A stretch of DNA of 64,000 nt from Callorhinchus milii (Eukaryota), in the NCBI RefSeq assembly GCF_018977255.1, contig NW_024704742.1:130760001-130824000 (forward strand). Direction: 5' to 3'. Made by a program: the position numbers and the translations under genes. Below, piece after piece: positions 1-64,000 of the stretch (position 1 is the stretch's first letter; each line of letters opens with the position of its first letter). The notes beneath the pieces were generated by a model. The model had not been told where the DNA came from and did no database searches. It saw only the letters and a list, made by a program, of their open reading frames with translations.

Positions 1-3000
1 TATCAAATGCGGGGATTATTATTATTATTATTATTATTATTATGGTTCAGGCCTTGCTCAAGAATTAACAAGCCTGCAACAGAGGGTTGATATGATTCTG
101 ACGTTCCATTGCCAAGCACATCACCTGGAGCCAGCTAAACCAGAAGAAATTACCTTCCCCTCAAGGTCTACAGACACTAGTTAGGGGAAAAATGGTTCAT
201 CAGGTCATTTTGTGCCAAAAATAATCAGACTTGTTTTTTAAAAAAAAGTTAACACTAAAAAAATCAATCTGTCTAGTATTGAATGGACAAGAGACGAAAA
301 CTCAACTGTTCTCTCGATGTCTAAAATAAAAGTTCTCTTAAATTCCTTTTAACACAACCGAAAAAAAATTGGCCTCTATTCTAACTGTTTTAATTTAACC
401 CAATTGATTCTAGCTGCTGACAGTTTAACATTTATTTTAAACATGTCACCAAATGAACGAGCAAAAGGACAGCTTTCTGAAGAGTGCCTAGCAACAGAGA
501 GTAGACATTTATACAAGTTACAGCTAAGCAAGGAAATCTCCCATTGAAATAAACCTTTCCACTAAGTGGTAGAGCACAATCCTTGGATGTGCTGCTAAAT
601 TAGTCCTTAATTGCCAAAGGTCTAAAATGTCTCTGGTCAAAGCATTTAGTGAAAAATAAGGCTCCCGCTATATGGAAAACAAAGATTGCTCTGGGACACT
701 ACCCTGTGTGAGGGGCGCTATATAAATGCAAGTTGTTGTTGATGTTGCTGTACAGATTCTTTCAAAAATACTTCAATGAAACAGCCAGATAATAGGAATT
801 CATACCATTATTTGTCTTCAACCTTCAAGCTAATAAAAAAATGCTGCAGTAAATTGTCAAGGTTGAACTACACTGCATAATAGAATTAGAACATCCAAAA
901 TGTATTTTATCCAGGTTTTATCCTATGGTTAGATATACATCTTTATACTGTAGTTACATTATCAGTATTCACACAATGCATGCAGTTTTCAAAACACTTT
1001 TGAGTGATTACTATCGTGCAAACTTGGTCACAAAGCTCTTGGCTCAAAGAGTAAACAGTTTCAAGTCATCTCTTGCTTGTACCAATCTTGCACCGTTGCA
1101 AATATCATTGGCATGTTACACATAACAAGGTTAATGCTGTAGTATGGCAAATCAGTCCGATGTTCACTACCAGAAGAATGCAAGACTGGGAGCAAAACAA
1201 GCAACGTAACTTGCATAACTCCCAAAATACTCAAATCAGAAGAAGGGAAGTATATTGTAGCTGGAAGGTTACTGCTACATTTATACTGTCGTACTTAATG
1301 CTCACAAGCATCACGGGCACAAATGAACAAAGCCTTCAGCAGATTCTATTTACAGAATATCCAGAGCACATTTTTTGGAACATTTTAAACCTTAGTTCAG
1401 GGATGACTTTGTAAAGATGTGCAGTAGTTAGAAGCTGCAGTGAGATATGTACTGCAATATATGCACTCTTGGAGGCTGCACCACAGTGCTGCAGCGAGAG
1501 ATATACTGCAATGTATGCATTTCTGACGGATACTGTTTAGAGCGCAAGATTGCACAAGTTTCCATAAAACTCTGCCAGTATCGATTTTCTGTCATTTCTG
1601 TGACATCCACATTTTAAATGCATTCAATAGGAATATGAATGATTGCACATGGTTAAAGGCAAACGTGTAACTCAGTTTATTTATGCAAGGTTCAAACACA
1701 TTAATAAACATCATTCTGAAAGAAAATCAGTGAAACAACTAAAAATGCTGTATATTGCATGATTCTCCTCTTCCCCTTAATGGGTGTACATCAAACTGGC
1801 TCCAGAGCCAGGTACTGGCAACCCTCCAGTAGCTCAACTGTGCCTGTCACAGAGCATCAAAGCCAAATCCAATCCTGTCCTCACTTCACATTCATTCAAA
1901 CAATTTTACTTCCACCAGAGGACAGTAATAATAATTTCCACTCTGTACATTCCTACATGTATAATAAATAATAATCCTTGCATTTTTTGCACCTTTGAGA
2001 GAATGTCCCAAAGAGCTTTACTGTGAAGTGACTGTATTTGTAGGCGAATTGCTCACAGCAATGTACCACAAACAGCCATGCAATGAATGACCATTTTTAT
2101 TTGGAGGATTGTTGGGCAGAAAGAACACCGGGAGAAACTCCCTTTCTGTGCAGTGCCATGGGATCTTTAATGTTGATCCGAACGGGCAGACAGGATCTCA
2201 GTTTAACATCTCAACCAAAGGGGCTAACGAATAGTGGCGAGAGTGGAAAATCTAACCAATTTTTCTTCTCCCTCATATATAGACACCATCTTGTTCAATG
2301 CAATGGCAGTGCCCAAGAGAGATGAGCTAACCCAAACATTGTTTTTGTCAGCTCAGTAACTGACATGTGGAAACCCATCGCTATGCTTACGAGTATCCAA
2401 ATGAACAGAGTTCCACATATGCATGGAACGTTCCCTGGGAATAGAATATGTTCTCTATTCCTGGAAGGATGCACCCTGAATCCTAACTCTGGAAAGCATT
2501 AGGCACGGACCAAAGAATACTATTCTATATGGTTAAACCCCAACAAAAAAAAACTTTGTAATGAGCTAATGGTAAAGCTGCGACTCCTGCTTTGTTATTT
2601 TGCCTGATAATACAAAATGGAATTCCCACACAATATTTCATAATTATTTCCCCACCACCACACAATGAAGTGGGTTGGGTACTTCCAATATTCTAAGTTG
2701 CAAAGAACTTAATTTGTACCACCGATTTCACCCTCCCATCTTAACCAAAAAGACTAAACCTGTTGCACCAGTCAGTGACAGCACATTGGAGCACCAATTC
2801 ACTACACTTGCGACTTTGATGCATTTTCACAAGATCAAGTGCACCTGGCACAGCTCAGGTCTGCAATTTTTTCCCCAAACCGTTCAATTTTCAACAGTTC
2901 AACCTCATCTATTTAAGGAAATAACGTACTCTACAACAACTTTGCTCAGCTTTACTAAAGTTAGTTATCTCACTTAGATGCTTCAGATTGCTCTATGTAG

Positions 3001-4453
3001 TGCAACTAAAATTGTAACCCTAAAGGATTGATATCTGCAGAAATAGTCTAGATCAAAGGTTTCTTTTGAAGAGAAAGGGAGATATACAGGTTAATGTCAC
3101 ACTTTGTCCCCCAAAAAGCAAGTTGAATTCTGTGCTTATTTTGCAACATACCATTTTGCAATGCCAAAAGCATTGCGAAAGTGATAAAGAACCTTTTTTC
3201 CTGGATGAAGCAAACAGTAACCTGACCTCATGTGTCAAACCCCCAAAAATCCTGAAAACTACCTACTCGCAAATGAAGAAAACTTAAATAATCAAACCTC
3301 TTTACTAGGTTGCATGTTATTTTCCTATATATAAGCGGCATGATGGTTGCATCGAGTGACCACAAGGCAGCTTTAGACATTTGTTTACAAAAGATCAAAG
3401 CTACCAAGATTAATCTGCCACAACATATTTTTTCCCCAAGAAAACACCAAGTCGACAAATATAATTCAGGCAGGCCCTTCGGCTTTTTATAACCTTGGTT
3501 GGAATAACCAACAACCTACGACAATAATATGTTCCCCCTCAGCTCAGATAGCCACATTTATGAAATCCTGCTTCCCAGTACCAGATTTTAAGAGAGACCA
3601 GTGTGGGAGATTAATAAGTAACCCATCCCCTTTATTAGTGATGGTGAAAGAGAAGAGAATCTGCTGCAATAAGGGATACTGGGAAACAGTAATGCAGTTT
3701 ATTACTGCGCAGATGGCGATTCAATGCAGTCAGCGGGTTTCTTTGTACAAAAACAAACCGCTGAGCACACTGTCCACACACTACTCACAAAATAACACCA
3801 GATTTAGGAAACAGAGTACAAGCCATCGCTGACAGCAGTTCCTTCGATGACATAGGAGGTGGGGAAGAAAAACATTTACACAAAAGAACTGTATCGGGTT
3901 AGTACATTCCTACTGATGACAGTACTGTTACTTAAAAACACTAGGCATAGAATCTCCCTGTGCCACATTACGCCAGCTTTACATTAAGTGGACTTATCTT
4001 TGCTTTTAAAATGTGTAGGGTCCCAAAGACATTGCCATCAAGCAAAGGCACAGGCATTTGTGTTTGGGGAATATCCTTCCAGCTCAACTTAAAAAAAAAT
4101 AAACACACACACACAATACATTCACTTCCAAGTTCACAACTCAAGCCCCTGAATAAAACACCACCATTCATGTCTATCTGGTAAGGCCAACAAATAAACG
4201 TGTAGGCACTGAAACCCAACTCATAACAGATGCAGCAGCAGTAACAACAAAAAAAAACCCCACATCGTGCCCAAAGCTTCCACTGCAACCAAAACCTCTT
4301 GCACACGATTTTTTTTTGGGGGGGGGGGGTTAAATTAAAAAAAAAAACTAAAAAAAAACTACCAAAACGTTCAAACACAACGCCAATTCAAGACCATCTT
4401 CGGCTGTAAGCTTTGGGGCATAAACATCACATCCCCAAACAGAACACAGCAAC

Positions 4454-4454
4454 A

Positions 4455-4518
<64 letters not shown>

Positions 4519-4519
4519 A
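4454..4519. repeat. (GAAA)n microsatellite in UBE2R2 intron 1
   Basis: About 16 tandem AAAG units read directly. Confidence 0.95.
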
Positions 4520-4787
4520 GACGAGGTTTAAATTTGGGGACACGAACAAAACAACAAAAACAAAAACAACACTGGGTCATCAAACCCGTGTGGACAAGAC
4601 CCAAAATCTAACCATCCCCAACAAATGCAACACCCTAAACATACAGGAAAATCCTAAAATCGAGCTGACCTTCTCCCCCCACCCCAACCACCCCCTACAT
4701 ACTACATACTACATACTACATACATGACCCCCTTTCTCTGACAATGCTAAAGCTGGTCCATCCATCCGAGATGTAAAAGGGTCTCTG

Positions 4788-4809
4788 ATACACACACATA
4801 TATATAGAT

Positions 4810-4848
<39 letters not shown>
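4788..4848. repeat. (CA)n/(TA)n compound microsatellite abutting the UBE2R2 exon 1 donor
   Basis: Read directly. Confidence 0.9.
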
Positions 4849-4849
4849 C

Positions 4850-5026
4850 CTTAAAATATCCTCCTTCGTACAGTGTGTTGGGGGGCCCGAATATCGCCAC
4901 TTCCCAATTGTAGAGGTCGGACTCGTCCACCAGAGTGATCCTGAAGCCTTCCACCGGCTCTTCCTGCAAACTCTTCAGCTCCAACATCAAGGCTTTCTGA
5001 GAGCTCGTCATCTGCTGCTGAGCCAT
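4850..5026 (-). CDS. UBE2R2: Ubiquitin-conjugating enzyme E2 R2 (CDC34B), coding exon 1 (59 codons); downstream exons lie outside the window
   Basis: Translates MAQQQMTSSQKALMLELKSLQEEPVEGFRITLVDESDLYNWEVAIFGPPNTLYEGGYFK, the vertebrate UBE2R2 N-terminus; followed by a GT donor (AAG|GTATAT) at 4849-4848. Confidence 0.96.
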
Positions 5027-5746
5027 GGCGGGGGGCGATCAACCGGGTTACACACGGCAGGGATAAGACAGACGAGAGAGAGATTTGGAGTGGGGGGGTT
5101 GTTGTTGTTTTTTTTTTTGGGGGGGGAGGGGGAGAGTGGGGGGGAGGAGAGGGGGGAAGGGGGAGAGTGGGAGAGGGGGAAAGGGGGTTGTGGTTGTGGG
5201 AGAGGGAAGATGAATGGGGTCCTTTTAAGAGGGGGGGGAATAAATAAACCACTGGAAAAATAAAGAGATTGTGGGGGGGAGGGGGAGGGGGGGGGGTCGT
5301 CTGAGAATCTGGTGGGAATCAATAAACTACTGAAAAATAATAATAATTAATGATGGTGGTGGTGATGGTGATAGTAACACACACACACACACAAAAAAAA
5401 AGGAAGAACAAACAGCACCTCCCCCGGGGGGAGTGAGGGGGGGTTATAAGGATATTCGGGGATAGGCTCTGACTCCCAAACAAATAGGAGAAGTTCAGAG
5501 AAAGAGAGAGAGGGAGAGAGAGAGAGAGGGAGAGAGAGAGAGAGAGAGGAAAATCAAGGGACTTGTCCTTTTTTTCCTCCTTCACACCGCAACACAAGGG
5601 GGGAGAGGAGGAGAGAGGGAGAGAGGGAGGGAGGGAGGAGGGGGGGAGGGGGAGGGCGGCCTTTAAACCCACTCTCCACACATCACTGAGAAGGATAGCG
5701 ATTGCATCATATGGGGATAAAAAAAAGTCAGGCCCCGGGCTCGGGT

Positions 5747-6765
5747 CTCTCTCTGTCTCTCTGCTCACACTCAGGCCCTCTCTCTCTCTCTCTCTCTCTG
5801 CTCACACTCAGGCCCTCTCTCTCTCTCTCTCTCTGCTCACACTCAGGCCCCAGCTCTCTCTCTCTCTCTCTCTGCTCACACTCAGGCCCCAGCTCTCTCT
5901 CTCTCTCTCTCTGCTCACACTCAGGCCCCAGCTCTCTCTCTCTCTCTGCTCACACTCAGGCCCCAGCTCTCTCTCTCTCTCTCTCTCTGCTCACACTCAG
6001 GCCCCAGCTCTCTCTCTCTCTCTGCTCACACTCAGGCCCCAGCTCTCTCTCTCTCTCTCTCTCTCTGCTCACACTCAGGCCCCAGCTCTCTCTCTCTCTC
6101 TCTCTCTGCTCACACTCAGGCCCTCTCTCTCTCTCTCTGCTCACACTCAGGCCCCAGCTCTCGCTCTCTCTCTGCTCACACTCAGGCCCCAGCTCTCTCT
6201 CTCTGCTCACACTCGGGCCCCAGCTCTCTCTTTCTTCACTAACACTATCTCTGCTCACACTCAGGCCCCAGCTCTCTCTCTCTCTCTTCACTAACACTAT
6301 CTTTGCTCACACTCAGACCCCAGCTCTCTCTCTCTCTCTCTGCTCACACTCAGGCCCCAGCTCTCTCTCTCTCTGCTCACACTCAGGCCCCAGCTCTCTC
6401 TCTCTCTCTCTCTGCTCACACTCAGGCCCCAGCTCTCTCTCTCTGCTCACACTCAGGCCCCAGCTCTCTCTCTCTCTCTCTCTCTGCTCACACTCAGGCC
6501 CCAGCTCTCTCTTTCTTCACTAACACACTCTCTCTCTCTCTCTCTGCTCACACTCAGGCCCCAGCTCTCCCTCTCTTCACTAACACACTCTCTCTCTCTC
6601 TCTGCTCACACTCAGGCCCCAGCTCTCTCTCTCTGCTCACACTCAGGCCCCAGCTCTCCCTCTCTTCACTAACACACTCTCTCTGCTCACACTCAGGCCC
6701 CGGGTCTCTCTCTTCACAAACACTCAGGCCCCGGGTCTCTCTCTTCACAGACACTCAGGCCCGGG
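5747..6765. repeat. Minisatellite, unit GCTCACACTCAGGCCCCAG-(CT)n, about 26 copies
   Basis: Constant 19-nt core separated by variable-length CT tracts; some units carry a TTCACTAACAC variant. Confidence 0.95.
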
Positions 6766-6849
6766 CTGGCTGGAGCTCTGGTCTCTCTGTCCCCCCCCCT
6801 GGCTGACTGACTGGCTGCCTGACGAGTCCTCCCAGCTGCTCCTCCAAGC

Positions 6850-6970
6850 CAACCAGATGCACAAGATGGTCCGGGGCGAGCGCCGCCACCGCCGATTGTG
6901 ACGTAACCGCTCCTTGGGGGGCGTGGGAAGATTCCGAGAAACCAACACTGAGCATGCGCAGCGCCCAGTG
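6850..6970 (-). promoter_or_regulatory. CpG-rich housekeeping-type promoter core, probably of UBE2R2
   Basis: Clustered YY1-like AAGATGG (6863), CRE/ATF-like TGACGTAA (6899), GC box GGGGGCGTGG (~6917) and NRF1-like GCATGCGCA (6952) in CpG-dense sequence. Confidence 0.6.
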
Positions 6971-7626
6971 TGGGGTGGGGGGAGGGGGGGGAGTGTGTGA
7001 GTGTCACGTGGGGCTGCTGTCTCTGCTCAGTCTGGTGTCTTGGTCCCCTCCTTCCTCTGGGAAGGACTGAAGCGTTACCAACCCGCTTGCCCCACGCCCC
7101 CCCCCCCCCGCCCCCCCGCGCCCCGGGACCCCCCCCGCCCTGCTCGCTCGCTCGCTCCACCATCAGCGTTCAGCCGGTCCGAAACGCCACCCTCGCCCTC
7201 TCCTTTCTTTCCATCAAGACCTTCCTCTTCGATCGTGCCTTCGGTCATCTTCTCGCCCACCCACCCCCCCCCCCCCCCCCACTTTGCTCTCCATCCTTCT
7301 TGACTCCAACCCCTCGTTCGGCGACGGACACGAGAACGTAAAAATTGCTGGACGAAAGAAGAAGACCCGAGGTCCATCTCGTTCACGTTCCACCGTCCTG
7401 GCGTTCACTTGGCATGCCATATCCCAAACTATATGCCGTATCTCTTCACTGTCTAGCGCCTTGGGCCGTCCTCGTGACATGAAAGGCACTAAATAAATGC
7501 AATTTGTTGTCTGATGCATGCTGAAGTCGATCATTGTGCTTAAGAGTGATCAAACCAGACGAAGAGTTGCACATGTGAGCTGTCACCTTCATTCCCGCCA
7601 CTCCCACTGTCGCAAATTATTAGGTT

Positions 7627-7875
7627 GTCAGCCCGGCTCAGTTGTTAGCACTCAAACCTTTCAGTCAGGTTGTGGGTTCAAGCCCCATGTCCTGCGCCTG
7701 AATCTTATATTGTCTAATCTGATGCTCTGGCGCATTGCTTGGGTTATGCAGAATTGTCGGTGGTGCCATCCTTTAGAAACTAGAGATGTTAAAGCGAGAT
7801 CTCGTCTGCCTGTTCAAATGGCGTTAAAGATCCCATGACACTATTCGAAATTGGTTGGGAGTTTCTCCCAGTGTG
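7627..7875 (+). mobile_element. tRNA-headed SINE with Deu-domain-like core (DeuSINE-like)
   Basis: A/B-box-like head, then GTGCCATCC..GAGATGTTAAA..GTCTGCCTGTTCA..TAAAGATCCCATG.CACTATTCGAA; related copies near 2000-2220, 13310-13570, 14640-14880, 29700-30015, 37990-38250, 48900-49200, 51165-51380, 56225-56680, 61790-62090. Confidence 0.65.
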
Positions 7876-8910
7876 AGGTACTTCATGGCGAGGCACACAG
7901 CACACAGAGTTTTTTTCACTAACGAATAATCCACCAAATAAAATTGGTTGTTCACGTTGTAATGATCCTCAATCCTCAACAACTGGTGTATTCAGTAACT
8001 ACTTCAAGACCCATCTCAAGACCCTCCTCTTCGACTGTGCTTTTGATCACCTTCCCTCCCGCCCTCCACCCTCCCCAATCTCAACCCTCAGCTCGGGTCT
8101 GAAACACTGATTGTCCAGCGCCTTGGGACGTCCTCTCGATGTGAAAGGCACTATACAAATGTAATTTTGTTGTTGTTATTGTACTTTTTATCAGTTTGCA
8201 ACACTCGAATACTCCAACCATAGCCCACAACGACAGGGCCTTCCCAGGATCCCTTTTATACTTCTAGCTTCAATTTCATTGCTTCTTCTCAAATTATCCA
8301 TTACTCATAAAGGATACCTAACACACTTCAAGACTGATTGTGAGATATTGCTGTGCACAAATTGGCTGCCCTGTTCGTTCATAAAACACACAATCACTCT
8401 ATTATGCAGTATATTCTGGCTAATGTTCAGGTTGACACACCTCCAAAGGTAGCACAACATACAATACAGCTATCAATCCCTCAGTAATGGACTACAGTCA
8501 ACCTGGATTATGAATACATGTTTTGGTACCACATCAGCTTGACACACATTTGATGTATGGCAAAGTAAAAAAATACTCTACTGTATGTCTAGCCATGCAC
8601 TACCTCAAATGAGGGCAGTTGATGCTGATGCTAGGTGCCAAAAGTGGAAACATGTTTCATTTATCAGGGTGGAAAAATCTTGCCTGATCAATGTAGATAA
8701 AAATTCTTGGTTGTATTTAACTTAATGATTTACTGCAGCAATACATCATCTTGAGACTGCTTGGAGTATTGCTGTAATGAGAATGAAGGTCAACTGCATT
8801 GTTACTGCTCTGAGTTCCTCTCCGCCTGCTTCATCTCCGCCTGCTACAAAAATATTTTTTGTATTGTATCTCCTTGAAATATTTACATTGAAAGAGTTGT
8901 TCTTGTCTTC

Positions 8911-9200
8911 AACAACAACAAATAACATTTGTACAGTGCCTTTCACGTAGGGAAGAGGTTCTAAGGCCCTGGACAGTCAAGGATTAGGACCCGAGCTGGT
9001 GGTTGGGATTGGGAGAGTTGGAGGCCAGGGACGGTAGGGTTAGGAGGGTGACCGAAAGTGCAGTCAAAGAGGAGGGCCTTGAGACATGCCTTGTGGGAGG
9101 CAAAGGAGGGGGTGAGGTGAAGGCACTGTGGAATGGAGTTCCAAAGGGTGGGGGCAGAAAAGCTGAAGGCCCGACCTCTGACGGTGTGGCAGGCCGTGCA
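8911..9200 (-). mobile_element. L2-clade LINE 3' fragment
   Basis: Minus-strand ORF remnant GRAFSFSAPTLWNSIP...KACLKALLF and (TTG)n tail. Confidence 0.8.
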
Positions 9201-9597
9201 GGGAAAGGAGACAAAACAGAGGAAAAGGAACTCAGAACAGTAACAATACAATTGATCTTCATTCTCATCACATCACAACACAGATTTCCTGAAAGTGATT
9301 CACTTTGGAATCTGGTCATCTTTTGATTACAAGCACAATCTAATATAAGTTGATGACAAAATTGCTGAGCACCATCAACACATCTGTGTTTGTGCTTTTT
9401 TACAGTGCCACATAGTGCCACAAGATGATGTCATTTTCAATCTGTTTATGCTATTTTACTGTTCTCACTCCGTCTCATAAATCAAATAGCACCTGCGACC
9501 TACTCCTTTGTTCACACCAGAATAAAAAACAGCACAACCTCTGACGTTTATGCATCTATTGATTAATTAATCCTTGGATTTGATATAGCACTTTATC

Positions 9598-10045
9598 AAC
9601 AACAACAAAATTACATTAGTATAGTGCTTTCACATCTGGAGGATGTCTCAAGGCGCTGTTTTGGACCCGAGTTGGAAGTCGGGATGGAGGAGGGTGAAGG
9701 GAAGAGGTGGAAGGAATGGGACCGAAGACACGGTCGAAGAGTAGGGTCTAGATATGGGTCTTGAAGGAGGCAAGGGTGAGGCGGTGGGACTCCGGGATGG
9801 ATTCCAGAGGGTGGGAGCAGAGTGGATGAAGGTCTGCCTGCCAATAGTGGGACGGGGGATGTGAAGCAGGCTGAAGCCCGCTGAGCGGAGGGAGCAGGCA
9901 GGTTGGTAAGGGGCTAGGAGATCGCAGAGGTAGGGGGAGAGCAAGGCCACGGAGGGCTTTGAAAGTGAGGACCAGGATCTTGAACTGTATCCTCTGTATG
10001 ATGGGAAGCCAATGGAGTCGGGCGAGGATGGGGGTGATAGGGCCA
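9598..10045 (-). mobile_element. L2-clade LINE 3' fragment
   Basis: Remnant ITPILARLHWLPIIQRIQFKILVLTFKAL, typical of the L2 ORF2 C-terminus, plus (TTG)n tail. Confidence 0.85.
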
Positions 10046-10194
10046 CGAGAAGTCTCAAACCACGTTGTTTTGACACGTCTCAAAGCGCTTCACAGAATAC
10101 GTTGCGAAGTGGATTTTGTAAAGTATTTTGCGGACCAAACCTATGCAAAGTTAAGAGAATCTTTGTACGTCTTGTAGCTGCTCTTGTCAGTATG

Positions 10195-10209
10195 GCGCCC
10201 CCTGTTGGC
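10195..10209 (-). promoter_or_regulatory. Candidate CTCF binding site
   Basis: Minus strand reads GCCAACAGGGGGCGC, close to the CTCF core consensus CCASYAGRKGGCRC. Confidence 0.55.
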
Positions 10210-10639
10210 TCTCCCCAGTGCCCGTTATTTGCGTGACTGAGCCGTCAACGTGCCCACAATACCTTGCAGGTCAGAATAATGAAACATAAACAATTAAACG
10301 GTCACCAATAGTTGGCCAATATGTCTTCAAAAGTGCTCAAGTGCAGAATGGCCGTGTTGTGCATCGGGAAACCCAGGAGCTCAGCCGCACGGCGTTCAAC
10401 CTGGTGGCAAACGGCGAGGGCTTGAAATCTGCTGTACCGCAACAAAGAGGAGAGTTGGGCGGCGTTGGTGTGCGGCTGGACCTCTCCCGGGCTATGCTCT
10501 GGTTTCTCTTCAGATCGTATAAATCTTTCGCCTTTTACTAAAGATTTCCGTGGAGAGGAGCATTTACGAGTTTTTAACCCAATTTTTTTAGGCTCTGCAC
10601 CAGCAGAGCTCCCTTCCCAATGAACAACAGAGTAAAACA

Positions 10640-10835
10640 CACTCCCACTCCCTTCCTTTGGTCACCCTCCCACCCCTTCCTTTGGTCACCCTCCCCCCTT
10701 CCTTTGGTCACCCTCCCACTCCCTTCCTTTGGTCACCCTCCCACTCCCACTCCCTTCCTTTGGTCACCCTCCCACTCCCTTCCTTTGGTCACCCTCCCAC
10801 TCCCTTCCTTTGGTCACCCTCCCACTCCCACTCCC
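10640..10835. repeat. Short minisatellite (CACTCCCTTCCTTTGGTCACCCTCC-type units, about 7 copies)
   Basis: Tandem CCTTCCTTTGGTCACCCTCC units read directly. Confidence 0.9.
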
Positions 10836-10979
10836 ACCCTTGTTCTTCTCCTCCACCCCCTCCCGATCCTGACCTCCCCCCTCACGCAGTCCATCCGTCT
10901 GAGTGCCCCCATGTGAAATGTACAGAGGGATGAGGCTTGAGATGTAACCCAAGAGTCCTGAGAGTGTACGTCAGAAGTC

Positions 10980-11055
10980 GCTGGTCAGGCAGCGTCTGAC
11001 GGGAGAAAGGAAAGTGTGTCAACGTTTCGGGTCCACGACCCTTCGTCAGAACTGG
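10980..11055 (-). mobile_element. Penelope-like element terminal fragment containing a minimal hammerhead ribozyme motif (11016-11055)
   Basis: Minus strand CCAGTT-CTGACGA-A-GGGTC-GTG-GACCC-GAAAC-GTT-GAC: hammerhead core CUGANGA/GAAA flanking a 5-bp stem II. Confidence 0.65.
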
Positions 11056-11629
11056 GGGGTGTTGGGAGGGAGAGAATGACAGACACACTGTTGGGTCCAC
11101 TCAAAGATTCCAGTGAATTTCCGAGGTCAGAATGGCCTTTTATGGTCGGAATTATTGCCATTATGGTTGTTAAATGCCTTTGAATTGCTTCCTGTTTAGC
11201 ACCTAATAATTCCCTTAATCACCGTTCTGACCTTGTTTAAAAACTAAAGATTTGTTATTTTCAACCATTCCTGTGTTCAACCAGTTGTGTAACGAGTACC
11301 TTCCTACCCCTCTGACCTACTGACTCCCCAACCCACTACTCGCTGCCTCCATTCGACTGGCTCTGGCCTCCTGCTTTGTCCCTTGAGTCCTCCGTTCCAC
11401 CATCAGTGGCCACGCTTTCAGCCACTACTCCCCAAAACTCTGGAACACTCTTTCTCTATTCCTCTGCCTTGTCCCCTCTTACCCCATCTGCAGGTCGTGC
11501 CTGAAGATCTTTGTGTTCGACCATGACAACAGTCATCTACCCTCCTCCCCTGTCTCGACGTCGTGCTCTGCTACTGTCAAGCGCTCTGCGATGCTACCCT
11601 TTGTGAAGGGCGCTACACAAATGCAAGTT

Positions 11630-11950
11630 ATAATAATAATAATAGTCCTTGCATTTGATGTAGCGCTTTTCATGTCTTCTCGACGTCTCAAAGCACTTCA
11701 CAGAATAGACTGTAAAGTGAATTGACTGTATATTTGTGGGCGAAACCGGCGGCCAATTGCACACAGCAGTGTCCCACAAACAGTCGTAGATTGAAAATGA
11801 CCAATTTATTATTGTTTTGTTTTGGAGGGATTATTATTAGGCTCTGTGTGGAGTAAGGAAACTTGCCCAAGGTTTCGCCCTCTGCCTGGAATCGAACCCA
11901 AGTGTCTCGCTTGCAAGGCGAGTGCTCTAACCACTGAGCTACAGGACTCC
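11630..11950 (-). mobile_element. tRNA(Ala)-derived SINE, short form
   Basis: Head GGAGTCCTGTAGCTCAGTGGTTAGAGCACTCGCCTTGCAAGCGAG..GGTTCGATTCC (A/B boxes) and tail ..AAATGCAAGGACTATTATTA. Confidence 0.9.
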
Positions 11951-13834
11951 GCTGTTGTGGAAGTTGTGGAAAGATTCAAGCTAAAGCTCTTTGTCTCACA
12001 AACATTCCTTAAATTTGCAGTGAATGTTCAATCATTCTATTTTATTTAATCGAAAGTTACATTATATATCATTGATTTTGGACATATGCCTTGTCTTGCC
12101 AACCACTAGAAAGTCAACTACCTTTTACAAACAACTAATTTTAGCTTTAAAAGGGAGAAGAAAATCCATCTGGGTTTAGATTCACTCCATTCTCTTAGCA
12201 TTTCAGGCGACCAGAGCTTGGCAAATTCTTAAATACAGGCTTAATTTTGATGTCGGTTTTCCGTATGCTATTTGAAGACATTTATTCCTATCCTGCAATT
12301 GACAAAAACTTAAGATTTATAGTTGTTTACACGAAAAAAGTCATGGTTTAATGACTACATGATTACATTTATAGTGCCTACACAGTCTACAATTGGAACC
12401 TGTCTTTCTAACCTGGGTCACCAAGGCATAAGGTCTGGCATTAGCAAATCTTAATCTCAAGGCATTGTATGGGTTAGTGAAGCTGCAGTGCTTCAGAATT
12501 TTGGGGAGGTTGCTTTTCCTGGAACTCAAATATAATCATGATCCTTACATTTGATATAGCACCTTTCACGTCGGGAGGACATCGCAAAGAACCACAGTCC
12601 CTATATGAAATGTGAGGATTATTATTGTTAATAATAATAAAACACAAATTGTCTAGTGAATATATTTTTTAAAAAATATCAAATGCAAGAATTATTATTA
12701 TTACTATTATTATTCATTCCTGTGAAGGCCTTTGAGACATCCTCTGGTTGTGAAAGGTGCTATAACAAATGCAAAGATTATTATTATATAATAAAACCAA
12801 TTTTTTTTAGTAACTATCTTTGAAATGATTACTTCTGCAAAACCATTTCTTGTGATTATGAAATGACATACCTTTGAAACACCATGTTTTTTATGACCTG
12901 ATTTCTAAACCAAACTCTGTGCAAAACGAAGACTGATAATGGATTGAATTGCAACTCACGAAATGGATGTTAAATGGTCAATAGGATGAGACAACAGCAA
13001 TAAATTACATTTGTTTAGCGCCTTTCACATCGGGAGGATGTCCCAAGGCGTTGGACAGTCAGGGATGTGGACCCGAACAGAAATGAAAAAGAAAAGAAAA
13101 ACGCGGGTGTTACATGGCTGAAACATATTTCTGCTTTAATGTAAGGGATCAGGAGGGCAGGGAAGGTAGGGGTAGGAGAGTGACCAAAGGCACGGTTGAA
13201 GAGAAGGGTCTTGAGACATGCCTTGAAAGAGGCGAGGGAGGGGGCGAGGCAAAGGGACTGTTAGGATGGAGTTCCAAAGGGTGGGTGCAGAGAGGCTGAA
13301 GGCCTGAGATATTAATCCAAGGTCCCATCAGGTGGACATTTAAGATCCCATGGCGTTATGTGAAAAGAGAAGGGAGTTTGTCCAGGTGTTCTGGCCAACA
13401 ATCCCCCAAATAAAAATTGGTCATTCATTCCATGGCTGTTTGTGGGACACTACTGTGTGCCATGTTTCACTCACAGAATACAGTCAATCCACTTTACTGT
13501 GAGCATTTTGAGACGTCTGAAGAACGTGATAAGGTGCTTTGTCAAATGCAGGGATTGTAGGATTATTTATTCCTTAAAAGATGCTGAGTTGCAGTTTTGG
13601 TCAACGGACCGTAAAATAAAAGTCTTAACATCGAAACTAATTGCAAAGGAAGGCCGCAGAGCTTGAGAAAGAAATGATAAAGAAAAGAAAAACACAGGGT
13701 GTTACATGGCTGAAACGTATTTCTGCTTCAATGTAAGGGAACAGTTTATTCCTAAAACGATAAGTCAATGTGAATCACTGACAGTCTTGCTTTAAATGGC
13801 GACTGACTGGGGCCGTTAGGTGGACGGTGGAGGA

Positions 13835-13842
13835 TATTTAAA
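13835..13842 (+). promoter_or_regulatory. TATA-like box of the upstream aqp3 copy
   Basis: TATTTAAA about 115 nt upstream of the ATG; aligns with CTTAAAA (27297) in the paralogous promoter. Confidence 0.5.
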
Positions 13843-13952
13843 GTTGTTGCAGATGCAGAGCTCTCAACCAGCGGCTCCTACACTGAATCCAGATCAACAG
13901 GTCCTCAAACTCCTCAAAGCCTCGCTGTTCACCACCGGGACAAGGGGTAACA

Positions 13953-14060
13953 ATGGGGATACAAAGAGAAACCCTGAGAAGGATGGCAACGACATTCAGA
14001 GTGCGGAGCGTGCTGGCAAAGCAATGCCTGGCGGAATGTTTGGGAACGTTGATCCACACG
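13953..14060 (+). CDS. AQP3: Aquaporin-3-like, divergent tandem paralogue (copy A), exon 1 of 6
   Basis: MGIQRETLRRMATTFRVRSVLAKQCLAECLGTLIHT, 108 nt, donor GTGAGT at 14061. Confidence 0.93.
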
Positions 14061-14998
14061 GTGAGTTCTGCCCACGGGGATGATATTCAGAGCCATCGAC
14101 TCTCGCTGCTTGTTCCGGTGACCTGTTCCGTGCTTTCCGTGGATCCGTTTTTGCCTGGAGTTCGCTCTGCGGTTTTTTCTTCTGTTTGTCACAAAATATG
14201 AGAGGGGCAGCAGGTGGATGCGCAGAATCATGCGAAAACCAGCTTCTGTTTTTACAGTCTTCGGAGCTGCCTGTGGAGAGGTTATCACTTTAAGAATAAA
14301 GGGAGCATCTGTTTATTTGTTAGCGGCAAGAACCACTTTGGAAAATATTTGTCTTCCTAAGGTTTGTGCTTCTGCTATTAATAATAATAGTAATAATCCC
14401 TATATTTCATATAGCGCCTTTCACGTTGGGAAAAAAGTGCTTCACAGGGTTTCACTGGGAAGTGTAGTGACCTTGCAGCCAATTTTGCACACAACTATGG
14501 TTTACAATGAATTGAGATGACCAATTTTATTTTTCGCACACAATTTACTGTATATTCTGTGAAGCGCTTTGAGATGTCTAGAAGATGTGAAAAGCGCTAT
14601 ATCAAATGCAAGGATTATTATTTATATTATTATCTGGCAATTGTTGGCCAGGACACTGGAAGAAACTCCTTTTTCTTTTTGAATGGTGCCATGGGATTGT
14701 TAACATCCACCTGAAAAGGCAGTCGGGACCTTGGTTTAACATCTCACCTGAAGGTGAGTATGACTCATAGACACTTCAATACAGACTATGAGTTGAAACT
14801 CCTGATGTGGGTCTTGAACCCATAACTTTCTGACTTGTTGAGAGCTGAGAGTGCTATTACCTGAGCCAAACTGACACCCTATAATTTTACACCGGCCGTC
14901 TTCTAGATTTGGCTTACTTTGCTAATGTGTTCAATAATCCATAAAGTGTGTCTATAAAGATGCTATGAATCTCAATCCTACTTCTATATAGTTACTTC

Positions 14999-15350
14999 TC
15001 GGTGGTTAGAGCACTCGCCTCGCAAGCGAGAGACCTGGGTTTGATTCCCGGCAGGGCGAAACTTGAGTAAGTTTCCTTACACCACACGACTCTGTTTACC
15101 TAACAGTAAGTAGGAACCTGATTGCTAGTTGATTAGCGGATCGCTTTTCTGGGGATAATAATCCCTTTAAAAAAATAATTTGGTCATTCAATCCATGACT
15201 GTTTGTGGGACACTGCTGTGCACAATTTGCTGCTGTGTTTTGCCCACAAAATATACAGTCAATTCGCTTTACAGTATATTCTGTGAAGCGCTTTGGGACG
15301 TCTAGAAGACGTGAAAAGCGCTATATCAAATGCAAGGATTATTATTATTA
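14999..15350 (+). mobile_element. tRNA(Ala)-derived SINE, long form
   Basis: tRNA head, internal CTGTTTACCTAACAGTAAGTAGGAACC block, (ATT)n tail. Confidence 0.9.
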
Positions 15351-16077
15351 TTCTGTGAAGCGCTTTGAGGCGTTTTGAAGTTGTGATAAGGCACTATATC
15401 AAATGTAAGGATTATTATTGCTATTGTTATTATTATTATTTTGTGTCAACCCGTTCCTCACTCGACTTCACTGGCTCCCTAACCTCCCAATGATGAATCA
15501 ATGTTAAGATCCCTTGTCCTACCTTCAAATGCCTTCTTGAGACTTGCCCCACCTTATCTCCTGTGACCCTACTCTCCTGCTAGTCTTTCTGGTCTGCAAA
15601 CTCTGGCCTGTGCCATGCGTGAGTGGGCAGGATGCTCTGGCCACTCTGTCCCACCATCAGCTGGTGAGCTTTCAACCACACACTGGATCTCTTCCAAAAT
15701 CCCTCTGCCTCGAACGCTCACCTCTCTCTTTTTGAAATTCGGTCTGAAGACTTTATCTCTTTGACTGCATTTTCGACCATCTCCCCCTATTCCCCGCCGC
15801 CCCCCCCCCCCACCCCCCACAACCCACCCGCCAACCCCTCCCTTCCACTCATTCTTTGTAACTTGCTTTGAGACATCCTCCCCGCGTGAAAGGTGCTAAA
15901 TAAGTGCAATTTGCTGCAGTTAAATAAAATTCCAATGAAGGACAAATTGGCCGTCATGGCTTCCTACATAATAGACAGTCACTACAATTCACACTAAAAT
16001 CCCTCAATGTGTAATTACGATATCTCGTGATATGAAAGGCGCTATGTTAAATAGGAGCACTATTATTATTATTCTAG

Positions 16078-18250
16078 TATGACCCTCAGCTCCAGGTCGT
16101 CTCTTGCTCTGTCCTCCTACTCCTCTGGCTCATTCCCCTCCTTCGAGCACCTTATAATAATAACTAATAATAATCCTTGCATTGATATAGCGCTTTTCAA
16201 GTCTTCTAGACGTCTCAAAGCGCTTCACAGAATATACTATAAAGTGAATTGACTGTATATTGTGAGCTAACTGCGGCAGCCAATTACGCACAGCAGTGTC
16301 TCACAAACAGTCGTGGATTGAGTGATCAAATTATTATTCTATTTTTGTTCTTGAGGGATTATTATCAGGCGTGTGGAATAAGGAAACTTGCCAAAGGATT
16401 TGCCCTGCCGGGAATCAAACCCAGGTCTCTCGCTTGCGAGGTGAGTGCTCTAACCACTGAGCTACAGGACTCAGTGGTTAGAGCACCTTACCCTCTACCA
16501 TCCCTCCAATCTTTCCCTCAAAATTCTCCTGATTTATCGTCTCCCAAACCCTCCCCACCCTCATCTCCGACATCTCCACCCTCCTAGCTTCCCTCTGCCT
16601 CTGTTCCGAATGCCTCCTCATCTGAGGCGACTTCAACTTGCACTTCACCCCCACTTGCTCTATCTCCACCAGCTTCTCCTCTCTCCTTTCCTCTCGCAAT
16701 CTGTCCCTCACATCCACTCTGCCACCCACGTTCATGGCCACCCACTTGACCTGGTGATTACCCAGGGCCACAGTGTCTCGGACCTCACAATCGCCGATAA
16801 AGATCACAATTACATCTCCCTTAACTCCTCAATTCCTTGCCCCACTGCTACACAATCCACCTCCATCTCCCACTGCCCCTGGAAAATAATCTGCCCCCCC
16901 CACCCCCACTCTCCACTGCCCTGGAGTTGTCTGAAGTCCTCCCCCTCTGACTTATTCTTCTTGGTCACTTTCCTCCACAACTCCCTCTCCACCACTCTCG
17001 ATGCCCTTGCTTCTCTCACTTCCCGAACCACCTCCTACTCACACAACTCACACTGGCACACCAGACACCGCTCATTCAAGGGTCAGGTGCGGGCCTCCAA
17101 ATGCACTTGGCTGAAATCTGATTTAACGGTCCACTGGCAGATCTGGCTGGACCACATTAAAGCTTACCGCTCCGCTCTCGCCTCGGCTAAATTGTCGTTC
17201 TATTCCAAGATAATCTTGGAGGCCAAAGACAACCAACCCCAGGCTTCTCCTCTCCATTACCAACTGGCTCCTCTGTCCACCCTTTTACCCCTTGCCCATC
17301 CTCTCCTCCAACTCCAACTGCGAGGAGATGCTGGATTTCCTCGAGACCAAAATCGAGGGATTCCGTTCAGCTGCCTCTGCCCTCCCAACTACCACCCACT
17401 CCCCATCTCTCCCTCAAACTCTGGCCCCTACCCATCCCTCCCTCCACACTTTCGAACCGTCAACATCAGAATCCACGGATGCACACTCCACCTCACCGAG
17501 CCAGTCAGGAACTCAGGCGTCTTGTTTGACCCTCAACTGTCAATTCTCTCCCACATCCATGCCATGACCCGCTCTGCCTTCCCTAACCTCCGAAACATTG
17601 CCCGACTCTGCCACAGCCTCACCCCTCAGGCCACCGAATCCCTCATACATGCCTTTATTACAACCTGACTTGACTGTGCCAACGTCCTGCTAGTCGGCCT
17701 TCCCAACTCTTCCCTCCACAAGCTGCAGACCATCCAGAGCTCTGCAGCTCGTGTCCTTTCCCGCACCAGGCTCTGTGACCCCATAACCGCCACCCTCGCC
17801 CGACTCCACTGGTTCTCCATCCCTCAGAGGATTGAGTTAAAAATTCTCATCCTCACCTTCAAGCTCTCCATGGCCTTGCCCCCTCCTAATTTTCTGACCT
17901 GCTAACCCATTATCAACCTGTCCTGTCCCTCTGCTCAGCAGGCTCTGGCCTGCTCCATGTCCCCTGCCCAGTCCGCCCCACCATCGGCGGTCGGTCCTTC
18001 AGCCACTCTGCCTCCACCCTCTGAAACCATCCCACATTCCCTTCACCTCGTTCCCTCCCTTGCCTGTTTCAAGGCACATCTCAAGACCCTCCTCTTCGAC
18101 CGTACCTGTGGCCACCCTCCTACCCTCTCTGCCATCCACCTTCCCTGATCCCACCACGCCCCCCCAGCTCGGGTCCTAATCCCTGACATTTCAGCGCCTT
18201 GGGACGTCCTCCTGACGTGAAATGCACTTTGCAAATGTAATTTTATATTG
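16078..18250 (+). mobile_element. Degenerate, internally deleted L2-clade LINE with a nested SINE (16155-16470, minus)
   Basis: ORF 16610-17668 contains the APE endonuclease C-terminal motif THVHGHPLDLVIT and post-RT motifs VRNSGVLFDPQLS/ESLIHAFIT; L2 3' tail at about 18190-18250. Confidence 0.85.
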
Positions 18251-18414
18251 TAAAATCGCTCAATGTGTAATTATGATATCCTCATGACGTGAAAGGCACT
18301 ACATTAAATAGGAGCACTATTAATATTATTCTAGGAAAAGGACAAGAGGTGGTGTGTGTATCATGTAACAGGAGCAGACGGGAGAAAGTTAATTGTTGCT
18401 TTGTTTCCTTGTAG

Positions 18415-18541
18415 ATGCTCAGCTGTGGAGCAATGGCACAATACACCCTCAGTCGCGGTGAGCAGAGAGAGTTTTTGACTCTTACTTTCACCCTTGGCTT
18501 TGCGGTGGCTCTTGGTATACTTGTAACCGGTAAAGTGTCAG
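18415..18541 (+). CDS. AQP3: Aquaporin-3-like copy A, exon 2
   Basis: TAG|ATG..TCAG|GTATGT, 127 nt; MLSCGAMAQYTLSRGEQREFLTLTFTLGFAVALGILVTGKVS. Confidence 0.93.
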
Positions 18542-20175
18542 GTATGTGCATCAAACTGCTCTCAAACCATTCGCCTGCAAAATACACAGTCAATAACTAC
18601 ACTTTACAGTACATCGTGTAAAGGGCTTTTGAGACGTCTCCATAATTGAGATAAGAAGAACAACAACTTGAAATTTCTATAGTGCCCTGAGTGTAGGGTT
18701 AATGCAAGGATTATATTGAAGAGGTCTAAACAGGATGTGACGAGGTGTTTCAGCAGCATTGGGTGTGAGATGGAGTTGGAGGCAGGTGATACAATACAAA
18801 CTACAACACAAACATATTTATATAGATCTACCACTTAGACATGGCAGAGGAGAAGGAAGCCAGCCTTGCTGAGGGACTGGAGGAAAGCTGGGGATTAGAC
18901 CGGACGCCAAGGTTGCGCACAAGTTCGGAGGGTTTGAGGGAGACACTGAAAAGATTGAGGGAGAGACCAGAGAGGTTGAGGAGGTTAGAGCAGGAAGAGA
19001 GGAGATGTAGTCGGGAGCCGAGGAGGATGGCTCCCATCTCATCCTAATTAAGTTGGAGGAAGCTTATCAAATGTAAGGATCATTAATAATAATAATAATA
19101 AAAAAAAGTGTGAAGCTCTGAGGTCGGAAGGCCTCTCCGGGATGTAAACGCCTGTTAAGTAGACAAAATGTCAGGGTGAGATTTGAGAAAAGCTCTTTAG
19201 AAAAATAATTAAAACTCATGTTCGGTGCCTGTGTTAAAACTTTTATTTTTGTGTGCTGAAATGTCAGGTACAAACAAACCACCTGACTTGCATTAAAAAC
19301 AGTGGCATTAAGCAGTGCTATTTAAAATGTCATCCGGTTTCCCCACGAAGGGTCTGGCTGGTGTAGTGAGCTGGAATGCTGCTCCTTCACTTCTCTGACC
19401 TTTGTTTAATTCCAGCCTGATGGATGGGGTGAAAACATATCCTTTCTATTCCATTTCCGAGTAAATTAATTTTTAGCAGGCCTTTTCTGTCAGCTGGGTG
19501 TCTGACACACGTGGAAACCCAGCACCGTGCTTAGGAGTATCCAAACCAAACTGAGCGTTGTGTGCATCCCACCTACACATGGAATAATAATAATAATAAA
19601 TATTATTATTCCATCCCCCAATCACTCCGCCTCGCCCTCTTCTTAGCCTCCTTCAAGTCCCGCCGCAAAACCCTCCTCTTCGACCATGTTATCCGTCACC
19701 CCCCTTCCCCTCCCCTCCCTTCTCCCTCCCTGACCCCAGCTTGGGTCTGAAATGCTGTACACTGTCCAGCACTTTGGGACGTTCCTCCTGACGTGTAAGG
19801 TGCTATACAAATGTAATCTTGCTCTTGTTCTTGTTGTAATAATAATACTCAGTACTTTGGGACATCCTCCCGACATGAAAGGCGCTATACAAATGTAATT
19901 TGTTGTTGTTGTCAGTGTATCCTTTGAGACATCTTCATGACTTGATAAGGCTCCATATCAAATGCAAAGATTATTATTATTATAACAAACATAATAAGCT
20001 CAAACCTTTGAAGGTTTAGAAGCGTATGGGAGGAAGTAAGGAGTGCTCAGAGACTTATGTGGCATATAATCACCAGGAAAGGTTGTTCCATGCTGAACAT
20101 TCTTTGTAAAATGCAGTATAGCCCAATTTGATTTCTTCATAGGTAATATCTTGTTGTCTTTGTAATCCTGTCCAG

Positions 20176-20313
20176 GAGCTCACTTGAATCCTGCTGTGAC
20201 CTTTGCTTTGTGCTTACTTGCTTGTGAACCCTGGATAAAATTCCCCTTCTTCTTTGTGGCACAAACATTGGGAGCATTTTTTGGATCTGGGATAATGTTT
20301 GGCTTGTATCACA
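20176..20313 (+). CDS. AQP3: Aquaporin-3-like copy A, exon 3 (first NPA)
   Basis: CAG|GA..CACA|GTAAGT, 138 nt; [46 protein letters not shown]. Confidence 0.95.
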
Positions 20314-20981
20314 GTAAGTAATGAAGTAACTTTTCTTTCGATCCTATGCATCAATATAACGGTTGTCAATGTCGCATTTAAAAGATATAAGCCACCAAAA
20401 CAAGGGCCTAGACATCGCTTCAAAAAATATAAATCAAGATAGTAAGAGGACACTCACAGTTTTCTTCCAATCGGACCCCAAAAGTAGCACTGTTGCTTTC
20501 AATATTGTCCTTTGCTGAAATCAGAGTACCACAACTCTGAAATTCCTCATGGTGTTATCATCTTGCCCACAAATATACAGTCAATTCACTTCACAGTATA
20601 TTCTGTAAAGCTCTTTGAGCCGTCTAGAAGACTTGAAAAGCACTATATGAAACGCAAGGATTATTATTATTATTATTAAGACCATTCTTAGACTTTGAGA
20701 CTGCGCAGAAATGTTTAAAATGCTTAATTAGGTTTTCTTTAGTTCATTAGCATTTTCCAAAAAAAACCAACAGAGATAAGAATATAATATAAGAATTGCT
20801 GGATGAAAGAAGACCAAGGTCCATCCAGTTCGCCTTCCATCACCCTGGCGGTCACATGCGCATGTCATGTCCCAAACTATACATGGTATCCCGAGATATA
20901 ATTTCCTTAAAGAAATCTATCTAATTTACTTTTGAAGGATTCACAAATTACCTAATGAGGGTTTGCATGATATCATTGCAG

Positions 20982-21100
20982 ATGCAATAATGCACTATGG
21001 TAACAATCAACTCACAATCATTGGACCCAATTCCACTGCTGCTATATTTACCACATACCCATCCGAAGATTTGACTGTGGTGAATGGGTTTCTTGACCAT
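20982..21100 (+). CDS. AQP3: Aquaporin-3-like copy A, exon 4
   Basis: CAG|AT..CAT|GTAAGT, 119 nt; NAIMHYGNNQLTIIGPNSTAAIFTTYPSEDLTVVNGFLDH. Confidence 0.93.
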
Positions 21101-22025
21101 GTAAGTGAGCAGAAATGTATGAGATTAAATGCGTTGTTTTATTTACTGGAATAAAAATAGGAAAACCAGCTTCAGAGTCCAAAGAATTTTGTAGCAAGTG
21201 CTTAAGACTTTGAGAACACATATGTGTGCCACCTACACATGGAAATTTCCCTGTGTCTGGAATAGAATGTGCACTTTCTCCCTGGAGCGATGCTTCCTGT
21301 TTATCTGATTCTGGAAAGTATTAGGTGCAAATTGGCGAGTGCCAAGGCTTGGGGACCCCAGCGTGTGTTGGGGTAACTGCTGGAGTCCAACCTGCTAAAA
21401 CCGCTTAGCTTGACACCAACTGAGTCAAGGCTGAGTCAAACAGTTGTAAAGTGCAATTTCAAGACAGATGCCAGGACAATAACAAATGTATATTTATACA
21501 GTGCCTTTCACATCAGGAGGACATTCCAAGGTGCTGGACAGTCCAGGGTTTGCTCCCAAACTGGGGGTGTGAACCAAGGTGGGCGGGGATGAGGTTTTTT
21601 TCCCTTTAAACAGAAGGTAATCAACCACTAGAACAGATTGCCACGACTAGTGAAGGCCAGGACAATGGACTCATTTAAAAAGCAGCTGATGCTGTGTAGG
21701 GTGGATGAGATCTGGAAGGACGAGATTGGGTGGGCTGAAGGGCCTTCTTCATTCAGACCGATCTTGTGATCATACTGTATGCGCAATAAAACAGTGGAGG
21801 TGGCCCGTGAATATAAACTTTCTACAAATCACTGATTGTTTATGGAAGCCTGTAGCGTAATGGTCAGAGGAATCGCTTTGCAAGTGAGAGGATGCGGGTT
21901 TGATTCCCAGCAACAAGTTTTCTTACTCCACATGCCTGTTTCCAGCACCTTGGGATGTTCTCCCGATGTGAAAGGCGCTGTACAAATGTAATTTGTTGTT
22001 GTTGTTGCTCCTGCCCGGAAACCAG

Positions 22026-22243
22026 GTCATCGGCACGGCCGCTCTCATATTCTGTATCCTGACCATCGCGGATCCACTGAAAAGACCGGTGGCCACAGGG
22101 CTGGAGGCTTTCACCATAGGCTTTGTGGTTCTAATCGTTGGCTTGTCCATGGGCTTCAACTCCAAGTATTGCTTAAATCCTGCCAGAGACATTGGACCTC
22201 GTTTGTTCAGCGCCATGGCTGGCTGGGGATATGACGTTTTCAG
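22026..22243 (+). CDS. AQP3: Aquaporin-3-like copy A, exon 5 (second NPA, NPARD)
   Basis: CAG|GTC..CAG|GTACTC, 218 nt; [17 protein letters not shown]...[31 protein letters not shown]. Confidence 0.95.
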
Positions 22244-22981
22244 GTACTCTCCTCCGCTATTCCTTATTCAATAAGGTTGTTTTTCATTTATTTTCACGAA
22301 TGACTAGTTATTTGGAAGAAGAGGGGGACGTATATCTATAATGGGGTCTTACCTAGAACTTCTAATACTACCTCCTCCCTACACAAACAACAACAACTTA
22401 CATATATACAGCGCCCTTCGTGCGAGCAAAGTCGCAGTGCGATTAACAGGGGTGTGGTTGGATCCCGAGCTGGAAAGAGAGGGGAGCAGACTGAAGGCAT
22501 TGTCGAAGGGCAAAGTTTTCAAGTGTGATCTGAAGATGGGCAAAGAGGGGGCAAAATGCAGGGATTAAGGCAGGGAATTCCAGATTTTTAATAGTCATCA
22601 ATGATGGAGGGACGACGGATTTGCAGAAGTAGAGTTGGGTGTGAACAGATCGGAGAGGTAGACAGGTACCAGGGAAATATTATTACAAATAAAATATGAA
22701 TAATTCTTGCATTCCATATAGCACCTTTCACATCGGGAGGACGTAGCAAAGCACTTCACAGGGCATACTGTAAAGTGAATTCTGTGAAGTGCTTTGAGAC
22801 ATCCTTCCAAAAGGTGCTTATATGAAATATAAGGATTATTATTTTTATAATATTGATACAAGAAGGTCCCTTTCGCCATCTTGTTGCTGTGATTGGGGGA
22901 GAGCAGGAGATTTCCATATCAGCAACCAGAATAATATTGCACTTTTTAAAGTTTTAAACTTGTTAAAGCAATTTCATTTTA

Positions 22982-23340
22982 GGAGTCCTACAGCGTACAG
23001 AGCACTCGCCTCGCAAGCGAGACGACCTGGGTTCAATTCCCGGCAGGGCAAAACCTTAAGCAAGATTCCTTACTCCACACGCCTCTGTTTACCTAGCAGT
23101 AAGTAGGAACTTGGTTGTTAGTCGATTGGCGGATCGTTTCCCAGAGGTAATAAACCCTTTTAAAAAAATTTGGTCGCCCAATCCATGACTATCTGTGGAA
23201 CACTGCTGCACGCAATTGTCTGCCACGTTTCACCCACAAAATACACAGTCACTACACTTTACAGTATATCCTACGAAGAGCTTCGAAATGCCTCGATGAC
23301 GTAATAAGGTGCTATATCAAATTCAAGGATTATTATTATT
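22982..23340 (+). mobile_element. tRNA(Ala)-derived SINE, long form
   Basis: Same head, internal block and tail as the other copies. Confidence 0.85.
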
Positions 23341-23490
23341 CTTCTTCTGTGAAGTGCTTTGAGATGTTTCGATGACGTGATAAGGCACTATATCAAATCT
23401 AAGGATTAATGTTATTATTATTATTATTTTGTTTCATTCAATGTTCATTAACACCCAGTGCCTTTATTTGCTGCCTTCTTATCTTTTCAG

Positions 23491-23665
23491 CACAGGGAAC
23501 TATTGGTTTTGGGTGCCAGTTCTCAGCCCAATCGTCGGGGCCATGTTTGGCGTTCTGGTCTATCAGTTCATGGTGGGTCTGCAGGTTGAGACAAAAAGTA
23601 ACTGCACGTCCCATTCAGAGGAAACCGTAAAGTTAACCAGCGTGAAAGCGAAGGGCAGGCGTTGA
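23491..23665 (+). CDS. AQP3: Aquaporin-3-like copy A, exon 6 (terminal; TGA)
   Basis: TTTTCAG|C, 175 nt; STGNYWFWVPVLSPIVGAMFGVLVYQFMVG...KAKGRR*; the spliced CDS is 885 nt (294 aa) with no frameshift. Confidence 0.93.
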
Positions 23666-24041
23666 CGGCTTGTTATAACCTCCAGATATCTCCCCCTGTT
23701 CCTCTCCATTCCCTTTTGTCAAATCCAAATCCAGGTTAATCCCTTCGAACAACTCATTCATTTTCACGTTTTCAACAAATCTGTATAATTTCCCAACGTT
23801 TTTACAACACGCGGAAATGTTTTTTTCTGGTACATTTTTAACTCTGCTTATCGGTCGGCTGGAAGAATATTTTTTTGAAAACTTACAGTGTTCTGTCATG
23901 AATGAGAAATTATCATTTTCAGTACTGTATATTATTATTGATGTAAAAAATATGCCATCAACCTAAAAAGTTATTAATAGACACTAATGTCCTTCATGTA
24001 TTTTGCTGAGATGATGACCAATCCCTGATGAAATCCAAACT

Positions 24042-24047
24042 AATAAA
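24042..24047 (+). terminator. Candidate polyadenylation signal of aqp3 copy A
   Basis: First AATAAA I found downstream of the stop codon (~380 nt). Confidence 0.35.
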
Positions 24048-25772
24048 CAAACAAACAAACAAACTAAAGGACTGACTAACTAACCCCATAAAAAGGAGAT
24101 TCATAAGATGATAACTGGGATCAGAGGCTTTACTAATGAGGAATGACTCAGGAAAATGTTGCTGTTTTAACTAGAACAGTAACGGTTAAGAAGATTATTG
24201 ATAAATGATGCAGGTTTGATAAGTCAATGGGGAGAAATTCCACTTGGGTTTAGATTTCATCCATATATGTAGCAGTTTAGAACAACCAGAATTTAGCTAA
24301 TTGTTGAATTCTCTCTTACAATATAACCAAAGTAGTACAAATTTACATTTATATAAACTCCTTTCACGTTGGGAGGATGTTATAAAACACTTCACTTTGA
24401 AGTTGATTTTCTGTAATTCTTAAAAGAGATTGAAAACTAATAGAGTCAGTTCCCTCAGATGTTTTTCATGTTTCCCGTTAGACAGATAGATAACAGCAAC
24501 AACAACTTGCATTTATACAGTGCCCTTCACACAGGTTAGAGTCTTGAAGTGTTGACAGGTAAGTTGCGTAAGTTTAACCAACTAAAAACTGCATAGCTTG
24601 CTACTGTATGGTGAGCTTTCTGTTTGTTGCCCAGCCAGGACCACTCTGTACCCTAGGGCCTTGACTTGCAATGTTAACAGGAATTGAGTGGGAATCTCTG
24701 CTGTTTTATCTTAAGATTGGGGTACCTCTTGTATCGTTTCACAAGCTGTTCCTTTCGTTAATTAACATGAAGATTGTGTTCTAAAATGCCAGAAAACTTT
24801 ACTCCTATGTGCCAAACACTTTCATTAAATGTGGAGTGATCGACATTACAATACTCAGCAGAACCACCCAAAGCTATTGCAGTCTTGAAACTGACCGGTG
24901 TGCTGAAAAAATTAATCCAGTGAATTCTCTGCTATTGTGAACCTAATACTGAATTAATTGTTTTATTTGTGATGACTACATAGACCAATATAGCTGTCCT
25001 TACGTGCACAGCAGCAGTCAAATAAAGCAATTCTTAGAAGTATTGTGTATTGACTTGTGTTTACTTTGTCCTGTCCAGTTCCTGATATCTTTGAAGTAAC
25101 CCCCAGTCAAATACAACATGACAGTACAAATTTACACTTATATAATACTTTTCACGTCAGGAGGACATCCCAAAGTGAGATGATCCGGAAGTCAATACAT
25201 TCGGTGATTGGGAACCAATGGAGCCTGGCAAGGACTGGGGTGATGGGGGTACGGAGTTTTGTGCGGGTCAGTATCTGAGCGGCAGAGTTTTGAATTAATT
25301 GGATTTTGTGTATGCTGGACCTGGGGAGGCCAGCGAGGAGGGCATTGGAATAATCCAGCCGGGAAGTGATGAAGGTGTGGATGAGGGTTTCCGGGCGCGT
25401 CGGCTGTGAGGGACAGACGGAGACGAGCAATGTGGCGGAGGTGAAAAAAAAGTGGTCATGCTTTCTGAGGATAATAATCGCCGCAAGGCTCTGGACAGTC
25501 AGGGGTTTGGACCCAAACTGTGGGTTGGGATCAGGAGGGGTGGACAGCAGGGAGGGTGATGGTAGGGGGATAGCCAAAGGCCATACATTTATACAATTAA
25601 TAAATATATAAATATATAAAATTCACTTTACAATATATTCTGTGAAACGCTTTGAGTCATCTCTGCAATGTGATTAGGCGCTGTATCAAATACACGGATT
25701 ATTATTATTATAATAGTATTTGGATAAGGGGACGATGTGAAATAATTACAAATTTGGTTGGGGCTGAAATAT

Positions 25773-26087
25773 GTGGAGTTCTGTAGCTTAGCGGTGAGAG
25801 CACTCGCCTTGCAAGCGAGACACCTGGGTTCAATTCCAGGCAGGGCGAAACCTTGGGCAAGTTTCCTTACTCCACACGTCTGATAATAATCCCTCCAAAA
25901 AAAACAATAATAAAATTGGTCACTTAAATCCATGACTGTTTGTGGGACACTGCTGTGCGCAATTGGCTGCCGCGTTTCGCCCACAAATATACGGTCAATT
26001 CACTTTATAGTATATTCTGTGAAGCGCTTTGAGACATCTGGAAGACATGAAAAGCGCTATATCAAATGCAAGGATTATTATTATTAT
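25773..26087 (+). mobile_element. tRNA(Ala)-derived SINE, short form
   Basis: Full head-to-(ATT)n-tail copy. Confidence 0.9.
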
Positions 26088-27416
26088 ACATAGGAGTAAA
26101 AGATACTGAAAGTGCGTGACATATATTGCAGCTGGAATTGTACTGTGCGAGGCCTGGCCACTTAGTGGCGCCATTACGACATTTAAGATATTCAGCTTAT
26201 TCTGTGCGAAGGTTACGCTATGGGTTTGAAACGCAAAGGTTCATAGCAATTGTGAAAAAGCTTTTCTCGTCATCAAATCCCTTCAGGGCCTGGCACCTCC
26301 CTACCTCTCCGACCTGCTTACTCCCCAACCCACTACCCACTGCCTCCACTCGACTGGCTCCGGTCTCCTACTTATCCCTCTTGCTCTCCATTCCACCATC
26401 GATCGACCACATAGCACAATTTGCTATATGCAAATTAGGAGCACTGTTTCCCTACAAATATGTAGTAATTGCACTTTACGTCTATAAAGTGGAGTCCTGT
26501 AGCTCAGTGGTTAGAGCACTCACCTCGCAAGCGAGAAACCTGGGTTCTATTCCCTTCAAGTCCCTTTTTGAAGTCCCTTCAAAAAATAATAATAATCATA
26601 AATTGGTCAATTCAATCCACGACTGTTTGTGGACACTGCTGTATGCAATTGGCTGCTGCGTTTCGCCCACAAAATATACAGTCAATTCACTTTACAGTAT
26701 ATTCTGTGAAGCGCTTTGAGACGTCTCGAAGACGTGATAAGGCGCTATATCAAATGCAAGGATTATTATAACACTTTGAGATGTTTCAACCATAAGAAGG
26801 TAACTTTGGGGTAAAGTAGTTCTCTGATGCCTTTCAAGAGGTCAAGAAGCCTAAGGGTTTGCCCCGCTTGGGAATCAAACCCGGGTCCTCTCACTTGCGC
26901 GGAGAGCGCGGTAACCACTATGCTACAGGACTCCACAGTTCACGGAGCTTGAGTTAGATGTGACTGGGAATCCGATCAGTTATGATGTGGGGAAAAGAAA
27001 AGTAGTTGGTACTCTTGGGATTCGATTTGCTACAATTTTGGCCCGTAGACCGTAAAAACATTTCTCTTAAGTTTAAGTTAATTCTGATATTAAGCTGATT
27101 CTGAATGCCCTTTCGGTCTTGAAAAGCAAGGGTTAATTACACTGGAATATCAGCAGCAATGATATTTAGTTAATGAGAACATTTATTCATCAACAGCGAA
27201 TGGCTTTAGGCCGGTATCTATTGCCAAACACTCTCGCTTTAATCCCTGTTGTGTTTGACTGAAATGCCTAAGGCTGACGGCAGGAATCTGAGGGTGCTTA
27301 AAAGGCAAATGCAAAGCTCCAGCAATTTTCAATTAAGCACAATCCAGGTCTGCCGTAGCATCTGTGCTCCTGAACCTCACTGAGCTCGAGTCCCAGATAA
27401 AAAACAATTTATAACA

Positions 27417-27524
27417 ATGGGGAAACAGAAAGAAACCATCAGGAAAATTCAAGACTTATTCCGTATAAGAAACATGCTGGTAAAACAATGCCTTGCTGAA
27501 TGTCTGGGGACTTTAATTCTCGTG
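27417..27524 (+). CDS. AQP3: Aquaporin-3, canonical copy (copy B), exon 1 of 6
   Basis: MGKQKETIRKIQDLFRIRNMLVKQCLAECLGTLILV, 108 nt, donor GTAAGT. Confidence 0.96.
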
Positions 27525-29099
27525 GTAAGTGCTTCGCTTTTCATTGCTAAGGTTATTAATATTATAATTATTATTATGATTATTATTATATTATTTTTAT
27601 AAGATATGCTTTTGCTGGAACTTTTTGGGGGAGAGTTGCAATGATTTTACTGGAAAGTCGCTGTTTACCTACAGTAAGTAGGAACCCGGTTGTGACTCAA
27701 TTAACAGATCACTTTTCTGGGGTAATAAATCCCTTTTAAAAAAAAGTAAATAATTATACTTGGTCACTCAGTCCACGACTGTTTGTAGGACACTGCTGTG
27801 TACAATTGGCTGCTGCGCTTCCCCTTCAAACTATACAGTCAATTAACTTTGCAATATATTCTGTGAAGGGTTTTGAGATGTATATAAAAAAATGCAAGGA
27901 TTATTATTAATGTTGTTGGTCACAGAGTAAATGTGCAAGCCAAAATGCAGCAATGATTTCACTCTCAATGAACAGATTTCTGTACAGAACCTATTTCTGG
28001 CTTTCGATTGAGCTCAGGAAAAAAAGTAGCATTTTATTTATTACTTAACATAAACCATTTCTAAAACTACAGCATTAATGTCTCCTTGAGTTGATGATAA
28101 TTTTATTGCTGTCAACAGTCTGACTTCAATTGCAAGGGAGATTAACGCTCCACAAAAACTTTACATTTTGAAGGCTTGAGAAATGTTTAAATTAAGCTTT
28201 GCTTCTCTGCACACCTGAGTACGTACCAATCATACACTATAAGGAATACAAAGCACTTATACAACTAATCATGTACAAGGGATAAACCTTGTAGTGCGCA
28301 GGTAGCTTCACCTTTATTCTACCCATACTTAGTGAAATCACGTTATTGCAAATTCAATATCACATTTTTCATCCCCATTAACTCTAACTGTTAATTTGCC
28401 CACAAATATACGGTCAATTCACTTTACAGCATATTCTGTGAAGCGCTTTGAGACGTTTAGAAGACATGAAAAAGCGCTATATCAAATACAAGGATTATTA
28501 TTATATTATTATATAACTGCAGCACTGTGAATGTGCCTTGGGTCATCCTCCCGACATTAAAAATATTATATAAATGTAAATTGTATTGTGTCGTTCGGGC
28601 TTCCGCAGTGAAACACTTTGAAACATTTTCCTGTGTGAAAGGTGCTACACAAGTGCAATTTGTTGTTTGGTTTTCTCTGGTTTTGGAAATGGACCCTTGT
28701 TTCTATTTGAATCTAAAGGAATTTTCAGCTTTGTTTTGAACCTATCCTTGTGATTGTTCCATCTACAAGCCTAGCAAAGGGAACCCAGAGCACATTTTCC
28801 TATGTTGAGCAGATATAGTAGTCAGCTTCAGACTTTTTCACAAGTTTCTGATGTTTGAACCTTTGGTGATTATTTCAGCTTCAAACACCTCATGATAAAC
28901 TTCCCCAGCTCATCGATGGCACAAACATGTTACATTTAGCTCCGAGCTGAAAAGTATTTACGTCACAGACAAAAATAAATCCTGAAAAGGTGTTGAGATT
29001 CCAGGCCTCTGAACAATGTGTAATCGCTTCACGTGAAACATAATGTGCTCATAATGTTGGATTCCTGACATGAAGACTGAACATGAAATCCACGGTACA

Positions 29100-29459
29100 G
29101 GGGTCCTGTAGTGTATTGGTTAGAGCATTCGCCTTGCAAGTGAAAGGACCGGGCAGGGAAAAACCTTAGGGAAGTTTCCTTACTCCACACGCCTCTGCTT
29201 ACCTAGCAGTAAGTAGGAACCGGTTGTTAGTCGATTGACAGATCCCTTTTCTGGGGTGTAATAATCCCTTAATTTTTTTTTTTAATTTGGTCACTCAATC
29301 CACGACTGTTTGTGGGACACTGCTGTGCACAATTGGCTGCCACTTTTCGCTCACAAAATATACAGTCAATTCACTTTACAGTATATTCTGTGAAGTGCTT
29401 TGAGACGTCTCAAAAACATGATGAGGCGCTGTATCAAATGTAAGGATTATTATTATTAT
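29100..29459 (+). mobile_element. tRNA(Ala)-derived SINE, long form
   Basis: Family head, internal block and tail. Confidence 0.85.
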
Positions 29460-30296
29460 CCAAGTCGTGCAAATAGTGACTCCTGGAAGGATATCAATTC
29501 AGCTCTGGGCAAACCTATTCCTGTTGGATCTTCTTTCAGAGCTTTGTTGCCGAGGGGCGACAGGATTTCTTATTTAGGAATCTCTTTAGAAATCATACAT
29601 TTTAGACACCCATGTAGGACAAAACCCTTACAGTTAGTTATGTTATTTGCTGAGCAGAGTTTACTGGAGTGCCTTACGCTGTAAAGAATTTTCACATCGG
29701 GAGGCCGTCTCAGAGGGCTTCATTGGGTAGTCGGCAGTGACTGTGTGTTTTGTAGGTGAACGCAGCAATTAATTTGCGCACAGAGATGTCCCACAAACAG
29801 CCACAAAGTGAATGACCAATTTTATCTGGCGGATTGTTGACCATGACAATGGGAGAAACTACCTTCTCTTTTTGAGCAGTGCCAAGGGATCTTTAACATC
29901 CGCCTAAACAGAAGATGCCACCTCGGTTTAAAGTCTCATCCGAAGCACAGCACCTCTAACAATGCAACATCCCCCCAGCACTGCATTGGATTGATAGCCT
30001 AGACTATCAGATTGAACTACTGATGTGGGAGCTTGTGGGAGCCTACAATGTAGTGGCTGAAGGCCCGGCTGCCAATGGTGGGGTGGAGGGGCCCGAGGGA
30101 TATGTAGGAGGCTGGAGCCAGTTGAGCAAAGGGAAAGAGTAGAGGAGTGAGGTGTGAGCAGGTCAGAGAGGTAGGGGGAGGGTGCCAGGGCATGAAGTAA
30201 TTTGTACACGAGTGTGAGGATCTTGAAATCGATCCGTTCTGCAATAGGGAGCCAGTGTACCTGGAATTAATTTAATCTTGACATTTCTCCTTCTAG

Positions 30297-30423
30297 CTGT
30301 TTGGCTGCGGGGCACTGGCACAGATCACTCTCAGTCGGGGAACGCACGGAGCCTTTCTAACAGTCAACTTAGCCTTCGGATTTGCGGTGACTCTTGGTGT
30401 GCTTGTGGCCGGTCAAGTGTCGG
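30297..30423 (+). CDS. AQP3: Aquaporin-3 copy B, exon 2
   Basis: TAG|CTG..TCGG|GTAAGA, 127 nt; [42 protein letters not shown]. Confidence 0.96.
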
Positions 30424-31019
30424 GTAAGACGATCCCTATGGAGAAGGGCAACACCTTTTTAAACCACACTGCACAGCAGGTCACTGTCAGCAATTAACAA
30501 TAGTCATAATAAGCTTTTCACCAGAGAAAATGTCAGCAAGAGATTATGTGGAGCAACACGTCATTGAAAAGAATAAAGAATCGCACCCTGGTTTAAGGTC
30601 ATGATTTTTCTCACCCTTAATCTCTTAGAATGTCAAATGAGTATTGTGATCCGCAGCACAAAATCCCGCTATAGACTTTGACCATGAAGACTGTTTTGTT
30701 TGGCTTAAAGTGTGTAAGATCATGTAATTCAACTCAGCAGTTAATCAGCAGTAAATAGGAACCCCATTATTAATCGATTGCAAATTGCTTTCGGGGGATA
30801 ACAATCCCTTCAAAACAGAAAATAGAAATTTTCTCACTCAATCCACGAGTGTTTGTGGGATTTGCTGTACACAATTGGCTGCCATGTTTCGCCTACAAAA
30901 ATGCAGTCAATTCACTATGCAGTATATTCAATGACATGGTAAAGTGCTATATCAAATGCAAGGATTATTATTATAACTCTTTATTTAGAAATATTGTGTC
31001 CCTTCTATTCTATGGACAG

Positions 31020-31157
31020 GAGCTCACCTGAATCCTGCTGTGACCTTTGCTTTGTGTCTACTTGCTCGTGAGCCCTGGATCAAATTTCCCCTTTTCTCTT
31101 TGGCACAAATATTGGGTGGATTTCTTGGAGCAGGTATCATCTTTGGATTATATTTTG
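31020..31157 (+). CDS. AQP3: Aquaporin-3 copy B, exon 3 (first NPA)
   Basis: CAG|GA..TTTG|GTGAGT, 138 nt; [46 protein letters not shown]. Confidence 0.96.
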
Positions 31158-31479
31158 GTGAGTAACAAAGTTATTTATATATTATACAAATTTGGACTAG
31201 CTTCCTTTGACTTACGGTCTAATGTTTTGATATTTGATTAAGTTTGCTGATTGCAGTTACACATAAATTTGGGAAGAATTCAAAGAATGATCTATAATTT
31301 CGCTCAAATCCTTTTTCTTCTTCACTAATGGATATCCGTTCATTTTGTTCACATTGGCCATACATTCAATTTCTTATCAATCATCAAGCAATCATTGGGA
31401 GAAGGGAATCCTCCCACTCAGCTCCTATTAACCCTGCAACCCAAAGCCCTAAAGAGTAGTGTGGTCCTAGCTGGACCAG

Positions 31480-31870
31480 CAACAACAACAACAAGATTTC
31501 ATTTATAGAGCGCCTTTCACGTCGGGAGGACGTCCCAAGGCGCCGGACCGTTGGGTTGGGACCCGAGCAGGGGGCAAATGGTCAGGGGTGAGGAGAGGGA
31601 AGGGAGGGAGCGAGGAAGGGGTAGAGAGTCGAGAGGGGAGCTGAAGGCACGGTTGAAGAGAAAGGTCTTGAGACCAGCCTTGAAGGAGGAAAGGGAGGAA
31701 GCAAGGCGAAGGCACTGGGGGATAGAGTTCCAGAGCCTCGGGGCTGAGAGGCTGAAGGCCCGGCCACCGATGGTAGGCGGTTGGGGCGGGGGATGTGGAG
31801 CAGACCGGAGCCAGAGGAACGGCGGGTACGGGCAGGTAAGTAGGGGGATATTAGGTCGGAGAGGTAGGAG
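31480..31870 (-). mobile_element. L2-clade LINE 3' fragment
   Basis: Remnant IGGRAFSLSAPRLWNSIP..SFKAGLKTFLF with (TTG)n tail; very similar to 55310-55606. Confidence 0.85.
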
Positions 31871-32212
31871 GGAAAGCTTGCCAGACAGCGATATCAATGG
31901 CAAGCTGTGTGATTTTAACTGATTAGACTCCAGCAGTACGCCAACATACGTGCCTAAAACTTTCTGAATTAGTTAGGCAGAGTGCTTCCCTCCGGGGAGA
32001 GAGTGCATATTCCATCCCAATAATCTACCTCCGGAATGCTTGGAATTCTCAGGTTGGTTTGGATACTCTTACGTCTGATGATGGGTTTCCTCATGTGTCA
32101 GAAGCAGACCATTTGGCCCAGCTATCAAATCCTGTCATAACCTTGATTCATATTAATTATTAATGTTGTTATTATTCTACCAATAGTTTATTTGATCATT
32201 ATCTTTTTGCAG

Positions 32213-32331
32213 ATGCAATTTGGCTCCATGGTAATAACCATCTGATAGTAATGGGACCTAATGCTACTGCTGGGATATTTGCGACTTACCCGTCTGAACA
32301 CTTGACTTTAATCAATGGTTTCTTTGATCAG
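32213..32331 (+). CDS. AQP3: Aquaporin-3 copy B, exon 4
   Basis: CAG|AT..CAG|GTAAGA, 119 nt; [40 protein letters not shown]. Confidence 0.96.
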
Positions 32332-32428
32332 GTAAGACTGAGATTACATACAGGCTGTTACAAATGAAGCTTCAACCTGGTCCTTCACTGAATATTTCAT
32401 ACTTATCTATCTTGTTAACTACTCAGCA

Positions 32429-33151
32429 ATTCCCTAAATTTGAGTTATTTGAGCCGAACAGCAACATTTCAACAACACTGGCTTTCTGTACTTTTTTTTA
32501 GTGGAAAAAATCTGCCTCAATAAAGATAGATTGAAACAGCCAAATTCCAAGATGGTTGTTCACAGGAGCAGCTCAGGTGATTGGATACAAACTCTTAGAT
32601 GATTAGGAGTTTCCAGTTTCCCTGGGCTGACCCTTTATGAGATTTCAATGCTTTTTTTCTGTTTTTTTCTTTTCGATTATGCATCATCCCTCCTCCACAC
32701 CCCCGCAACCCCCAACTCCCCACCCGCCATCCTCCCCATCCTCCTGCCCTCTACCCTCTGCGATCCCAACCTGGGTTGCAAGCCTCTCATTGCCCAGTGC
32801 CTTGGGAAGTCTTCTCGATGTGAAAGGCACTATATAAATGCAATTTGTTGTTGTTGTGGTTGCTGGCACACATTGGGGCAAACCATGGCTGCGATGCTTC
32901 ATAACTTCTTCCTTGTGATAACACTCAACAAAACCTGATGCAAAACATCGCAAATTCCAATCTATTCCTTAGTATATCACAGGGATAAATCACCTGAGCA
33001 GCTCCTGGGAACAACTATCTTGGAATTTGGCTGTTGGAGCACATTCCATATCTGTCTTTATTGAGGCAGATTTTTCCCACTAAAAAAAGTACAGAAAGCC
33101 AGTGTTGTTGAAATGTTGCTGTTTGGCTCAAATAATTCAAATTTAGGGAAT
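32429..33151. repeat. Long inverted repeat (arms 32429-32582 and 32988-33151) in intron 4 of aqp3 copy B
   Basis: Arm 2 reverse-complemented matches arm 1 nearly base for base, apart from one ~10-nt indel and scattered substitutions. Confidence 0.9.
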
Positions 33152-33513
33152 CTTATATTTAATTATATTCATCTGAATTTGATTTTACAGATCTGAAGGT
33201 TGGATATAATATCTAAATTGTCACATATGTTTTTACATTCAAAGAGAAAAGAATTTCTCCCCGTGTTCTGGTCACCAATTGCCCAGATAAGATTATCATT
33301 TTCATCACAGCTGTTTGTGGGACATTGCTTTGCACAAATTGGCTGCCATGTTTGCCTACGGATATACAGTTGCTACACTTCAAAGTAAAATCATGCGAAG
33401 TACTTTGAAATGTCCTGACATGATAAGGCACTGTATCAAATGCAAGTATTATTATTATTAATAATTATTATTAGTACTATCTCGCTTGACAATCTAAAAC
33501 ATGTGCAAGACAA

Positions 33514-33897
33514 ATAATAATAATCCTTGCATTTGATATAGCACCTGATTATGTCTTTGAGATGTTTTAAAGCGCTTCATAGAACATACTGTAAAGTGAA
33601 TTGACTGTATATTTTGTAGGCGAAATGCAGTAGCCAATTGCACACAGCAGTGTCCTACAAACAGCCGTGGATTGAGTGATCACATTTAAAAAAAAATTAT
33701 ATATATATTTTGAAGGGATTATTACACCCAGAAAAGTGATCCGCCAATCGAATAACAACCGGGTTCCTATTTACTGCTAGGTAAACAGAGGCATGTGAAG
33801 TAAGGAAACTTGTCTAACATTTTGCCCTGAGTGGAATCAAACCCAGGTCCTCTGCTTGCGAGGCGAGTGCCCTAACCAATATGCTACAGGACTCCAC
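33514..33897 (-). mobile_element. tRNA(Ala)-derived SINE, long form
   Basis: Reverse-oriented family copy. Confidence 0.85.
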
Positions 33898-34058
33898 AAT
33901 ATAGTCTGTAAAGTGTTTGAGAGGCCTTAACTATGTCATAAGGTGCTACATCAAACACAAGGATTATTATTATTATTATTGTTGTTGTTTGCAAAACAAT
34001 TCTCACCGAGTGATGGATTACCTCTGATGTTTTGCTTTTCCTTTCTCTGAAACGGCAG

Positions 34059-34276
34059 CTGATTGGCACAGCAGCTCTCATCGTCTGTATCCTTGCCATT
34101 GTGGATCCATTCAACAACCCGGTGCCAAAGGGAGTGGAGGCCTTCACTATTGGCTTTGTGGTTCTGGTAATCGGCTTGGCAATGGGCTTTAACTGTGGCT
34201 ACGCTGTGAACCCAGCCAGAGATTTTGGACCTCGCTTGTTTACCTCACTGGCTGGCTGGGGCACCAAAGTCTTCAG
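34059..34276 (+). CDS. AQP3: Aquaporin-3 copy B, exon 5 (second NPA, NPARD)
   Basis: CAG|CTG..CAG|GTACGA, 218 nt; [25 protein letters not shown]...[27 protein letters not shown]. Confidence 0.96.
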
Positions 34277-34626
34277 GTACGAGAATTTTTATTTGTTATT
34301 TTGAGGTTCATTTCAGTCTGTCAGTATTTTTTCTTCCCTCCCCTTTCGTGCTCATGCCCCACGTCGGGACTTTTGAACTCATATCGTCTAGGCTGATGCT
34401 CCAATGCAGTGATGGTGGGGGGGAGGGGAAATGCCCCTTCTTTGGATGAGACATCTTATCTGAAGGATGTGCCGCCAGCATTGTAGCTCACCCCCAGCAC
34501 TGCACTGGAGTGTCATCTTAGACTATGTGGTTGGTTGGGGAATTCATAACAGGGGTACATAAATATAAGATATATAAGTATATAAAAGAGAATTTTGGAG
34601 GAACTACTTCACCCAGAGGATAATTT

Positions 34627-34950
34627 GTGGAGTCCTGTAGCTCAGTGGTTAGAGCACTCGCTTTGCAAGTGAGAGACCTGAGTTCAATTCCAGGCATGGC
34701 GAAACCTTGGGCAAGTTTCCTTACTCCACACACCTAATAATAATCCCTCCAAAAACCAAAAAACAATAATTAAATTGGTCATTTTCAATCTACAACTGTT
34801 TGTGGGACATTGCTGTGCGCAATTGGCTGCCGCGTTCGCCCACAAATATACAATCAATTCACTTTACAGTGTGTTCTGTGAAGCGCTTTGGGATGTCCTC
34901 CCGACGTGAAAAGCGCTATATCAAATGCAAGGATTATTATTATTATTATT
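34627..34950 (+). mobile_element. tRNA(Ala)-derived SINE, short form
   Basis: Full-length copy with A/B boxes and (ATT)n tail. Confidence 0.9.
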
Positions 34951-35358
34951 AATTAGGTTGTGAAATTTGCTGCCTGAAGCGGTGTTTGAATCAGATAGTG
35001 TAGAGGCAATCAAGAGGAAGCTAGACCTTCATATGAGGGAGAGAGGAATAGAAGGGTATGGGAGGGAGTAAGGAATAGGTGGAGACTTGTGTGGAATATA
35101 AACACCGACAAAGACTGGTTGGGCCGAATGTCCCGTTTCCATGCTGTGCAGTCTTGATAAATCTTTTAGTGTTATGTGTGCAAATGGTTATCTGCTTGTC
35201 CAATAAACTGTTTACATATAGTGTAGCTATAGAAAGTCAGCTGTAATTCATACGTTTCAATTAAATGATTGTTTGTAATGCTTCTTTATTTCTTCCCCCT
35301 TGCCCCCCTTCACCCCCTTCCCTTTTATCCCCCCCTTCCCCACCTTCCCACCCCCCAG

Positions 35359-35533
35359 TGCTGGAAACTACTGGTTTTGGGTGCCCATTCTAGCCCCGCT
35401 CCTTGGTGCAGTGCTTGGTATTCTGGTTTACCAGCTGATGGTTGGCATACACACCGAACCCGAAGAAAACCATTCATCCAGTGCAGAAGAAAGAATAAAA
35501 CTGGCCAACATGAAGCCGAAAGAAAACTGCTGA
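35359..35533 (+). CDS. AQP3: Aquaporin-3 copy B, exon 6 (terminal; TGA)
   Basis: CCCCAG|T, 175 nt; SAGNYWFWVPILAPLLGAVLGILVYQLMVGIH...KPKENC*; the spliced CDS is 885 nt (294 aa). Confidence 0.95.
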
Positions 35534-38500
35534 TGACGTGAGGAGTTGGGTCCAAGCTGAGTTAGGGCTGTGTGGGGAAGGCTAAATTGGCGGCGCTACA
35601 GTGGGAAATTAATTGGACACAGTATTTTTTAATGAAAACACTATTCAGCTGAAATACTCCTTAAAGTCCATGTGGCATCCATTTTGTCAGCTTCAACTAA
35701 GAGGTGCTGGTAAAAAGCTCTTGATTAAGTTGTTGTGTGAGTACCACCGATGACAGCAACAAGGAGGTCAAACTTGTAAGCGCTCTGGCCTGCAACCCTG
35801 TGTGGAGGGTGCTATATAAATGCAAGTTGTTGTTTACAATACATAGCATTTCCATACAGAACAATAGTGCCCTCTGGAATTCCATCCCGGAGCCCCTCCG
35901 CCTCGTCCCCTCCCTCCCTTGCCTCCTTCAAGGCCCGTCTCAAGACCTTCCTCTTAGACCGTGCCTTCAAACTTCTTCCCTCCTCCATACACCACCCCCT
36001 CACTCCACTGCCCTTCACTCCTCTCTCATCCCAAGCCGCAGCTCGGGTGCAAACCCCGCATTGTCCAGAGCCTTGGGACGTCCCCCCCGATATGAAAGGC
36101 GCTTTATAAAGGCAATTTGTTGTTGTTGTAACGGATGAGCCCACAATTGGGCTGTTCAAAAAAATAAGGGCTGCTGTGGGCAGTGATTTGGCTCCTTTGG
36201 GGATGGAAATGCTATATGCGATGTGACAATTATCACTGGTGTCAATTATTACAGGTGATAATTATCACATTGCCGGAAATTGCTGTCAAAAGCAGTGTCT
36301 AGATTCTGGTGTGAACAGCTCACTCCCCAGATCTGAAACTGGGGAAAGCTTTCAACCACTATCATTGTTGCTGTCTCGCTGCAGAGGGTTTCAGTGCCAT
36401 GGCACATAGCCTAACTCAATCACTATCAACAACAACTTGCATTTATACAACACCCTTCACGCAGGGTAGTGTCTCAGGAGCGCTTAACTCAAGCATTGAT
36501 AGCTGAAGACTGTTCAGCAACACAGTTTTTCCGGCTGGTGTGCTAATTATCACCTGGGTGTGAAGTTGAAATGTGTAAAATGCAAAGTTTTGTAACAGAT
36601 TAGATGTGGATCGCATTCAAATCCATTGTGAAATGTTAGGTTTTTAAACTCCCAAGTCATTTTTCATTCCCTTATTTGGAAGTGAAAGAGATAAGTTTCA
36701 CTCGAGCTTTTTAAAAAAAAATGTTATTGCATCTCTGACTGACAACTTCTGATGTCAACAGTTCCCGTTTCTCACAAGCTGTTTTCTAAATGTTTCTTTT
36801 TCTACTTTGGGTTTGAGCCTGGAAACCGTTCCGGTAGTGAAAGAGTTAACCAATAGTTTTGCCTTTGCAACCCCGTGGAGACAGGGTCATGTTATGTGTC
36901 ACTTTGTCAAGATGACATTACGCGCGAGTGACAATAAGCAGTTGGATTTTATGTGGGATTTGTGTCTACCCCCTGCATGTTTCATCCTCACATTGAAATG
37001 CTTCTTGAATCTTGCACAGTCCTACCTCTGCAATGTCCTGGGGCATTTATTATCCTGGCTGCTCTCTCCACTCAGCAAGTCTTAGCCTCCATCACGTCTC
37101 TTGCCTGATCGACCTAACATCAGGTGAAGAGCCTTCAAACACTCTGCCCCTTTTCTCCGGAACTCCCTCCGTCTTGCCCCCTCCCTCCCTTTCTGCCTTC
37201 AAAACCCTTCTAGAGACATGTCTCCTCCAACCCCACACCGCCTGCTCAGGCTCCCAGTCAGTGTGTGAAGCGCTGTGAGATGTCCTCTGGTAGGAAAAGC
37301 CCTATACATTTGTATGTAAATTATTGCAATCAAAGTACAGTTATTCTGCAAATATCTTTCCATGAAGGAGGCAGCGCTTTACGACACCAGGGGAGAAATT
37401 CCATCTGATTCCAGATTTACTCCATTTTCTTAGCATTTCAGAGTTTCATTAAATTCTTAAATTCAATCTTGATTTTGAAGCCGTTTTTTTCTGTTTCTTT
37501 TAAGAACTGGAGAAAACTGGCTTTAAAACGAAGACTGAATTCAACAATTGGCCAAATTCTGGAAACTCTGAAGTACCTGGAAAATAGAATAAATCTAGAC
37601 TCAGTTCCTACTCCATCATTTCTTTTGTGCACAGCTCAGGAAAATGGGCAGAAAACAATTTGAGATGTCTCAACGACGTGATAAAGGCCTATATCAAATG
37701 CAAGGATTTTTATTATCATTTCACTTCAACACTGTATATAAGCTGGACTTCACTTGTTCCAACGCAAAACACATACTTTCACTTTTTATTACTACTATTT
37801 CTGCTTTATTTTTGTGTAATAACTCTTTATCCTTTATTGCCTTTGTGTAACATTTCTGTTTTATCCAATAAAGGATTGGGGAAAATTGTTGCTCTCGAGA
37901 TATTGTTGAAAAGCAATGGCATGTTGAGATGTTCAGCTCTGTGAAAAAACAGAACATGGGTAGTGGAGGGGAGAGGGAGGGACATGTCTGCCAAATCAAG
38001 TGGATGTTAAAGATCTCTTGGCACCATTCGAAAAGAGAAGGGAGTGTCTCTTGCTGTCCTGGGTCAACAATCCCCCAAATAATATTGGTCACTCATTTCA
38101 TGGCTGTTTGTGGAACTTTCTGTGTGCAGATTAGCTGCTGCGTTCGCCTGCAAAATACACAGTCACTTCACTTTACAGTGTATCCTGTGAAGCACTGTAA
38201 GGCATTCTCCTGACGTGAAAGGCATTATACCAACTGTAAGGATTATTATTTATTAAGTTGGCTGGTGCTAGTGGCATAATAGCTCCATTCAGCCAACACA
38301 CAAGAATAGCCAGGCGCACCTTACTTACTTTAAAATAACTGAGGTATTAGAACATCATCCAGTTATATGAAGGGTGGCCTATTGAAAGACATTGGGCACC
38401 CTCATGTGTTCATGTGCAGTTGACGAAGGGTGGGCAAGATGGCTGAAAGGATAGTCGAAGACATAGTTCTCAAGTTAGATCTTGTAAGGAGGGAGGGAGG

Positions 38501-39833
38501 AGGGAGGGGCAAGGCAGAGGGACCCTAATGTGGAGTTCCAGAGAGTGGGTTTACCTAATACTAGAGCTGCAGCAGGGGTGGGGGGGATGGTTGGTTGGGA
38601 GGGGAAAGCTGACCGAATGCACAGTTAAGGAGGAAGATCTTGAGACAGAGCTTGAAAGAGGTGAGGGAGGGAGCGAGACCGAGGGACTCCAGGATGGAAT
38701 CCCAGAGAATGGGGCAGATAGGCTGAAAGCCTGACCACTGATGGTGGGGCGGGCAAGGTGGAGGACATGAAGCAGTCCAGTGTCCGCTGAGCAAAGGGAG
38801 TGCCCAGGTTGGTATGGGTTCCAAGGTTTAATTTGGCCTCTTCACTTTGTTGGCTGAATCTAAGGATACTAGGGAATAACATACAATGATGCACAATGTT
38901 CGATTCCCGGTAGGGCGAAACCTTAGGCAAGTTTCCTTACTCCACACACGTCTTTACCTAGCAATAAATAGGAACGGTAAGTTGGTTGTTAGTCGATTGG
39001 CAGATTGCTTTTCCGCGAGTAATAAACCCTTCAAAATAATAATAATAATTTGGTCACTCAATAAACAGTTTGTGCGACACTGCTGTGCCTAATTGGCTGT
39101 CGCATTTCGCCCACAATATATACAGTCAATTGACTTTACAGTGCATAGTATATTCTGTGAAGCGCTTTGAGACGTGATAAGGCACAGATTTTATTATTAT
39201 TATAATGGTTTGAGGATTCGTGACTTCAGGGCTGAACTGACATTGAAATGTTACTTATTTCCACACCAAGCAAGCAGCATTTCTACATGTTTCATCCCAG
39301 AAACAATATTAGTATTGGTTGGTCTTTGAACTGATAATAGTTCTAATGCACACACTTTCAATATTCTCCAATTATATGTCGTACAAAATGTTTTTCTTTG
39401 TCGCCCTAACCCCCACCCGCCCGCCGAAACCCACCCCACAATAGAACCAATCATTTTAAAATATATTAAAAATATTTTTAAATATTTTATGTGCTAAATT
39501 TCACGTCGCTGATTCTGATGCTAGCTGGAGGTCATTCTTCTCTCACGATATTATTAATAATAATATTTCTTGCAATTATTATTGCACCTTAACACGTCAT
39601 TGTATTTTGTGGGCAAAACGCAGCAGGCAATTGCGTACAGCAGTGTCCCACAAACTGTCGTGGATTATTACCCTGGAAAAGCGATCCGCCAATCGACTAA
39701 CAACCGAGTTCCTACTTACTGCTAGGCGTGTGGATTAAGGAAAGTTGTCTAAAGTCTTGCCCTACCCGGGAATCGAATCCGGGTCCTCTCGCTTTAGAGG
39801 CAAGTGGTCTAACAAATATGCACAGCTTTATCG

Positions 39834-40215
39834 TAGAATCATAGAATTATACAGCACATTTGGTTCATCGTGTCTGTACTGGCTCTTTGAAAAGAGCTAC
39901 CCAATTCAATTCCACTCCTCCACTCTCTCCCCCTAGCCCTGTGAACTTGTCCTCCCCAAATAATTATCTAAGCTTTAGCTATTTATCTAATTCTCTTTTG
40001 AAAACGAATATGGCTTCTGCCTTAACCACCAATCCCAGCAGGGTGTTCCGTATCCTAACAAGTCTGTGCACGAAAAATAATTCTCCTAACCTCAGCATTT
40101 GCTCATTTACTAGCTATTTTAAATTGATGCCCTCTGGTCACTGACTCACCAACCAGTGAAAACAATTTCTCCCTTTTGACTCTGCCAAAACCTCATCATA
40201 ATTGTAAAGTCCGCT
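39834..40215 (-). mobile_element. CR1-clade LINE 3' fragment, degenerate
   Basis: (ATAGAATC)-type terminal repeat and similarity to the 3' part of 42463-43505. Confidence 0.6.
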
Positions 40216-42462
40216 CTCATCGAGGCATTTGGAAAATTGTTACATTATGTACCACAAGACCATCTTTTGCTTTGCATTTGTCCTGTGAGAGCTTTGTTTG
40301 AGAGGACCGGACATTTTGAAGGGCAATGTGAATATGTGCACTGGTGGTGGAGAGGTTTCTATCAGACTTGCTAGTATTTCTTTTATTTTAATTTTATTTT
40401 TAGTATTTCTTATCACGCCTCGAAGATGTGATAAGGCGCTATATCAAATTCAAGGATTATTATTATTACTATTCTAATTTCATGCTTACATGCTCCCCCA
40501 TGAAGCACACAGTGACTCCACTTTACAGTAATAATAATCCTTGCATTTGAAATAATAATAATAATAATAATCCTTGCATTTGATATAGCGCTTTTCACGT
40601 CAGGAGGACGTCCCAAAGCGCTTCACAGAACACACTGTAAAGTGAATTGACTGTATATTTGTGGGCAAAATGTGGCAGCCAATTGCGCACAGCAGTGTCC
40701 CACAAACAGTCGTGGTTTGAAGTGGCCAATTTATTATTGTTTTATTTTCTTAAAACAGTATATACTGTGAAGCATTTTGGGATGTCCTCCCAACATGAAA
40801 GGATGTAAAGATTAATACCAAATGTAAGGATTAATGCTTTATATTGTATTATTATTAAATCAATGGATTTGTGTTGCACGACAATCAGTTTTGCAGAGGA
40901 TAAAATAATAAAAATAATCCTTGCATTTGATCTAGCGTTTTTCACGTCTTTTCGACGTCTCAAAGCTCTTCACACAATATACTGTGAAGTGAATTGACTG
41001 TGTATTTGTGGGCGAAACTCGGCAGCCAATTGTTGCTCAGCAGTGTCCCACAAACAGTTGTGGATTGAAGTGAACAATTTATTATTGTTTTTTTCTTGAG
41101 GGATTACTATCAGGCGTGTGGAGAAAGGAAACTTGCCCGAAGCTGTTGTTCTGAAGCTGCTCTATTTTATTATTTTTAAAATTTCTTAGGTAACTTTTGA
41201 CATTGTGACAGCAAAGTAGAGGGCTGTGATGTAAATTTTTGATACCTACTGTATTTTTGCCCACAAAATACACAGTCAATCCACTTTACAATATATTCTG
41301 TGAGGCACTTTGAGACGTCTCAATGACGTGATAAGGCACTGTATCAAATTCAAGGATTATTATTATTGTTATATAGTGCATGCCAATATAAGAATGGATC
41401 CAATAGAAGTGAAAACAAACAGTTTGTCAGCCTGACAAAGTTGGTAACTCTCTGGTCTCTGAGTCAGTTGGTAGTGGGTTCCATCCGTATTTTGATACAA
41501 GCCACATGATGGCACTGATTCGTAGTCTAAGTTAAAGCTCCAGTGCAATACGGTGGGTGGGGGGGGGAACGAGTGTTGAATTATCAGAGGTGCCATTCTT
41601 TGGATAAGACATTCAACTGAGGTCCCATCTGCTTGCTCCCAGCCCTCTGCTAATGCTGATCTTGAGATTCAACAAAACAATTGTGAGAGAGCATCCTGCA
41701 GTGTCTTTCTCTCGAGTTAACCTGCACAAAGAGGGGCAAGAGGTGCAGGAATTATCAGAATGCTGAGAAATGCTTGAAGACCACCTGTTACCACGCCACA
41801 TGTAGAACAATGTTCTGATGCGAGTACCAATGTCATTGTAGATTTTTTCAAATTTGAGGACAGAAGGCAAAGATCCCTTGAAACGTTGACGCAAAAATAT
41901 ATTTTGTGGAAGATCAGCAAAACATGTGAGTGTGGAGTGTTCAGGCAAAAAAAGAGCAATAGTGTTCAATACATGGTTCTTTTCTTTCAGTTACACCTCA
42001 GGTAGCTTGAGATTTATTTAGGTTGATAGGAACAGCTTGCTGTCATTTTTGCCCCAAGGACACTCCCGGACAGGTTTTGAGAACTCTGTTGACTCTATCA
42101 GAGCATCTGATGATTAATTACCTTGACATCATTTGTTCTCAAAAGCTTATTGTGAAATAATCTGATTTAATTTTTTTCCAATCCAACAATCTCAATCCAG
42201 TGAGCCTGAAGGTTTTGGCTCGATGTAGACAATATTTGATCTGTCTTGTTCGTGGCAACGTTGCACTGACTAAATACTTTCACATTTTAAGTTTATCTTC
42301 ATTTTAAGTGCCTTGAGTTGTTGTCCCACTGTGAAAGACCTTTTACTTTCAGATATCCCTCCTTACCTTCTTTTTGGGAAACATACAGTAAAAAATAGTC
42401 GTATCATTTGGGACCATACATTTAATACAACCTATGCAAAGCATGAGTTATGTCAAACTTAC

Positions 42463-43505
42463 ATAGAAACATAGGAACATAGGAATTAGGAGCAGGAGTA
42501 GGCCATTCGGCCCCTTGAGCCTGCCCCGCCATTCGATAAAATCATGGCTGATCTTCTAACCTAACTCCATCTGTCCGCCTTATCCCCATCTCCGTTAATC
42601 CCTCTATCTTTTGGAAATCTATCAATCTCAGTCTTGAACATGTTCAAGGACTGAGCATCTACAGCCTTCTGGGGTAGAGAATTCCATAAATTCACTACTC
42701 TCTGAGTGAAGAAGTGTTTCCTCAACTCTGTTCGAAAGGGCTGACCCTTAATCTTAAGACTGTGACCCCTGGTTATAGATTCTCCTACCAGGGGAATCAG
42801 TCTCACACTGTTGACTCTGTCAAGCCCCATAAGAATCTTATATGTTTCTATAAGATCACCCCTAATTCTTCTATATTTTAGAGAATATAGGCCTAGTTTA
42901 CTCAACCTATCTTCATAGGTCAACCCCCTCATCCCAGGAACTAACCTAGTGAATCTACGCTGCACCACCTCTAAGGCGAGTATGTTCTTTCTTAAATAAG
43001 GAGACGAGAACTGCACACAATATTCTAGGTGTGGTTTCACCAAGGCCTTATACAGTTGCAGCAAGACTTCCCTACTCTTGTATTCTAACCCTTTTGCAAT
43101 AAACACCAAGAGGCCATGAGCATTCCTAGTTGCTTGCTGTACCTGCATATTAACTTTTTGTGGCTGGGTACAAGGACACCCAAATCCCTCTGAACACTAA
43201 AACTATTTAGTCTCTCCCCCTCTAGAAAATAATCTACTTTTCTGTTTTTACTACCTAGGTGAATAATTTCACACTTCCCCACGTTACACTCCATCTGTCC
43301 CCTTCTTGCCCAATCACCTAACCTATTTATATCCCTTTGCAATCCTCTTTTTGTGTCATCCGCAGAGCTTACTCTCCCACCTAGCTTAATATCATCCACA
43401 AAATTAGATATTTTAAGTTCTATGTCCTCATCTAGATCATTGATATAGATTGTAAATAGTTGAGGCCCAAGCACTGATCTTTATGGCACTCCACTAGTCA
43501 CATCT
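42463..43505 (-). mobile_element. CR1-clade LINE, 5'-truncated, RT C-terminal region with a frameshift
   Basis: Overlapping ORFs 43085-43474 (LGPQLFTIYINDLD..FVDDIKLGG) and 42561-43148 (LYKALVKPHLEYCVQF..TRGHSLKI..FFTQRVVNLWNSLP), plus an (ACATAGGA)n-type terminal repeat. Confidence 0.92.
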
Positions 43506-45132
43506 TGTTTATACAATATAAACTCTTGAACGGGACCTGGGCAGATGTATGACTTAGGCGATTGTAGATTTATATAGATCAGACTTATGAACATTTTATT
43601 GTACTTCACTTCAATTCACAGCTGAACACATTGTGCAGGTAAGGGCAATGCAAAGCTTGATTGTTCCACTCCTAGCCCAACATTTTGGAACATCAAGGTG
43701 CATTACTCTCACACTGTCTTTACATTACATTACCTTTTCACTCGTGCAGGATCTTCCATAAGCACCATCCTTTTCAGCACCACGTATTCCCATTAGTGCG
43801 TCTTTACACTGAGTTCTCCTCACTCTGCCAGGCTTGAGCCACATAATGACAGGGTCAGATTGAGGAACAGCAGTTTAATCTGTTTAGCTGTTATTACGTA
43901 CCTCAGGGGACTGTTGTTTACAGTGCTTCAATTTCATCATTCATAACAACTACATCACCACCTACAAAAAGGTCAGTGTCACGTGTATGTTTTGCACAGT
44001 AATTTCTTAATTGTCTGAGACCAATTTTCACCTTTGTGGTTATGGAGTGGTCTTCAGGACTTTGAATTGACCATGTCCTAGTAGGAGCGATAAGCTACAT
44101 CTTCTGTTAAGCTTGAAGCACACTCTAAGAACTGGAACCTCCCAGGATTTCTTAAGCAGTGTTTAATATTACTAATTTGCAGTATTTCCTAACAGGATTC
44201 CATGATGATGATTTGTTCAAAGAAATCATGGAGTCCTATAGCTCACCTCGCAAGCGAAAGGACCTGGGATTGATTCCCGGGCGGGGCGAAAGCTTAGACA
44301 AATTTCCTTACTCCACATATAGCAGTAAGAGGAACCCGGTTGTTAGTCGATTGGCGAATTGCTTTTCTGGGGGAAATAATCTCTTTAAAAAAAATTAAAA
44401 ATAAGGATAGTTTGGTCACTCAATCCATGACTGTTTGTGGGACACTTTTGTGAGCAGTTGGCTGTTGTGTTTTGCCACAAAATATACAGCCAATCCATTT
44501 CACAGTATATTCTGTGAAGCACTTTGAGACGTCTCAAAGAGGTGATAAGGCGCCATATCAAATGCAAATATTATTATTATTATTATTATTATTATCACAG
44601 TCGCACAGATTGGAAAGTCTTTTACTACCTGGCTATATGTGCGTTACATCAACCTTAGGTGATTTTGCTCTGAAGTGATCTACGCCCTAAGTGGAGTTCC
44701 AATTGACGCTGAAAATTCTAAAGATAAAATAATCTTTTAATCCTTATTTCTGATCTAGTGCCTTTCCTGTTTGGCAGGTTGTCTGTCCCAAAGCGCTCAA
44801 GTGCAATTTGAGGTATTTCGGTGAGAAAGGTATTGTTCTCGGGTCTTGAATGGGAACAGATTTGGATCTGGAGCAAACAGGATTACAGTCTTATGTGCTC
44901 CAACATGACCATTCATTTACATTTTGCAACTAGATCTTTGAATTCTCTACTGGTGTTGTTGCTATGACAAAGTGACCCGAAGGGGTTTATCTCTTTCCAT
45001 GTTTCATTACTGTGAAAAACTTATTTGTGGCTCAATCTTTCAGTGCAATTCAACAGAAAAGCTTGTACCCACCCGCCCATCCATCCATCCATGCACCCGC
45101 TTGACCAATTGCATCTGTACATCAATTCCACC

Positions 45133-45510
45133 TGGAGTCCTTTAACTCAGTGGTTAAAGCACTTGCCGCGCAAACGTGAGGATCTGGGTTCTATTCCCAG
45201 CAGAGTGAAACGTTGGGCAAGTTTCCTTACTCCACACGCTTCTGTTTACCCAGCAGTAAGTAGGATCCCGGTTGTTAGTCAATTTGCGGATCACTTTTCC
45301 AGGGGTAATAATCCTTCCTACAAAAACAATAATAATTTGGTCACTCAATCCACGACTGTTTGTGGGACGCTGCTGTGCGCAATTGGCTGTCGCGTTTCGC
45401 CCATAAAATATACAGTCAATTCACTTTACAGTATATTCTGTGAAGCGCTTTGAGACGTCTCGAAGACTTGGTAAGGCGTTATATCAAATGCAAGGATTAT
45501 TATTATTATT
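45133..45510 (+). mobile_element. tRNA(Ala)-derived SINE, long form
   Basis: Full-length family copy. Confidence 0.88.
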
Positions 45511-48500
45511 CTGTCCCATTTGTCCATCTGTCCGTCCAATGTATACATTTAGAAACATAGAAATCTACAGCTCAGAAAGAGGCCATTCGACCCATTGAGT
45601 TTGCACCAGCTCACAGTGCAAGAAGATTAATTCAATCTCGCTTTATCTTGCCTGGCTTATCCACACACCCCATTCAAGCCCTCTCTTTCTCTTTATCTGT
45701 CTTCTTCCCTCTTCAAATCCACAATGGACTCCACTTCCACTTCCTACTTTGCAGGGTGTTCTACATCCCAACAACTCTCTGGGTGAAAGAATTCCTTCTA
45801 AGTTCTCCTTTCGATCTTCTTGTGATCACATTACAACCATGTCACTAGTCTCCTAGTCCATCCTGTCCCAACTGTCCACCCACCCTATCCCAACCAACCC
45901 TCCGTGCACCCAGTTTTACGGGGGAATGGTTTCTGTCAGTGCGGTTAGCAAGTGGTCTGGGATATTCCTTGACACCAGGTTACACTGCTGGCTGTCTAAG
46001 AGTATGGTTGCTGTGTGGGCAGCAGCTTCTACATTACAAACAAATTCACATACCCAGGCATTCACGGGTATGTGTGTGTGTGTGCATTATTCTCATACTG
46101 TAGGTTTAACTTAAAAAATAAGACAAGATTCTCTTTAATTGGTGAGATTTAAAGTCAAGGTATATGTTGGTCTTTAGCTTAGTCTGTCATCTTTATAACC
46201 ATGACTTGGACAGTAGCTGCTGTCAGGCTGGAGGATTTCAAACATTACTCTTTATGTTGTGATTGAATTGCCAAAGTCAACTCTGAAGTCTTTCTGTAGA
46301 GCTGAATAAATGTTGATTTTCAAGCCAGTTCTTCACTCGAGCAAAGCCCAGGACATAAATCACATGGATTTTATGTGTAAATGATGTGTAAATTTCAGGG
46401 TGTTGGAGGGGGGAAGGGAGGGGAATGGGGAGGTCTACTTGCAACAGGGTAATTGTTAATTTGCAGAAGGGCAGTTCCTAAACTGTGGATCTAGTAATGG
46501 TAAATATATACGGGATTGACTATTTCTTTGGGGGTCAGCCGGGTGTCAGACACGTTTGGAAAGCCATCACCATTGCTTAAGAGTATCCAAACCAAGCTGA
46601 GAATTCGCTGCATCCCACCTCCACATGGAAATTACAGAGATAGATTGTAGGAATGGAATGCACACTCTGTCCCCGAGGGTCACATCCTGTTTACCTAATT
46701 CTGGAAAACATTGACTAACATAGATTAAATATGATTGCGAATGCCAGCTACATAGTTTCAGTAAACTAAATCCTCTAGGACTCACCAACAGGACAAAGAA
46801 CCACCAATTACCCTCCAGACTCGATTAATAATAGCAAAGCAGTCACGCCCTAGTTTCGGTTGTGTTATCAATTAAAATGTCCTACACGCAATTCTGTCAA
46901 GTTCAATTACTGTTTGATATAGGATTATCAGGCTCAAACTTCATTTGAGCTGGAGAAACTTGCCCATTTTTTTTGCCGACATTTACAAATAGTGCCTTAA
47001 TGGATGGGGTGGGACAAGAAGTGGTAAGCTTGGCAGACAGTGCTTTCAATGGCAAGCTACGCTTTTTCCGCTGGTTAAACAACCTGGTCTCGTCAAGCCT
47101 TGGCTCTTGCCAACCTGCACCGAATACTCTGCGGAATTAGGTAAAGTGGATGTGTTTCTCTGGTGCATTCCAGTTCAAACATGGGAATTTCCATGTGTAA
47201 GAGGGACTTTGAAAATAGGATTTTTTTTATTGAAACTCCCAAATCTTGTGTATCTCCACAAAGTTCCCTCTGAGACAACAACAACAATTTACATTTGTAT
47301 AGTGCCTTTCAGGTGGAAACCTATCACCGTGCTTAACAGTATTGAAATTGAACTGAAACTTGAGCTATTTAATGGAATGTGCACTCTCTCCCTGGAGGGA
47401 CACATCCTTGCTTACCTAATTTTAGAAACTATTAGGCGCAGGTTGAGCTAAAGCTTGGGGACCCCAGAGAGTGCATTGGGGTAACCAGCAAAATCCGCAT
47501 AGCTTGCCATTGAGAGCAGTGCTTGGTAAGCTTCCCACTGCTGGTCCAGCTAGGACCACCTTACGCTTTAGGGCTTTGGCTTGCAGGATTAACAGGCACT
47601 AAGTGGTAAGAGTCCCTGTTCCCAGTGACAGGTCAGGCCTTCCAAGTCCTGCCAATTCGCCAGACTGGCTGTGCTGGTGCAAGGATACACACTCCACCTC
47701 ACCAAGAGTCTGGAACTTGGTGTTTTGGTTGAACCTCAACTTTATGAATTTTATAGCGGATCCTGTCTTATTCGAAACTCTTGCTTTTAAGTTCTGTAAG
47801 GCAACCCTCTGTGACGGTCTGTGACCGTTTCATGGTAGTTCAGTTCATGAGACCCCTGAAAACGTTGACACAATGAAACAACATTTTGTGGAAAATCAGC
47901 AAAATATGTGAGTGTGGAGTGTTTCTGAGCTCAATCAATTGGAAACCACAACAACTTGCATTTATATAGCACACCGACGGCATCTTGGAGATGGATTCGT
48001 CCTGGGGATCAGAGATAAAGAAGAATAGAGAGCCTGGTGTTGCGGGTTCCCCGGGTGTGATCTTTTTCACCTGGATGTCCTTGGTGTTTCTTCTACACAC
48101 CTGTCCTTTGGTTCCTTCACAGTGTCCTTCCATCATGGTCGATTCAGTGCTGGATGCACTGTTCCTTTGGTCCAAAGAGGAACGGACGAAAGGAACCGGT
48201 CTAGTTCTTTTCTGAAACCATCTGTTATTTTCTTTCAATTACACCTCAACAACAAAACAACAACAATTTGCATTTATTTAGCTCTCTCAAGCAGAGTAGC
48301 GTCCCAGAGCGCTTAACAGTTTCGGCGCACAATGCCCAGACAGTGATCAATATCTCAATATATATATACACACACACACTGTATATATTTCTCAGGTAGT
48401 CTGAGAGCCATCTCAGGTGATAGGAACAAAATATTTTTTGCAGGGACAGGCTTTGAAAATTCTGATGACTTTTCATAGGAGAAACTATTTCCACTGGTGG

Positions 48501-49258
48501 GTGGGTCGGTAACCCAAGGACACCGATTTAAAATAGTTGTTAAAAGAAACAGAGAGGAGGTGAGGTGAAATTTGTTTACACAACGAGTTGTTCAGATCTG
48601 GAATGCATTGCCTGAAAGGATGGCGGAAATCGATTCGATAACAGCTTTTAAGAGAGAAGTAGATAATTATTTGGAGAGGACAAGTATGCAAGTCTGTTCT
48701 TCCACCTTTAAAGATCTATGTATCTGCACCCTGGATTGTAGAATTTACTGCATGAGATGTGCCAATTGTTATTTTGGGTTATTCTGCTCCTGGAGATGCC
48801 TTAGTTGGTGATTTGGGAAGGATGTGATACTTTTTACTTTCAGATACATCAGAATTTGAACTCACATAATCTTAGCTGATACTCCAATGAAACAATGGGG
48901 GTCCATTGCAATTTTGGAGTTGCCGTCCTTCGAATGAGATGTTAAACCGAGATCTCATCTACCTGTCTCCTGGTGGCACTATTCAAAAATAGAAGGGAAC
49001 TTTCTCCTGGTGTACTCTCCAAATAAAATTGGTCACTCACTCCATGGCTGTTTGTGGGACATTGCTGTGTGCAACTGTCTTGCCATGTTTGCCTACAAAT
49101 ACACAGTTTCATTTTACAGTAAACCCTATGAAGAGCTTTGAGACATCCTTTTGATGTGAGGAGGTGCTATACCAAATGCAGGGATTATTATTATTATTCG
49201 CCCACAAAATATACAGTCGATTCACTTTACAATATATTCTGTGAAGCACTTTGAGATG

Positions 49259-49576
49259 ATAATAATAATAATCCTTGCATTTGATATAGCGCTATTCACG
49301 TCTTCTAGACATCTCAAAGAGCTTCACAGAATATGCTGTAAAGTGAATTGACTGTATATTTGTGGGCGAAATGCGGCAGCCAATTGCGCACAGCAGTGTC
49401 CCACAAACAGTCGTGGATTGAAGTGACCAATTTATTATTGTGTTTTTTTTTCTTGAGGCATTATTATCAGGTGTGTGGAGTAAGGAAACTTGTCCAAGGT
49501 TTCACTCTGCCAGGAATCGAACCCAGCTCTCTTTCTTGCAAAGCGTGTGCTCTAACCACTGAGCTACAGGACTCCA
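49259..49576 (-). mobile_element. tRNA(Ala)-derived SINE, short form
   Basis: Reverse-oriented family copy. Confidence 0.88.
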
Positions 49577-50478
49577 ATTGCTATGTCAAATGCATGGATT
49601 ATTATTATTATTAAAAAGAACGGGAAAGTTTTAACCCAAAATCTTCGGTTTTCAAAGTTCAAAGCTGGTGCTGCAAGAAACCCATCACCACTCGTATTTA
49701 CAGATTTGTAATGGAGAATGAAGAACACCTGTAAGTCTCTCGCTCGCTGGAAACGATAGAGGTGACGCGGCAAGTTGCCAGGACCAGGGTATCAAATGCA
49801 CATGTGTGGCAGCTCCTGGGGTTTTCAAAGCGAGTGCAGACTACTGACAGATCTCCTGTAAAGCAACAAAAGGGGAAACACAGAGCTCTACAATGAATCT
49901 CTAGATTATTTAACATAATTGTTTTTAATATAAGTAAAGTCGTTAATGCACAGCGTGTGGGGTTCAGGCTCTATGTGGGGGGGAGTAACATTTCATTTTG
50001 TTTGGTTCTTTAGTGTATTTTAACCAGATGCTAAAAATCCCTCTAAGTCTGAAAACTAGAGCATCGAGTTTGTCCTCAGAGCTGAAATTCACGGATTCAG
50101 CCCGTGAAGGCTGTGGTGCTTTGTTTTAAAATTCAAGATCACGCACAGAATTGTGGAATTTTTTTTTTCGGATCGGTCTCGAATCTGAAAGCCGGCTTCT
50201 GTTTAAGGACCGCAGAAGAAACTGCTTTTGAATTCAGACTGTAATTAAGAGTTTTCCATAATTGCGCACCACCTCAGCTTTCAAGACAAATAACAATTCC
50301 AGGCTAAGTCTGGGTGAAAAGTGCTGGGTTTCTCTCCCACAAGTACATTTGATACTTCAGCCCTGGCAATTTGCTTGCCTGCTTATGTCATTTCCAGAGG
50401 ACGTGAGCTGTATAGGTGTTTTCTTTATTCTTTTCTCTTTTCTGGAGAAGTCCTGCAGGGTAGTATTTACGTAGTATT

Positions 50479-51163
50479 GTGGAGTCCTGTGTCTCAGTGG
50501 TTAGAGTACTCGCTTTGCAAGTGAGAGACCTGAGTTCAATTCCAGGCAGAGGGCGAAACCTTGGGCAAGTTTCCTTACTCCACACAGAGCCTAATAATAA
50601 TCCCTCCAAAAAAACAAAACAATAATAAATTGGTCATTTTCAATCCATATGACTGTTTGTGGGACATTGCTGTGCGCAATTGGCTGCCGCGTTCACCCAA
50701 CAAATATACAGTCAATTCACTTTACAGTGTGTTCTGTGAAGCGCTTTGGGACGTCCTCCCGACGTGAAAAGCACTATATCAAATGCAAGGATTATTATTA
50801 TTATTATTATTTAGAGCACTCGCCTCGCAAGCGAGAGTACCGGAGTTTGATTCTCGGGCAGGGTGAAACCTTCGGCAAGTTTCCTTACTCCACACTCCTC
50901 TATTTACCTAGGAGTAAGTAGGTACCCAGCTATTAGTCAATTGGCCGATTGCTTTCCAGGGATAATAATCCCTTCCAAAAAAAGATTATTATTATTTGGT
51001 CACTCAATCTACGACTGTTTGTGGGACATTGCTGTGTGCAAATGGCTGCTGCGTTTTGCCCACAAAATATACAGTCAATTCAGTTTACAGTATATTCTGT
51101 GAAGCACTTTGAGATGTCTCAACGCTGTGATAAGGCGCTGTATCAAATGCAAGGATTATTATT
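50479..51163 (+). mobile_element. Two head-to-tail tRNA(Ala)-derived SINEs (short form 50479-50811, long form 50812-51163)
   Basis: The second head begins directly after the (ATT)n tail of the first. Confidence 0.88.
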
Positions 51164-52371
51164 GACCAGTGCCATGGAATCTTTGACGTCCAAATAAACA
51201 GGCAGACAAGACCTCGGTTTAACATCTCATTCGAGGGGTTGCACTTTATACGATGTAACACTCTCCCAGTACTGCAATGAAGTGTCAGCTCAGACTGTGA
51301 GTTGTGGTGACGTGGGGCTTGAACCCACAACCTGACTCAAAGGCAAGAGAGCTATCAACTGAACCAGGCTGATACCTTTTTGGTGTCGATACTTGCTTCA
51401 TAACTCAGAATCTAATCTGGGTGGGGGAGGTTCGTAGCTGTGAGGTGTTAAAATCACCTGTAAAAGTTTGCACCAATTTAAAAAGGTAGGTTAAATGTTA
51501 CTGCTGTATAAATATTACTGAACATAGAATTTCCTGGTAATGAACTGCAGATTGTTTCCTAATAAACTTGAGATATCGACGTTACAAACCATTAATCCTC
51601 CTGTGTGAATGCCATCACGCATCAAGGACATAAAACACGCCAGCAGGTGTGGCCAGTGGCGCAGAAACGAACCAAAGGCAGGCGAAAATCCTCATTTAAA
51701 CATGGTCAATTAAGCAGCAGGGAGTGAGCTGGAGGTGTAAGGTGATTCATTCAGGTTCTGTATGCTATTTGAAGACTCACTCAGCGCCTTGGGATGTCCT
51801 CCCGACTTGAAAGGCGCGATACAAATGTAATCTTGTTGTTGTTGTTACTCCCATCCTTCAATTGACAAAAACTTCATTTATACAGTAGTTGTCTACAAGA
51901 AAAAGTCATGGTTTAATACTCGGCCGACATGATTACATTTATAGTGACTACACAGTCTACAATTGAACCCTTTCATTCTAACCTGGGTTACCAAGGCATA
52001 AAGTCTAGCTTTAGCAAAGTTAATCTCAAGGCACTATATGGGTCAGTGTGTTTCAGACTTTTTGAACTTGTTGTTAGCTTTATCCATCCATCCACTGTGG
52101 AATATTTCGGAGCGGTTGCTTTTCCTGGAACTCAAATATGATCATGCTCCAGGGAGAGATTGCGCTTTCCATTTTAATAATCTATCTCTGGAATTACCAT
52201 GTGTAGGTGGGATGCATGTAATTGGTTTGGATACTCTTAATGGGTTTCCGCGTGTGTCAGACTCCCGGCTGACCAAAACAAAATGAAAAAACACGCCAGC
52301 ATTGAAGAAGAAATTCTGCAAATATTACCCCTTTTCACTAAAATAAGGATATTAATATAAGATATATAAAA

Positions 52372-52679
52372 ATAAATAATCCTTGCATTTGATATAGTGC
52401 TTTTTACTTCTTCTAGATGTCTCAAAGTGCTTCAAAGAATGTACTGTAAAGTAAATTGACTGTATATTTGTGGACAAAATGCAGTAGCCAATTGCGCACA
52501 GCAGTGTCCCACAAACAGTCGTGGATTGAAGTGACCAATTTATTATTGTGTTTTTGTTTCTTGAAGCATTATTATCAGGCGTGTGAAGTAAGGAAATTTG
52601 ACCAAGGTTTCACCCGCCGGGAACCGAACCCGGGTCTCTCGCTTGCGAGGTGAGTGCTCTAACCACCGAGCAACAGGAC
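52372..52679 (-). mobile_element. tRNA(Ala)-derived SINE, short form
   Basis: Reverse-oriented family copy. Confidence 0.85.
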
Positions 52680-55035
52680 AAAATGTTTAATAAAAAGGCA
52701 AATGGTGTGGTTAAAAGAAATGCTTTCACAGAGTAAGTTGGATATGGGAGCTGTAGTTGATTGGGAGTTGATTTAAAGAGCCAGCACAGAATGGCTTTCT
52801 TCTGTGCTGTAAATTTCTATGGTTCTAATGAGGACATTTGGGGATCAAAATGCTTCAGTTACCCTTAGAGGATTGTTTCAGTTCTGACCCATGTACTGGG
52901 TTGCTTCAAGTGATATTACATGGGTTACCATGCATAAATTTATCCGGTTAACATAACTGTCTCTTGGATGAATACCAGCTGAATAGAGGATAATCTCGAT
53001 TGGTGCATTTCTTCATTTAATGATGCCGACTTTAAATTTTTATATTAACAAATATCAGTTTAGACTGAGTGAGCTACACTTCCTTAGTTAGTTCACCTAG
53101 AAGATACACAGTCACTACACTTCACAGGAAAATGCTGTGAACCACTTTGAGACATCCTTCTGACGTGAAAGGTGCAAAATGAAACATAAGGATTATTGTT
53201 AGTATTATTACAATTAACAATGGGTTTGAACCCATGGATTGCAACTCATTGCAAATTAGAAAAAACAAGTAATTGACACATTAAGGTTTGATACAGCTTT
53301 TCTTGTAATGTGTTTAATTATTGCAAAAGTTCCATCCCATCCATGAGATATTAGCATTTTGCAAATATTAGCAGGTAAATCAGGTTAAGCAAGTAACAAT
53401 AAGCAACATTTGAAGCTTTTGAAAAAAAACATAAAATGCACTATGTCATTAAATTCCTGCATTAATTAAACAAAGTAATGAATAATAAGAAATTCTATCA
53501 AGTCCTATAATGTATTGGTTAGAGCACTCGCCTCACAAGAGAGAGGATCCTGGGTGAGTCCCGGGCAGGGCGAAACCTATGGCAAGTTTCCTTACTCCAC
53601 ACACTTCTGTTTACCTAGCAGTAAGTAGGAACCCGATTGTTAGCATATTGGTGGATTGCTTTCCGGGCGTAATAATAAAAATAAAAAATTAATTTGGTCA
53701 CTCAATTCACGATTGTTTGTGGGTCACTGCTGTGCGCAATTGGCTGCGGCATTTCGCCCACAAAATATACAGCCATTTCACTTAACATTATACAATGTGA
53801 AGCGCTTTGAGACATCTCGACGATGTGATAAGGTACTATATCAAATGCAAGGATTATTGTTACTTATTACAAGTTGATCAGAACTGGACTACGGAGACCA
53901 CCCCAGAGGGTTGGCTCGTTTCTGACATTCCATTGCCAAACATGGCTCCAGCTCCAAGGAGAACCCGCTTACCTTCCCCCTACCCTCAAGGTGGATAGTG
54001 GGATAGGGGATAGACTGTTAAACAAAAACTTTTATAAAGTACTGTAACTAAATCCTCAGATAGATTAGATATGGCAGAACCTGCCTCTACCAATAAATCT
54101 ATGGAGCAGTCTTCCTTTAGTGGCATAAAAAAAGTGAAACTGGCAGCAGTTTTTCATCATTGGATGCACAGTTGTGAAGACTTAATATTGTACTCTCAAA
54201 GAAAATGACCTCTTTCAATGTGTGAGAAGATTAATGATCGAGCTTATTATGGCAGCCTGACCTCTCACATGCTTGACATATCGTACTCTTAGCAGGACAA
54301 GATGAACTATTTGCCAGATGTTTAGTGGATCATCAGAAGGATCAACTGTCAACTGCACATCTCTTTGCAGTTGGGGTTTGGTGAACCATTGATTTAAAAT
54401 CTTTTTTAAAAATATGAATGACTATCAATTTAGTATGTAACCTACATCAGCAAAAGCTTTTGTGTGACTAATATCAGAACATATAAACAGCCTGTTTCAC
54501 CACTTTACATTATGGTACATTCTTTAATCCCATTTCTCTAAAATGTGTTAAGGCTCTCTATCAAATGGCAATTATTATTATTATCATATTTCCCTATCTT
54601 TTCTTCATACACCTTAAAAAAAGTCTTTCACTTCATGGTTGTTTAGAGGACATTGGTGCATTGTTAAGTTGATTCAAATTGGCTGTTTTTGTTTGGTCAG
54701 CCGGGTGTCTGACACATGCGGAAACCCATCACCGTGCTTAAGAGTATCCAAACCAAACCAGAGAATTCCAAGCCATCCCACCTACATGTGGGAATTCCAG
54801 AGATAGTTTGTTGGGATGGAATGTGCACTCTCTCCCTGGAGGAACACATCTTTCTTACCTGATTCTGGAAAGTATTAGGCAAAGGTTAATTTAAATTACA
54901 ATTTTAAATGTACTACGGCATTCTGTTAAATTATTTTGTTAATTATTTATTCAATTATTATTACAAAATTATAATTTTAACTCTGTGCGAGATGTCTGAA
55001 AGGGTGGTCGAGGCCGATTCGATAACTACTTTTAG

Positions 55036-55606
55036 TTCCCGGCACCTCCCTCCACAAGCTGCAGGTCATTCAGAACTCTGCAGCTCGTGTACTGTCCCGC
55101 ACCAGACTTCGCGACCACATCACTCCCACCCTCGCTCGCCTCCACTGGCTCCCCATCCCCCAGAGGATCGAATTCAAGATCCTCATCCTCACCTACAAGG
55201 CTATTCACGGCCTTGCTCCCTCCTACCTCTCTGACCTACTATCCCCCTACTTACCTGCCCATACCCTCCGTTCCTCTGGCTCCGGTCTGCTCCACATCCC
55301 CCGCCCCAACCGCCCTACCATCGGTGGCCGGGCCTTCAGCCTCTCAGCCCCGAGGCTCTGGAACTCCATCCCCCAGTGCCTTCGCCGCCTCCTCCCTTTC
55401 CTCCTTCAAGGCCGGTCTCAAGACCTTTCTCTTTGACCGTGCCTTCAGCTCCCCTCTCGACTCTCTACCCCCTCCTCGCTTCCTCCCTTCCCTCCCCTCA
55501 CCCTGACCATTTCCCCCCTGCTCGGGTCCCGACCCAACTGTCCAGCGCCTTGGGACGTCCTCCTGACGTGAAAGTTGCTCTATAAATGCAATCTTGTTGT
55601 TGTTGT
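55036..55606 (+). mobile_element. L2-clade LINE 3' fragment, nested in a CR1 3' fragment (about 54985-55770)
   Basis: Encodes HITPTLARLHWLPIPQRIEFKIL..GGRAFSLSAPRLWNSIP, with (TTG)n tail; CR1-like sequence on both sides. Confidence 0.85.
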
Positions 55607-56224
55607 TTAAAAACGTGGTGGATGGGTATTTGAGGAGCATGGGTTTGCAAGGATTATGGGGAAAGGGCTGGGGAAGTGGGATTGACATTAATTGCTCTAT
55701 TCAAAGAGCCGGCACAAACTCGATGGGCTGAATGATCTCTTTTTGTGCTGTACAATTCTATGATTCTATGATTAGTGGTTAGTACTTCATCTCCTGGATA
55801 CACTGTTTTGGTACGGCTGCCAACCTGTAATATTTTGCTTTGAAGAGGGTGTGGCAGAAAACCTATCACTTACATGAGACGTTACAGAAAAAGGGCGTAG
55901 ATAATTAGGATGTCAGTGAGAAATATTGTAAAGGGGGAAAGGGTGGATTGTTTTCTGAGTGACAGCAATTTTCCCTTAAGCAACAGAGAAAATATCTTCT
56001 TAAGATCCTAGGAGGTGATGTCAACCTTCATTTCAATAAAGCAAAAACACAGGGTTAGTGAAGTCCATGTTTTGTGAAACCTACGGAATAGTTAATAACG
56101 TTTTGCATTTGAGGCTTTTGAATAAACTTACAATGCATTAATTAAACAAGAAAATGTATATGTACATAGCGTCTTTTACTTGTGGATAACATTTCACAGC
56201 CTAAAAGGTTCAAGGAATTTAGAT

Positions 56225-56680
56225 GTCAACCTGATTCACTCAGTAGCACTCTTGCTTCTTGAGTCAGAAGATTATGGGTCCAGATACTAAGTCAGCAATT
56301 TACACAGATTATGCTGAAACTCCAATCCATTGCTGGGTGGAGGGAGGGATGGGGAGGTGGGGGTGTGTGGTGTGGCATTGTCAGAGGTACCATCCTTTGG
56401 ATGAGATGTTAATCTGAGGTCCTGTCCCTCTGTTTAGGTGGACTTTAAAGATCCCTTGACATTATTCGAAAAGAGAAGGGAGTTTCTCCCGGTGTCCTGG
56501 ACAACAGTTCCCCAGAAAAATTGGGACATTCACGTCATGGCTGTTCGTGGGACATTGCTTTGTGCAAGAGGGCTGCCACATTCACCTACAAAATAAACAA
56601 TAGATCCTGTGAAGTGCTTTGAGATGTCTTCCTGATGTGAAAGGTGCTAGAGTATATCAATTGCAACTATTATTATTATA
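56225..56680 (+). mobile_element. DeuSINE-like SINE, near full length
   Basis: tRNA-like head, Deu-like core GATGAGATGTTAA..GGTGGAC.TTAAAGATCCC..ATTCGAAAAGAGAAGGGAGTTTCTCCCGGTGTCCTGG, (ATT)n tail. Confidence 0.7.
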
Positions 56681-56823
56681 ATTGTAGTAGATTTCTGCAG
56701 AGCTGTGATTAGAGGATAGCATAACATTACAGTGGAAGATAATTCTAACAATACTGTATTATCTAATCTATAATTAGATAGATTGAACAGGACTGTGTAG
56801 ATTGTACAGGATCGTACAGGACT

Positions 56824-57139
56824 GTGGAGTCCTGTAGCTCAGTGGTTAGAGCACTCGCCTTGCAAATGAGAAACCTGGGTTCAATTCCAGTCAGGGTGAA
56901 ACCTTGGGCAAGTTTCCTTACTCCACACGCCTAATAATAATCCCTCCAAAATAAAACAATAATAAATTGGTCATTTTCAATCCACGACTGTTTGTGGACA
57001 CTGCTGTGCGCAATTGGCTGCCGCGTTTCGCCCACAAATATACAGTCAATTCACTTTACAGTATATTCTGTGAAGTGCATTGAGACGTCTGGAAGACATG
57101 AAAAGCGCTATAATCAAATGCAAGGATTATTATTATTAT
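56824..57139 (+). mobile_element. tRNA(Ala)-derived SINE, short form
   Basis: Near-consensus full-length copy. Confidence 0.9.
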
Positions 57140-60100
57140 AATCTGCTGGTGACAACAATTTATCTGGCCAGGTAGCAAATGAAAATAATATCATTTGAAA
57201 GGATTCTTTATCAAGGAACAGCAGAAGTATTTTAATATGGAATAATGTAACTTGACAATGTCAAATGTGTGACTAAGAATGGGATTGTAGGTACATATCC
57301 TCAAATGCTCTCCAGAACATGATGATTCCTATACAACTGGTGCCAGGTAAATGTATCTGCTCAGTGCTGTAAGGTGTACATTGTAATTCTAGAAGAATAT
57401 TTTGGAATTTCACATGATTACAACACGGGGTGAAGAGGAAATTTCATAGAGCCTTATTTTGGAAGCATTGTCTACGGCTATTCACCTTCCTCAGTGAGAG
57501 AGTCTAGGATAACACCAATGATATATGATCTGATCAAAGGAATCAGCTTGAGGAAACAAATAACGTTTGTTTGTTTCTCAATTGTATGTAACAGAAGCCT
57601 TTCAATTCACTGTCTACGATTTGTTAGTGAAAGAAGTAAACAATGAACTATATACATCTTCTACACCAGTTTATCATAAAATTATGATTAGGACCACAGT
57701 CTTCCTTCATAATGAGTGACTGTTCCCACTTGTTGGTGAGTCAAAAATGATAGCGTATAAATATAAGATAGTTAGTGGTGGATCTGAAAGGAAGTTTAAG
57801 AGGGACTTCATGCAGAGGGTGGTGAGAATGTGAAACTCAATGCTGGAAACTGCAGTCAAAGCAAAAAGCATTATTTAGTTAAGTCTGTTAGGATAACCAG
57901 AGATAAAAAAGAATAGAGGGGAATAGGAGGGGTGAAGGCTTGTGTGGAATATAATCACCATTACATACTTGTTTTGGTGCCATATCACTTTATGTAACTG
58001 TATATACAGTATTTACACAAATAATTTTCCACATCCTCTCCTCTGAGCTTACTAAACAAGAAGGTAATATTTTAGGGGAGGAGGGAGAAGACAATGACCA
58101 CTGTGGTAAGTTTGGTTATTCATTCATGGATGTTTGTGGGACATTACTGAGTGCAAATTGACTGCCACGTTTGGCCATAAAAACAGTACTCTTCGTTTAC
58201 AGTATATTCTGTGAAGCACTTTGAGATGTCTTCCTGATATGAAAGACACAATACCAAATGTAAGGATGATGATTATTATTATGTGGAGTCCAGTAGCATC
58301 GGGATTAGGGGGTTCACTTCGCAAGCGAGAGGACGCGGGTTCGATTCCTGGGCAGGGTGAAATCTTAGGCAAGTTTTCTTACTTTGGACACATCTGTTTA
58401 CCTAGCAGTAAGTAGGAACCTGGTTGTTAGTCAATTGGCGCACTGCTTTCTGGGGATAATAATCCCTTCAAAAACAGTTGGGACACTCAATTCACGACTG
58501 TTTCCCACATTCTCACCGGCCTCTGCGTGAAGAAGTTTGTTAGTATCAAATGCCACTTTTTCCACCTCATAGACATCTATAAAATGCATCGCTCTCAATC
58601 CATATCTCATCTTCACTACAATCCCATAAAGCCATTACGAACAGGGCAATCGTCCAAAACTTGTCCTAATGACTGTTACCTTTGGTGTTTCAATAGCTTC
58701 ACGAGAGCGTGTCCCTTGTTCTCCTGTGTTGTTAAACAAGGTGTTTGATTACCTACAGAACCTGAACAATGAGATCTGTTCCCTTTCAAAACACCTTGTA
58801 TTTTGCAAATATTGGCAGGACTTTGAAGGGCCAGATTTTTCTTGTACGAAACCCAGCATGACAATGCTTTAACCGTTACATCAAGGGAATTGCTAACAGA
58901 AGGTGATGGTACAGCTCACATTATATTTTGGCAAGGTTGCTTTCTGTTGCCAAGGGTTTGAATCCTGTGCTAGTTTCATAACATTTTTACCACGAAACCT
59001 TAACTTTCAGGGTGTTCTTGCCCTGAGAGTTAAGGTCTTGTGGTAACAATGTTGTGAGTAATTGCCCGTCGAGACAAGTTGCTGGTATGAGTTGCTGGCT
59101 GGCGAGAATGTTTATTCTACAGCAGATGTGATGCCAGGTGCATGAATGTTTTCACCCACAAAATACTGAGTCAATCCCTTTACAGTATATTCTGTGAAGC
59201 GCTTCAGAACATCCCAATAAATTTTTGTTCAATGTTGTTTTCTTTAATGTGTATTACTCCGCAAAGTGATGTGCCAATCGTCTAACAACCAGGTTCCTAT
59301 TTACTGATAGGTAAACAGATGCGCGTGGAGTAAGGAAACTCGCCTAATGTTTTGCCCTGCCCGGGAATCGAATCTGGGTCCTCTTGCTTGCGAGGTGGGT
59401 GCTCTAAACACTACGCTACAGGTGATAGTACACTCTGCACAGTCCCCTGCAGTCTGCCGTGGGGTGCAAGTCTGGGAACATTTATCTGCCTGCCCTCGCT
59501 GGAGCAAATGGCACAGGTCCGGACAGCCTGAGAAATGAACGTCACGGATATAACTTACCTTGAAAGATCACATAAATTGTTTTGAAGTATTTTCCAACTT
59601 TTCACAATTGTTTCCATATGCCCACAATCTACAGGTGGGGGTGATAAAACATAGGACCCAGACGCAGGCCATTTGGTTAATGAAAGCTGCTGCACCTTGT
59701 CTCCTGTGAGCTTTTTAATCGACTTTTCCAAAACGTACAAGAATGTAAAAAGTCTGTTTTATTTTTACAGCTAAGAAATACGTTGTGGGGTGGGAAGGGG
59801 AGGGAGGTGGATCAGATTTACACCCACGCTCTGTCTATTAGTTTCTGTGTTAATTATCACAGTGTTTCTGATTTCAATATATGTATTAATTCGCACAGTG
59901 GGTGCGAATTAATACATCACAATTTTTCACCGTAGAGTATTACATTGGTAGTCTTTCAATTTTGGAACTAGAAATAGTTTATTTCCTAGTGTGTACATTC
60001 CTATATGGCAAAGATAGATTATCTTCCCATTTCAGAGTTGTCCTGCTAAAAGCCAGGAAGGATGGTATGTGAATCCACAGCTTTCTGTCAAGCTGACACC

Positions 60101-60855
60101 AATCCCACTCCATTGACTTGACTTTGTTAAGACTTTGATCTTGCTCAGACCTTCCTCTTTGACTCCGCCTATGGTCATCTCCCTTTCTCCATAGGCGACA
60201 GAAGCTTTTTACGATGGGGAAGGGGTGGGGCAAACCAGGGGAGAGTGATGATGGACAGGGGGAGACGACCAATAGGGAAACGCAAGGCTTCCGCTTATAG
60301 CGGAATTGTAGGGCAAACTGGGCCACGATTGCCTCTCGTGATTGACAACTTTGGGATTAAGAAAAACAAGTGACACCCTGTGATGAATTGTATGCAGAGT
60401 CCGTGTTATAGCTTATTTAACAGGCTCAGGATTGTCATGTAAAATAGGGCCACTGATTCGTGGTGGGGCGGGTGAGCCACACCCATAATTTTGCCCTGCC
60501 CTGCCTCCTGATTCCGCCACCACGGTCTTTCTCCCTGGCTTGGCATCAAGTGATGCTAATGTTAATAATAATCCTTGCATTTGATACATTATCACATCGC
60601 TGAGACATCTCAAAAAGCTTCACAGGATATATTCTTAAATCCTCAGAGACGTACCTCGTGTGAAGGGTGCTATGGAAATGCAAGTTGTTAATTCTGGAGT
60701 GGGGTAATTTTTTCCCTTTGAGCGAGTAGTCCATTCCAGGAATGCATTCCATTTACGTATTCCAGTACATTATATGTAATGGATAATTTAGACAGGTCAC
60801 CATTTGTGGGTATAATACCCATGAGACTACCACCAACAACTTGCATTTATATATG

Positions 60856-61415
60856 TGGTGTCCTGAAGCTCAGTGGTTAGAGCACTCACCTTGTAAGCAA
60901 GAGATCTGGGTTTGATTCCTGGTAGGGCGAAAACTTGCGCAAGTTTCCTTAGGCTTATAAGCAGTTTGCCCTACAATTGGCTATAAGCGGCTATAATCCC
61001 TTAAAAAAAAACACAATAATAAATTGGTCACTTCAATCCACGACTGTTTGTGGGACATTGCTGTGCACAATTGGCTGCCACTTTTCACTCACAAAATATA
61101 CAGTCAATTCACTTTACAGTATATTCTGTGAAGCGCTTTGAGACGTCTCAAAAACATGATGAGGCGCTGTATCAAATGTAAGGATTATTATTATTATCCA
61201 AGTCGTGCAAATAGTGACTCCTGGAAGGATATCAATTCAGCTCTGGGCAAATCTGTTCCAGCTTGATCTTCTTTCAGAGCTTTGTTGCCGAGGGGCGACA
61301 GGATTTCTTATTTAGGAATCTCTTTAGAAACCCATGTAGTCTATTCTGTGAAGTGCTTTGAGACAACTAGAAGACGTGAAAAACACTATATCAAATGCAA
61401 GTATTATTATTATAT
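60856..61415 (+). mobile_element. Chimeric SINE carrying a captured ~140-bp piece of aqp3 copy B intron 1
   Basis: 61024-61339 matches 29287-29617, including non-repeat flank; a second SINE tail follows. Confidence 0.8.
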
Positions 61416-64000
61416 AATGCCCTTCATGCAGGGCAGCATCTCTAAGCGCTTATTCCCCAGGAATTCGTCATGAAAGATAAAAAGGAGTCAAACATTACCA
61501 GGAGAGAGGTGAAGGATGAAAAATGGCAAAATAAATTGGTGTACGATAAAAAAAATTATGCGCATCAATTTTTAAAACTTTGTAGAGAAACAACTACTAT
61601 AGTGCGTTTTATACACACTATTGGTTCTAGTGCTGCCCTCGTGTGTTCATGTTATGTATACACAACATTCACAGAAATAGTGTAACAAATTTGGAAGTTT
61701 TTATTGTAATTATTGTGGGATTGATTTTCCATAGTTCCTGTTTTGTGTGAAATCTGTGCGCCTTTGTGGGATGAGTCAGTCTAGACTGCCACTTTAATTC
61801 AGTGCTGGGGATGTGCCTCATTGTCGGAGGTGCCGGTCTTTGGATGAGACTTTAAACCGATGTTGTGTCTGCCTGTTCAAGTGAATCTTAAAGATCCCAC
61901 AGCACTATTCGAAAGACAAATGGAGTTTCTGATATCCCGAGGTCCTGGTCAATAATCCCATTCACTTTATGGCTATTCGAGACATTGCTCAAATTGGTTG
62001 CCGGGTTCTCCTACAAATATACTCACTCCACTTTGCAGTATATCCCGTTGTGTAAAGACTCTTTTACCAAATGTAAGGATCATCATTACAGTATGTATGT
62101 TTTGTTCAAATGCCAGTCATCATCAAAAGGTATGACCGAGGACAGCGACACCTGGTGGCACAGATTAGCATATAGTAGACGACCATTCAGCCCGTTAGTT
62201 ACTGTTCAGTGTTTTGGACCTTCAACAAGCCATTCACCCTTATCCCATTTTCCCACTGTATTTGCTATAACTTTTAACGCCTTTGCTCTGCATGCGCTTA
62301 TAGAATTTTCTTTTTATTGCCCCAAGCGACCCTGCTCTAACAGCTATGCCTGGCAAATCATTCCATACTCTGAAAAACCTTTGGGAGAAATTCTTCTGAG
62401 CCTCTCCTTTTACTCTCCCAGTGACAATCTGTGTAACAAGAGAAAATTTATAATAATTATTGGAACCATCCTATACTAGTACTTTCTGGCAGAGGGCTGT
62501 AAAGATATTCAAAGCTTTAAGACAATTTACATACTCAGCAGCAGATACTTCTCAGTTGAAGAAACAGATGCTGTTTTTCCTGGTGTCTTGGCGACAATCC
62601 CCAAAATAATATTGTTCATTCACTTCATGGCTGTTTGTGGACATTGATGTTCATTTGTCCACAAATATAGTGACTACACTTTTCAGTAACTTCCTGTGAC
62701 GTGTTTTGAGATGCCCTCCCACCGTGAAAGGAGCTATACCAAATTATTATCATCACTTGCCGCTTGCTAAAATAGCAATACTTCATTACGTTTTAACAAC
62801 GGGATATTCACCTGGAGGTGTCCACCATTGTTGAAGATACACAGCCTTTTCTACTTTATTCATCAGCTCAGGTAAATTAGGAACTTCAACAATAATAAAT
62901 TGGTCATTTTCAATCCATCACTGTTTGTGGACACTGCTGTGCCCAATTGGCTGCCGCGTTCGCCCACAAATATACAGTCAATTCACTTTACAGTATATTC
63001 TGTGAAGCGCTTTGGGACGTCTAGAACACGTGAAAAGCGCTATATCAAATGCAAGGATTATTATTATTATTAATGTGTGCATATCAGCATTGCTTCATGT
63101 GGCACGTAACACTAATGACCACTTGGCTACTCGTATAACTGAATATACTTCTGAAACTGTTGCTTATTTTTTCTCCTCATTGGTGTTTCACCTAAAAACT
63201 TTTAACAAGACTAGGTTTAATAATAATAATGCTTGAACTAACATAGTCTCTTTCGCATTGAGAGGCTGTATGAAAGTGCTTGTGGGATTTTCAAACATGA
63301 AATTTGATTTATTTTACCTAGTTTATGTGTGTATGTTATTTCAAATTTATACTCTTAAATGAAATTATAATAGTTTAAAAAATTGTTTACTGTGCCTGCA
63401 GGTGACATTCCAGGTATGTAAATACATAGTTCCCATGGCTACTGATAAACAATGAGTAAAGACACAATGTCAGGTAATTCAAAATGCCCCGAATATTAAT
63501 CACAACTTCAATTTTATTCACTTTGAGCTCTGCATAGATGTGCACATAGTGCCTGCATAGGAAGTAATCATCAACTAAAAGTCTCATGTAAACATAACAG
63601 CTAGTGTATGAGCTTTTAGCCCCGACTTCTGAGACAGTCAGTTTAACTGTATTAAGTGACATTGCTGTGTTTCGGTAAATATACTCACGTGCCTGGAACT
63701 CACAATCATGGATGAGTAAGAATTTTCTTTTGAACAATATTTGGAAGTCTTCCATTCTTGGAAGTGGAAGTGATAAAACATATGGAAGTGATAAAACATA
63801 TGGCTTAATTGTTCAATGTGTGTCTCGTATGCATCATGTGTAAAATGTGTGTATAGAGGGAGTTAGTTATCAATTATATAATTGAGAGTCTCTAATGAAA
63901 AAGACTAATTAATTACATTCATTGTAATTACACAGAACCTTTAATTCCTCTCTGTAATTATCTGAGTGCCTCCAAGCACATCAAGAACAAGGCCAGGTTG

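Follow-up and report, generated by a model that had tools for sequence, protein, structure and literature searches.

The tandem AQP3 pair

The window, a stretch of 64,000 nucleotides from the genome of Callorhinchus milii, the elephant shark (contig NW_024704742.1, forward strand), carries two AQP3 genes in tandem. The features of aqp3c1 (copy A) and aqp3c2 (copy B) are as follows.

13953..14060, + strand: aqp3c1 coding exon 1, with His35 (14055-14057) and Thr36 as last residues; present in spliced contigs of runs X1 and X2
18415..18541, + strand: aqp3c1 exon 2, with Leu38, Ser39, Gln53 (18463-18465), Thr60 (18484-18486) and Leu63 (18493-18495)
20176..20313, + strand: aqp3c1 exon 3, with the first NPA (from 20187), Cys95 and His124
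20982..21100, + strand: aqp3c1 exon 4, with Met128, the N141 sequon, Ala145, Asp154 (21068-21070), Asp163 (21095-21097) and His164
22026..22243, + strand: aqp3c1 exon 5, with loop D Lys183-Arg184, Phe208 (22155-22157) and Lys211-Tyr212-Cys213-Leu214 (22164-22175)
22176-22190, + strand: second NPA with Arg218-Asp219 within aqp3c1 exon 5, followed by Ile220
23491..23665, + strand: aqp3c1 exon 6, coding portion including the stop; transcript contigs reach at least 24300
27417..35533, + strand: aqp3c2, a conventional AQP3, exons 27417-27524, 30297-30423, 31020-31157, 32213-32331, 34059-34276 and 35359-35533

Six exons and five introns, all GT-AG, give copy A an intact 885-nt frame encoding 294 amino acids with both NPA boxes and NPARD, as the first-pass annotation of this DNA had read it. 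The protein matches XP_007895330.1 (C. milii aqp3c1) in every letter, and copy B is letter-identical to XP_007895329.1, which is entered as aqp3c2 in PMC13109646. Both copies have the same six-exon layout with equal exon sizes, and their proteins align gap-free with 185 of 294 residues identical. In published synteny, elephant shark aqp3c1 (XP_007895330.1) lies upstream of aqp3c2 and has ube2r2 as a neighbour. A second chondrichthyan aqp3, which the annotation gave as known, had indeed been described, since the tandem pair was named aqp3c1/aqp3c2 in 2020 (PMC7408487); Aqp3c1 is the aqp3C1 of Yilmaz 2020 (PMC7408487) and the AQP3-2 of dogfish. The gene, the duplication and the absence of Aqp3c1 activity in oocytes are all published.

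The PF00230 (MIP) profile matched copy A at 152 bits (cut-off 25), which places it in the MIP/aquaporin superfamily, and N215-P-A-R218-D219 together with the small G203 at ar/R position 2 are residues of an aquaglyceroporin. Descent from AQP3 is indicated by the best PDB matches in both sequence and fold, by the tandem arrangement with copy B and by the published synteny; placement relative to AQP7/9/10 rests on PMC7408487, our own tree having been built without an AQP7/9/10 outgroup. Copy A is the upstream tandem member and falls inside the c1 clade, as expected of an Aqp3c1 orthologue.

A 2072-nt contig from run X1 spans all six aqp3c1 exons in spliced form. Exons 2-6 show no alternative letter in it and the single variant listed lies upstream (13943); the residues of copy A are thus not assembly errors. 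Spliced contigs were present in two studies (runs X1 and X2), neither run being recorded as RNA, and the contigs give neither tissue nor level. With an intact frame, good splice sites and spliced transcripts, copy A does not have the marks of a pseudogene.

Copy A and 21 elasmobranch proteins form a c1 clade with 100/100 support on a long stem. The relative-rate count was 50 versus 16, and dN/dS between copies A and B was about 0.2 (dS 1.2, near saturation), not the value near 1 that the annotation had named as a sign of decay. Identity among elasmobranchs is 88.5% for c1 and 90.2% for c2, values near enough to indicate that constraint resumed after the burst. The Aqp3c1 frame is intact in 21 named species, plus two from a supplement. 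We conclude that aqp3c1 is an expressed, selectively maintained AQP3 duplicate that predates the chimaera-shark split. The earlier reading is thereby supported in part: the copy is intact, transcribed and conserved, and has diverged at pore positions.

Clade-wide and chimaera-only substitutions

Human AQP3 (9QSX) numbering is collinear with copy A, and every substitution listed in the annotation was found: L63, T60, K211, C213, L214, M128, A145, D154 and H164, as well as H35-T36-M37-L38-S39, E52-Q53-R54-E55 and K183-R184. Copy A retains S152, D163, F208, N209, Y212 and R218. Copy B keeps F63, H53, W128 and H154, as claimed. Copy B has F in place of Y124, and both copies have Y in place of H241.

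Orthologues share one part of this list and not the other. All 22 Aqp3c1 proteins carry H35, T36, L38, T60, a non-Phe residue at 63, Gln or Lys at 211, Ser or Cys at 213, and L214, so that non-Gly at 211 and non-Ala at 213 are common to the clade. W128M, G145A, H154D, Q164H, Lys211 and Cys213 each occur in 1 of 22 proteins, the chimaera one, and H53Q in 2 of 22; ‘chimaera-only’ here means one species, as protein searches found no further holocephalan orthologue. Since H53, W128 and H154 are retained in 20, 21 and 20 of the 22 orthologues, the loss of gating residues that the annotation stressed is not a property of the group, and Cys213, put forward as a mercury or redox site, is Ser in 21 of 22 and was rejected as a conserved site of this kind. 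The 21 elasmobranch proteins in turn all have S208 and W204, whereas the chimaera protein has F208 and L204. Position 63 is Ile in 12, Gly in 7, Ser in 2 and Leu in 1 of the c1 proteins; Phe63 is found in 0/22 of them versus 178/178 other AQP3, and copy A, with Leu63, lacks the canonical Phe63-Gly203-Tyr212-Arg218 filter.

Of 17 conserved pore sites, 7 carry clade-wide changes, against 14 of the 121 conserved sites elsewhere (p=0.005 by Fisher test, with a pore-site list chosen post hoc). Among 149 diverse relatives, His35 occurred in 0 of 119 aligned rows and Lys/Gln211 in 0 of 145. By register, position 211 corresponds to AQP2 Gly180, a pore-lining residue mutated in nephrogenic diabetes insipidus, and position 35 to Tyr23 of mammalian AQP0, a pore-facing static gate adjoining the ar/R Phe. 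Tyr23 reduces AQP0 water flow about tenfold, and His35 is likewise a polar aromatic at this TM1 pore position; AQP0 is an orthodox water channel of another subfamily, and the likeness is confined to this one position. AQP10 (6F7H), the human form of which conducts glycerol, urea and boric acid, resembles Aqp3c1 in a non-aromatic residue at 63 (Gly in AQP10), a non-Phe 208 and Leu214, but has Ile at the 212 position (no Tyr plug) and retains Gly211. R95C, which is nearly clade-wide in c1, was set aside, as zebrafish Aqp3b R95A is without effect (PMC3079631).

An AlphaFold model of copy A (125-sequence alignment, pLDDT 91.5) lay about 1 A rmsd from AQP3 structures (Z 41.4 and 1.1 A over 267 residues against 8Y8N). 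It was slightly nearer open AQP3 by Foldseek (rmsd 0.9-1.0 versus 1.2-1.4 A, tied by Z), an open-like loop E that cannot decide the state in a model built from mostly open-type relatives.

The latch and plug of the AQP3 gate

In AQP3, the loop E plug Tyr212 drops into the pore unless it is restrained by a stack of His53, Phe56, His154 and Phe208 and by Asp163-Asn209 (PMC12722722). This stack is broken in 22/22 c1 proteins and intact in 23/23 c2 and 173/178 other AQP3 proteins. It was lost by two routes, H53Q with H154D in the chimaera and F208S in elasmobranchs, and the 22/22 count therefore amounts to two independent events. Y212, N209 and R218 are retained in 22/22 c1; copy A accordingly keeps the Asp163-Asn209 trigger and the Tyr212 plug and, with Gln53 and Asp154, lacks the open-state stack. 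Aqp3c1 shares NPA/NPARD, G203, Y212, R218, D163 and N209 with AQP3 and Aqp3c2 (human 9QSX-9QSZ, rat 8Y8N/8Y8O) and is unlike them in its non-Phe ar/R position 1, H35, T60, Q/K211, S/C213, broken stack and null oocyte transport.

Copy A had been proposed to be pH-insensitive. In human AQP3 and zebrafish Aqp3b, however, loss of His53 and His154 lowers or abolishes permeability and does not remove the gate. Human AQP3 H53A/H154A gave impermeable or reduced channels (PMC12722722); in zebrafish Aqp3b, H154A and H53A/H154A caused a strong reduction at pH 6 and 7.5 and a slightly smaller one at 8.5, while H53A alone only lowered permeability (PMC3079631). The proposed pH trigger, D163, is also retained in copy A.

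We tentatively favour, at somewhat less than an even chance, an Aqp3c1 that is shut by default at neutral pH. With the plug kept and the stack broken, the pore would rest closed. The c1 stem probably also saw the pore rebuilt in its outer half: His35 came to stand beside a reduced position 63, and the pore-lining Gly211 gave way to a long side chain that is polar or basic. Such a channel might open only under some condition, whether alkaline pH, a ligand or a partner, and its selectivity would then probably differ from that of AQP3. The report of an apparently basolateral dogfish orthologue in kidney tubules is in favour of this reading. Several observations count against it. Phe208 occurs in only 17 of 94 distant-relative rows with an aromatic 212, so the stack is dispensable for open aquaglyceroporins generally; the filter is usually widened when residue 63 becomes smaller; the model of copy A lies slightly nearer open AQP3; and D163N, a change at a residue linked to pH-independent AQP7, is found in three bamboo-shark c1 proteins, of which the one assayed, from C. 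plagiosum, is silent nonetheless, a point against simple pH gating. The literature searched yielded no test of F208S in an AQP3, nor did the papers that could be searched yield a residue-level account of Aqp3c1 silence; works outside that search may discuss these residues.

Oocyte silence and its alternative explanations

In the published oocyte assay, water permeability was 1.4 for C. milii Aqp3c1, versus 1.1 for the control and 10.8 for c2; Aqp3c1 did not differ from control for any of the four solutes (p>0.9999), and two sharks behaved likewise (PMC13109646). The transport profiles of the copies thus do differ, c2 conducting and c1 at control level. The broadened urea, glycerol and metalloid permeability suggested by the annotation is mostly contradicted, as Aqp3c1 gave no urea, glycerol or boric-acid flux (PMC13109646). 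A dominant-negative action of c1 was considered and rejected: glycerol means of the three c1 proteins were 0.3, 0.1 and -0.1 versus 1.8 in the control, but with p>0.9999, and Aqp8 behaved alike.

That assay did not measure surface protein, and failed trafficking may therefore account for the null. In April 2026 its authors offered three candidate options, with trafficking first (PMC13109646). Retention in the ER, misfolding, or a need for a partner (Aqp3c2) or for shark osmolytes, with a channel that is open in the animal, is the main rival to a shut-by-default Aqp3c1; we consider it rather unlikely, yet a serious prospect. In stingray, both paralogues occur in the anterior late distal tubule, and both decrease in fresh water, which is what water channels would do. 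The polar TM1 residues and the change at Gly211 could hamper folding, and the predicted structure of copy A is open-like. On the other hand, the N141 sequon is retained in 22/22 c1, and a canonical tail by the KKxx/KxKxx C-terminal motif rule was not seen in copy A. The c2 proteins of the same three species are active in that oocyte system (PMC13109646), there are oocyte images of zebrafish H53A, H53A/G54H/T85A is stated to be plasma-membrane-localised (PMC3079631), and a delivery failure leaves the clustering of changes at the pore unexplained. The pH- and metal-insensitive channel with wider urea, glycerol and metalloid permeability, as the annotation had it, holds only if this trafficking explanation holds too, and is very unlikely. 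Loss of one ar/R aromatic in Aqp10 does go with more urea and boric-acid flux, pH and Ni/Cu block have been linked to H53, W128 and H154, and a zebrafish triple mutant with H53A among its changes is insensitive to pH (PMC3079631); against it stand the null fluxes, the retention of these three residues in most orthologues, and the presence of D163 in copy A, while H241 is missing from the conventional copy as well.

The enrichment of clade-wide changes at the pore, the invariance of the NPA boxes and R218 in c1, and the renewed constraint would also suit a pore that is open and, through a new selectivity site made of His35 and Gln/Lys211, retuned to an ion or to a solute such as ammonia, methylamines/TMAO, H2O2 or lactate. 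It is unusual for an aquaporin pore to be open and yet exclude water, and position 63 varies freely across c1, unlike a tuned filter; we regard this as improbable. A decaying duplicate gathering damaging changes could account for the null activity, the faster evolution of copy A and 13 further chimaera departures at conserved sites, beyond those shared with c1 and absent from some or most other c1 proteins. The intact frames, the transcripts, the low dN/dS and the derived residues that are the same in the chimaera as in elasmobranchs leave decay with hardly any probability.

Implications for chondrichthyan osmoregulation

A shut-by-default Aqp3c1 would give the silence of this protein a testable reason: latch lost, plug kept, pore rebuilt. 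The sequence pattern also puts the AQP3 gating model of 2025 to a natural test, in that two lineages lost different members of the four-residue latch and kept the plug. If Aqp3c1 is shut, kidney models with AQP3-2/Aqp3c1 as the basolateral water exit need revision. It is a long shot that Aqp3c1 gave up ordinary conduction to become either a shut pseudo-channel subunit, assembled with Aqp3c2 in the distal kidney tubule and tuning its opening, or a new-solute channel through His35 and Gln/Lys211. A monomer's His53 latches the adjacent monomer, so a Gln53 subunit could destabilise the open state of its partner. Plant PIP1 aquaporins are inactive alone in oocytes and have an active close paralogue, a resemblance to Aqp3c1 that may serve as a lead only. 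If true, either role would tie c1 to urea-based osmoregulation, and a new-solute channel would carry a solute beyond those known for vertebrate aquaglyceroporins.

Copy A and copy B in the chimaera genome

Features of the window:
~5026 downward, minus strand: reading frame starting MAQQQMTSS
~5490-6800: low-complexity tandem repeat tract, yielding long spurious ORFs
13953-23665: copy A, aqp3c1
~21940-22007: repeat fragment in copy A, with 87% matches at 19850-19912 and, in inverted orientation, at 21476-21538
23648-23665: C-terminus of copy A
27417-35533: copy B, aqp3c2

Splicing of the window sequence joined six exons of copy A across GT-AG introns into a 294-aa protein, as the first-pass annotation had described; all the substitutions that it listed were found, and its collinear numbering with human AQP3 was borne out (the numbering row in our alignments is chimpanzee AQP3, P0275). 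Copy B lies 3.8 kb downstream, has exons of equal size and is identical at 185 of 294 residues. Exon 5 used as a genome query gave four matches, copy A, copy B and two more distant genes. The MAQQQMTSS frame, of which a 43-aa stretch had no match in Pfam, is presumably UBE2R2 exon 1, in agreement with the published gene order. Copy A is identical to the Callorhinchus milii protein P0001 (XP_007895330.1) and copy B to P0126 (XP_007895329.1), which are aqp3c1 and aqp3c2 in Hidaka et al. 2026 (order ube2r2, aqp3c1, aqp3c2; PMC13109646). The pair was named by Yilmaz et al. 2020 (PMC7408487), who dated the duplication before the chimaera-elasmobranch split. The aqp3c1 gene, its name, the expression of its orthologues and its null assay are already published.

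Four sequencing runs matched copy A, none recorded as RNA; the evidence for transcription is the spliced joins. A single 2072-nt contig of run X1 spans all six exons, and two contigs of X2, from a different study, cover the exon 1-4 joins and the exon 5-6 join. Run X3 contained spliced pieces at low depth, and contigs of X5 continue through the introns. The one coding variant listed for copy A in the runs is synonymous. The repeat fragment at 21940-22007 stops about 20 bases upstream of the exon 5 acceptor; transcripts nonetheless use this junction.

In stingray the anterior late distal tubule contains both Aqp3 paralogues, which decrease in fresh water (PMC12496175). Dogfish AQP3-2 of Cutler and Ojo 2024, AQP3C1 in the authors' title, is described as apparently basolateral (PMC12193596, PMC12898837). 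The discussion of PMC13109646 cites Cutler, Kurt et al. 2022 for an anti-Aqp3c1 antibody, but the dogfish 'aquaporin 3' P0127 (UDD66116.1) groups in the c2 clade.

Substitutions common to the Aqp3c1 clade

A 58-protein tree supported c1 (100/100) and c2 (97/85), consistent with the dating of Yilmaz et al. 2020. The branch to c1 was 0.38 + 0.05 across the midpoint root and that to c2 0.068; with five outgroups, private changes numbered 48-55 in copy A and 13-18 in copy B. Identity among elasmobranch proteins was 88.5% for c1 and 90.2% for c2, and dN/dS between the copies was 0.195, with dS near saturation.

We aligned 22 c1, 24 c2 and 178 other AQP3-like proteins, the last being uncurated, teleost-heavy matches of 280-315 aa; 29 chondrichthyan isoforms or fragments were excluded. 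One unnamed c1 row is indistinguishable from that of little skate. Later counts cover 23 c2 rows, after removal of one whose N-terminus is aberrant. All 22 c1 proteins carry H35, T36, L38, T60, a residue other than Phe at 63, K76, Q/K211, S/C213, L214 and I220, and 21 carry S39 and C95. M128, A145, D154, H164, K183, K211 and C213 were each found in the chimaera only (1/22); Q53 occurs in 2/22. Two further shark proteins in the Hidaka supplement (PMC13109646) show, by eye, the same clade-wide motifs. Among 149 diverse relatives clustered at 50% (taken from the best 150 of 7759 matches, with 156 domain rows), His35 occurred in 0/119 aligned rows, Lys/Gln211 in 0/145 and Ile220 in 0/147. Clade-wide losses fell on 7/17 conserved pore positions vs 14/121 others (p=0.005, for a post hoc list).

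Individual proteins vary further. The c1 proteins of bamboo and epaulette sharks (P0238, P0239, P0240) have D163N, as in pH-independent AQP7; catshark c1 has D163E, and Squalus suckleyi Aqp3c1 has Asp at the otherwise invariant loop E hinge Gly207 (PMC13109646 Table S2). The c2-clade protein P0181 (Narcine bancroftii) has a long branch (0.28) and Ile63, Ser39 and Thr37 resembling c1 changes, with G211 and the latch retained. Most c1 C-termini have a basic tail that differs from that of c2 and is possibly a sorting signal.

Latch residues lost and plug residue kept in Aqp3c1

In cryo-EM structures of AQP3, collapse of loop E lets Tyr212 plug the pore; the open state is stabilised by an Asp163-Asn209 contact and a His154/Phe208/His53/Phe56 stack, His53 coming from the adjacent monomer, and H53A or H154A gives impermeable or reduced channels (PMC12722722, PMC11926279, PMC13324649). 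For zebrafish Aqp3b, permeability was strongly reduced by H154A and by H53A/H154A at pH 6 and 7.5, and to a slightly lesser extent at 8.5 (PMC3079631). We found this stack broken in 22/22 c1 and intact in 23/23 c2 and 173/178 other AQP3-like proteins. The route differs: the chimaera lacks H53 and H154 and retains F208, which is lost in 21/21 elasmobranch rows. Y212, N209 and R218 are invariant in c1. Judged by sequence, the long-branched lungfish aquaporin-3-like protein P0192 (Lys53, Leu208, Tyr212) may be an independent case of a broken latch with the plug kept.

The review PMC11203578 confirms roles for H53, Y124, S152, H154, W128 and H241, which upholds the first five as cited in the first-pass annotation; H241 is missing in both copies. 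Position 35 lies seven residues past the conserved TM1 Glu, an offset equal to that of AQP0 Tyr23, also in structural alignment. Tyr23 is a static gate facing the pore and adjoining the ar/R Phe (PMC11317983), so His35 probably lies next to the shrunken residue 63. Gly211, four residues upstream of the second NPA Asn, has the offset of AQP2 Gly180, a pore-lining residue mutated in NDI and conserved across human canonical and glycerol-permeable aquaporins (PMC6032259, PMC7599609).

Explanations for the silence of Aqp3c1

In published oocyte assays, P for water, for glycerol, for urea and for boric acid was 1.4, 0.1, -0.2 and 0.1 with CmiAqp3c1, compared with 1.1, 1.8, 0.1 and 0.3 in controls (p>0.9999 for all four) and 10.8, 21.9, 1.5 and 0.8 with CmiAqp3c2; c1 of sevengill and bamboo sharks was likewise silent (PMC13109646). 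Surface protein was not measured by the authors, who put forward failed trafficking, gating and location in an organelle as alternatives. The main text contains neither 'aromatic' nor 'selectivity filter', and we found no pH series, the culture medium being at pH 7.5.

A channel closed by default, with the plug kept and its latch lost, is the reading we tentatively prefer, at slightly short of an even chance. Several observations weigh against it. Phe208 is present in only 17/94 distant rows having an aromatic at 212, and we found no F208S test. D163N is present in bamboo shark c1, itself silent. The AlphaFold model of copy A (pLDDT 91.5) is marginally closer to open AQP3, and selectivity normally becomes broader when ar/R position 1 or 3 is occupied by a small residue (PMC12492003). 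Finally, Aqp3c1 may not have been delivered to the surface. Given this counter-evidence, we consider delivery failure or dependence on a partner unlikely but a serious contender, and a pore serving a solute outside the assayed set improbable. The broad, pH-insensitive channel of the first-pass annotation appears very improbable beside the null transport values, and decay of copy A, with its spliced transcripts, scarcely credible.

We found no residue-level account in the literature searched; subscription papers and further supplements may contain one. Copy A is a real and already known gene whose silent phenotype is unexplained, and the Aqp3c1 sequence supplies a concrete hypothesis for that silence which is cheaply testable.
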